From IMG/VR virus record IMGVR_UViG_2875713109_000006: a stretch of DNA of 5,364 bases. One strand, 5' to 3'. The position numbers were made by a program, and so were the translations under genes. Under the pieces are notes generated by a model. That model did no database searches and was not told where the DNA came from. It saw only the letters and a program-made list of their open reading frames with translations. The DNA comes from a virus. Taxonomy: Duplodnaviria > Heunggongvirae > Uroviricota > Caudoviricetes. How positions within the stretch are numbered: the first letter of the stretch is position 1; every line of letters starts with the position of its first letter. This document shows, piece by piece, positions 1 to 5,364 of this stretch.

Positions 1-276
1 AAGATACCTAGCATAAAGAATGATTGATTTTTGAATGATCTATTTTATGATTTATTGCAATAAAATCCAAGCCATCTATATGGTAAATTGCCATAAAATC
101 AATCAGTTCAATAAATCAGGCTGAAACACGACTTCGATATAACATCAAAGAAAATAAAAATAATATATATAAATCATAAAGATAGAATACTCACAACAAC
201 CTTATCCCCACGAAAAACTGATAAACACTGAAATTCTTTTCAATCTTTTCAGTTTGGGTTTTCCGCAAAGCCACCA
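1..276. other. AT-rich non-coding tract with short repeated motifs (AAATCA, ATGAT) and one near-DnaA-box TTATCCCCA at 202..210
   Basis: All six frames are dense in stop codons. The only ATG-initiated ORF (35..124, 29 aa) has no Shine-Dalgarno and low-complexity composition. Base composition is visibly more AT-rich than the adjacent coding DNA. TTATCCCCA matches the DnaA box consensus TTATNCACA at 8 of 9 positions. Confidence 0.5.
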
Positions 277-342
277 GTGCTGGCGCGAGATGACAGTCTG
301 GTTTGTAGAAAAATAAAACTGAAAAAATTTATCGATCCAGAA

Positions 343-360
343 ACCGCAGGCGGGTGCGGT
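343..360 (-). terminator. Candidate stem-loop (ACCGCA / 6-nt loop / TGCGGT), possible weak terminator for the leftward early operon
   Basis: Perfect 6-bp inverted repeat 343..348 / 355..360. On the - strand the stem is followed by UUUCUGG and, a few nt later, by U-rich runs; the U-tract is not contiguous with the stem, so a classical intrinsic terminator is doubtful. Confidence 0.25.
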
Positions 361-370
361 GTAGTGCCGT

Positions 371-400
371 TTTTGTCTGCGAAAGATTTATTTTGTCTGC
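371..400. repeat. Exact 10-bp tandem direct repeat TTTTGTCTGC (371..380 and 391..400), 20-bp periodicity
   Basis: Read directly from the sequence: ttttgtctgc-gaaagattta-ttttgtctgc. It lies in the non-coding stretch downstream of the exonuclease gene. Confidence 0.6.
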
Positions 401-554
401 ATGTGGCTACCTCAGAGCGTCGCTGTGAATTTGATCTTATTGCGGTGTCGCAGTGGTTACCCGCGATCGTTTTTTCGCAGTTCGGCCTTTTTCTGGCCAG
501 CCACTACTGCATCAAGGTATTTCGGCGCAATCTTTATCGTGTGGATTTTGATTG

Positions 555-1259
555 TCATTTTGCACCGCCTTCTGCAATAGCAAGGATCACACCAAGCGTC
601 AGATTGCAGTCATACAACGCTCTATGTGGTGCACCTTCTCCGGCATCAACCTTAAGCGCCGCCGCTGCATCCACAAGTCGTTTCCAGCGGGTTTTACGGC
701 GTACAACATCCCATTCACCGTTATAATCTGCGTACAGCTGCATTACGCACTCAGGGGTGCATATATCCTCATGCTGTTCATAATCCCCACCAGACTGGCG
801 CAACATACGCGCATCAAATTTTGCGTTATATGCGACCCAGCCTTTACTTGTTAACTCCAATACTTTCGGCAGAATTTCCAACCATGATGGTGCATTAGCA
901 ACCATTTCATCCGTAATACCGTGAATTGCAGTTGCCGCTTCTGGAATAGATTTCGATGGCTTGACCAGCGTATTAAGCAAAACGTAACCAGCACAGTCGA
1001 TGATCGAAATTTCTACAATTTCATCATCAAATCCTAGTCCTGTGGTTTCTGTATCAAGAATGACAAAGCCCTTATCAATCCAGCGCTTTGCTATCTGTTG
1101 TTCGGTTTCCAGACGGTCGGAAAAATACAGAGACTGATCGGTGATCCTCCAACACTGGCGAATCACATCGCGCAACGAAGCCCCTTCTTTAGCTCTGGCA
1201 CCAGAAACCACCCCACCCAAAATGGCCGAAAAAAGTTGATTGCGAGTGCTCAATTCCAT
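555..1259 (-). CDS. DnaQ-like (DEDDh) 3'-5' exonuclease with an N-terminal extension of roughly 60 aa
   Basis: The translation contains the three exonuclease motifs in the right order: [10 protein letters not shown] (Exo I), [10 protein letters not shown] (Exo II), HRALYDCNL (Exo III-epsilon, H-x-A-x-x-D). ATG at 1259..1257 is preceded by AAAGGCGG. The ORF track starts at an in-frame TTG at 1280, which would add 7 aa. The gene overlaps the stop of the upstream 77-aa ORF by 10 nt. Confidence 0.8.
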
Positions 1260-1483
1260 GCCGCACCGCCTTTGCTGCAAATCGCTGCGGCTTCTTCGCG
1301 GATTAACTCAACGATTTCCGTTGCGCTTAAACCTTCATTGGCCGCATGAGTGGCCAGCTTATCCAGACGGGTGGAACACAGATCAGCTGCTGCGGCTTTA
1401 CCTTCCTGCGTGGCTTTGGTGAGCATGGCCAGCAGGTCGGTGCCTGATTTTGTTGCGGGTAAATCCTGACGTGTCATGTGCAT
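1250..1483 (-). CDS. Hypothetical small alanine-rich protein (77 aa)
   Basis: ORF with ATG at 1483..1481 preceded by AAGGAAA at about 7 nt spacing. Its stop overlaps the exonuclease start, suggesting translational coupling. No motif recognised. Confidence 0.55.
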   Translation of the reverse strand: MHMTRQDLPATKSGTDLLAMLTKATQEGKAAAADLCSTRLDKLATHAANEGLSATEIVELIREEAAAICSKGGAAWN

Positions 1484-1512
1484 TTTGGTTTCCTTAAGGC
1501 AAAAGAATCCCC

Positions 1513-1531
1513 GGCCACTTGAACCGTGGCC
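1513..1531 (-). other. Stem-loop GGCCAC / 7-nt loop / GTGGCC in the 67-nt gap between orf133 and orf77
   Basis: Perfect 6-bp GC-rich inverted repeat. On the - strand transcript it is followed by GGGGAUUCUUUUG, an imperfect U-tract. It is the only sizeable intergenic gap in the otherwise tightly packed leftward operon. Confidence 0.3.
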
Positions 1532-1550
1532 AAAAAATTCAGGCTGTTAA

Positions 1551-1952
1551 TTAGTGAAAAGTGGGTTGTACTGTGGCGGCTGAGTAGTTCGGTGCCGGAA
1601 TCAGGTGCAGCTCATAGGTTATCCGCCACCACTCCTGGATCAGCGCTTTTATCTCGCCAACGCCCAACGCCCCGGCTGTATAGAAAATTGCACGAATCCC
1701 CGCCAGCGCTTCTATCTGGGCTTCTTTGCTTTTCGCTTCGCGATATACGCAGCACCAGAAAGCAGCATTGATCGCCAGCCAGTGACGCGGATTTGTCATG
1801 TGTTCAGTGTCGTTGAAGAAGAACGGATGCAAAGCGATACGCCCATTTTTACTGGTGCTTTTCTCTGCAAACGCTAATGCGTAGTTATGCGGGACGCCCC
1901 ACACAGCCAGCTCTGCCCCTAGTGATTTACCTTCAACCGAAATAATGGACAT
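1551..1952 (-). CDS. Hypothetical protein (133 aa), translationally coupled to the upstream gene
   Basis: Its ATG (1952..1950) overlaps the TGA of the 142-aa ORF by one base (TGATG), with AGGGGAA 8 nt upstream. No motif recognised. Position is syntenic with the fil/dhr region of phage 186, but identity is unproven. Confidence 0.6.
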   Translation of the reverse strand: MSIISVEGKSLGAELAVWGVPHNYALAFAEKSTSKNGRIALHPFFFNDTEHMTNPRHWLAINAAFWCCVYREAKSKEAQIEALAGIRAIFYTAGALGVGEIKALIQEWWRITYELHLIPAPNYSAATVQPTFH

Positions 1953-2380
1953 CAGTGATTCCCCTGTTGCTGTAACTTCTGGACAATATGAGGTGCAACC
2001 ACCATCTGCACCCCGCTGCTGCTATAAATTGGATGAACCTTCTTGATTGGGCGGTTCGCGGTACGTTTCGAAAAATCGCTGTCACGTAAACTGCCGAAAC
2101 CTTCAAACGTTAACCGCGCCCGTGAAATGCCCTGGCGCAGTTGAATCATGTCCCGATAGCCCAGGCGTTCATAAAGCTCACGCCAGCAGCACTTGCTTAA
2201 ATGGGCTTTAAATGCCCCGGTACCAGAAGTAACCGCAGCAGCATGAAGTACTACGCCGCGCCACTCCGGTGTCAAGTTGTCCCACCATTCAGCGGCCTCG
2301 CTGCTTTCGCTGAAGTATTTGCGGCGGATCTGTTTTAAATGCTCCAGCCCGCGCTTTTGCTGTTCCTGGCTAATCGCCAT
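1952..2380 (-). CDS. Hypothetical protein (142 aa)
   Basis: ORF with ATG at 2380..2378, starting 9 nt after the stop of the 57-aa ORF. Same strand and tight spacing as the flanking early genes. No motif recognised. Confidence 0.6.
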   Translation of the reverse strand: MAISQEQQKRGLEHLKQIRRKYFSESSEAAEWWDNLTPEWRGVVLHAAAVTSGTGAFKAHLSKCCWRELYERLGYRDMIQLRQGISRARLTFEGFGSLRDSDFSKRTANRPIKKVHPIYSSSGVQMVVAPHIVQKLQQQGNH

Positions 2381-2389
2381 AGCGTCCCC

Positions 2390-2563
2390 CTATAGCCCCA
2401 TCAGACGACGCCACCACGGGCGACGCGGCTGCTGGCCATTGAATTTGTACATGTGGCCAGGGTTCCAGCGCTGACCGTTCGGCAGTTCAATCCAGCCCGT
2501 TGAACCACTGGGCAATTGCATGGCCGGTGATTCGTTTTTCAGGTAAGTGACAAACGCTTTCAT
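2390..2563 (-). CDS. Hypothetical small basic protein (57 aa: MKAFVTYLKNESPAMQLPSGSTGWIELPNGQRWNPGHMYKFNGQQPRRPWWRRLMGL)
   Basis: Not in the supplied ORF track (below its length cut-off); translated by hand. ATG at 2563..2561 is preceded by GAGGGAGA at 3 nt spacing and lies 9 nt after the cII stop. Stop TAG at 2392..2390. Confidence 0.45.
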   Translation of the reverse strand: MKAFVTYLKNESPAMQLPSGSTGWIELPNGQRWNPGHMYKFNGQQPRRPWWRRLMGL

Positions 2564-2572
2564 GGTTCTCCC

Positions 2573-3076
2573 TCACATCAGGCCGGTGGCGTTGGTTGTG
2601 ACCAGATCCACCGCAGCGGCCAAAACCGGCGCAGAGTGAATACGGCTTTCAACGGTATAAGCCAGCACGGATAAGCTACGGATTGCATCTCGGGCACGAT
2701 CCAGAATTTGAGTACGGCGGGCGGCGGTCATATGACCAGCTGATACGGCTTCCCCAGCAATCGCGCCCACACTGGCTGTGGCGCTCAGTGCACACAGTTG
2801 CATGTTGCCTTCTGTTGCATTGTTCACCGGTACGGATGGAAGGCAGTTAATCTGCCCCAGCATCCCATCCAGTAAACGCGCATCTTCGGTGTAATCCGTG
2901 ATAGCCAAAAGTTCATCACAGGTCAGGCGGTGCGGTTGCGCTGGGTTCAGTTTATTACGCAGGATCTGTGGCCTCATACCAACGGCAGCGGCCACATCTT
3001 CAAGATTGTGCTCAATTGCAAATGCTCGGCAAGCCGCATCAAAGTGCGCATGTTTAGAGGTCTGGTAATCAAACAT
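2573..3076 (-). CDS. cII: CII-like transcriptional activator (167 aa), phage 186 CII family
   Basis: N-terminus MFDYQTSKHAHFDAACRAFA and the internal LRNKLNP-QPH segment match my recollection of phage 186 CII, which is of similar length. Strong RBS GGGAGAGG 6 nt upstream of the ATG. Located directly downstream of the Apl-like gene, as in 186. Confidence 0.75.
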   Translation of the reverse strand: MFDYQTSKHAHFDAACRAFAIEHNLEDVAAAVGMRPQILRNKLNPAQPHRLTCDELLAITDYTEDARLLDGMLGQINCLPSVPVNNATEGNMQLCALSATASVGAIAGEAVSAGHMTAARRTQILDRARDAIRSLSVLAYTVESRIHSAPVLAAAVDLVTTNATGLM

Positions 3077-3106
3077 TGTTTGCCTCTCCCTAATCCGTAG
3101 GATGGA

Positions 3107-3328
3107 TTACGCTTTAAGCGAAATGTCACATTCGCTTAAAGCCTGAATAGTGAGCGCGGCCATGTTGACTTCGACCAGGCCTTTCTTCTGCTTACCCTTC
3201 GGCTTAATAGGTAATTTCCCGTATTCGATCAGGTTCCTGGCGGTTTCTTTGTTGGTACCAGTACGGCGGCAATACTCGTCTAAAGGCAGGTATGGCTCTG
3301 GGATGATGATTGTAATGTTCGGACGCAT
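3107..3328 (-). CDS. apl: Apl/Cox-like small HTH protein (excisionase / lytic-side repressor), 73 aa
   Basis: First gene of the leftward operon, divergent from the repressor gene. ATG at 3328..3326 is preceded by GGAG at 8 nt spacing. The N-terminus MRPNITIIIPEPYLPLDEYCRRTGTNKETARNLIEYGKLPI aligns in register with my recollection of the P2 Cox N-terminus. The ORF track extends it to a GTG at 3388 (93 aa); the true start is unresolved. Confidence 0.65.
   Translation of the reverse strand: MRPNITIIIPEPYLPLDEYCRRTGTNKETARNLIEYGKLPIKPKGKQKKGLVEVNMAALTIQALSECDISLKA
3111..3142. promoter_or_regulatory. Perfect 12-bp inverted repeat GCTTTAAGCGAA / 8-bp spacer / TTCGCTTAAAGC inside the last 11 codons of apl
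   Basis: Read directly: gctttaagcgaa-atgtcaca-ttcgcttaaagc. It encodes ALSECDISLKA on the - strand and is not followed by a T-tract on either strand, so it is not a terminator. It lies about 280 bp from the switch. Confidence 0.4.
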
Positions 3329-3447
3329 GAGGCAAACTCCATAAGTTAACCTGTACGGCAATACAGGGCTGTAACTGTCAATATTCACTTAAACCTACAA
3401 AGCGGAGTTTAAACTCACTCCGCGCAAGATTTCAAGGTAAAACTTTC
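3329..3447. promoter_or_regulatory. Divergent apl-cI intergenic region: presumed lysis/lysogeny switch with promoters and operators
   Basis: Contains (i) dyad CCTGTA-N6-TACAGG at 3350..3367; (ii) a perfect 12-bp palindrome GAGTTTAAACTC at 3405..3416 nested in GCGGAGT-N8-ACTCCGC (3402..3423); (iii) a candidate - strand promoter TTGAAA (3435..3430), 16-bp spacer, TTTAAA (3413..3408); (iv) a perfect TTGACA on the - strand (3381..3376) with no matching -10. Promoter assignments are by eye and uncertain. Confidence 0.5.
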
Positions 3448-4026
3448 GTGAATCTACAAATTGAGTTTTCTCATGGCGGAGCTGAGGTACTAGATAGAGT
3501 TATCCAAGCGTATGGATTCAACACAAAACTAGCCCTAGCCGAACATCTTGATATAGCAAGCAGCAGTCTGGCTAACCGGTATAAGAGGGATTTTTTTCCA
3601 GCTGATATCGTTGTTAGATGTATGGCTGAAACAGGAGCTACTCTGGAATGGCTTGCGACTGGACAAGGTAGAAAGTTTAACGATGACGAATTAGACATCA
3701 TGAAATTGCCACGCAAGAAGATTGTGGACGGAAAACTCTATGAGTCTGGTTTCCTAATGCTCGATAAGGTTACTTTTTTACCTGGCAAACCTTTACCGCA
3801 GAATCCTATCTGTGTGATTGATAACACAATGCAATACATTGTTGATCAACACTTTACTGAAGTTTATGACGATGTTTGGCTTGTCGAAGTTGAAGGTAAA
3901 ACCAGCGTTAGAACACTAACACGCATCCCTGTGGGAAAAGTTAGAGTAAGCGGCGTAGGTATGGCTTTTGACTGCGGTATTGACGATATAAAAATCATCG
4001 GCCGCATTGTTCTGACGATTGAATGA
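3448..4026 (+). CDS. cI: CI-type immunity repressor (192 aa), phage 186 CI family
   Basis: Length and N-terminal region (VLDRVIQAYGF...LDIASSSLANRY) match my recollection of 186 CI (192 aa). N-terminal HTH-like segment followed by a C-terminal domain. GTG start at 3448 with AAGGT about 10 nt upstream; there is no in-frame ATG near the N-terminus. Directly upstream of and co-oriented with int. Confidence 0.75.
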   Translation: MNLQIEFSHGGAEVLDRVIQAYGFNTKLALAEHLDIASSSLANRYKRDFFPADIVVRCMAETGATLEWLATGQGRKFNDDELDIMKLPRKKIVDGKLYESGFLMLDKVTFLPGKPLPQNPICVIDNTMQYIVDQHFTEVYDDVWLVEVEGKTSVRTLTRIPVGKVRVSGVGMAFDCGIDDIKIIGRIVLTIE

Positions 4027-4027
4027 A

Positions 4028-5068
4028 ATGAGTGTTCGTAAACTTCCGACAGGCGAATGGATCGCCGACTTCTACACCGTCAACCGTAGTAATGGTAAGA
4101 ACGGGAAGCGCATACGTAAAAAATTTGCCACGAAGGGGGAAGCCCTGGCATTTGAGAACCATACGCTTCAGAAAGTAGACAGTGCGCCCTGGCTGGGTGA
4201 AGGGAAGGACAAACGAACTTTAATAGACCTGATCACAATGTGGTATGAACGCCACGGAGTAGCTTTGCGCAATGGTCAAAAGCGCAAAGACGCTATGACC
4301 TGGGCGGCAGAGTGCATGGGATTCCCGCTAGCTACAGAGTTTAATGCCCAGCTGTTCACGGCCTACCGCGCAAAAAGGCTTGATGGGCATTATGCCCGCA
4401 CTAGCAGAGTATCCAAGGTTTCCCCGAAAACAATGAACCTTGAACATGCTTACTTCCTGGCTATGTTCAACGAGCTGAAACGAATCGGGGAATGGTCAGC
4501 CCCCAACCCACTGGAAAACGTCAGACAGTATCGTACTGATGAAACCGAAATGGCTTTCCTCACTGCTGAAGAAATTGAGCTGCTTTTGCTGGAATGCAAA
4601 CGAAGCAAAGTAAAATACTTGGAGCTAGTCGTAAAAATCTGTCTTGCGACCGGCGCAAGATGGAATGAAGCGGCAACGCTGAAAAGCTCTCAGATCGCAG
4701 GCGATAAAGTTACGTTCGTCAAAACCAAAGGGAAGCGCAACAGAACAATCCCCCTTGATGATGAACTTCTATCCGAATTGCCTGAAACGAAAGGCGCTCT
4801 GTTCCCCAAACCCTGCTATAACGCGTTCCGCTCTGCTTTGGAACGCGCAGGCATTGAACTCCCCTCCGGCCAGCTTACCCATGTACTGCGCCATACATTT
4901 GCCAGCCACTTTATGATGAACGGCGGGAACATTCTGGTTCTGCAAAAAATTCTCGGCCACGCTGACATCACTATGACAATGCGTTATGCCCATTTCGCCC
5001 CAAGCCACCTTGAAGATGCCGTGCGACTTAACCCCTTAAAATGTCGCAAAAATGTCGCGACAGCTTAG
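4028..5068 (+). CDS. int: Tyrosine recombinase / phage integrase, P2/186 Int family (346 aa)
   Basis: Catalytic signature present: LATGARWNEA (box I Arg), HVLRHTFASHF (His-x-x-Arg) and TMRYAHF (Tyr nucleophile). N-terminus resembles P2 Int. ATG at 4028 lies 1 nt after the cI stop TGA (4024..4026). The ORF track begins at an in-frame TTG at 4019, which would overlap cI by 8 nt. Confidence 0.9.
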   Translation: MSVRKLPTGEWIADFYTVNRSNGKNGKRIRKKFATKGEALAFENHTLQKVDSAPWLGEGKDKRTLIDLITMWYERHGVALRNGQKRKDAMTWAAECMGFPLATEFNAQLFTAYRAKRLDGHYARTSRVSKVSPKTMNLEHAYFLAMFNELKRIGEWSAPNPLENVRQYRTDETEMAFLTAEEIELLLLECKRSKVKYLELVVKICLATGARWNEAATLKSSQIAGDKVTFVKTKGKRNRTIPLDDELLSELPETKGALFPKPCYNAFRSALERAGIELPSGQLTHVLRHTFASHFMMNGGNILVLQKILGHADITMTMRYAHFAPSHLEDAVRLNPLKCRKNVATA

Positions 5069-5235
5069 AAATACTGCCGAATACTCACAGATATTAACTA
5101 ACGTAACTTATTGATAACACTGTAAGTTATTGTTTTTCGTAGATAGTTGATGCTTTATAATATAGCCTGTGCTATATCTGTATGTAATGCAATCATCCCT
5201 CAAGGATCGACGGGATTAGCAAGTCAGGAGGTCTT
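5069..5235. other. AT-rich spacer downstream of int; candidate att / prophage-end region
   Basis: In P2-like phages the attachment site lies just beyond the 3' end of int. The region holds direct repeats TAACTTATTG (5103..5112) and TAAGTTATTG (5123..5132) and AATACT (5070..5075, 5080..5085), plus a TATAAT hexamer at 5156..5161. No tRNA-like structure was seen and the core cannot be identified from the sequence alone. Confidence 0.3.
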
Positions 5236-5364
5236 ATGAATGAGTTCAAGAGGTGTATGCGCGTGTTTAGTCATTCTCCCTTTAAAGTACGGTTAATGCT
5301 GCTCTCTATGTTGTGCGATATGGTCAACAACAAACCGCAGCAAGATAAACCTTCCGATAAATAG
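5236..5364 (+). CDS. Small ORF (42 aa: MNEFKRCMRVFSHSPFKVRLMLLSMLCDMVNNKPQQDKPSDK), function unknown
   Basis: ATG at 5236 is preceded by a consensus AGGAGG (5226..5231) at 4 nt spacing. The TAG stop is the last three bases of the window. No motif recognised; it may be a host gene at the prophage junction or a phage moron. Confidence 0.4.
   Translation: MNEFKRCMRVFSHSPFKVRLMLLSMLCDMVNNKPQQDKPSDK

Follow-up and report, generated by a model that had tools for sequence, protein, structure and literature searches.

The question raised by this locus is what fills positions 277-554 of a 5,364-nt piece of viral DNA (the window, i.e. the whole stretch of DNA that was analysed), directly downstream of an exonuclease gene. 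The original prediction described these positions as an unusually long non-coding gap in a compact phage operon, noted that they contain an exact 10-nt word in two copies and a small hairpin, and suggested a protein-binding array, a small RNA or a degraded gene. We conclude, with a probability of about 85%, that the stretch is a fusion of two segments with 24 kb between them in the intact phage, namely the stump of a DUF3850 gene and an intact cos site.

The window was found to match the genome of Escherichia coli PSS-07 (NZ_AP027673) at 100% identity and it is an 8.6-kb remnant of an ESSI-2-type prophage of the P2 family (Peduoviridae), located at the mntR/mntS site of that strain. The order of genes at this site in PSS-07 is DUF6680, a hypothetical gene, a dprA-like gene, the stretch studied here, a DUF3850 pseudogene, a gene for a 3'-5' exonuclease, DUF2732, two hypothetical genes, fil, cII, an apl/cox-like gene, cI and int. 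Strain EC101 carries an intact prophage at the identical mntR/mntS site, with the same proteins and otherwise identical to the remnant; among the relatives of this P2-family (Peduoviridae) prophage are the ESSI2_ev phages and Cronobacter phage ESSI-2. In the window, the exonuclease gene (RNase_T family; 555-1259, minus strand) is intact and is the last complete gene of the early operon. At the other side, positions 1-213 form the AT-rich upstream region (about 25% GC) of the dprA-like cargo gene, which is on the minus strand and starts directly left of the window; this region is part of the variable cargo module and is not conserved in other phages, and homology to other phages and satellites starts at about 214. 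The GC content is about 0.25 left of position ~200 and 0.44-0.52 over 251-550, in agreement with the near-coding GC content that had been reported for the region.

The cargo adjoining the site comprises three genes on the minus strand (dprA-like, a gene for a 437-aa hypothetical protein and DUF6680; positions 2956-6000 of PSS-07 locus L001). DprA-containing modules of P2/P4 hotspots are demonstrated anti-phage systems (PMC9122126), which makes the dprA-like module of PSS-07 a candidate defence system. We also observed an exact 11-nt repeat, TATAATATAGC, at both ends of the element (5156-5166 in the window and 2706-2716 in PSS-07 locus L001), which is likely the att core. In the intergenic region between mntR and mntS, the copy on the mntR side forms part of a perfect palindrome, AGCTATATAATATAGCT, and integration may therefore disturb the regulation of mntS.

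The comparison with EC101 revealed how the two segments came together. The EC101 prophage matches positions 1-462 of the window at 100% identity with its cargo-proximal end and positions 458-1300, again at 100% identity, with the DUF3850/exonuclease region at its other end. The junction is a 5-bp microhomology, TACCC (458-462), and this pentamer is present at both breakpoints in EC101. By the record coordinates, the remnant is 23,943 bp shorter than the intact prophage of EC101, and the sizes balance, as the 8.6-kb remnant and 23.9 kb add up to the 32.6 kb found between mntR and mntS in EC101. The alignment of the two prophages shows the remnant to be the product of an internal deletion between two TACCC pentamers, and what had looked like a gap in a compact operon is on this comparison a deletion product and not a native intergenic region. 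The junction is rare: it was found in only one of 5426 complete E. coli genomes. Lost with the deleted piece were the rest of the DUF3850 gene, a methylase gene, replication gene A, ogr and the portal, terminase, head, lysis and tail genes, as well as the late-operon terminator AACCCGCATTGTGCGGGTTTTTTT (minus strand), which in the intact phage is located 51-72 nt past the breakpoint. In EC101 and in AHB29, the last gene of the late operon encodes a 110-aa protein with a signal-peptide-like N-terminus, MKNFIILAVGAAVSFNVFAAE (positions 4754-5086 of EC101 locus L006; deleted from the window). This protein is absent from ESSI-2 and may be a secreted or periplasmic moron.

Right of the junction, the stretch consists of the DUF3850/ASCH stump (457-558, minus strand), i.e. 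the first 33 of 109 codons followed by a new stop. The open reading frame runs from 558 to 460 with its stop codon at 459-457, and its ATG overlaps the stop codon of the exonuclease gene (ATGA). Its 33-aa product matches positions 1-29 of the Pfam family DUF3850 (PF12961; E=7e-9) and the stump is 100% identical to the 5' end of the EC101 gene, which encodes a 109-aa DUF3850/ASCH protein; in RefSeq it is annotated as a DUF3850 pseudogene 'missing C-terminus'. The claim that the region contains no minus-strand ORF with a plausible start was thus mistaken. The idea of a degraded gene holds for 458-558, the 5' stump, and fails for the remainder, which we assign to the cos site. Comparison with related prophages, which had been proposed as a check, indeed shows the DUF3850 gene to be intact in sibling prophages, but the loss in PSS-07 occurred by deletion and not by frameshift. 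A plus-strand ORF of 149 aa (277-726) crosses the junction and runs antisense into the exonuclease gene; since its frame spans the junction (in the intact phage this frame meets a TAG stop right past the breakpoint), we consider it a chimeric artefact of the deletion.

To the left of the junction the DNA is non-coding in the intact phage too, with the late-operon terminator on one side of it and the variable cargo genes on the other. Comparison with related loci shows the non-coding DNA at about 214-400 to be, by all appearances, the cos site of the phage. In a profile of 202 distinct homologs the conserved block was found to extend from 214 to 397, with background levels of conservation beyond. 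Its left part (214-345, plus strand), which is conserved both across 10 aligned loci of phages and satellites and in the anchored 202-homolog profile, contains CTGAAA-type motifs (216-226, 228-234 and 319-325), direct repeats of TCTTTTCA (235-242 and 244-251), the sequence GGCGCG (281-286) and the sequence TTTGTAGAAAAATAAAAC (302-319). It is followed by an invariant core, GCAGGCGGGTGCGGTGTAGTGCCGTTTT (346-373, plus strand), within which the ends of the virion DNA of relatives map, at 349-367. Positions 401-457 form a spacer that is weakly conserved, and in phages only, and that leads to the late-operon terminator in the intact phage.

The conservation of the core is wide. The 19-mer GCAGGCGGGTGCGGTGTAG was found without any mismatch in at least 120 species-representative genomes of Enterobacterales and in at least 120 IMG/VR contigs (both among the matches listed), and the genera concerned include Xenorhabdus, Photorhabdus, Yersinia, Serratia, Proteus, Morganella, Providencia, Pectobacterium, Hafnia, Salmonella, Enterobacter, Kosakonia and others; the few matches in unrelated taxa are about what is expected by chance for the 596 Gb that was searched. 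The block at about 214-380 also matches phages of Cronobacter, Yersinia and Salmonella. The core occurs once in the intact EC101 prophage, and in that same prophage we found nothing within 4 mismatches of the P2 cohesive end, i.e. no cos site of the P2 type. The genes beside the site vary by locus (e.g. dprA/hypothetical/DUF6680, an AAA ATPase with an acetyltransferase, Abi, or sce7725/7726). The site therefore looks as a cos site would be expected to look: it is single-copy, non-coding, conserved far above its surroundings and adjoined by a hotspot for cargo and defence genes. The terminase of the intact phage (homologues of gpP and gpM) would bind this site and make staggered nicks inside 349-367, giving cohesive ends.

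The location of the ends follows from five virion-derived records of related phages, in all of which the DNA ends map in the cos core. The record of ESSI-2 has a terminal redundancy of 15 nt that corresponds to 350-364 in the window: it starts with GCGGGTGCGGTGTAG|TGCCG... and ends with ...CAG|GCGGGTGCGGTGTAG, these 15 nt being given at both ends of the record, as are the 19 nt of the cohesive end in the record of P2. The ESSI2_ev genomes are those of phages isolated from viromes (PMC6969025), and in four of these assemblies (ev129, ev015, ev040 and ev239) the sequence stops at 352/357, picks up again at 359/361 and is abutted there by Nextera adapter. Both ev129 and ev015 start with the adapter and then GTAGCGCC; ev129 ends with ...GCAGGCG and then the adapter, ev015 ends with ...GCAGGCGGGTGC, in ev040 the adapter separates ...GGCGGGTGC from GTGTAGCGCC, and ev239 ends with ...GCAGGCGGGGGC followed by adapter read-through. 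An assembler meets adapter sequence only where genomic continuation is lacking, and the breaks therefore point, as indirect evidence, to physical ends inside 349-367, with the record ends scattering from 352 to 364. In the relatives, then, the ends of the virion DNA as read from these records lie in 349-367, overlapping the hairpin.

As a side observation, Illumina Nextera adapter sequence (AGATGTGTATAAGAGACAG / CTGTCTCTTATACACATCT) was left at the cos ends in four RefSeq phage records, at positions 1-43 and 30879-30927 of NC_049394, 1-48 of NC_049395, about 29625-29666 of NC_049393 and 29127-29203 of NC_049392. The ev239 record carries the full index/P7 read-through, and in ev129 an annotated CDS (gp42, 30741-30926) overlaps both the adapter and the cos block.

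The cos sites of P2, 186 and P4 have 19-nt 5' cohesive ends (Ziermann & Calendar 1990, as cited in PMC9122126), and the site described here resembles them in several respects. Both are found in Peduoviridae, are single-copy and non-coding and are common to helper phages and to satellites that lack a terminase. The layout is alike, with cargo, cos, terminator and a minus-strand late operon in that order (old, cos, tQ and Q in P2), and, as in P2 versus P4, the hotspot for cargo is found directly left of cos in phages and directly right of it in satellites. Both cut regions begin with GGCG and have an inverted repeat across their left edge, and a motif pair of GCTGGCGCG and AT(T)AAAAC is found at similar spacing on the left side (GCTGGCGCG-N25-ATAAAAC here versus GCTGGCGCG-N24-ATTAAAAC in phage 186). 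The sites differ in the sequence of the core (GGCGGGTGCGGTGTAG... here versus GGCGAGGCGGGGAAAGCAC) and, compared to P2, in their position, the site being located here beside the distal end of the tail operon and the cargo slot at the int/attP side and not between gene A and the portal gene. No pair of words phased at 20 nt was seen by eye in the right flanks of cos in P2, 186 and P4. When 349-367 was aligned to the P2 overhang, 10 of the 19 bases matched in the best register, and blastn of the block against the cos junctions of P2, 186 and P4 gave nothing significant (best E ~0.6). The tie to the classical cos sites therefore rests on the layout, on the termini of the records and on the sharing with satellites. 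Because the direct similarity is weak we treat the site as a distinct type within the P2 family, a modest proposal of a second cos type in these phages, which is annotated in none of the records that we inspected. We found no mention of the cos core sequence or of phage vB_YenM_324 in the literature searched.

The site is also shared with satellites. It was reported that the cos packaging signal is all that P2 and its satellite P4 have in common and that a defence hotspot adjoins cos in both (PMC9122126, PMC8628076). Of 5426 complete E. coli genomes, 501 carry the block at about 214-380; of these, 466 fall in the identity band of the satellite of the ST131 strain EC958 (two loci of this band were inspected and both were satellites) and 35 have at least 80% identity (of three loci inspected here besides that of the window, two were phage-type and one was a deletion remnant). 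Prophages of the ESSI-2 type are scarce in E. coli (Mathieu et al., PMC6969025). An identical core was found in an element of about 10.5 kb in EC958 (NZ_HG941718, 2657037-2667410, at a tRNA-Arg gene), and a similar element is present in LI60C3. The EC958 element carries int, sce7725/7726, cos, an ogr/Delta-like gene, a DUF927 primase gene, an Icd-like gene and genes for a P2-family major capsid protein and an HTH regulator, and both elements are without terminase, portal and tail genes; on this predicted gene content the element of EC958 and LI60C3 is a satellite. Among 240 loci that were classed, 155 were phage-type, with the last late gene on the minus strand at a median distance of 217 nt right of the core, and 37 were satellite-type, with ogr/Delta and primase genes on the left and the integrase gene on the right. 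The cargo is found left of the core in the phages and right of it in the satellites.

The hairpin of the original prediction is present. It consists of arms at 343-348 and 355-360 (ACCGCA-GGCGGG-TGCGGT, 343-360), i.e. a 6-bp stem with a 6-nt loop and a DNA ΔG of -5.9 kcal/mol, and it overlaps the left edge of the cos cut region. A perfect 6-bp hairpin also occurs in about 30% of shuffles of the region. All six pairs can be formed in only 80 of the 202 homologs: the left arm is variable (ACCGCA, CGTGCA, TGTGCA and others), the right arm, which is part of the core, is invariant, and no compensatory changes were found in the right arm among the 202 homologs. A left arm that varies without compensation indicates selection on the sequence, as a nuclease recognition site, and not on the fold. 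The hairpin did mark an important site, the cos core with the virion DNA ends, but the stem as a structure is not conserved.

The repeated word was likewise found as described. TTTTGTCTGC occurs without mismatch at 371-380 and at 391-400 (plus strand), 20 nt from start to start with a 10-nt spacer, and copy 1 is located 7 nt right of the terminal redundancy of ESSI-2. Among 1000 dinucleotide shuffles each, 102 of the whole window and 8 of 277-554 contained an exact 10-mer repeat at a spacing of 10-30 nt, and the window holds one other such repeat and no more (AAAATGTCGC at 5038 and 5049, spanning 5038-5059 at 11-nt spacing, in the last codons of the integrase gene). Repeat and hairpin are not compelling by sequence statistics alone, and the weight therefore rests on conservation. 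Exact TTTTGTCTGC is found as copy 1 in 46 of the 202 homologs, as copy 2 in three and as both in three, and TTTYGTC is found from position 371 in 89 and from position 391 in 53 of the homologs, with no other start position in four or more. The sequence of copy 2 is specific for the lineage and co-varies with that of copy 1: other lineages repeat a word of their own at both positions (CGTGGGGAT/CGTGGGGAT, CGTCATAAG/CGTCATAAG or CGTCAC/CGTCAC), and at least four different types of word are each doubled in this way. A scan of offsets from 10 to 32 with the variable word of 9 nt gave a single peak at 20 (4.2-4.5 matches out of 9 versus a background of 2.0-3.2). In 117 non-redundant sequences the similarity between the two copies within a sequence was 4.22, versus 3.37±0.11 when copy 2 was dealt among the sequences, and the observed value was reached in 0 of 2000 permutations, a shuffle that ignores relatedness. 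If both sites drifted independently, the similarity within and between sequences would be equal on average; that within sequences was higher.

Two sites that are two helical turns apart and change together point to a single sequence-specific reader, which suggests that one protein reads both words, and their start at 7 nt from the terminal redundancy makes the terminase the candidate. In phage lambda, cosN is conserved and shared across phages that differ in specificity and the R sites of cosB are bound by TerS and determine specificity (PMC4669245). By analogy we infer that the phased words are docking sites for the small subunit of the terminase: docking at both words, on one face of the DNA, would position the nuclease and set the specificity of packaging. 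The arrangement is like cosQ-cosN-cosB of lambda in that a conserved nicking site is flanked by lineage-specific repeated words at fixed spacing (PMC4669245), and, as in cosB, the words are repeated at a fixed distance from the nick site and vary between putative specificity groups. It is unlike cosB in that lambda has three R sites (R3, R2 and R1) and an IHF site and the site described here has two direct repeats 20 nt apart. The lambda terminase and the sequences are unrelated, and the likeness is thus one of mechanism and not of membership, with binding in the present case being putative. The gpM gene is located at about 14.7 kb from cos.

Several other explanations of these features have to be weighed. 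The chance that the whole stretch consists of the decayed remains of one or more genes is practically negligible: 458-558 truly is a gene stump and the block is covered by annotated small hypothetical ORFs in some phage records, but these ORFs disagree in strand and position, none of the reading frames over the block is open in more than 81 of the 202 homologs, the variability of the block shows no 3-nt codon periodicity in these homologs, and the block is non-coding in intact, inducible phages. For the same reasons of frame and periodicity a small conserved ORF over the block was rejected. We consider it very unlikely that the hairpin and a T-run form an intrinsic terminator on the plus strand, or part of an sRNA, and that this explains the conservation. 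There are terminator-like sites at 353-370 and 356-370, followed by TTTTTGTCT, and in some relatives cargo genes are transcribed toward the hairpin and T-run; however, the stems of these sites are weak (5-6 pairs including G-T), the full stem of the hairpin can form in only 40% of the homologs and lacks compensatory changes, and a run of 19-28 nt that is invariant base by base fits recognition by a protein and not a stem. The two weak terminator-like sites in the cos core were judged to be incidental. An Rfam scan of window positions 1-700 (E<=10) gave matches at chance level only (best E=1.3) and a promoter scan found none inside 214-554 and one weak promoter-like site far to the left, also judged to be incidental; these outcomes speak against the small RNA that had been suggested.

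For the phased words themselves the original prediction had offered iterons of a replication origin or operators of a phage regulator. Two exact 10-mers on one face of the helix, with an AT-rich tract near, are in line with this reading, but there are two copies only, iteron origins usually having at least three beside or inside the initiator gene, and in the record of phage 186 the origin lies inside gene A, a gene that is deleted here and that the intact phage has at a distance of about 20 kb. In addition, the mapped DNA ends are 7 nt from the start of the words and the same architecture is found in satellites with different replication and regulatory genes, and we regard an origin or operator function as most unlikely. 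What stood of the proposed protein-binding array is a conserved, co-varying pair of sites at 20 nt, the reader of which is likely the terminase and not an initiator or regulator. Arm-type sites of the integrase were considered and rejected too, as up to about 3.5 kb of cargo lies between the block and att and satellites with unrelated integrases share the repeat architecture. A possibility to be taken seriously, even if we think it rather unlikely, is that the cos assignment is right and that the words bind a host DNA-bending protein or another phage protein, or are functionless products of slippage or conversion, with the terminase reading 214-345. This left block is longer and more uniformly conserved and has repeated CTGAAA/TTTTCA motifs of its own, the flank shared by P2, 186 and P4 is also on the left, copy 2 is degenerate (weak or absent) in many satellites, and phages and satellites that reside in the same genome are inconsistent, sharing their words in some of the 11 genomes concerned and not in others. 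On the other hand, the similarity peaks at exactly 20 nt only and several unrelated types of word are doubled, gene conversion between words of 7-10 nt across 10 unrelated bases seems unlikely, and a host factor would leave the lineage differences of the words unexplained. The left block could be an alternative or an additional recognition region for the terminase.

The reading of the stretch as a deletion fusion with a preserved cos site also connects it to a wider pattern of decay. About 20 independent remnants of the same phage type that keep cos, with cargo, and the int/immunity end were found in IMG/VR and GTDB (e.g. loci L147, L177, L142, L238 and L160); in these, a full or truncated last late gene is fused to early or int-proximal DNA, and the breakpoints differ. 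The element in E. coli Combat13F7 (locus L010, 2501-5188) appears to be another such remnant. That many independent remnants spare both ends indicates that internal deletion is a recurrent route of decay of ESSI-2-type prophages. The PSS-07 remnant fits the pattern of cryptic prophages, in which both ends (int and immunity at one side, cargo at the other) are kept and the lytic genes are lost by microhomology-mediated deletion, and we found no respect in which it differs from that pattern. It keeps cos, the integrase, an excisionase (Apl/Cox-like), the CI immunity and the cargo module adjacent to cos. One may speculate that the remnant is a satellite-like defence shuttle made in one step, which would be excised and packaged by an ESSI-2-type superinfector, the approximately 20 remnants then reflecting selection, or that the phased words constitute a packaging-specificity code for the pairing of helpers and satellites; we consider this improbable. 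As no terminase gene is left in PSS-07, the cos site, although intact, is an idle relic there as long as the cell is not infected by a related helper phage.

Cos sites and deletion remnants as such are well known; what we would modestly put forward as new are the type of cos site, its wide exact conservation, its sharing with satellites and the candidate specificity element. For annotation, the finding replaces an unexplained gap by a gene stump and a cos site and marks the prophage as one that is incapable of making particles. The co-varying words provide a testable candidate for the terminase recognition element of the ESSI-2-type group, and the cos core provides a handy marker for the defence hotspot adjacent to cos, predicting the helper on which a satellite depends.

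Follow-up and report, generated by a model that had tools for sequence, protein, structure and literature searches.

The closest described relative of the exonuclease analysed here is Orf81 of phage 186, a protein of 194 aa (NP_052286.1; PHROG 192, 'DNA polymerase exonuclease subunit') that likewise stands alone as a domain and is encoded in the early operon between a DUF2732 gene (Orf79) and gene A, with a zinc-finger gene between Orf79 and Orf81. The 186 record labels orf79-orf84, Orf79 included, 'unknown function; not essential', and our literature searches found neither a biochemical or genetic test of the Orf81 protein family nor any paper on DUF2732 or 186 orf81. Among the cellular relatives, the epsilon subunit of the Pol III core carries a clamp-binding motif and a C-terminal alpha-binding segment. 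We compare these systems with a locus in a stretch of 5,364 nucleotides of viral DNA (hereafter the window), in which an exonuclease gene directly follows a DUF2732 gene on the minus strand; judged by family membership and gene position, the window exonuclease is the counterpart of 186 Orf81.

The window is 100% identical to positions 3122702-3128065 of the chromosome of E. coli PSS-07, where it forms one end of a prophage, a 186/P2-type (Peduoviridae) element lying between mntS and mntR of E. coli. Comparison of window positions 1-700 by blastn revealed that positions 1-462 correspond to the far end of the complete prophage in EC101, lying upstream of a DprA-like cargo gene, and that the sequence from 458 on matches the DUF3850 gene, which is complete in EC101 and ESSI2 phages. 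About 23.9 kb that EC101 carries is missing in PSS-07, taking with it Dam, gene A for replication and the genes for structural proteins and lysis. The PSS-07 prophage is therefore a remnant, and without replication and structural genes it cannot yield a burst on induction. In the intact relatives EC101 and ESSI2_ev129 the exonuclease gene belongs to the early lytic operon, upstream of gene A. Coordinates and supporting evidence for the features of the window are collected in the table.

Features of the window, with positions numbered from its first nucleotide.
Feature	Position	Strand	Evidence or remark
Deletion junction of prophage remnant	458..462	.	5-bp microhomology TACCC
DUF3850 (ASCH-like) gene, first 33 codons	460..558	-	RefSeq pseudogene; truncated by deletion
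Exonuclease CDS, 234 aa	555..1259	-	From ATG; stop TGA 557-555
Region coding N-terminal extension (residues 1-52)	1104..1259	-	Alignments, model
DUF2732/exonuclease junction	1250..1272	-	Sequence; same junction in sister prophages
77-aa ORF, DUF2732 gene	1250..1483	-	PF10809, phrog_128, RefSeq WP_052924610.1
Terminator-like hairpin and T-run	1508..1536	-	Scan; in 67-nt gap between orf133 and DUF2732
orf133	1551-1952	-	Early lytic operon
orf142	1952-2380	-	Early lytic operon
fil	2390-2563	-	Early lytic operon
cII	2573-3076	-	Early lytic operon
cox/apl-like	3107-3328	-	Early lytic operon
cI	3448-4026	+	
int	up to 5068	+	
mntS, host gene	5236-5364	+	

Within this operon, the terminator-like hairpin ahead of the DUF2732 gene is placed like tR1 of 186 and like the putative P2 terminator before Orf80 (186 and P2 records). 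Reading frames overlap at 5 of the 9 gene junctions in the coordinates of the intact relative, the others besides DUF2732/exonuclease being exonuclease/DUF3850 (where the DUF3850 ATG at 558-556 overlaps the exonuclease stop as ATGA), DUF3850/Dam, Dam/A and orf142/orf133. A defence gene expressed in the lysogen was considered as a role for the exonuclease and rejected: the exonuclease is encoded on the strand of the early lytic genes, our scan found no promoter-like site between pR and its gene, and its 186 equivalents lie in the pR transcript.

Turning to the exonuclease itself, both ORFs of the initial annotation lie on the minus strand where it had placed them, with one correction to a start codon. 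The listed exonuclease ORF (555-1280) begins at a TTG and would encode 241 aa; translation almost certainly begins instead at the ATG of 1259-1257, giving 234 aa, because RefSeq uses it, homologues begin there (MEL... or MS...) and no other methionine occurs before residue 119. The reading of the product as a phage-encoded, DnaQ-like exonuclease with intact Exo I, II and III motifs held up. Pfam RNase_T (PF00929) matches residues 66-223 of 234 with 73.6 bits (cut-off 24; E 3.6e-20), and the motifs comprise D69/E71 in Exo I (DTETTG at 69; codons 1055-1053 and 1049-1047), D149 in Exo II (YNAKFD at 144; codon 815-813) and H212/D217 in Exo III (HRALYD at 212; codons 626-624 and 611-609). These residues are invariant or nearly so across 71 homologues and align to the motifs of epsilon and ExoX, and we assign the 234-aa protein to the stand-alone DEDDh exonucleases with all five catalytic residues; it is probably active, with a predicted metal-dependent 3'-5' activity. 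The nearest solved proteins by sequence are the exonuclease domain of T. maritima PolC and E. coli ExoX (E ~1e-13), then epsilon, and an AlphaFold2 model built from 71 sequences (pLDDT 91.8, pTM 0.86) has an RNase H-like exonuclease fold closest to Pol III epsilon and ExoX. A profile search of genome contigs with the full-length exonuclease alignment returned, among the matches listed, mostly distant DEDDh genes (Chloroflexota, Cyanobacteria and others) and gave nothing on neighbourhoods.

Comparison with Orf81 places the two proteins in the same family (phrog_192, E 3.7e-52), with 50% identity over residues 52-233 of the window protein (BLASTP E 1e-56) and the same place in the early operon. 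They differ in that Orf81 begins at a helix found family-wide, whereas the window protein has about 45-50 further N-terminal residues forming a hairpin, and in that the window gene follows DUF2732 with no zinc-finger gene between. ExoX (PDB 4fzx) shares the Exo III motif HRALYDC with the window protein, but the match to the ExoX model NF005937 reaches 72 bits against a cut-off of 202 and spans profile positions 3-151 of 220 only; the window protein also has the N-terminal extension and a longer insert between Exo II and Exo III. It consists of the exonuclease domain only, after the family-wide helix and a subfamily-specific two-helix hairpin, and because it stops where that domain ends it lacks the C-terminal region of ExoX (~55 residues) and the clamp-binding motif and C-terminal alpha-binding segment of epsilon.

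The stretch ahead of Exo I, which the initial annotation had put at about 60 extra residues, is by alignment 68 residues long up to D69, whereas epsilon has about 11 residues there and ExoX about 5. Since residues ~52-65 form the helix common to the whole phage family (Q.A.RWL..N, residues about 52-64), only residues ~1-50 are specific to the subfamily. In the AlphaFold2 model this part forms two predicted helices (5-20 and 29-46; pLDDT 78-94), with R6, F10, W37, D41 and Y45 invariant across the subfamily. The homologues sort by length into those of ~186-198 aa that begin at the conserved helix just ahead of Exo I, those of ~212-217 aa with a shorter, different N-terminus (Yersinia), those of ~226-247 aa with the extension (E. 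coli, Kluyvera, Lelliottia, Trabulsiella and Erwinia phage EtG), and those of ~281-314 aa with C-terminal additions. The stretch ahead of Exo I turns out to be how proteins of one recognisable subfamily, 22 of 71 representative clusters, ordinarily begin, and the 186 orthologue is recorded as not essential, two findings largely of the kind that the initial annotation had said would count against its reading. That the extension could not be assigned proved right: structure matches align at most ~172 residues of the exonuclease, leaving the N-terminus uncovered by known structures, and a profile of 16 hairpin sequences found no match in Pfam or PDB and no free-standing hairpin ORF in the loci compared. 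A phmmer search of residues 1-52 against 1.84 billion representatives recovered nothing but fragments of this protein and P0122; the latter we rejected as an artefact, since a weak match of 37 residues is added up there over 16 identical tandem repeats. A clamp-binding motif in the hairpin was likewise discarded; the candidate 'QLF' at 8-10 is not conserved, homologues having EFF or EVF. Given its conservation, its predicted helices and the lack of any match outside the exonuclease, the extension is a real, conserved, subfamily-specific add-on, and neither an annotation artefact nor a domain common to other proteins. The hairpin most likely packs on the core, where it would tune how stable the enzyme is, how substrate reaches it or which partners it binds. 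As a defined variant, the subfamily with the hairpin lends itself to comparison with the short form to learn the role of the extension.

The small upstream ORF, described beforehand only as rich in alanine (it has 16 Ala among its 77 residues), belongs to a true gene family. PF10809 (DUF2732) matches it with 46.9 bits against a cut-off of 25, phrog_128 matches as well, and BLASTP relates it to P2 Orf80 (E 4e-8) and 186 Orf79 (E 5e-7), on which we place it in the DUF2732 family of these two proteins. All three share the Pfam family, a length of 74-77 aa and the place directly behind a terminator-like element of the early operon, but identity of the P2 and 186 proteins to the 77-aa ORF is only 32-36%, and a KGGAAW(N/Q) tail with the next gene's Shine-Dalgarno (SD) sequence and ATG inside it occurs only in an Enterobacteriaceae subgroup of DUF2732, unlike in 186 and P2. 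DUF2732 had no match among PDB sequences. What is new at this locus is a subfamily variant of a known, annotated phage exonuclease family beside a known DUF gene; the exonuclease gene already carries the name '3'-5' exonuclease' in RefSeq, its family has been on record since phage 186 was sequenced and the small ORF corresponds to P2 Orf80, so the finding matters little in itself.

Where the two genes meet, the exonuclease ATG (1259-1257) falls within the last DUF2732 codons, ahead of the DUF2732 stop TGA (1252-1250), giving the overlap of start and stop that had been reported, here measured at 10 nt; the DUF2732 codons that specify KGGAAWN contain both this ATG and an SD-like AAGGCGG (1272-1266). 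Where sister E. coli prophages carry a DUF2732 gene of at least 94% nucleotide identity, it is continued in four different ways: by the present exonuclease, by a short 198-aa exonuclease in strain 573 and by Dam directly in strains 1919D3 and Br_190, all with the same 10-nt overlap, and by RepA after a short gap in strain mip270_05. The aligned junctions share a conserved AAAGG(C/A)GGTGC(G/A)GC-ATG-G, which identifies the overlap, at the level of sequence, as a generic junction used by whichever cargo gene fills the slot. Coupled or closely linked translation of DUF2732 and exonuclease, as suggested earlier, is plausible from the overlapping codons. The slot, a variable cargo position between DUF2732 and the rolling-circle replication gene A, is occupied here by the exonuclease; in relatives it is empty (one case) or holds Dam alone, a zinc-finger gene with Dam, zinc-finger, exonuclease and DUF5405 genes with or without a PAPS-reductase-like gene or DUF3850, or exonuclease, DUF3850 and Dam. 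The end of DUF2732 can be viewed as a generic translational docking site for interchangeable cargo, which helps in reading the accessory slots of Peduoviridae.

The initial annotation had gone on to suggest a possible two-protein unit. Taken further, DUF2732 would be a dedicated partner of the exonuclease, for instance a theta/HOT-like stabiliser perhaps docking on the hairpin. Coupled translation across the overlap, the roughly theta-like size and three predicted helices of DUF2732, and the precedent of the phage P1 theta homologue HOT, which binds epsilon (PDB 2ido), speak for such a pair, which we nonetheless regard as highly improbable. The overlap is no evidence for it, since the same junction stands before other genes, Dam among them, and elsewhere DUF2732 is followed by RepA. 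Phage P2 has DUF2732 and no exonuclease (P2 record); a DksA-like zinc-finger gene intervenes both in 186 and in EtG, whose exonuclease bears the same N-terminal extension as the window protein; and ESSI2_ev040 combines a DUF2732 that is 100% identical with a short exonuclease directly behind it that shares 51% identity and lacks the extension. Across 80 IMG/VR exonuclease loci labelled with seed HMMs, the gene directly upstream of the exonuclease is DUF2732 in 5, a zinc-finger gene in 21 and DUF3850 in 3, DUF2732 goes undetected in 56, and in 1 locus the order is reversed, with the exonuclease upstream of DUF2732. Adjacency to DUF2732 is seen in 2 of 9 extension-bearing viral loci, both identical to the window, and among 5,426 complete E. 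coli genomes the present DUF2732 allele occurs in 30, the present exonuclease allele in 5. Nor did DUF2732 resemble theta by hhalign (probability 0.2%, with an approximate theta sequence as query) or by Foldseek, where nothing reached E<=0.001, a weak test given the low confidence of the three-helix query model (pLDDT 64). DUF2732 is accordingly a core gene of the early lytic operon and not an accessory of the exonuclease. That the exonuclease is a replisome proofreader replacing or supplementing the host Pol III epsilon (DnaQ; PDB 1j53) during phage replication appears extremely improbable: the protein has neither the clamp-binding motif nor the alpha-binding segment, ends at the last exonuclease-domain helix, aligned to epsilon residues up to ~181, and scores far under the NCBIfam epsilon cut-offs (TIGR01406, 55.8 vs 222.7; NF004316, 54.3 vs 196). 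A role in RNA 3'-end processing of the RNase T or ERI type, alongside the ASCH-like 'RNA-binding' protein encoded downstream, is very improbable as well; the protein stands nearest, in sequence as in fold, to DNases (ExoX, epsilon, and the exonuclease domains of PolC and DinG), and DUF3850 is often absent or elsewhere, lying after gene A in P2 and missing from the 186 region shown.

The main rival to reading the protein as an ExoX-like DNase, and one that the initial annotation had entertained, is a counter-defence nuclease, by which the exonuclease and the neighbouring Dam and ASCH-like genes would be early anti-immunity cargo directed at retron msDNA, DRT cDNA, the 3' overhangs of CRISPR prespacers, or linear or cyclic oligonucleotide messengers. 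Its appeal lies in the setting: an accessory slot that is hot-swappable and next to DNA methyltransferases, both in P2-like phages (Dam very often comes directly after the exonuclease in the P2-like loci among the 80) and in phiKO2, where the exonuclease is the first gene after Q and a methyltransferase lies downstream, a 186 orthologue that is non-essential, and a family spread over phages with unrelated modes of replication, an inovirus among them. With methyltransferases so frequently adjacent, an anti-restriction or anti-defence cargo cluster fits the neighbourhood equally well, and recent papers report that DNA-based defences interact with nucleases. We nevertheless consider counter-defence fairly unlikely, as our searches found no homologue with a demonstrated anti-defence role and no literature on anti-defence by phage DEDDh enzymes, the only PADLOC domains matching the exonuclease are a generic Cas-associated DEDDh domain and the candidate PDC-S48, and the nearest relatives are housekeeping DNases. 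A bolder version, distinctly unlikely in our estimation, would make the whole interval from DUF2732 to A a plug-in slot for early counter-defence cargo, with genes docking on the SD and ATG at the DUF2732 end, the exonuclease removing a DNA-based immune molecule (msDNA, DRT cDNA or prespacer 3' ends) and the hairpin retargeting it to a particular substrate or host protein.

The reading to which we incline, at somewhat better than even confidence, is that of a 186-Orf81-type, ExoX-like 3'-5' DNase of early DNA metabolism seated in a variable cargo slot. The exonuclease would owe its transcription to the early lytic promoter and its translation to the SD and ATG embedded in the last DUF2732 codons, and, acting like ExoX, would trim single-stranded or frayed DNA from its 3' ends early in lytic growth, on intermediates of phage or host replication, recombination or repair. 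The hairpin may modulate its stability or its choice of partner or substrate, and overlapping host exonucleases would render it dispensable. A preference for DNA rather than RNA is suggested by analogy with the nearest structural relatives. The Orf81 family is widespread, in P2-like, N15-like (N15, VP882 and phiKO2) and even filamentous phages, and in a filamentous ssDNA inovirus a member lies just before the rolling-circle initiator. Because N15-like and filamentous ssDNA phages replicate differently, a role bound to a single mechanism of replication is disfavoured; so wide a distribution fits better with an activity on DNA ends in general or with a function directed at the host. Members of the family also occur in small Vibrio elements.

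The window's prophage, a remnant, lacks ~23.9 kb relative to the intact prophage of E. coli EC101 (sequence comparison of window 1-462 and 458-558), with the deletion fusing codon 33 of DUF3850, an ASCH-like gene, to sequence upstream of the DprA-like cargo gene across a short microhomology (see table). Because all retained prophage sequence is 100% identical to EC101, the deletion must be a recent event. The AT-rich start of the window (1-400, GC 0.34) runs into a three-gene cargo block that lies at the prophage's far end, adjoining mntR, and that is kept in the remnant despite the deletion; it may be a module for lysogenic conversion or for defence.

Coordinates of features in the window and in compared loci (L-numbers)
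Feature	Location	Strand	Detail
Deletion junction	window 458-462		5-bp microhomology TACCC
DUF2732 C-terminal tail KGGAAW(N/Q)	window 1250-1272	(-)	encodes next gene's SD + ATG; also in L094, L095, L096, L004
Terminator-like hairpin with T-run	window 1508-1536	(-)	between orf133 and DUF2732
orf133 (phrog_3935) + orf142 (phrog_33841)	window 1551-2380	(-)
Three-gene cargo block	L002 4956-8000; L090 9676-12708		DprA-like protein + 437-aa hypothetical protein + DUF6680
Second exonuclease, Rv2179c-like	L016 3317-3916	(+)	PF16473, E 5e-11
Orf81-type exonuclease, N15-like phiKO2	L091 3474-4082
Orf81-type exonuclease, Vibrio inovirus VP24-2_Ke	L092 1136-1714

A second cargo site follows DUF2732, the 77-aa ORF ahead of the exonuclease, and here the gene that uses the SD and ATG within the DUF2732 tail varies, being a long exonuclease, a short exonuclease or Dam. 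The conserved tail is a recombination boundary at which cargo is exchanged. Upstream, the terminator-like hairpin has positional equivalents in phage 186 (tR1) and in P2 (a putative terminator before Orf80), and therefore DUF2732 and its cargo slot sit behind a conserved transcription checkpoint. Beyond this hairpin, orf133 and orf142 occupy the place where 186 has dhr; neither matched any entry in Pfam or NCBIfam, and both are kept throughout the window's E. coli prophage group.

The Orf81-type exonuclease also occurs in other settings, including phiKO2, where its gene immediately follows the Q antiterminator and a DNA methyltransferase lies nearby, and VP24-2_Ke, a 7.2-kb filamentous ssDNA phage in which it lies just upstream of the replication initiator. 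One IMG/VR relative (L016) carries a second, unrelated 3'-5' exonuclease gene directly upstream of the exonuclease with the N-terminal two-helix extension, such that the two form a tandem pair. Some family members, from Serratia and Yersinia (281-314 aa; P0026, P0072, P0089, P0116 and P0120), bear a C-terminal extension of ~90-120 residues in place of an N-terminal one, and one of these proteins has a hit to PF24720 (Pfam); the exonuclease core thus gains different appendages in different lineages. Within the core, C171 and C218 are invariant (71/71 family representatives), with C218 directly following the catalytic D217 in an HRALxDC motif that the exonuclease has in common with ExoX.

Follow-up and report, generated by a model that had tools for sequence, protein, structure and literature searches.

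Locus and switch genes

The stretch of DNA analyzed here (5,364 nucleotides, hereafter the window) is 100% identical to a stretch of the genome of E. coli PSS-07 (NZ_AP027673.1). The copy in PSS-07 is a decaying 186-like prophage remnant of ~8.5 kb, located between mntR and mntS, with DprA/DUF6680 cargo and no late genes. The gene order and the convergent pR/pL switch are as in phage 186. The int and cI genes lie on the plus strand, and a gene for a Cox/Apl-like protein, cII, fil, and further early genes lie on the minus strand (Table 1). CI and CII are 41% and 44% identical to their 186 counterparts, respectively, with matching Pfam domains in both. The Cox/Apl-like product matched PHROG 575, "Cox-like excisionase and repressor" (E = 1.7e-27), and showed no BLASTP similarity to 186 Apl and no match in a Pfam search. 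The name apl, which a previous sequence-only reading of this DNA had given to the gene, thus agrees with its position but not with sequence similarity to 186 Apl. On these comparisons the gene is a putative Apl analogue by position only, and it is called apl below in that sense.

Table 1. Features of the switch region and of the apl-cII junction (window coordinates)
Feature	Positions	Strand	Remarks
int	4019/4028-5068	+	
cI	3448-4026	+	GTG start
pR region	3383..3423		-10 TAAACT at 3411-3406
pR palindromes	3405-3416; 3402-3423		GAGTTTAAACTC (3405-3416); GCGGAGT..ACTCCGC (3402-3423)
Arm-like motif	3383-3393		TTTAAGTGAAT; just downstream of pR
Cox/Apl-like gene (apl)	3107..3328	-	73 aa; ATG at 3328, TAA 3109-3107; first gene of the pR operon
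Right arm of repeat	3131..3142	+	TTCGCTTAAAGC; 5' arm in the sense mRNA hairpin; codons Ala63-Glu66
Spacer/loop	3123..3130		8 nt; AATGTCAC on +; UGUGACAU in sense RNA
Left arm of repeat	3111..3122	+	GCTTTAAGCGAA; 3' arm in the apl-sense mRNA hairpin; 5' arm in pE RNA
17-bp dyad	3107..3123		TTACGC-TTTAA-GCGAAA; 6+5+6 as 186 FL/FR; overlaps the stop codon and the stop-proximal arm
Predicted pE start	G3111 (+/-1-2)		transferred 186 CII geometry
Small dyad	3091..3109		TAATCC-N7-GGATTA; -20..-2 of predicted pE; holds the apl stop codon; HP2 in sense RNA
Predicted pE -10	3098..3103	+	TAGGAT; all relatives have TAnnnT at 21 nt from the CII site
cII Shine-Dalgarno	3083-3090		GGGAGAGG
cII	2573..3076	-	167 aa; Pfam Phage_CP76
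Predicted CII site	3050..3076		ATGTTTG-N13-TAAACAT; at the cII start; homology to the annotated 186 site 23435..23462

A perfect inverted repeat at the 3' end of apl

The last 11 codons of the apl ORF (Ala63 to Ala73, ALSECDISLKA) are covered by an inverted repeat that the sequence-only reading had described as perfect, with 12-bp arms and an 8-bp spacer, and as improbable inside a coding region. Both statements held. The arms are complementary at 12 of 12 positions, and a repeat search returned them as the longest close-range inverted repeat of the window. A perfect 12-bp repeat with a spacer of 3 to 20 nt appeared in 3 of 300 dinucleotide-preserving shuffles of the window (~1%). When the protein was kept fixed and the last 16 codons were resampled at local codon usage, the probability of a repeat of at least 12 bp was 1.5e-4 and that of at least 9 bp was 1.6e-3, and none of 3,000 resamplings of the whole gene reached 12 bp. 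These results confirmed that the repeat is explained by neither chance nor the amino acid sequence.

The center of the repeat (3126.5) lies 286 bp from the pR -10 palindrome (3402-3423; center ~3412), in good agreement with the distance of about 280 bp from the switch that had been estimated. Either arm alone is a 4+1+4 palindrome (GCTT.AAGC), as had also been recognized. The motif TTTAAG[CT]GAAT occurs three times in the window, namely in both arms and at the position just downstream of pR. No further copies of the arms or of the dyad were found outside the junction, either in the window or in the complete relative ESSI2_ev015 (30.6 kb).

In the apl-sense RNA, the hairpin stops 1 nt before the stop codon and 17 nt before the cII Shine-Dalgarno sequence, and the cII AUG (3076) lies 30 nt past its end. 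The hairpin has a predicted energy of ~-16 kcal/mol, with pair probabilities of 0.87 to 1.0 in a 111-nt context (z = -2.8). HP2, a small predicted hairpin that contains the stop codon, adjoins it. Both hairpins are enclosed by a long-range pairing predicted between apl codons 53-59 and the cII AUG and Shine-Dalgarno sequence.

Predicted pE promoter and neighboring dyads

In the GenBank record of phage 186 (U32222), the CII-dependent promoter pE is annotated as complement(23400..23462), with a CII site (ATGTTTG-N13-CAAACAT) at the cII start. The 186 CII half-sites are centered at -38 and -58 of pE (PMC6593788), so that +1 falls at 23400, where the promoter feature ends; this is the middle base of the final apl codon. 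The operator FR (ATTCAC-TTTAT-GTGAAT, 23404-23420), whose first base is the last base of the apl stop codon, therefore occupies -20..-4 and covers the -10 hexamer TAAAGT. CI repression of 186 pE has been ascribed to FR (PMC7708051). FL and FR lie ~300 bp from pR and loop to it via a CI 14-mer wheel with two helical turns per dimer (PMC3675496), the individual distances being ~306 bp for FL and ~370 bp for FR (U32222; PMC3675496).

The apl-cII spacer is 30 nt long in both the window and 186, and the predicted -10 hexamer of the window (TAGGAT) lies at the same offset from the CII site as TAAAGT does in 186. The bases A(3099), T(3098), and T(3103) of this hexamer, with 1.67, 0.97, and 1.11 bits of information, respectively, are the best-conserved intergenic bases. 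With the start inferred by homology, the predicted +1 (G3111) is the middle base of the last Ala codon and also the first base of the repeat, which would then occupy +1..+32 of the predicted pE transcript. The establishment transcript would then begin with a hairpin formed by the same dyad. The exact coincidence of the first base of the repeat with the predicted start is an added curiosity and matters only for a 5' protective hairpin. The positional equivalent of 186 FR in the window is the small dyad at 3091-3109, not the 12-bp repeat. The 17-bp dyad at 3107-3123 is kept even in clades that lack the other hairpin arm.

The repeat in related phages

We compared the junction among ~200 related phages in total. 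These included 5 loci of other genera found via CII, 80 IMG/VR loci found via the Apl-like protein, and 73 more found via the divergent Apl of phage ESSI2_ev015. A third viral scan, with a divergent Apl, mostly returned the same contigs. The core TTAAGCGAA-N8-TTCGCTTAA was identical in Erwinia, Enterobacter, Buttiauxella, and Kosakonia prophages, whose pR regions are unrelated to that of the window. In IMG/VR, the identical core was found alongside at least 12 distinct CI recognition helices, and the CI recognition helix of the window also occurred with another repeat sequence. ESSI2_ev015, whose Apl is ~55% identical, has three copies of the operator TCGAT-TAA-ATCGA and a perfect 12/12 repeat of its own (GCGTTAAGCGAA/TTCGCTTAACGC).

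Because the same core accompanies unrelated pR operators and CI helices, the last ~18 apl codons, the spacer, and cII form a module that recombines independently of cI, and the repeat is part of this module. The hairpin element was independent of the cII type as well as of the CI type. The version with a perfect T:A pair at stem position 3 is rare, being found in the window and in 1 of 86 loci. Clades with Ser65 = TCN lack the hairpin despite their conserved peptide, and so do the 186 and L003 families.

Conservation of base pairing

The sequence-only reading had proposed that conservation of the dyad be examined apart from that of the amino acids. In the clade in which Ser65 is encoded by AGY, pairing was kept and synonymous third positions covaried. 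The pairing set comprised 46, later 109, distinct sequences of this clade, and 63 thinned sequences were used for permutation tests. About 88% of the cells formed standard pairs, compared with 27 to 45% when the partner was slid by 1 to 3 columns, and none of 500 column shuffles reached the observed pairing or covariation score. The third positions of Ser65 and Ser70 combined as C/G (73 sequences), T/G (9), and T/A (18), and never as C/A. Similarly, those of Leu64 and Leu71 combined as A/T (73), G/T (28), and G/C (2), and never as A/C. The permutation P values for the 63 thinned sequences were 5e-5 for pair 9, 0.011 for pair 6, and 0.013 for pair 3, with no signal at the loop-closing pair; they are optimistic, since the sequences are related and kinship was ignored.

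Independent compensatory events were few, with the series C:G to U·G to U:A seen in ~3-4 lineages. Among clusters defined at 10% flank divergence, T/A was found in 4 and C/A in none, and T at Ser65 was present in only ~24%. One separate small clade shows the combinations AGC+TCG (L160), AGT+TCG (L158/159), and AGT+TCA (L166). Stem position 3, which is T:A in the window, can also be G:C, A:T, or C:G; it is mismatched in about half of the relatives, and a perfect 12/12 stem was present in 14 of the 63 thinned sequences. The loop is variable (UGYNNNRU), and residue 68 may be D, N, R, H, S, or E. Of 70 thinned relatives, most retained 7 or more of the 12 pairs in the sense minimum free energy fold.

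The two arms differed in their conservation. The third positions of the left arm (Ile69 T, Ser70 G, and Leu71 T) carried 0.9 to 1.2 bits, compared with 0.0 to 0.3 at upstream four-fold sites, and those of the right arm varied by transitions that preserve G·U pairs on the sense strand. The stop-proximal arm was also conserved where the other arm is not complementary (L152-154 and L161-175), and the third base of Ala73 (G), just outside the helix, was likewise constrained. Even so, the pattern resembles that of a base-paired helix rather than a fixed protein-recognition sequence, since the arms covary through several Watson-Crick pairs, as expected of base pairing but not of a fixed protein site. 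An Rfam covariance-model search of the window gave no family match for the repeat, and its one match, a chance one, lay elsewhere (E = 0.64).

Strand preference of the pairing

In the 109 sequences, 88.8% of the cells were paired on the sense strand, compared with 86.9% on the antisense strand, and 4.6% and 9.6% of the cells of the inner 7 bp were mismatched, respectively. RNAalifold retained the helix only on the apl-sense strand (-5.46 versus -0.12 kcal/mol). The inner 7 bp were intact with Watson-Crick pairs only in 30 of the 63 thinned sequences, and this number rose to 42 when sense G·U pairs were allowed and to 31 when antisense G·U pairs were allowed. Single-step variants that only the sense strand tolerates were found in 20 clusters, and those that only the antisense strand tolerates in 5. 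The loop-closing pair reversed this asymmetry, with A·C in 5 clusters and G·U in 3.

Since one arm and Ala73 are constrained independently, the difference between the strands may in part reflect some other constraint on the stop-proximal arm, for example through the pE start region or a DNA site. What selection maintains is best explained as base pairing, most clearly on the apl-sense strand, that of the early lytic pR transcript, as far as the alignments indicate. With the asymmetry confounded in this way, we ranked a hairpin in the sense mRNA first and a hairpin at the 5' end of the pE RNA second.

A proposed stem-loop in the apl-cII mRNA

Our leading, still tentative interpretation is that the repeat encodes a stem-loop in the pR apl-cII mRNA with a putative post-transcriptional function. 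The distribution among relatives indicates that the stem-loop probably belongs to the apl-3'end/pE/cII lysogeny-establishment module of 186-like (P2-family) phages. An mRNA hairpin upstream of the cII ribosome-binding site had been mentioned by the sequence-only reading as an alternative to a CI site. Of the two, the hairpin is now the better supported, by covariation and by sense-strand pairing. However, its suggested link to cII translation was not borne out by computation, as the predicted occlusion of the cII start was unchanged when the hairpin was destroyed in silico.

The hairpin would be opened by ribosomes completing apl and would then re-form. It might thus act as a barrier or processing determinant at the apl-cII junction and uncouple the fates of the two parts of the mRNA. 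It could provide a 3' protective end for the apl part, or a structured 5' end for the cII part after cleavage in the AU-rich spacer. As an outcome, the Apl:CII ratio, on which the choice between lysis and lysogeny depends, would be set in part by the hairpin. The points against a function in this mRNA include the position of the helix within a translated ORF, in which ribosomes melt it, and the lack of such a hairpin in phage 186 itself.

Other activities of an RNA hairpin were also considered. Directly after the stem come GUAAUCC in the sense RNA and CUGAAUA in the antisense RNA, and no terminator-like site was called. The repeat is not an intrinsic terminator because it has no U-tract, a feature that also sets it apart from attenuators. 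At 12 bp, the stem falls short of a typical RNase III site. As the hairpin is not a terminator, is short for RNase III, has no Rfam match, and left the cII occlusion unchanged, a decay or processing barrier is favored over a direct translational switch. This is the weakest step of the account.

Among the closest known counterparts are intercistronic or ORF-end hairpins through which parts of one polycistronic mRNA differ in stability, such as the malE-malF REP hairpins and the processing hairpins of phage early operons. As in those systems, a stable stem lies between cistrons that are needed in different amounts, and a conserved stem is combined with a variable loop. Unlike them, the repeat is a single 12-bp stem that lies entirely within the upstream ORF, with 1 nt between it and the stop codon.

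A possible 5'-terminal hairpin on the pE transcript

The second-ranked explanation, possible but clearly less probable, is that selection acts on the antisense RNA. The repeat would be the 5'-terminal stem-loop of the CII-activated pE transcript, which expresses cI and int. Such a hairpin would shield the 5' end against RppH and RNase E and thereby prolong the life of an RNA with a long leader (~340 nt before cI). 5'-Terminal stem-loops are known to stabilize E. coli mRNAs, as in the ompA 5' UTR.

Several features are consistent with this explanation. The geometry transferred from 186 puts the predicted start at the first base of the repeat, and the TAnnnT of the -10 is conserved at a matching distance. 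The first 92 nt of the pE RNA have a predicted folding energy of -33.1 kcal/mol and a z of -5.3, and 2 or 0 nucleotides are left unpaired at the 5' end. No ribosomes translate the repeat on this strand, and the hairpin would therefore persist. The promoter-proximal arm is the better conserved of the two. The likeness to ompA-type stabilizers extends to a helix of ~-15.5 kcal/mol that starts at the predicted +1 with 0 to 2 unpaired nucleotides and is not translated.

However, pairing on the pE strand is poorly conserved in relatives, unlike in an ompA-type stabilizer, and the pE start is a predicted one. Synonymous transitions in the distal arm produce antisense A·C mismatches at pair 6 (34 of 109 sequences) and pair 9 (18 of 109), and a consensus helix was not recovered by RNAalifold for the antisense RNA. 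Antisense hairpin energies drop to between -4.7 and -6 kcal/mol in large lineages, the L066 group being one. Furthermore, many relatives lose the outer pairs through replacement of N72 by H or Q, leaving at least 5 unpaired 5' nucleotides, and the 5' end of 186 pE RNA is unstructured (z = -0.5).

A possible CI operator

The sequence-only reading had proposed a flanking CI site that assists repression by DNA looping. In this explanation, the repeat is or contains a CI operator equivalent to 186 FR, and CI binding to +1..+32, or to the 17-bp dyad (-4..+13), would repress pE, possibly with looping to a CI complex at pR ~290 bp away. FR lies at the equivalent junction, where the first pR gene ends and cII soon follows, at an offset of 16 bp once the coordinates are aligned. 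It has 6+5+6 symmetry and overlaps pE. The repeat likewise has dyad symmetry, lies beside or overlapping a predicted CII-dependent pE, and falls with FL and FR in the range of ~290 to 370 bp from pR. The arm centers are 20 bp apart, equal to two helical turns. In addition, the arms carry GCGAA, a generic half-site type in this repressor family, which is one transition from the GTGAA of 186 and from the GTGAAT/ATTCAC flanking the pR of the window. The 17-bp dyad shares the geometry of FL and FR, and its conservation extends past the hairpin clade. In the X-type immunity group it matches the group's own operator half-site at 10/12, better than any other sequence outside pR, and the match in L171 is likewise 10/12.

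The features that speak against an operator are more numerous. FR is a 17-bp element past the stop codon, as opposed to the 12+8+12 repeat within the ORF. The large repeat is everted (GCGAA-N8-TTCGC), whereas every operator seen in the family has the order TTC...GAA, and near the repeat this order with a 3- or 5-bp spacing occurs only in the overlapping 17-bp dyad. The core is unchanged by immunity type and accompanies the diverse CI recognition helices and unrelated pR operators described above, and the arms covary through A:T, G:C, T:A, and C:G pairs. The best match of the region to the candidate half-site (AGTGAA) was 9/12, which is at chance level for a 5.4-kb window, the operator of the window's own CI being itself a candidate. 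No FL-like partner was found, as there is no related dyad inside cI, and the cI genes of 8 phages with similar CI share no conserved run of at least 11 nt. The FR position itself is taken by the smaller dyad.

Operators could be derived for other immunity groups, namely TTCGTA-AAA-TACGAA, TTCTCG-AAA-CGCGAA, TCGAT-TAA-ATCGA, and TTAGAT-NNN-ATCTAA (6+3+6 or 6+5+6). For the window's own group there are operator candidates only (GGAGT-N8-ACTCC and GTAGGT-TTA-AGTGAA), which makes the operator-match test a weak one. Some relatives have TTCGTA-AGG-TGCGAA beside pE, where this dyad and the hairpin core coexist as separate elements. This dyad was considered as an immunity-matched FR, since it matches the L069 pR operator at 11 of 12 positions, but it was also found with at least six other operator types and thus, independently of CI type, also travels with the cII module. 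Given the independence from immunity, the chance-level match, and the missing FL partner, looping by CI at the repeat is unsupported, and we consider a CI operator unlikely here. The dyads at 3091-3109 and 3107-3123 are better FR candidates than the 12-bp repeat.

A possible by-product of other constraints, and an improbable kissing interaction

Slightly less likely still is an absence of any selected function for the 12-bp repeat as such. In that case a complementarity of 7 to 9 bp would result from the peptide ALSEC.ISL.A, from a constrained stretch at the pE start (TTTCGCTT..GCGTAA), and from shared descent or recombination, and the N72K change of the window (AAC to AAA) would happen to extend the match to 12/12. 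The rarity of the perfect T:A allele, the frequent mismatch at pair 3, and the decaying state of the prophage remnant are in line with such an origin. So are the lack of the hairpin in the Ser65 = TCN clades, which keep the peptide, and in the 186 and L003 families, and the fact that the left-arm third positions are conserved no more than ordinary two-fold sites. Against it, a repeat of at least 9 bp is improbable given the peptide, and the perfect 12/12 stem recurs with three different pairs at position 3 among the thinned sequences. Ser70 TCA occurs only on AGT backgrounds (4-5 of 4-5 clusters, with AGT at ~24% in the background), and Leu71 CTC only together with CTG. Furthermore, Leu71 is CTT in 64 of 69 cases, in contrast to other Leu codons, which are near saturation.

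It is quite improbable that the repeat is a sense/antisense kissing module, in which the 5' hairpin loop of the pE RNA would be exactly complementary to the apl-end loop of the pR mRNA. The loop-loop contact would seed a duplex of the convergent transcripts and lead to cleavage or silencing of the apl-cII mRNA after CII fires pE, which, if true, would add an RNA-level commitment and a negative feedback to the known transcriptional interference. The arrangement recalls the antisense control of lambda cII by OOP RNA/RNase III and the kissing-hairpin systems CopA/CopT and RNA I/RNA II, in that convergent transcription yields fully complementary RNAs beside cII and complementary loops would be present on both RNAs at the repeat. 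We know of no evidence for RNA-RNA control in 186-like phages. The pR-pE transcriptional interference is the only such interaction measured in them (PMC6593788).

Implications for the 186-type switch

A conserved mRNA stem-loop in a phage regulatory operon is a familiar kind of element in a well-studied switch. The 186 switch serves as a quantitative model in which pR, pL, pE, CI, Apl, and CII have been measured and modeled in terms of transcription and proteolysis only. With a conserved RNA structure at the apl-cII/pE junction, the switch would gain a post-transcriptional parameter that is absent from current models, either the Apl:CII ratio or how long the establishment transcript persists. 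The independence of the apl 3' end/pE/cII module from immunity should also be borne in mind when position is used to infer flanking operators in related prophages.

Small dyads around the predicted pE start

Two small dyads were found around the predicted start of pE, the CII-activated establishment promoter. The first (3091-3109) includes the apl stop codon and brackets the pE -10 element TAGGAT. Relative to the predicted pE, its position matches exactly that of FR, a flanking CI operator of coliphage 186. As sense RNA, it is predicted to form a 6-bp hairpin (P about 0.8-0.9), and its outer TAAT/ATTA bases are kept among relatives. The second dyad (3107-3123) shares its 6+5+6 geometry with 186 FL/FR and is kept even in clades without the large repeat. 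The third-codon positions of Ile69, Ser70, Leu71 and Ala73 within it are constrained, at ~1 bit versus ~0.1 upstream.

Features of the window and their coordinates
Feature	Coordinates	Strand	Remark
Dyad TAATCC-GTAGGAT-GGATTA	3091-3109		-20 to -2 of predicted pE
Dyad TTACGC-TTTAA-GCGAAA	3107-3123		17 bp
cox/apl-like gene	3107-3328	-	PHROG 575, 'Cox-like excisionase and repressor'
Putative Cox/Apl operator repeats TATTGAC/TATTGCC	~3350-3385
Half-site GTGAAT	3383-3388	-	perfect 186-type
Half-site ATTCAC	3448-3453	-	perfect 186-type; overlaps cI GTG start
mntS	5236-5364

The cox/apl-like gene and the pR region

The sequence-only reading had named this gene apl. BLASTP found no similarity between its product and 186 Apl; the assignment is to PHROG 575 instead, and the product has no match in Pfam or NCBIfam. 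A mosaic boundary lies inside the gene: the last ~18 codons go with cII and the remainder with the switch. The two 186-type half-sites lie on either side of pR, the early lytic promoter, 60 bp apart, and each is preceded by a TTTGTAG direct repeat.

The prophage itself is a remnant (window 1-5364; L002 27300-36100). Besides int, cI, the cox/apl-like gene, cII and fil, it retains no more than three small ORFs and a 3'-5' exonuclease gene, followed by a DUF3850 fragment and then DprA/hypothetical/DUF6680 cargo. Remnant and cargo are inserted between mntR and mntS.

Dyads and operators in relatives

Relatives with the 'ATGTAC' cII module (L069, L111-L116, L123-L130, L139 and L140) carry the dyad TTCGTA-AGG-TGCGAA in the apl-cII spacer, with the CII site on one side and the pE -10 element on the other; it is accompanied by at least six different pR operator types. 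As RNA, the dyad would fold into a 7-bp hairpin immediately 5' of the AUG, whose loop holds the cII Shine-Dalgarno sequence (AAGG). Another dyad at the apl-cII junction occurs in L011, a prophage of Escherichia sp. whose Apl is of a different type: at ~2436-2470, directly 3' of the apl stop codon, lies the 12-bp perfect palindrome ATAGACGTCTAT, followed by a T-run. In phage ESSI2_ev015 (L102, 26620-27260), the pR operators are three copies of TCGAT-TAA-ATCGA, spaced 28 and 33 bp. The half-site ATCGAA occurs five times in its 600-bp cI gene versus about 0.3 expected; these copies may be weak wrapping or FL-like sites.

Predicted RNA structures

In pE RNA, a second strong structure (3145-3200, + strand) is predicted directly after the large hairpin; the first 92 nt, containing both, gave z=-5.3. 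For the pR mRNA, a long-range helix is predicted between 3152-3170 and 3067-3090 (P 0.6-0.98), pairing apl codons 53-59 (AGUCAACAUGGCCGCGCUC) with the cII AUG, first codons and Shine-Dalgarno sequence. No co-evolution signal was found for this helix among 57 relatives, in most of which it is predicted (mean 0.62 versus 0.16 with the upstream segment shuffled). Such pairing could tie cII translation to apl translation.

Follow-up and report, generated by a model that had tools for sequence, protein, structure and literature searches.

A nested dyad over the predicted lytic promoter as the probable primary CI operator of a 186-like prophage of Escherichia coli

A 22-bp element with nested dyad symmetry (5'-GCGGAGTTTAAACTCACTCCGC-3' at positions 3402-3423) is proposed here to unite, in a 186-like prophage, the core of the lytic promoter pR and the primary CI operator, a reading to which we assign a probability of roughly 0.6. 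All positions refer to the window, i.e., the whole stretch of DNA that was analysed, comprising 5,364 nucleotides of the viral record IMGVR_UViG_2875713109_000006. Promoter activity, a transcription start and CI binding at this element are inferred from its sequence, its gene context, its pattern of conservation among relatives and its replacement together with the repressor in a sibling. An earlier note on this DNA had placed an operator for CI or Apl over the core promoter of the lytic transcript. The first of these two proteins is favoured by positional homology to 186, by an invariant core, and by the exchange observed in the sibling L008, whereas the second is disfavoured by the presence of Cox-like boxes at 3357-3384.

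The window is identical to positions 3122702-3128065 of the chromosome of E. coli PSS-07 and is a truncated P2/186-like prophage. Its RefSeq genes are those for an integrase, CI, a 'regulator', CII, Fil, three small ORFs, a 3'-5' exonuclease and a truncated gene, beyond which unrelated genes follow; mntS flanks the prophage according to the same annotation. The gene order int, cI, Cox-like apl, cII, fil is that of 186, with cI-int transcribed away from the lytic operon (apl/cox-cII-fil) and a spacer of 119 bp (3329-3447) between them, as compared to 129 bp in 186. The repressor gene cI (3448..4026, plus strand, GTG start, annotated as such in RefSeq) encodes both the helix-turn-helix domain Phage_CI_repr and the oligomerisation domain Phage_CI_C (Pfam E-values of 2.5e-25 and 6e-31). 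Its product (WP_001053198.1) shares 41% identity over 178 aa with 186 CI, the recognition helices being nearly alike (IASSSLANRY in the window, IASSSLSNRY in 186), and CII is 44% identical to 186 CII. The first gene of the lytic operon (3107..3328, minus strand) is the apl analogue, encoding a Cox-like excisionase/repressor of phrog_575, where 186 has Apl; no similarity was found between its 73-aa product and 186 Apl. In window positions 1-457 the prophage ends after the exonuclease gene and a DUF3850 pseudogene, and other E. coli with this prophage align only from position 458 on; the genes adjoining the truncated end (L001, 16956-20558) encode DprA, a hypothetical protein and a DUF6680 protein.

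A CI protein identical to that of the window is encoded on 876 contigs of Enterobacteriaceae, and as an identical switch sequence is found on a 30-kb viral contig (IMGVR_UViG_2778261166_000009), the switch can be assigned to a phage type that is functional. Megablast, blastn and tblastn gave no isolated phage of this immunity type, the best CI match being 73% identical. The prophage represents an immunity type that is heteroimmune to 186 and was previously unstudied; the kind of switch that it carries is already known.

Both symmetries described in the earlier note were confirmed. GAGTTTAAACTC at 3405-3416 is a perfect 12-bp palindrome, and GCGGAGT (3402-3408) and ACTCCGC (3417-3423) form a perfect inverted repeat with 7-bp arms around the N8 gap TTAAACTC. 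The tetramer ACTC occurs in tandem at 3413-3416 and 3417-3420, and the dyads are nested because GAGT (3405-3408), being complementary to both copies, pairs with either of them; the axes are therefore 2 bp apart, at 3410.5 for the inner and 3412.5 for the outer dyad. The window contains four perfect 12-bp palindromes versus 1.5 expected, and approximately five loci with 7-bp arms and loops of 3-10 nt versus 3.2 expected. When the dinucleotides were shuffled, a 7-bp-arm repeat with an overlapping 12-bp palindrome arose anywhere in about 5% of the shuffles, and in about 6% any such element fell within the cI-apl spacer of 119 bp. The symmetry of the single sequence is only marginally beyond chance, and the significance of the dyad must therefore rest on comparative data and context.

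With respect to context, a promoter scan of 3000-3700 returned a single sigma-70-like site, located on the minus strand (TTGAAA-18 bp-TAAACT). The predicted pR -10 hexamer TAAACT (3406..3411) is 1 bp off the place of the 186 pR -10 when the cI start codon is taken as reference, the predicted -35 hexamer TTGAAA (3430..3435) overlaps the cI ribosome-binding site AAGG (3434-3437), and both hexamers lie within 1-2 bp of the 186 pR positions as measured from that codon; in switches of the 186 type, the lytic promoter is situated 12-43 bp upstream of it. The palindromic hexamer TTTAAA (3408-3413) had been put forward as the -10 element; it lacks A2 and T6, the most conserved -10 positions, whereas both are present in TAAACT (3411..3406 on the minus strand), which shares four bases with TTTAAA and is likely to be the actual -10. 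At the aligned position relatives carry TACACT (L003, L084), TAGGAT (L008) or TAATAT (L148 group), in each case with a spacer of 18 bp to a -35 of the form TTGnnn, which reads TTGCAA, TTGAAT or TTGCAT. Transcription from pR is predicted to start near 3399, and the 7-N8-7 dyad covers -24 to -3 of the predicted promoter. On the plus strand, the lysogenic promoter pL is predicted at 3310..3338 (TTGTAA-17-CAAACT); its hexamers (TTGTAA at 3310-3315, CAAACT at 3333-3338) are weak, yet they lie exactly at the annotated 186 pL positions relative to the apl ATG. By analogy with 186, pL and pR would thus be arranged face-to-face, with predicted starts (near 3345 and 3399, respectively) approximately 55 bp apart versus 62 bp in 186.

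In the 186 record (NC_001317, Eganvirus ev186), three CI sites together reach from the start codon of cI to a point 57 bp upstream of it and overlie pR, the -35 and -10 of which lie inside this span; the annotated sites are also the locus of vir mutations. The same record lists seven Apl sites between pR and pL, and hexamers of pL around the start of apl. At pR, 186 CI occupies three operators that are two helical turns apart and span about 56 bp (PMC3675496). In P2/186-like phages in general, the primary repressor operators are situated over the lytic promoter, and the Apl/Cox operators between the transcription starts or over the lysogenic promoter (PMC7498355). Transferred to the window, the 186 CI-site span corresponds to 3392-3448, with the dyad in its middle. 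The switch resembles that of 186 in CI family, gene order and distance of the predicted pR from the cI start codon, and the dyad resembles the 186 central operator in its short arms, 8-bp gap, conserved centre and pattern of arm variation. The sequences themselves are unrelated (TATCTC-CCAATTGA-GAGATA in 186, GCGGAGT-TTAAACTC-ACTCCGC in the window). Moreover, the 186 site fills the -35/-10 spacer, whereas the window dyad covers the -10 and half of the spacer and is shifted by about 7 bp, and the 2-bp offset of the inner and outer axes is a property of the window dyad that is not seen in 186. The 186 A-type site ATTCAC-N5-GTGAAT was not found in the window at up to three mismatches, which is expected because the phage is heteroimmune; lone half-sites occur at 3383-3388 (ATTCAC) and 3448-3453 (GTGAAT), 59 bp apart. 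No convincing flanking operators were detected two helical turns (+/-21 bp) from the dyad, and distal operators of the FL/FR type were found neither at about 300 bp from pR, where the sole dyad at a fitting distance (3111-3142) is not immunity-specific, nor inside cI.

Scans of genome, viral and metagenome collections yielded 19 distinct sequences of this switch type, from relatives whose CI is 68-100% identical and has a common helix-turn-helix (KLALAxHLxIASSSLANRYKRDFFP). In the ungapped alignment of these sequences, 3406-3408 and 3410-3419 are invariant, the core AGTKTAAACTCACT (3406..3419) being shared by the relatives with this helix-turn-helix; within the inner palindrome the 10-bp core reads AGTTTAAACT in 17 of the 19 and AGTGTAAACT in the other two. 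The invariant stretch takes in AACTCACT, eight bases of the pR spacer that have no promoter role. Positions 3420-3430 are mostly variable, with 3424 and 3427 as the only invariant positions there. Of the outer dyad, the three inner pairs (AGT at 3406-3408, ACT at 3417-3419) never vary and the four outer pairs (3402-3405, 3420-3423) do. Among the 76 cells of the variable pairs, 50 are Watson-Crick versus 38 in column shuffles, 89.5% versus 82.3% of the cells are paired when G.U is allowed, and the covariation score amounts to 0.307 versus 0.179, all relative to shuffles that ignore relatedness. Because these controls do not account for phylogeny, the comparison provides moderate evidence that the dyad symmetry is maintained among relatives. 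Perfect outer dyads are encountered in three versions (GCGGAGT/ACTCCGC, ACGAAGT/ACTTCGT and ATGGAGT/ACTCCAT).

Among phages with 99%-identical CI, the right arm reads ACTCCGC, ACTTCGC, ACTCTGC or ACTTTGC, and because of these differences the outer arm bases cannot all be specific contacts. More probably, the specific contacts of CI would be made in the invariant centre rather than in the outer arms. A calibration set was obtained from 80 loci of the 186 type, which gave 16 distinct pR sequences and have the helix-turn-helix of 186 save for one I/T position. In this set the central pR operator, which is experimentally defined in 186, has a near-invariant centre (CCAATTGA in 186 and in nine of the 16 distinct sequences), flanked by arms that read TATCTC/GAGATA, TACTTC/GAAGTA or TATTCC/GGAATA, with imperfect intermediates. 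Since a bona fide operator thus shows arm covariation while the DNA-binding domain is constant, such covariation is no argument against operator status.

Most CI groups have a dyad of their own, which has group-specific arms and is located 56-92 bp before the conserved VLDR codons. The sibling L008 (Escherichia sp. ESNIH1) matches the window through the Cox boxes to ...CTTAAACCTACAAA and keeps the left flank up to CCTACAAA; from exactly there the dyad differs and reads CCGAATC-CTATACTT-GATCCGG, which is again 22 bp long and 7-N8-7, in the same place and with the same geometry, but of another sequence. Its CI is 70% identical, with the recognition helix IASSSLAMRY versus IASSSLANRY in the window. 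To judge from L008, which swaps the dyad and the recognition helix and keeps the left flank, the dyad is exchanged together with the repressor, as expected of an immunity operator. In lambda-type heteroimmune phages, operator and repressor are exchanged together, and at lambda OR dyad operators overlap the -10 and -35 of the lytic promoter PR. A dyad operator over the lytic promoter and the co-exchange of operator and repressor would be common to lambda and the present switch, whereas lambda differs in its divergent promoters, in the fold and oligomer of its repressor, and in its three tandem related 17-bp sites. The P2-type switch (Pe/Pc, C repressor, Cox) is also different, as the window encodes a CI and CII of the 186 type; the C repressor of P2 is not related to CI and binds two direct repeats and no dyad (PMC1904268).

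It is unlikely that the element is a promoter only, with the conserved core representing the surroundings of the pR -10, the symmetry being fortuitous or drifting, and CI binding elsewhere, for example at the flanking blocks 3389-3399 (CTTAAACCTACA) and 3432-3458 (CAAGGT...GTGAAxCTACAA). Such a view is consistent with the fact that perfect palindromes of this length are no rarity in the window, that the outer arms are imperfect in 16 of the 19 relatives, and that the flanking blocks are conserved about as well as the core; these blocks showed neither dyads nor a common motif at +/-21 bp. However, a -10 hexamer leaves the eight invariant spacer bases unexplained, as it does the complementarity at the variable arm positions, which is above that of shuffles. 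In addition, L008 replaces the whole 22-bp dyad by one of the same geometry along with the repressor, and dyads are present at this place family-wide.

An RNA hairpin formed by the outer dyad in the plus-strand lysogenic transcripts (from pL and the CII-dependent pE), affecting the stability or translation of the cI-int mRNA instead of or besides an operator, appears rather improbable. The hairpin would have a stem of 7 bp and a loop of 8 nt and would lie 10 nt ahead of the Shine-Dalgarno sequence of cI, and the plus-strand stem is predicted at -10.4 kcal/mol (z = -5.0). The covariation of the arms at a constant CI DNA-binding domain is what a hairpin, in RNA or DNA, would show, and the same-strand dyads at 3350-3367 and 3111-3142 resemble 5' hairpins of lysogenic transcripts. 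These points are countered by an invariant 'loop' and a variable stem, the reverse of a typical structural RNA, by the same covariation pattern in the known DNA operator of 186, and by the dependence of the element on immunity type, with which the dyads at 3350-3367 and 3111-3142 do not change. The arm mismatches (12 G.T versus 7 A.C) are without strand preference, and an attempt to derive the strand of a hairpin from them was dropped. A search of the element with the Rfam covariance models gave no relevant match at E <= 1.

The dyad at 3350-3367 (CCTGTA-CGGCAA-TACAGG) is situated between the predicted pL and pR starts, beginning about 5 nt past the former, and its opposite strand is the apl 5' leader. 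Pairing amounts to 99.2% across 23 sequences that represent several immunity groups, with compensatory changes in six of six pairs (CCGATA/TATCGG, GGATA/TATCC, CGACA/TGTCG, GAGCG/CGCTC and others), almost no G.U and a conserved loop of the CGGCAA type; it is by far the strongest structural signal of the region. In the present lineage, 3351-3366 reads CTGT-N8-ACAG, which is the core of a LexA box with a G+C-rich centre. This likeness is probably coincidental, because the arms are unrelated in other lineages. The sequence ACCAGTACGGCGGCAATAC (3257-3275, in the Cox-like gene) repeats ACCTGTACGGCAATAC (3349-3364), the left part of the same dyad, with one mismatch and a 3-nt insertion.

The dyad at 3111-3142 is a perfect inverted repeat (GCTTTAAGCGAA-N8-TTCGCTTAAAGC, 12-bp arms) in the final codons of the Cox-like gene. 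Approximately 100 loci of different CI types retain this repeat, which covaries at synonymous codon positions (e.g., AGC/TCG to AGT/TCA) and is not immunity-specific, since it is present in loci of other CI types. As a candidate FR-like CI operator it was rejected, being unchanged in such loci and part of a conserved stretch that encodes the Apl C-terminus, and a CI half-site of reversed polarity that had been derived from it (YTCRCTT) was withdrawn, as this half-site is not enriched window-wide. It was also rejected as a CII site, given that the homologue of the 186 CII site is located at 3050-3076, where ATGTTTA-N13-CAAACAT overlaps the cII start codon and agrees in half-sites, spacing and position with ATGTTTG-N13-CAAACAT of 186. 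A possible pE -10 (TAGGAT) is found at 3098-3103, and because the inverted repeat starts at the predicted +1 of the CII-dependent pE (near 3110), it could be the 5' hairpin of the establishment transcript. A wider interpretation, which we consider distinctly improbable, would make the dyads of the switch dual-purpose. The operator dyad would also fold in the cI leader, the dyads at 3350-3367 and 3111-3142 would be 5'-terminal hairpins of the lysogenic transcripts, RNA structure would protect the lysogenic mRNAs under convergent transcription, and arm covariation, even at the 186 operator, would reflect RNA constraint and not repressor contacts.

Direct repression of pR by the Cox-like Apl analogue bound at the dyad is very unlikely. 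In 186, the first Apl operators are at -1 to -6 and +5 to +10 of pR, and Apl spreads into adjacent DNA (PMC7498355); the left arm of the dyad falls in this zone. Nevertheless, operators of recombination directionality factors are direct repeats one helical turn apart (PMC7498355), whereas the element is an inverted repeat, and the dyad changes with CI and not with the conserved Cox-like protein. Direct-repeat boxes of this kind are present at 3357..3384 on the plus strand (GGCAATAC ... GTCAATAT). They correspond in relatives to two or three CAATA boxes 10-11 bp apart (e.g., GGCAATACAGG GCAATAATGG GCAAT), are common to several immunity groups, and are the probable operators of the Cox-like excisionase/repressor. 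By eye, 5088-5109 (CCGAATACTCA CAGATATTAAC), between int and the prophage end, is loosely similar to two CAATA-type boxes 11 bp apart; this is where the sites of such a factor are expected in the int-proximal att arm.

The suggestion in the earlier note that the -10 might be usable on either strand is not supported, and a plus-strand cI promoter with TTTAAA (3408-3413) or TAAACT (3410-3415) as its -10 is extremely unlikely. TAAACT is indeed also present on the plus strand, where it is invariant, and TTCACT (3385-3390) is located 17 bp upstream of TTTAAA. However, TTTAAA is without A2 and T6, the scan called no promoter on the plus strand, and pL of the 186 family sits face-to-face near the apl start, exactly where the window has its hexamers. 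Moreover, TTCACT, the sole -35 candidate, is replaced by CTTCCT or TTTCCT in relatives, and because it is unconserved, the element appears to bear the -10 of the minus-strand lytic promoter only. Finally, the proposal that the minus-strand hairpin (predicted at -11.8 kcal/mol) and the following UUUGUAGGUUU form an intrinsic terminator has a negligible probability, in view of a U-run that is interrupted after 3 U, where a terminator calls for at least 5 directly behind its G+C-rich stem, right-arm C-to-T changes in close relatives that would create A.C mismatches in the minus-strand stem, a terminator scan of 3000-3700 in which none was found, and a position upstream of the predicted pR start, because of which the lytic transcript would not contain the hairpin.

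Further repeats were noted in and around the switch. The direct repeat CTACAAA occurs at 3395-3401 and 3454-3460, 59 bp apart, with 0.7 matches expected window-wide; its second copy constitutes cI codons 3-5. Three copies at intervals of about 30 bp are present in some relatives (GCTACA three times in L003), and in L008 the two copies on the right-hand side of the dyad are CTAGA and the left copy stays CTACAAA. A role of these repeats as operators is doubtful, the second copy being coding and the left copy in L008 remaining CCTACAAA despite the changed repressor. Two 16-mers, GGCAAACTCCATAAGT (3331-3346) and GGAAAACTCTATGAGT (3730-3745), are 81% identical; the former coincides with the apl ribosome-binding site and the predicted pL -10, and the latter is inside cI, at about 320 bp from the pR dyad, which is roughly the distance of FL in 186.

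In the proposed mechanism, in which the dyad is the CI operator, pR would drive minus-strand transcription leftward into the Cox-like apl, cII and fil. A CI dimer bound at the dyad, probably within a multimer of the 186 type, would cover the -10 and the promoter-proximal part of the spacer. It would thereby block RNA polymerase and shut off the lytic operon, and would relieve interference on the convergent pL (approximately 3310-3338, plus strand).

These findings leave the known switch architecture of the P2/186 type unchallenged. They would assign a lytic promoter and a probable immunity operator to a widespread and unstudied type of 186-like prophage. Moreover, the relatives provide natural variants of the operator against an unchanged DNA-binding domain, a set that could be used to dissect whether CI proteins of the 186 family read the invariant centre or the co-varying arms of their operators.

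Follow-up and report, generated by a model that had tools for sequence, protein, structure and literature searches.

The lysis–lysogeny switches of P2/186-type prophages raise the question of how they are connected to the SOS response, and the DNA analysed here (the window, 5,364 nucleotides in length) poses it sharply; namely, whether a LexA-like dyad next to apl couples the switch directly to DNA damage or has some other role. The dyad, CCTGTA-CGGCAA-TACAGG (positions 3350–3367), has perfect 6-bp arms around a 6-nt centre and contains CTGT (3351–3354) and ACAG (3363–3366) eight nucleotides apart, as in the core of a LexA box. It is followed by CTGTAACTGTCAA at 3369–3381, with CTGT at 3369 and 3375. 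The original prediction, made from the sequence alone, described these elements accurately, from the perfect CCTGTA-N6-TACAGG dyad with its CTGT-N8-ACAG spacing to a centre (CGGCAA) that is GC-rich rather than AT-rich and the further CTGT copies downstream, and offered as readings a repressor or Apl operator or a genuine LexA site.

The chromosome of Escherichia coli PSS-07 is 100% identical to the window, and the element is flanked there by mntR and mntS. The gene order is int-cI / apl-cII-fil and onwards, with apl as the first gene of the early lytic operon, and the window holds the immunity switch of a remnant ESSI-2-like (P2/186-type) E. coli prophage. Its genes are as follows.

Positions 4028 to 5068, plus strand: int
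Positions 3448 to 4026, plus strand: cI, the 186-type immunity repressor (Pfam Phage_CI_repr and Phage_CI_C; 40% identity to 186 CI)
Positions 3107 to 3328, minus strand: apl, a Cox-like excisionase/repressor of 73 amino acids (phrog_575, 'Cox-like excisionase and repressor', E = 1.7e-27)
Positions 2573 to 3076, minus strand: cII
Minus strand: fil and more early genes
Also present: a DUF3850 gene, truncated

The Apl protein of the window shares 29% identity with 186 Apl. An intact version of the element, an ESSI-2-like prophage of approximately 29 kb (L124), is carried by strain EC101. Local alignment of PSS-07 with EC101 shows that 23.9 kb are missing (L124 5464–29401), with the deletion junction at window positions 458–462, where the two parts of the window (1–462 and 458–5364) overlap by 5 bp. 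The deletion took gene A, a LexA-box/tum-like module, ogr and all structural genes, and the switch, int and the early genes are still intact in the PSS-07 remnant.

To place the dyad, we used the 186 record, which is annotated from experiments, and mirrored its map onto the window by means of offsets from the apl ATG. In 186, the pL −10 occupies positions −10 to −5 relative to the apl ATG, the pL −35 consists of apl nucleotides 14–19, seven Apl operators extend from −85 to −18 and pR adjoins cI. Mirrored in this way, the 186 Apl footprint (−85 to −18) corresponds to window positions 3346–3413. The promoters are placed as follows.

Positions 3333 to 3338, plus strand: putative pL −10, CAAACT, with an offset from the apl ATG equal to that of the mapped pL −10 of 186
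Positions 3310 to 3315, plus strand: putative pL −35, TTGTAA, inside apl codons 5–7, at the 186 pL −35 offset (apl nucleotides 14–19)
Positions 3435 to 3430 and 3411 to 3406, minus strand: predicted pR −35 (TTGAAA) and −10 (TAAACT), from a consensus scan and mirroring 186 pR relative to cI

The putative pL −10 overlaps the apl Shine–Dalgarno sequence on the opposite strand (GGAG, 3337–3340), and GGCAAACTCC shows almost no variation among relatives. Codons 5 and 6 of apl are ATT ACA, and 77 of 78 distinct apl 5′ ends show no change at their synonymous sites, whereas four-fold sites nearby vary freely; this invariance (3310–3316) fits a pL −35 that is embedded in coding sequence. With a pL start at about 3345 (plus strand) and a pR start near 3398 (minus strand), both predicted, positions 3350–3382 would fall at about +5 to +38 in RNA from pL and at about +17 to +49 in RNA from pR. 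The dyad had been described as lying between apl and the switch; because it falls between the putative pL −10 and the predicted pR −10, it lies within the switch itself. A different promoter, with the hairpin described below in its spacer (TTAACC-17/18-TATATA), can be drawn in some relatives; we reject it because its −10 is absent from the window allele and the 186-homologous pL is better supported.

Several other features of the switch region are recorded here as observations. On the minus strand, 3377–3382 forms a perfect TTGACA −35 hexamer with no usable −10 after it, and this hexamer is not conserved, because relatives carry ATTGCC. The direct repeats AACCTACAAA (3392–3401) and AATCTACAAA (3451–3460) are 59 bp apart and flank the predicted pR, with the second copy overlapping cI codons 2–4. 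Between immunity types, a change in one copy is matched in the other (for example, AAGCTACA and AAGCTACA in L011), and the pair is a candidate for CI operators of the direct-repeat kind. A second dyad, GCGGAGT-N8-ACTCCGC (3402–3423), covers the predicted pR −10; in relatives GGAGT/ACTCC changes to GAAGT/ACTTC, with G·T wobbles on the plus strand, and this dyad may serve as a CI operator or form a hairpin in the leader of cI. Within the last apl codons, GCTTTAAGCGAA and TTCGCTTAAAGC form a perfect inverted repeat of 12 bp around an 8-nt loop (3111–3142), at the place where 186 has the FR CI site and the pE region.

Judged on the window sequence by itself, a 6-bp inverted repeat is nothing unusual. 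Twelve perfect ones with loops of 3–8 nt occur in the window compared with 9.2 ± 3.5 in simulated sequences, and the probability of at least one in the 119-bp spacer is 0.135. The CTGT cluster looks more unusual by the same kind of reckoning, as four CTGT or ACAG tetranucleotides occur in 33 bp where 0.27 are expected, a density that 5 of 500 simulated windows attain. Comparison with relatives turns this order around, as the dyad is kept by compensatory change and the cluster is not: 113 of 167 distinct relatives have no CTGT or ACAG there, and at least three are found in only 8.

If the dyad were a genuine LexA box, it would couple the switch directly to DNA damage, as the original prediction proposed. 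We scored it with a LexA heterology-index (HI) matrix made from 29 E. coli boxes, of which only the dinG box was confirmed in sequence (L001). The 20-mer at 3349–3368 has the CTGT-N8-ACAG core and is the best-scoring 20-mer in the window, but its HI of 13.0 is worse than that of all 29 functional boxes (0.9–11.9, leave-one-out), and the annotated LexA box of 186 p95, scored with the same matrix but outside its training set, reaches 1.37. The penalties arise from the GC-rich centre (CGGC) and the flanks. Chance suffices for such a score, with 0.59 random 20-mers expected to reach it per window; five non-SOS 20-mers in 45 kb of flanking chromosome do better, and the site stands only at the 28th percentile among random CTGT-N8-ACAG sequences. 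Beyond the two tetranucleotides, 3349–3368 has no LexA character. It resembles the E. coli LexA box, TACTG(TA)5CAGTA, in core and dyad symmetry, and differs from it in its GC-rich centre, its poor flanks, its HI and a core that orthologous sites do not keep. Of 93 perfect helices, 30 have CCTGTA/TACAGG, more than any other arm allele, but this is one of 13 interchangeable alleles; the other twelve lack CTGT/ACAG, and the six non-CTGTA versions that were scored have HI values of 28–50. The direction of control would also be wrong, as a LexA box over the start of pL would be expected to repress pL and not pR, such that SOS would raise CI instead of favouring induction.

The intact prophage has a canonical LexA box elsewhere. 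This box, TACTGTATGTATATCCAGTT (HI 2.3; L124 8638–8657), is 22 bp upstream of a 68-aa open reading frame (8680–8886) that follows replication gene A. The product of this frame can be aligned with the N terminus of 186 Tum (32% identity over 38 amino acids, E = 2e-5), it also matches phrog_698 (unknown function), and it is a candidate for a short antirepressor without the DinI-like C-terminal half found in Tum. Since a canonical box precedes a tum-like frame, SOS coupling in the intact phage would be of the 186 type, and not of the direct kind that a LexA site in the switch would imply; the module falls in the part deleted from PSS-07. The matrix score and the chance expectation, together with the failure of relatives to keep the core and the presence of a canonical box at another place in the intact phage, led us to reject 3350–3367 as a LexA box, and we regard direct coupling of the switch to DNA damage through this site as extremely improbable.

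The alternative of an Apl operator fares better. The Apl operators of 186 are 6-bp direct repeats with a spacing of 10–11 bp, and three adjacent copies are required for binding (PMC7498355). The annotated stretches between pR and pL of 186 contain the hexamers GGCTAA, GCAATT, GGCAAG, GGCAAA, GTCAAA, TGCAAA and GGCTAA, and 186 attP contains GGCGAA, GGTAAT, GGCAAA, GGCAAT and GTCAAT. In the window, comparable hexamers are found on the plus strand.

Positions 3357 to 3362, plus strand: putative Apl hexamer 1, GGCAAT, in the hairpin loop, identical to one 186 attP operator and within the mirrored 186 footprint
Positions 3367 to 3372, plus strand: putative Apl hexamer 2, GGCTGT, degenerate, 10 bp from hexamer 1 and containing the second CTGT
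Positions 3377 to 3382, plus strand: putative Apl hexamer 3, GTCAAT, 10 bp from hexamer 2, identical to a 186 attP operator and preceded by the third CTGT
Positions 3345 to 3350, plus strand: possible extra hexamer, GTTAAC, weak, suggested by the moderately conserved columns 11–16 of alignment A3

Hexamer 1 is the most conserved block of alignment A3 (G67 G54 C65 A73 A75 T66 of 75 sequences). The position of hexamer 2 is occupied by GGCAAT or GGTTAT in relatives, and the three alignment blocks share the consensus G-G/T-C-A-A-T; the three repeats are about one helical turn apart. GTTAAC is 12 bp from hexamer 1 and is therefore out of phase. In two relatives (L088 and L109), GGCAAT is repeated three to four times at 10-bp spacing, and more divergent relatives have a variant hexamer, [GA]CAAC, in the same arrangement. 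The phased three-hexamer array scores 21.2 compared with a maximum of 17.2 in 100 simulated windows, a comparison that is partly circular given that the matrix comes from homologous sites. The array lies between and over the face-to-face predicted promoters and adjoins apl, matching the 186 map. The further CTGT copies are therefore explained as the degenerate hexamer 2 and the flank of hexamer 3.

By analogy with 186, these data support the view that 3350–3382 is the apl-proximal half of an Apl operator array between pL and pR. The Apl half of the proposed 'repressor or Apl operator' is thus upheld by the 186 position and by hexamers in 10-bp phase; the suggested comparison with known 186 operators bore fruit, with GGCAAT and GTCAAT both identical to 186 Apl operators. 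Recognition of the arms by CI, the repressor half of that proposal, did not hold up (see below). The likeness to the 186 array (Dodd, Shearwin, Egan; Cutts et al. 2020, PMC7498355) extends to a site between face-to-face promoters, the distances from the apl ATG, direct repeats of 6 bp with a spacing of one helical turn and near-identical hexamers (GGCAAT, GTCAAT). The differences are that three to four hexamers are recognizable here compared with seven in 186, that they lie on the cI-sense strand here and on the apl-sense strand in 186, that 186 has no conserved hairpin around an operator, and that the two Apl proteins are only 29% identical. The Cox boxes of P2 (Pe–Pc) are similar in that Cox-family direct repeats lie between convergent promoters and serve excision and switch control, and P2 differs in having a C repressor rather than CI. 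The P2 Cox box consensus, TTAAAGNCA, is unlike the hexamers here, and no hairpin is known at P2 Cox boxes.

Further possible Apl-related sequences occur elsewhere in the window. Just past int, at 5098–5073 on the minus strand, GTTAAT, GTGAGT and GGCAGT are 10 bp apart, at the place where 186 has its att-arm Apl operators; they score 10.3, below the simulated median of 12.7, and do not stand out from chance as a second array. A second exact copy of CGGCAATAC occurs at 3267–3275 inside apl, 89 bp from the hairpin loop, and as it is encoded by conserved Y-C-R codons it is probably a coding by-product.

An Apl array accounts for the centre of the dyad and leaves its arms to be considered. We compared 200 related switch regions from E. 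coli genomes, species-representative Enterobacterales genomes (including Buttiauxella, Erwinia, Pantoea, Serratia, Xenorhabdus and Kosakonia) and IMG/VR viral contigs. At least five of six Watson–Crick pairs around a 6-nt centre, NGNCAA, are present in 123 of 136 distinct leaders, at 19–23 nt from the apl ATG. Thirteen arm alleles are perfectly complementary: CCTGTA, CCGATA, TGGATA, TGAATG, TGAACT, TGAGCG and TGAGTG, together with CTGACA, CGTGTA, CCTATA, CGGATA, TGAGCA and TGAATA. RNAalifold, applied to the 136 distinct leaders in the apl sense, predicts this helix and no other. Paired cells amount to 92.3% of that alignment compared with 61.7 ± 1.2% after shuffling, and the covariation score is 0.885 compared with 0.333 ± 0.017, a value reached by 0 of 500 shuffles; registers slid along the alignment score at most 0.17. 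Double changes are found at all six pairs, as expected of a leader hairpin under compensatory substitution, and a plus-strand alignment of the first 75 sequences gives the same covariation picture. The sequence comparisons indicate that dyad symmetry, and not the CTGT/ACAG sequence, is what is conserved. As the arms are held complementary whatever their sequence, they would form a hairpin of 6–7 bp with the first hexamer as its loop.

Positions 3350 to 3367, minus strand: conserved hairpin, with arms 3350–3355 and 3362–3367 and centre 3356–3361 (RNAalifold, covariation and arm alleles)

In minus-strand RNA the hairpin reads CCUGUA-UUGCCG-UACAGG, and it precedes the apl AUG by 21 nt and the Shine–Dalgarno sequence (GGAG) by 9 nt. 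This compensatory conservation, which points to a hairpin, was not foreseen by the earlier reader. A search of Rfam 15 with positions 3000–3700, on both strands and with E values up to 10, returned no match, and literature searches on stem–loops in P2/186-type switches or on 186 antitermination yielded nothing relevant in the library covered. A covariance model run over the 36-kb intact prophage recovered only the copy in the apl leader (26.7 bits, E = 2e-4), and thus a single copy in place of a nutL/nutR-like pair, and it found none in 186. As a possible 186 equivalent we considered an 8-bp repeat, CAATTGAT/ATCAATTG, which a quick look indicated is not kept in 186 relatives. An intrinsic terminator was also considered; none is predicted, and neither strand has a U-tract after the stem.

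Complementary arms could reflect a palindromic DNA operator for a dimeric protein, either a host factor or CI at a weak pL site of the kind proposed for 186. The dyad does lie over the start of pL, 186 CI reportedly acts at pL as well as at pR, and the allele TGAATG/CATTCA resembles the ATTCA of 186-type CI half-sites. Protein and arm sequences are, however, uncoupled. The same Apl residues 1–60, including the helix–turn–helix (HTH), are found with CTGTA, CGATA, CCACA or GATA arms, and identical CI HTH regions are found with GAGCG or GAATG arms. The CI HTH region of L044, whose switch is identical to that of the window, is 97% identical to that of L004; the window and L004 agree in their pR operator sequences, yet their arms are CTGTA and GGATA, respectively. 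Conversely, CTGTA arms also occur with unrelated pR operators (the window compared with L006). Recognition of the arms by CI or Apl is rejected because identical proteins occur with different arms, and a host factor is opposed because a host protein would need constant arms. Arms that vary with compensation around a constant, asymmetric centre are, as far as sequence comparison can tell, the reverse of the operator pattern, and the asymmetry of wobble pairs between strands (below) has no explanation at the level of DNA. We therefore give a palindromic operator little credence.

The remaining readings place the hairpin in RNA, and the main issue is the strand. Among sequences with a single non-Watson–Crick inner pair, 8 carry it as G·U in the minus-strand reading (approximately 5 independent events), none does so in the plus-strand reading and 1 has another mismatch; a null model restricted to transitions gives this asymmetry a P value of roughly 0.03. 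The outermost pair gives a mixed picture, including six T·G on the plus strand. Stability favours the minus-strand hairpin in 82 of 91 distinct sequences (mean −7.6 compared with −6.35 kcal/mol), comparisons that are not independent because the conserved loop is common to all, and its loop can close with a U·G pair to give a 7-bp stem with a UGCC tetraloop. The hairpin is present in both the minimum free energy (MFE) and centroid structures of plus-strand (pL) RNA, and is absent from the MFE structure of the long minus-strand leader. Taken together, these limited strand data favour, but do not prove, a hairpin that works as RNA within the apl 5′ leader carried by the pR transcript.

The same data bear on a stem–loop in the other transcript, near the 5′ end of the cI-int mRNA from pL, where it would protect the lysogenic message from 5′-end-dependent decay. 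A pL start at about 3345 puts the stem at +5 to +23, the folding of plus-strand RNA agrees, and both strands can form the hairpin because most helices are fully Watson–Crick. This role is nevertheless unlikely: the inner wobbles are all on the other strand, the plus-strand form is usually the less stable, the pL start is a prediction by homology, and five to six unpaired 5′ nucleotides give poor protection. Alternatively, the complementary hairpins of the pR and pL transcripts might nucleate sense–antisense pairing by loop–loop kissing (CGGCAA with UUGCCG) and so add an RNA-level layer to the switch. The predicted transcripts overlap over about 3345–3398, both RNAs can form the hairpin with fully complementary, GC-rich 6-nt loops, and a conserved loop on a stem of free sequence is typical of antisense systems such as CopA/CopT. 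The Apl hexamer already explains the conserved loop, however, no YUNR U-turn motif is present, G·U pairs confined to one strand break the partner hairpin, and interference between pR and pL of 186 is said to result from polymerase collisions and not from RNA. We consider kissing quite improbable.

The account that we judge probable combines an Apl array with an arm-complementary hairpin, favoured as RNA in the apl leader, without a LexA role and with SOS control exerted through the tum-like gene. By homology with 186, Apl monomers would bind GGCAAT (3357), GGCTGT (3367) and GTCAAT (3377) cooperatively, and the binding would bend the DNA and damp both pL and pR. The arms CCTGTA and TACAGG would flank and pair around hexamer 1, which would become the loop of a hairpin acting as RNA in the apl leader, about 9 nt upstream of the ribosome-binding site. 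Because the stem sequence is free, the element would act through structure; as a guess, such a structure-only cis element might set the translation or stability of apl mRNA, or cause a pause of RNA polymerase moving onto pL. SOS control of the intact phage would operate through the distant, LexA-repressed tum-like gene, as in 186.

What the hairpin does is a matter for guesswork, and we would rank an effect on apl translation or stability above stabilization of pL RNA, this above a pause over pL, and kissing loops last. The stem ends about 10 nt before the putative pL −10. An elemental pause signal (G−10 Y−1 G+1) after the stem is present in the window (with U−1) and is not conserved in relatives. 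A more far-reaching possibility, which we put forward as speculative and rather doubtful, is that the hairpin is an undescribed cis RNA element of ESSI-2-like/P2/186-type switches that forms in nascent pR RNA as polymerase reaches the convergent pL and either stalls polymerase over pL (pause-enhanced transcriptional interference) or gates apl translation. It resembles the lambda nut boxB and his-leader pause hairpins in having a short covarying stem (5–7 bp) and a conserved loop and in being located in a leader just past an early phage promoter, about 9–11 nt upstream of a possible pause or Shine–Dalgarno sequence. Unlike these, it is present in a single copy per genome, with no boxA-like partner and no known binding protein; a DNA operator can also explain the conservation of its loop, and the pause consensus is not kept in relatives.

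These results correct a tempting misreading, as a CTGT-N8-ACAG dyad in a prophage switch is not in itself evidence for direct SOS control. Tools that call SOS-dependent prophages by LexA-box score would be near their threshold at this site, whereas the true box is 6 kb away and missing from the remnant. A compensatory hairpin occurs in more than 100 distinct prophage switch sequences from many enterobacterial genera, around the first putative Apl operator and at the place where the convergent pR and pL transcripts meet, and it gives this well-studied class of genetic switch a further feature that can be tested. If the reading is true, one 18-bp stretch would serve as a protein operator when DNA and as a regulatory hairpin when RNA and, if the hairpin is functional, the lysis–lysogeny decision of these phages would gain an RNA-level component that the model phage 186 has not shown.

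Follow-up and report, generated by a model that had tools for sequence, protein, structure and literature searches.

A phage 186-type lysis-lysogeny switch, with promoters predicted face to face, in a P2-like prophage element of Escherichia coli

The window analyzed here, a whole stretch of 5,364 nucleotides, raises the question of which kind of switch governs a repressor gene and an integrase gene on one strand and a Cox/Apl-like gene and cII on the other, and where the promoters of the two sets of genes lie. Our analysis identifies the region as the switch between lysis and lysogeny in a P2-like (Peduoviridae) prophage; its regulatory region is of the phage 186 type and its promoters are predicted to face each other, a reading to which we give a probability of about 85%. 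A switch of this kind is already known, ordinary, and well understood. Computed here were the homologies, the order of the genes and their start codons, the geometry of the motifs, the invariance of synonymous sites, and the structure of the attachment site, while promoter activity, the assignment of proteins to sites, translational coupling, and transcriptional interference are proposed by analogy with 186 and P2. The genes and junctions on which the argument is built are as follows.

457-458, unstranded: junction of an internal deletion of the prophage (loss of 23.9 kb), from comparison with strain EC101
2573-3076, minus strand: cII, the establishment-promoter activator, from PF06892 and homology to 186 CII
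3107-3328, minus strand: Cox/Apl-type gene of 73 amino acids, first of the early lytic operon, from PHROG 575 and fold
3448-4026, plus strand: cI immunity repressor gene of 192 amino acids with a GTG start, from Pfam and homology to 186 CI
4024-4030, plus strand: junction TGA-A-ATG of the cI stop and the int start, by direct reading
4028-5068, plus strand: int, tyrosine integrase of 346 amino acids, homologous to 186 Int from M1 to M1

Direct reading of the sequence places the 192-codon cI open reading frame (ORF) at 3448 to 4026 on the plus strand with a GTG start, its TGA stop at 4024 to 4026, a single A at 4027, and the int ATG at 4028 to 4030, from which an ORF of 346 codons runs to 5068; an in-frame TTG is present upstream at 4019. 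The sequence-only reading had described cI and int as co-oriented and separated by 1 nt, which this confirms. On the minus strand, the cox-like ORF ends at 3107 and has two possible starts, ATG 3328 and GTG 3388, and is followed by the cII ORF of 167 codons (2573 to 3076); the noncoding gap from ATG 3328 to GTG 3448 is 119 nt. Pfam matches and the RefSeq annotation of E. coli PSS-07, which gives the same gene coordinates and to which the window is 100% identical, indicate that these ORFs are real genes and not chance ORFs.

By sequence comparison, the element of PSS-07 is an 8.6-kb deletion remnant adjoining E. coli mntS, with both att sites kept. Window positions 1 to 457 and 458 to 5364 each match E. 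coli EC101 at 100%, where they lie 23,944 bp apart; the 23.9-kb deletion removed the C terminus of the DUF3850 protein, dam, replication gene A, ogr, and all virion genes, and RefSeq flags the DUF3850 gene of the PSS-07 element as truncated. The element had been called a temperate phage; in the source genome it is a remnant without replication and virion genes. Intact prophages of other strains contain identical switch modules. Of 5,426 complete E. coli genomes, 6 have this immunity type, which makes it a rare one in the species. Because the remnant retains the two att sites together with the repressor, the integrase, the excisionase-like gene, and a defense pair resembling Shosta, it is plausible as a domesticated immunity and defense island, and it may still be excisable. 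A tRNA scan found none, and an Rfam scan gave no credible RNA family, its one chance snoRNA match (E = 0.64) falling far under the gathering score.

The assignment to the 186 type is carried by the proteins. CI matches Pfam Phage_CI_repr (PF07022, 2.5e-25) and Phage_CI_C (PF16452, 6e-31), and BLASTP aligns it to 186 CI, a protein of equal length, with 41% identity over 178 amino acids; its PDB matches 2fjr (8.6e-36) and 2fkd (4.6e-13) are both 186 CI. These searches together describe a two-domain repressor of the 186 type, with an N-terminal helix-turn-helix and a C-terminal oligomerization domain. CII matches Phage_CP76 (PF06892, 1.3e-46), is 44% identical to 186 CII over 160 amino acids, and is encoded directly after the cox-like gene, with a gap of 30 nt past the cox-like stop that equals that of 186. 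Int matches Int_N (6.6e-31) and Phage_integrase (5.1e-25) and is 62% identical to 186 Int, and a homologue of 186 Fil is present by Pfam. The claim that the element is 186-like (CI plus CII) and not P2-like is thus borne out, and the 192-amino-acid protein, on whose homology to 186 CI that claim had been staked, is indeed such a homologue. A switch of the lambda CI/Cro type was rejected, as no Peptidase_S24 or Cro family match was obtained and the predicted geometry is face to face. At the nucleotide level, megablast comparison of the window with 50,697 phage records gave no match to 186, the best matches being Quadragintavirus phages, so that by the nucleotide criterion, with no similarity to phage 186 DNA, the element stands outside the genus Eganvirus.

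The 73-amino-acid protein is predicted to be an excisionase and switch regulator. Its residues 1 to 68 align with positions 1 to 68 of PHROG 575, "Cox-like excisionase and repressor" (1.7e-27), the family that 186 Apl likewise matches best, and its AF2 model (pLDDT 83) has P2 Cox (4LHF) as the top PDB fold, with a probability of 1.0 and TM scores of 0.62/0.57. BLASTP gave no alignment of this protein to 186 Apl or P2 Cox, and searches of Pfam, NCBIfam, and PDB sequences gave no Pfam family, only subthreshold HTH_17/excisionase hints. Of the alignments to 186 proposed for the four proteins, therefore, those of CI, CII, and Int were obtained and that of the Apl candidate was not. As judged from profile and modeled fold, the levels at which the relationship is seen, the protein is a distant Cox/Apl relative belonging to a separate subfamily. 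Its start had been considered ambiguous; both codons exist, and the question is settled in favor of ATG 3328, since PHROG position 1 falls on this codon, most full-length database clusters of the family have 73 amino acids, and all aligned homologues begin with M-R. GTG 3388 was rejected on these grounds and also because a frame opening there would extend across both the predicted start of pR and the hairpin of the leader. In addition, ATG 3328 is preceded at a distance of 8 nt by a GGAG.

The sites predicted between and around these genes are the following.

3050-3076, unstranded: predicted CII site ATGTTTA-N13-CAAACAT, its end coinciding with the cII start codon, from the 186 pattern
3091-3109, unstranded: palindrome TAATCC-N7-GGATTA, which takes in both the candidate pE -10 and the stop codon of cox, at the position of 186 FR
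3098-3103, plus strand: candidate pE -10 TAGGAT, from its geometry relative to the 186 annotation
3111-3142, unstranded: inverted repeat of two perfectly matching 12-bp arms set 8 nt apart, in the last 12 codons of the cox-like gene
3310-3338, plus strand: predicted pL, -35 TTGTAA (3310-3315), 17-nt spacer, -10 CAAACT (3333-3338), from the 186 register
3350-3367, unstranded: stem-loop CCTGTA-CGGCAA-TACAGG, where the transcripts predicted from pR and pL overlap
3358-3388, unstranded: candidate Cox-box array with a period of about 10 bp (AATACA at 3360, AATATT at 3380)
3402-3423, unstranded: palindrome GCGGAGT-N8-ACTCCGC covering the pR -10, either a candidate operator for CI or a cI-leader hairpin
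3406-3435, minus strand: predicted pR, -35 TTGAAA (3435-3430), 18-nt spacer, -10 TAAACT (3411-3406), from a promoter scan

The pR-like site (9 of 12 matches) is the only minus-strand promoter match between 2950 and 4200, and its position relative to the cI start equals that of 186 pR. Predicted pL has its -35 inside the cox-like ORF and the cox start codon in its spacer, which matches the register of 186 pL (TTGCGA, 10 nt, CAT, 4 nt, CATGAT). Codons 5 (ATT) and 6 (ACA) of cox, which underlie the -35, are invariant in 76 of 76 distinct coding sequences, compared with a top-codon share of 0.37 to 0.49 at other fourfold codons. The pL -10 agrees with only three of the six consensus positions, and it overlaps the cox ribosome-binding region, which offers a second explanation for its conservation. 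From these positions, pR and pL are predicted to face each other with starts about 55 bp apart and overlapping transcripts. In P2-like phages the promoters are face to face and 40 to 60 bp apart, with Apl/Cox operators between them (PMC7498355). The two gene pairs had been said to diverge from a common intergenic region; this holds for the genes themselves, but their promoters are predicted to converge.

The predicted CII site consists of two 7-bp half-sites 20 bp apart, shows no mismatch to the pattern of the annotated 186 site in the same register to the cII ATG, and is conserved in seven of seven phages compared. The candidate pE -10 lies 22 nt past the proximal half-site, equal to the distance of TAAAGT in 186. 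Around it, relatives retain the TAAT..ATTA stem of the palindrome at 3091 to 3109, with one co-varying pair; as an immunity-specific analogue of FR this palindrome was discarded, since it is identical in ESSI2_ev015 (ev015 below) despite a different CI. The neighboring inverted repeat at 3111 to 3142 folds as RNA at -18.1 kcal/mol (z = -4.5), and its wobble exceptions favor the cox-sense strand (26 G.U versus 4 A.C). Its covariation is weak, with 85.8% of cells paired versus 83.8% in shuffles and one clear co-varying pair, which joins two synonymous Ser codons, and it is accordingly a poor candidate for a co-varying RNA.

A mosaic boundary with strain 1919D3 at 3368/3369 places the immunity-specific operators and pR within 3369 to 3447. 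A swap of the cI N-terminal domain alone between the window and 1919D3 was rejected, as the whole cI gene has diverged. The palindrome at 3402 to 3423 lies within the immunity-specific segment that starts at 3369, and it changes symmetrically from GGAGT/ACTCC to GAAGT/ACTTC in relatives sharing the CI recognition helix. Candidate CI operators at pR comprise this palindrome and repeated TAAAC and CTACAA motifs. The 186 type also has distal CI operators, FL and FR, some 300 bp to each side of pR, together with a CI wheel that is a 14-mer. Palindrome-based searches of cI and of the cox-cII junction for flanking operators of the FL/FR type found no operator-like repeat shared with pR.

At the other end of the lysogenic genes, GTG 3448 is the sole in-frame start ahead of the helix-turn-helix domain of cI and is conserved in five related loci. 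No Shine-Dalgarno match was detected upstream of the int ATG at the cI-int junction, and among distinct junctions, those of 33 relatives place int between -4 and +21 nt relative to the cI stop. The int start had likewise been regarded as ambiguous. TTG 4019 does exist but was dismissed in favor of ATG 4028, since 186 Int aligns from M1 and an in-frame TAA directly before the int ATG of relative L027 excludes an upstream start there. The further proposal that int is probably translated from the repressor transcript agrees with the tight junction, which fits cotranscription and coupled translation as in 186.

Between the opposing promoters, 21 nt upstream of the cox ATG, the stem-loop at 3350 to 3367 combines changing arms with a conserved 6-nt loop. 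In an alignment of 37 distinct relatives, pairing holds in 96.4% of cells and all six pairs change on both sides, with 57 cells changed on both sides versus 17.4 ± 5.1 in shuffles, while slid controls are 13 to 43% paired; in the same relatives the arms are independent of CI type and of Cox sequence. This is a previously undescribed feature. That it is an unrecognized RNA-level component of this class of face-to-face switch is a tentative suggestion, which we put at well below even odds. It might act as a pause hairpin, in which case the active site of the pR polymerase would stand near 3339, over the pL -10, and pausing there would strengthen the occlusion of pL; GGUUAACUUAU followed by G agrees with the G-10/Y-1/G+1 pause motif. 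Alternatively, it might bring the pR and pL transcripts, whose 5' ends are complementary, into kissing-loop contact, or it might stabilize the cox or cI leader.

The alternative to an RNA role is that the inverted repeat is a protein operator, bound by CI, Cox, or Int, and not a nucleic acid hairpin. In favor of this, one of the periodic ATTGCC boxes falls on the loop and the inner bases of the repeat, symmetrical change is also seen in palindromic operators when their protein changes, and 186 has Apl sites at the corresponding location. Against it, a single cluster of CI N-terminal domains (at least 95% identical) has four different stems, CTGTA stems accompany 12 or more types of CI, and Cox proteins with identical helix-turn-helix and wing carry CTGTA, CGATA, CGACA, or CCACA stems. 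The two lineages with non-Watson-Crick exceptions, moreover, show G.U on the cox-sense strand, and we consider an operator unlikely.

Among the remaining alternatives, a P2-type switch with a small C repressor and no CII has next to no probability. Despite the resemblance of the virion and early genes to those of P2, and of the Cox-like fold to P2 Cox, the repressor is a two-domain 186-type CI of 192 amino acids accompanied by CII and Fil, whereas P2 C has 99 amino acids and lies 115 nt from int; the Pfam and BLASTP homologies of CI and CII to 186 refute it. Of the two switch types of P2-like phages, cII belongs to the 186 type (PMC3448106). A lambda-like pair of back-to-back promoters, both wholly within the 119-nt gap, would suit the divergence of the genes, the sufficient length of the gap, and the poor pL -10. 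It is nevertheless very improbable: the sole good minus-strand match sits in the gap on the side nearest cI and is directed toward cox, so that its transcript must cross the whole gap, the pL hexamers are set about the cox ATG in the register of 186, synonymous positions beneath the -35 do not vary, and the characterized P2-like switches are all face to face (PMC7498355, PMC3448106). Independent expression of int from a promoter in the 3' end of cI is a little less remote but still improbable. TTGACT-16-AAAAAT at 3968 to 3995, which has 9 of 12 matches and precedes the int ATG by about 33 nt, would allow a degree of separate int transcription, but the scan yields about as many sites in shuffles (2 found, 1.8 expected), and this one lies in the codons of the conserved FDCGIDDIKIIGR motif, which makes its conservation uninformative. 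The 1-nt gap and the missing ribosome-binding site favor coupling, and 186 int belongs to the pL/pE operon. An int-lacZ fusion serves as a reporter of leftward transcription (PMC7708051).

The sites proposed for Int and Cox beside the attachment site are listed below.

5040-5058, plus strand: tandem AATGTCGC repeats, candidate arm-type sites of Int (P' arm), by motif
5070-5095, plus strand: three RATAYT boxes with exact 10-bp spacing, candidate Cox (excisionase) sites, by pattern match
5104-5116, minus strand: IHF-consensus match TATCAATAAGTTA, by pattern match only
5152-5166, unstranded: attR core GCTTTATAATATAGC, from which host DNA continues

The arrangement AATGTCGC-AAA-AATGTCGC is also found in the attL arm (locus L004, about position 39550). 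The RATAYT triple matches once in the window versus 0.01 expected, for a pattern defined after the site had been seen. Empty-site genomes align from 5152, the attB of K-12 is GCTATATAATATAGC, and the core is repeated at attL. In the switch, the boxes AATACA and AATATT read ATTGCC and ATTGAC on the cox-sense strand, and relatives have three ATTGCC-type boxes here with 10- to 11-bp spacing. The same boxes recur in the int-proximal arm of ev015 and Yen0616, a degree of sharing reached in 20 of 500 and 0 of 500 shuffles, respectively; in the window alone it is not significant (144 of 500 shuffles). The Cox-like protein is predicted to occupy boxes with a period of about 10 bp both between the promoters and beside attR, as excisionase and as switch regulator.

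Taken together with what is known of 186 and P2, the 186-type reading suggests the following mode of operation. The lytic operon would be read on the minus strand from pR, by the cI start, into the genes for the winged-helix protein of the Cox/Apl type, CII, Fil, and further early genes, and a strong pR should suppress pL through transcriptional interference. During establishment, the lysogenic operon of cI and int, on the plus strand, would be read from the CII-activated pE near the cII start, and for maintenance from the weak promoter pL. CI bound over pR would switch the lytic genes off and relieve the interference on pL. Lacking a ribosome-binding site of its own 1 base past the cI stop, int would most likely be made by ribosomes finishing cI.

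The geometry of the 186 switch is kept almost base for base across phages whose proteins are only 40 to 60% identical, so that the switch in which transcriptional interference has been studied best can have its design rules compared between lineages. For annotation, gene starts, likely promoters, the CII site, and the att site are fixed for a rare Peduoviridae immunity type. The co-varying hairpin is the sole element here that could add to the understanding of such switches.

The closest classified DNA relatives are ESSI2_ev015, ev040, and ev129 (Peduoviridae, Quadragintavirus), with 93 to 95% identity over the early genes. They share the architecture, the 73-amino-acid Cox-like family (64%), a CI 70% identical, and an identical cII-cox junction, and differ in the immunity region and in the operators of pR. 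The integration site of ev015 is a tRNA gene, its cI and int genes have 1 nt in common, and its hairpin arms are GTTGAATG/CATTCAAC. P2 (C/Pe-Pc/cox) has in common with the element face-to-face promoters, predicted in the latter, a winged-helix recombination directionality factor (RDF) of the Cox type as the first early gene, RDF sites at both switch and att, which in the element are candidates, and the fold of 4LHF, and differs in its C repressor of unrelated origin, its lack of CII and Fil, and its C-int gap. Compared with coliphage 186 (Eganvirus), DNA similarity is undetectable and the proteins are only 41 to 62% identical, the RDF is of a different subfamily without pairwise similarity to Apl (87 amino acids), and the intergenic gap is 119 nt instead of 129 nt. 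The cI-int gap of 1 nt without a Shine-Dalgarno sequence corresponds to a 1-nt overlap with GAGG in 186, no orf69 follows int, the attachment site lies upstream of mntS instead of in a tRNA-Ile gene, no sites of the FL/FR type were recognized, and the co-varying leader hairpin is absent from 186. What the two share is the order and orientation int-cI/pR-pL/apl-cII-fil, a CI of the same length and two-domain type, homologous CII, Fil, and Int, abutting cI and int genes, predicted pL hexamers straddling the first codons of the RDF gene, a predicted pR adjacent to the cI start, CII half-sites ATGTTTR-N13-CAAACAT ending on the cII ATG, and, beside int, the order of candidate arm sites, candidate RDF boxes, IHF-like site, and core that characterizes the right arm of 186 attP.

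The window is 100% identical to positions 3122702 to 3128065 of the chromosome of E. coli PSS-07, and each feature described in the sequence-only reading (the open reading frames [ORFs], the TGA-A-ATG junction, and the alternative start codons) is present in it. The genes and predicted regulatory elements are as follows.

2573-3076, - strand: cII, 167 aa, from ORF reading
3050-3076: predicted CII site, ATGTTTA-N13-CAAACAT, in the same register as in phage 186
3098-3103: candidate -10 (TAGGAT) of the CII-activated promoter pE, 22 nt beyond the predicted CII site
3107-3328, - strand: small cox-like ORF ending at 3107, possible starts ATG 3328 or GTG 3388, from ORF reading
around the cox start codon, + strand: predicted lysogenic promoter pL, TTGTAA, 10 nt, CAT, 4 nt, CAAACT
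3350-3367: stem-loop CCTGTA-CGGCAA-TACAGG, 21 nt ahead of the cox ATG, where the predicted pR and pL transcripts overlap
3435-3406, - strand: predicted lytic promoter pR, TTGAAA-18-TAAACT, the only - strand sigma-70 match
3448-4026, + strand: repressor cI, 192 aa, GTG start, TGA at 4024-4026
4028-5068, + strand: int, 346 aa, ATG start after a single A (4027) following the cI stop; in-frame TTG at 4019

In RefSeq the four genes are labelled CI, integrase, "regulator," and CII family protein. The 192-aa protein is a homologue of 186 CI: it carries two 186-CI Pfam domains (2.5e-25 and 6e-31), is equal in length to 186 CI and 41% identical to it over 178 aa, and its PDB matches are the 186 CI structures 2fjr (8.6e-36) and 2fkd. 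The 167-aa protein matches PF06892 at 1.3e-46 and is 44% identical to 186 CII, the gene directly downstream of cII encodes a Fil homologue, and the integrase is 62% identical to 186 Int. P2-like phages have two types of regulatory region, P2 and 186, of which the latter is marked by a large CI and an extra cII (PMC3448106). The regulatory region of this element is of the 186 type, with both marks present and CI, CII, and Int all aligning to the 186 proteins; the initial observation is confirmed and its interpretation as 186-like rather than P2-like supported.

The weakest part of that interpretation is the Apl/Cox-like label of the 73-aa protein, which is backed by PHROG 575 and the predicted fold but not by pairwise similarity. 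BLASTP against 186 Apl and P2 Cox returned no similarity, and a Pfam search assigned no family. Against PHROG 575, "Cox-like excisionase and repressor," the protein scores 1.7e-27; 186 Apl too has its best match there (2.8e-9), and P2 Cox a secondary one. From 74 homologues AlphaFold gave a model (pLDDT 83) laid out as strand-helix-turn-helix-wing-strand-helix. In the PDB it is best matched by the crystal structure of P2 Cox (4LHF), with the Xis and RdfS excisionases next. Because of the PHROG 575 match and the match of the modelled fold to 4LHF, the protein is classed with the Cox/Apl recombination directionality factors as a distant member. Its family is widespread in Enterobacterales, where "regulator" is the only annotation.

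The ambiguity raised over the cox and int starts is settled in favor of ATG 3328 and ATG 4028. The Met at 3328 aligns with position 1 of the PHROG profile, homologues in phages and related loci start with MRPNITI or a near variant, M-R opens all 74 aligned proteins, 73 aa is the length of most full-length database clusters, and a GGAG is found 8 nt before the ATG. A start at GTG 3388 would fall upstream of the point where pR transcription is predicted to begin. For int, Met1 of 186 Int aligns with the Met at 4028, and a TTG-4019-type start is excluded in L027, a relative sharing the Int N terminus, where the cI stop codon is in frame directly before the ATG. GTG 3448 is the sole in-frame cI start before the HTH domain and is kept in five related loci.

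The sequence-only reading had the two gene pairs diverging from a common intergenic region. The genes do diverge, but the promoters, predicted to be face-to-face, almost certainly do not. The predicted pR, directed toward cox, is separated from the cI start by 13 nt, exactly the place occupied by 186 pR, and the predicted pL is in register with pL as annotated in 186 (TTGCGA, 10 nt, CAT, 4 nt, CATGAT). Its -35 hexamer falls in cox codons 5 to 7. All 76 distinct cox coding sequences have ATT as codon 5 and ACA as codon 6, a four-fold-degenerate one, while the commonest codon accounts for 37 to 49% at the other four-fold codons of cox. Such frozen codons fit a promoter -35 embedded in coding sequence. 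The frozen synonymous sites span 3310-3321, cox codons 4 to 7. The predicted start points, ~3345 and ~3399, are ~55 bp apart, within the 40 to 60 bp of face-to-face promoters in P2-like phages (PMC7498355). In 186, pR interferes with pL and CI relieves the interference by repressing pR (PMC3675496); by analogy, pR would here interfere with pL until repressed by CI. In the 186 record the CII site (ATGTTTG-N13-CAAACAT) begins on the cII ATG, and TAAAGT lies at the same 22-nt distance from it as TAGGAT here; a CII-type site is kept in seven of seven compared phages. Where 186 has its FR site, the window has a palindrome, TAATCC-N7-GGATTA (3091-3109), that takes in both the candidate pE -10 and the stop codon of cox; it is the same in the Quadragintavirus phage ESSI2_ev015, whose CI differs.

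Among 37 distinct stem-loop sequences drawn from 94 related loci, the arms vary (CCGATA, GGATA, CCACA, CGACA, CTGACA, TTGAATG, and others) yet remain complementary around a loop that is kept: 96.4% of cells are paired, all six pairs are changed on both sides, and double changes number 57 cells versus 17.4 +/- 5.1 in shuffles, with slid controls 13 to 43% paired. Four different stems occur within one cluster of CI N-terminal domains (>=95% identity), and four among Cox proteins whose HTH and wing are identical, so the arms vary independently of both CI type and Cox sequence. Non-Watson-Crick exceptions occur in two lineages, as G.U on the cox-sense strand. The pattern indicates a nucleic-acid structure; the simplest form would be an RNA hairpin in the leader transcribed from pR, whose complement the predicted pL transcript carries at its 5' end. 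The hairpin was found neither in Rfam nor by literature search. Its conserved 6-nt loop coincides with one periodic ATTGCC box. A second palindrome, a perfect 12-bp inverted repeat at 3111-3142 within the last 12 codons of the cox-like gene, is strongly conserved with weak covariation, its total being slightly higher than in shuffles. Two synonymous Ser codons co-vary there (AGC/TCG to AGT/TCA), and wobble exceptions favor the cox-sense strand.

Strain 1919D3 has int, cox, and early genes as in the window and a different cI; homology ends abruptly at 3368/3369 and returns where int begins, and therefore the immunity-specific operators and pR lie within 3369-3447. This mosaic boundary directly follows the hairpin. 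The cox gene, pL, and the hairpin recur in some 15 E. coli genomes whose pR/operator/cI cassette differs, and the window's cI allele occurs in only 6 of 5,426 complete genomes. Candidate CI operators in 3369-3447 are the palindrome GCGGAGT-N8-ACTCCGC over the pR -10 and repeated TAAAC and CTACAA motifs; a search for equivalents of FL and FR, the distal CI operators of 186, found none. Relatives carry three ATTGCC-type boxes between the promoters, spaced 10 to 11 bp, which in ev015 and Yen0616 are repeated right after int. Box sharing between switch and int-proximal arm beat 480/500 (ev015) and 500/500 (Yen0616) shuffles, with 186 as positive control (25/500); in the window itself it was not significant (144/500 shuffles). 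In the attR arm three RATAYT boxes lie at intervals of exactly 10 bp, flanked by an IHF-consensus match and tandem AATGTCGC repeats, the latter present in the attL arm too; the order of elements is that of the 186 attP right arm.

That cI and int are co-oriented and separated by 1 nt (TGA A ATG) is read directly in the sequence, whereas in 186 they overlap by 1 nt (TAATG) with GAGG upstream. Neither a Shine-Dalgarno match at the int start nor a terminator-like site between cI and int was found. A promoter-like TTGACT-16-AAAAAT (3968-3995) in the cI 3' end, ~33 nt upstream of the int ATG, is not above chance expectation and overlies conserved codons. Counted from the cI stop, int is placed at -4 to +21 nt in 33 distinct junctions of relatives. 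Co-transcription with termination-reinitiation is the most likely reading. The other 30 of 63 distinct cI-downstream junctions have no int-like start within 40 nt of the cI stop (for example L006 1193-1765, L007 1071-1769, L028, and L033, loci of related prophages). Many of these have an extra ORF after cI, with its own ribosome-binding site and the N terminus M-I/L-D-Y-K-T-A-S, inside the lysogenic operon.

The integration site of the prophage (core GCT(A/T)TATAATATAGC) is 70 nt upstream of mntS, attL and attR are both present, and PSS-07 has just 8.6 kb between mntR and mntS. Relative to the intact EC101 prophage, in which the two sides of 457/458 are 23,944 bp apart, a 23.9-kb segment containing dam, replication gene A, ogr, and all virion genes is deleted at that point; PSS-07 therefore retains only the early/immunity region and attL-proximal cargo, and the element cannot replicate or form particles. 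The switch genes are presumably functional, since they are identical to the copies in intact prophages. Left of the window are a Shosta-like defence pair (ShosA 2e-52, ShosT 4.7e-10) and a DUF6680 gene; the pair is DprA-like and PRTase-like, and together with the DUF6680 gene it lies beside the remnant's attL (L004, 39658-42702). Within 5152-5236 the att core, which contains a perfect TATAAT, is next to an ATAGC-N4-GCTAT inverted repeat, and integration replaces the DNA upstream of the core. From the end of int to mntS no + strand terminator-like site was found, so transcription of the lysogenic operon might continue into mntS. Positions 350-415 are 88% similar to bases 1 to 66 of the Cronobacter phage ESSI-2 genome record, a G-rich stretch, GGCGGGTGCGG, lies nearby, and this area is possibly the prophage cos region.

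Phage 186 is absent from the megablast matches of the window, and the element is not phage 186 at the DNA level. The closest classified phages are the prophage-derived Quadragintavirus genomes ESSI2_ev129, ev015, and ev040, and the identical gene order is found in at least five Peduoviridae genera. The element belongs to a well-known kind, its potential novelty being limited to the co-varying leader hairpin.

Follow-up and report, generated by a model that had tools for sequence, protein, structure and literature searches.

The right-hand end of the window, which is the whole 5,364-bp stretch of viral DNA analyzed here, is the attR of a prophage. Positions 5069-5364 form the right prophage/host junction of a 186-family (Peduoviridae) prophage of ~29 kb, which is inserted in E. 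coli between the divergently oriented genes mntR and mntS. The explanation that best accounts for this end of the window, and is very probably correct, is an attR of this kind with a standard P arm on the left and host mntS on the right. The analysis establishes where the junction and its core lie, that mntS belongs to the host, and that each of the three motif classes is conserved. The attachment site is of the 186 type, both in its mechanism and in how it is laid out, and the gene mntS was already known. The result settles a question that had been left open by a sequence-only reading of the same DNA: the 42-codon ORF at the end of the window is host mntS, while the direct repeats in front of it belong to the architecture of the phage arm. 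The features are listed below in window coordinates.

2573-3076, minus strand: CII-like gene
3107-3328, minus strand: gene for a Cox-like excisionase/repressor, 73 aa (PHROG 575, E = 1.7e-27)
3357-3364 and 3377-3384, minus strand: switch-region motif copies GTATTGCC and ATATTGAC, 20 bp apart in the cox-cI spacer
3448-4026: CI-type repressor gene
4028-5068, plus strand: tyrosine integrase gene, 186 family (Pfam Int_N, 107 bits, 1e-31; Phage_integrase, 89 bits, 5e-25)
5038-5058, plus strand: candidate P-arm Int arm-type sites AAAATGTCGC AAAAATGTCGC, a TGTCGC pair with an 11-bp period
5071-5098, plus strand: candidate RDF operators ATACTGCC / ATACTCAC / ATATTAAC, three ATAYTGNC repeats in 10-bp phase
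5104-5116, minus strand: repeat 1 read as TATCAATAAGTTA, a perfect IHF consensus WATCAANNNNTTR
5123-5135, minus strand: repeat 2 read as AAACAATAACTTA, one mismatch to the IHF consensus, preceded by an A tract
5156-5166: att core (crossover region) TATAATATA(GC), placed by comparison of empty and occupied sites
5160-5177: host MntR-type box ATATAGC-CTGT-GCTATAT, with its ATAGC-N4-GCTAT part at 5162-5175
5226-5231, plus strand: Shine-Dalgarno AGGAGG of mntS, 4 nt before the ATG, read from the sequence
5236-5364, plus strand: mntS, 42 aa (ATG at 5236, TAG at 5364), by NCBIfam NF033226 and locus conservation

The left part of the window carries the lytic-operon genes of a P2/186-like phage. CI, CII, the Cox-like protein, and the P2-type structural genes are all present in the prophage. 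The tyrosine integrase adjacent to the junction has an N-terminal arm-binding domain by Pfam and is 62% identical to the Int of phage 186; in the lysogen used for mapping (strain 1919D3, locus L001, 48 kb), RefSeq labels it "phage integrase". The phage collection held no close relative, with the best int matches at 65-68% nucleotide identity. The Cox-like gene is the first in the operon divergent from cI, which is the position of apl in 186. No similarity was found between the Cox-like protein and 186 Apl, and a Cox-like rather than an Apl-type RDF paired with a 186-type Int and CI is new at the level of the individual family member.

To place the junction, positions 5069-5364 were searched against 5426 complete E. 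coli genomes. The sequence was matched in 5422 of these, but in all but 30 the match starts only at query base 84, which is window position 5152. Host homology therefore begins at 5152. In the same genome set, 30 genomes carry the int-to-mntS stretch of the window, and a probe across the empty site was intact in 5392 of the 5422 genomes and split in 30 (two separate counts of 30). The site is thus seldom occupied. The P arm of the window is found in 27 E. coli genomes.

The junction was mapped by comparing a phage-free allele (L002) with the 1919D3 lysogen and with a second strain, 573 (L089). The empty site, attB, reads ...GCAATAGCTA-TATAATATAGC-CTGTGCTATAT. In the lysogen, attL reads ...AGCTA-TATAATATAGC-TTTCTTTGC, and the attR of the window reads GATGCTT-TATAATATAGC-CTGTGC. 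Strain 573, which has a different far arm, has an attL that reads AGCTA-TATAATATA-ACTATATAAG, so the sequence common to all partners narrows to TATAATATA at 5156-5164. This short core is identical in attB, attR, and both types of attL (L002, both ends of L001, and L089), while TATAATATAGC, which extends to 5166, is also common to the 1919D3-type attL. The sequence-only reading had expected attP just past int and the prophage/host junction within about 200 bp of position 5068. Both expectations were borne out, since the core lies 88 bp beyond the int stop codon and the junction 88-98 bp from it. The two comparisons that the reading had proposed were also informative: alignment with the phage-free allele located the core at 5156-5164/5166, and the second copy of the core was found at the other prophage end in L001, 28.9 kb away, with the P2-type structural gene set in the interval. 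The junction was identical in every E. coli variant examined (100%, 98%, 96%, and 93% identity). Phage DNA extends to ~5155, and everything to the right of the core is host. Because of this position of the core, both direct repeats are phage DNA and part of the P arm.

Exact junction scans of viral contigs and metagenome contigs found no free attP junction, and the reconstructed attP had no match in the phage collection or records. The attP is therefore a reconstruction and not an observation, and it is predicted to read ...GATGCTTTATAATATA(GC)TTTCTTTGC.... The closest relative outside E. coli (L003; JBOBHQ010000024.1, Bacterium BS0013) has an Int that is 93% identical, and its contig stops at 4125, ...GATAGTTAATGCTT, just left of the core.

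The 42-aa ORF is the host chromosomal gene mntS, which encodes a small protein for manganese accumulation and is carried on the RybA RNA. Its product scores 96 bits with the NCBIfam model NF033226 (small_MntS; cut-off 36), and it passes this equivalog model with mntR adjacent. The matched host part is annotated as mntS in all matches, with or without the prophage. The gene order is mntR-mntS-opgE-ompX, and mntR is divergent from mntS in the empty site (L001, L002). With Rfam, the whole window gave only a chance snoRNA-like match (E = 0.64) and no match to a RybA or riboswitch model. MntS is described as a conserved, expressed small protein that is encoded in RybA RNA and repressed by MntR (PMC4361602), which agrees with the earlier expectation that the ORF is translated; very probably it is. 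Compared with the E. coli mntS/RybA locus (Waters 2011; Martin 2015, PMC4361602), the CDS, leader, and ribosome-binding site show no less than 98% identity with the other genomes listed. The 30 split-site genomes differ from the ordinary locus in having phage DNA upstream of the core and the second MntR-type box ~29 kb away on the mntR side.

The sequence-only reading had allowed that the ORF might instead be a phage-borne moron expressed from the lysogen. The ORF does adjoin the prophage end and has a strong ribosome-binding site. However, a moron should lie inside the prophage and be absent from phage-free alleles, whereas this ORF lies to the right of the core, outside it, and is found in 5422 of 5426 genomes, 5392 of which have an unsplit site. 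Together with the match to the MntS model, the empty-site comparison refutes a moron, and we regard this option as practically eliminated. The reading had named, as the case that would count against it, an ORF in a conserved host gene with the repeats inside host sequence; only half of this applies, since the ORF does belong to a conserved host gene while the repeats lie in phage DNA.

The best candidates for the arm-type sites of the integrase are two TGTCGC hexamers at 5042-5047 and 5053-5058, which are inside the 3' end of int and within its last 30 bases. The pair, written as RTGTCGCAAWAATGTCGC (RTGTCGC-N4-RTGTCGC), has exactly two copies in the 48 kb of L001 (0.02 expected), one per arm of the prophage, and both point the same way. 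In strain 573, whose P' arm is otherwise unrelated, AAATGTCGCATAAGTGTCGC is found at +72 from the core, against +71. The 11-bp period and the A-rich spacers are as in AATGGCGAT-AAAGTGGCGGT of 186, and relatives carry the TGTCGC pair too. Since the pair occurs once per arm and has a 186-like layout, it makes a better arm-type candidate than the direct repeats to which the earlier reading had pointed. At least two direct arm-type repeats are expected on each side of the core (PMC3448106), and the putative TGTCGC sites are arranged in this way, with one pair in each arm and none elsewhere in the 48 kb. P2-like phages fall into two arm consensus groups, tgTGGaCa and tgccGCCActt (PMC3448106). If TGTCGC is the arm motif, as its sequence and arrangement suggest, it is new and lies outside both groups.

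The second hexamer forms a perfect 10-bp palindrome, TGTCGCGACA, at 5053-5062. A third, inverted arm copy in TGTCGCGACA was considered and rejected, as it is kept only in close E. coli variants and in L003 and not in the relatives at 72-75%. Separately, four related loci (L010 at 6064, L011 at 6040, L027 at 4222, and L050 at 4222) have a second arm-type pair ~230 nt past the tRNA-Ile core. The specificity is switched in this second pair (TGGCG where the arm has TGTCGC, and vice versa), suggesting that phages of the two arm types have used the same tRNA, in tandem or with one left as a remnant.

Between int and the direct repeats, the three ATAYTGNC repeats at 5071-5098 occupy the position that corresponds to the five annotated Apl sites of 186. 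For P2-like phages, the RDF is described as acting on direct repeats in helical phase, which are found at att and again in the space between the lytic and lysogenic promoters (PMC7498355). The same arrangement appears to be present here, with three 10-bp repeats that are shared with the cox-cI region, where the copies are inverted relative to those in the P arm. The 73-aa protein, a member of PHROG 575 ("Cox-like excisionase and repressor"), is the presumed binder of the 5071-5098 repeats. Across 11 loci, the P arms have TAYTR at 47/kb and the switch regions at 27/kb, which is 7- to 12-fold above the background of 4/kb. The base that follows TAYTR covaries with the Cox helix in both regions: with the TNKETAKNLIEYG-type helix, 25 of 26 sites have C or A at this position, and with the MSKSTAxNLISYG-type helix, 16 of 20 have G. 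When window positions ~3330-3445 are compared with L001 43278-43412, there is a 19-bp offset across the cox-cI spacer and the CI accessions differ. Phages at this att site therefore differ in the switch region, which possibly means a different immunity type.

The direct repeats themselves are GTAACTTATTG at 5103-5113 (repeat 1) and GTAAGTTATTG at 5122-5132 (repeat 2), identical at 10 of 11 positions. The sequence-only reading was right to call them imperfect direct repeats, but the spacing it gave, 20 bp, is off, as the start-to-start period is 19 bp. It had suggested that they are either arm-type or IHF sites. The repeats are phage DNA and fit the IHF consensus, so the second option stands in part, while the arm-type option does not, because the motif is absent from the other arm. 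Repeat 1, at 5104-5116, is the only match to the perfect WATCAANNNNTTR in the 5364-bp window, where 0.34 are expected. Repeat 2 is the core-proximal and most broadly conserved element. Its single mismatch falls at an IHF consensus position, and of three variants in repeat 2 among E. coli lysogens, two are at consensus N positions and one changes a consensus base. In the 48-kb L001 locus, exact GTAASTTATTG occurs only as the two adjacent repeat copies. With up to one mismatch, there are four matches where 1.16 are expected, so the repeat pair taken alone is weakly above chance.

Comparison with related loci gave a clearer picture. A relaxed pattern, YAANNNNTTGWTW, matches only the two repeats within the window, and 42 of the 57 related integrase loci have it at constant offsets (+61/62 and +80 to 82 from the first arm-type repeat), with a spacing of 19-20 bp. 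Across the 57 loci, 58 matches fall in the 170-nt arm and one on the opposite strand, compared with 66 in 353 kb of flanks. This corresponds to a density of 6.1/kb in the arm versus 0.09/kb in the background, or ~65-fold, and nearly all arm matches share one orientation. The +61/62 element is found in 17 relatives and the +80 to 82 element in ~40 of the 57 related P arms, including the 186 subgroup, which carries the latter as CAAACTATTGATT. The element persists across TGGCG and TGTCGC arm motifs, Apl- and Cox-type RDFs, differing tRNA cores, and hosts that range from Escherichia to Gilliamella and Aeromonas. Because it persists whatever the arm motif, RDF, core, and host genus, it is best explained by a shared host factor. 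IHF fits the repeats by sequence and position and is probably that factor. The homologous element of 186 lies at L083 2410-2422, and only 6 bp of it fall within the annotated DNase I footprint of IHF on the int side (2386-2415); homology of the element to a proven IHF site is therefore not established. One IHF contacts ~35 bp of DNA, so two sites 19 bp apart are probably not occupied together.

Other explanations for the repeats were weighed against this one. They might be sites for the Cox-like excisionase, for example for a dimer or tetramer two helical turns apart. Direct repeats between the arm sites and the core are in the usual place for an RDF, the 19-bp period is close to two helical turns, and HP1 Cox binds two direct repeats that include GTMA; a literature search on this HP1 motif gave no relevant paper. 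The 8-mer TAACTTAT of the repeats is also found just upstream of cox, on the minus strand at window 3341-3348, but this switch-region copy is not conserved in relatives. Moreover, the 186 subgroup has the element at the same offset although its RDF, Apl, is unrelated, and it is ATAYTGNC, not the repeats, that links att with the switch region and covaries with the Cox helix. Binding of the repeats by the Cox-like protein is thus quite unlikely. It is very improbable that the repeats arose by chance in A+T-rich arm sequence and have no function. In favor of this, the excess within one locus is weak, as noted above, and when the region is folded as RNA, it does no better than shuffled sequence (z = +0.67); against it are the fixed position, the single orientation, and the ~65-fold enrichment over 57 loci from many genera. 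Least credible for the repeats is a role as arm-type sites of the integrase, for which we see hardly any prospect. They are direct repeats in the arm that adjoins int; however, neither P' arm contains a copy, and GTAASTTATTG is found nowhere else in the prophage, while TGTCGC pairs do occur in both arms. The repeat motif is also unchanged in phages with TGGCG arms and therefore does not track integrase arm specificity. The repeats are thus better read as IHF-type than as arm-type sites. A hairpin or terminator was also considered, as TAACTTA and TAAGTTA are reverse complements, and was rejected given the folding result and the loss of complementarity in relatives such as L008.

With the repeats taken as IHF-type sites, the P arm would be standard for a tyrosine integrase of two specificities (arm and core). 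Its order would be two TGTCGC Int sites, three Cox-like operators, two IHF-type sites, and then the core, the site of strand exchange, ~20 bp beyond the IHF-type sites. By analogy with 186, P2, and lambda, IHF would bend the arm so that one Int could hold an arm site and the core together, and the Cox-like protein on its phased sites would tip the complex toward excision. In P2, by contrast, it is the other arm that carries the Cox boxes. The host DNA beyond the core consists of one MntR-type box, the mntS leader, and mntS. We infer from the motifs which protein would bind which site. The outcome is a parts list of candidates for an uncharacterised 186-family site, namely arm sites, excisionase operators, IHF-type sites, and a core of 9-11 bp.

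The record of phage 186 (U32222; Dodd, Reed, Egan) lists int, three arm-type sites, five Apl sites, an IHF footprint, and a core in tRNA-Ile and, beyond the core, a second IHF footprint, a terminator, and two more arm-type sites. Like the 186 attP (U32222; PMC7498355), the site described here has int, tandem arm-type repeats with an 11-bp period, phased RDF operators, an IHF region (putative here), and the core. In both, the RDF operators recur inverted in the pR-pL switch, and a terminator-like hairpin accompanies two like-oriented arm-type repeats in the second arm. The two differ in the arm motif, which is TGTCGC here and TGGCG in 186 (RTGGCG, 11-bp period), and in the RDF, which is Cox-like with three sites here and Apl with five in 186. 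In addition, there are two IHF-type elements on the int side here and one in 186, the core is in a promoter/operator region here and in tRNA-Ile in 186, and there is no orf69 between int and the arm here.

More similar in their parts are the relatives at tRNA-Ile(CAU) (L006-L012, L014-L015, and Yersinia phage vB_YenM_324, L084). These have TGTCGC pairs as here, a near-identical 73-aa Cox-like RDF, ATAYTGNC repeats, and both IHF-type elements at equal offsets. Their Int is 65-75% identical for the genome loci, and the int of vB_YenM_324 is 65% identical at the nucleotide level. Their core, however, is the anticodon loop plus the 3' half of tRNA-Ile2 (CTCATAATCGCTTGGTC...CCACCA), the 186 target, and it has only T-ATAAT in common with the window core TATAATATAGC. 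Like the P2 attP (Yu & Haggard-Ljungquist), the site has an arm-and-core tyrosine integrase, two direct repeats per side, an IHF site on the int side (putative here), an RDF that doubles as a switch repressor, and an intergenic attB that is not a tRNA. It differs from P2 in the arm consensus (tgTGGaCa in P2; PMC3448106) and in its repressor, which is of the 186 CI type and not P2 C.

The target of this prophage is the 185-bp spacer between mntR and mntS. No tRNA is annotated in the fetched regions around attB, so it is not a 3'-tRNA target of the 186 type. It lies instead in the operator region that serves mntR and mntS, two genes of manganese homeostasis. An attB outside tRNA genes and in this region is mildly new, and no report of a prophage at mntR-mntS was found among the papers searched. 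The empty site has two MntR-type boxes 19 bp apart (L002 2992-3005 and 3011-3024; 0.16 expected in 6.2 kb). The mntH promoter has the same ATAGC-N4-GCTAT palindrome, which is reportedly its MntR box, and MntR is also said to bind the box on the mntS side. Searching the literature for the literal box sequence gave no paper. The core bridges the interval from one box to the other, and therefore mntR and mntS keep one box each. In the lysogen, box 1 is with mntR at attL and box 2 with mntS at attR, 28.9 kb apart. An older rybA annotation would place the 5' end of the RNA near window 5193; the core would then lie at about -35 and box 2 between -35 and -10, and the core promoter would remain whole.

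Between int and mntS, no terminator-like site was seen on the plus strand. The cI-int operon has its terminator-like hairpin beyond the far-arm sites, which is also the arrangement in 186. Transcripts of cI-int could therefore run into mntS, and such read-through in lysogens is conceivable. A broader proposal is that the prophage rewires host manganese control by splitting the boxes, with read-through that raises or uncouples MntS, so that lysogenic conversion would result from position. We consider this rather unlikely. If true, it would be lysogenic conversion via position and not cargo. The integrase would then be one of the 186 family that has switched its target, from the anticodon loop of tRNA-Ile to a similar TATAAT in a promoter. 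Should the insertion alter expression of mntS or mntR, manganese handling would be different in the carriers, which are 0.5% of E. coli genomes. Without a change in expression, this is an ordinary prophage junction, which is how we read it.

Promoter-like sequences were seen around the core, all as consensus matches only. A minus-strand ATTACA-18-TATATT lies over the core in the empty site (L002 3037-3008). It is whole at attR (L001 45156-45127), where it would point antisense into int. At attL, a hybrid TTGTGA-16-TATTAT (L001 16246-16219) takes its -35 from the phage and its -10 from the core and points toward mntR.

The interval between int and attP is a moron slot, like that of orf69 in 186. 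In many relatives (L005, L007, L010-L012, and L063), an additional ORF that encodes a GEWGxGKT P-loop motif separates int from the arm repeats, and a variant in E. coli EC42405 (L087 713-1294) has a minus-strand ORF of 193 aa there. The cargo gene just inside the attL end also differs between lysogens of this site. In L001, it is a hexapeptide-repeat acetyltransferase-like ORF (16308-17012), of a type seen in nine genomes, and the far-arm TGTCGC pair overlaps its start. In L089, the cargo is an AIPR-family (abortive-infection-type) protein (25202-26938). Some of the apparent lysogens are deletion remnants. Strain 573 (L089 24878-37900) has ~13 kb left, with a tail gene fused to a truncated replication endonuclease, and in PSJ-16 (NZ_AP027632.1 3046481-3050369), the far-arm and near-arm sequences are ~3.9 kb apart.
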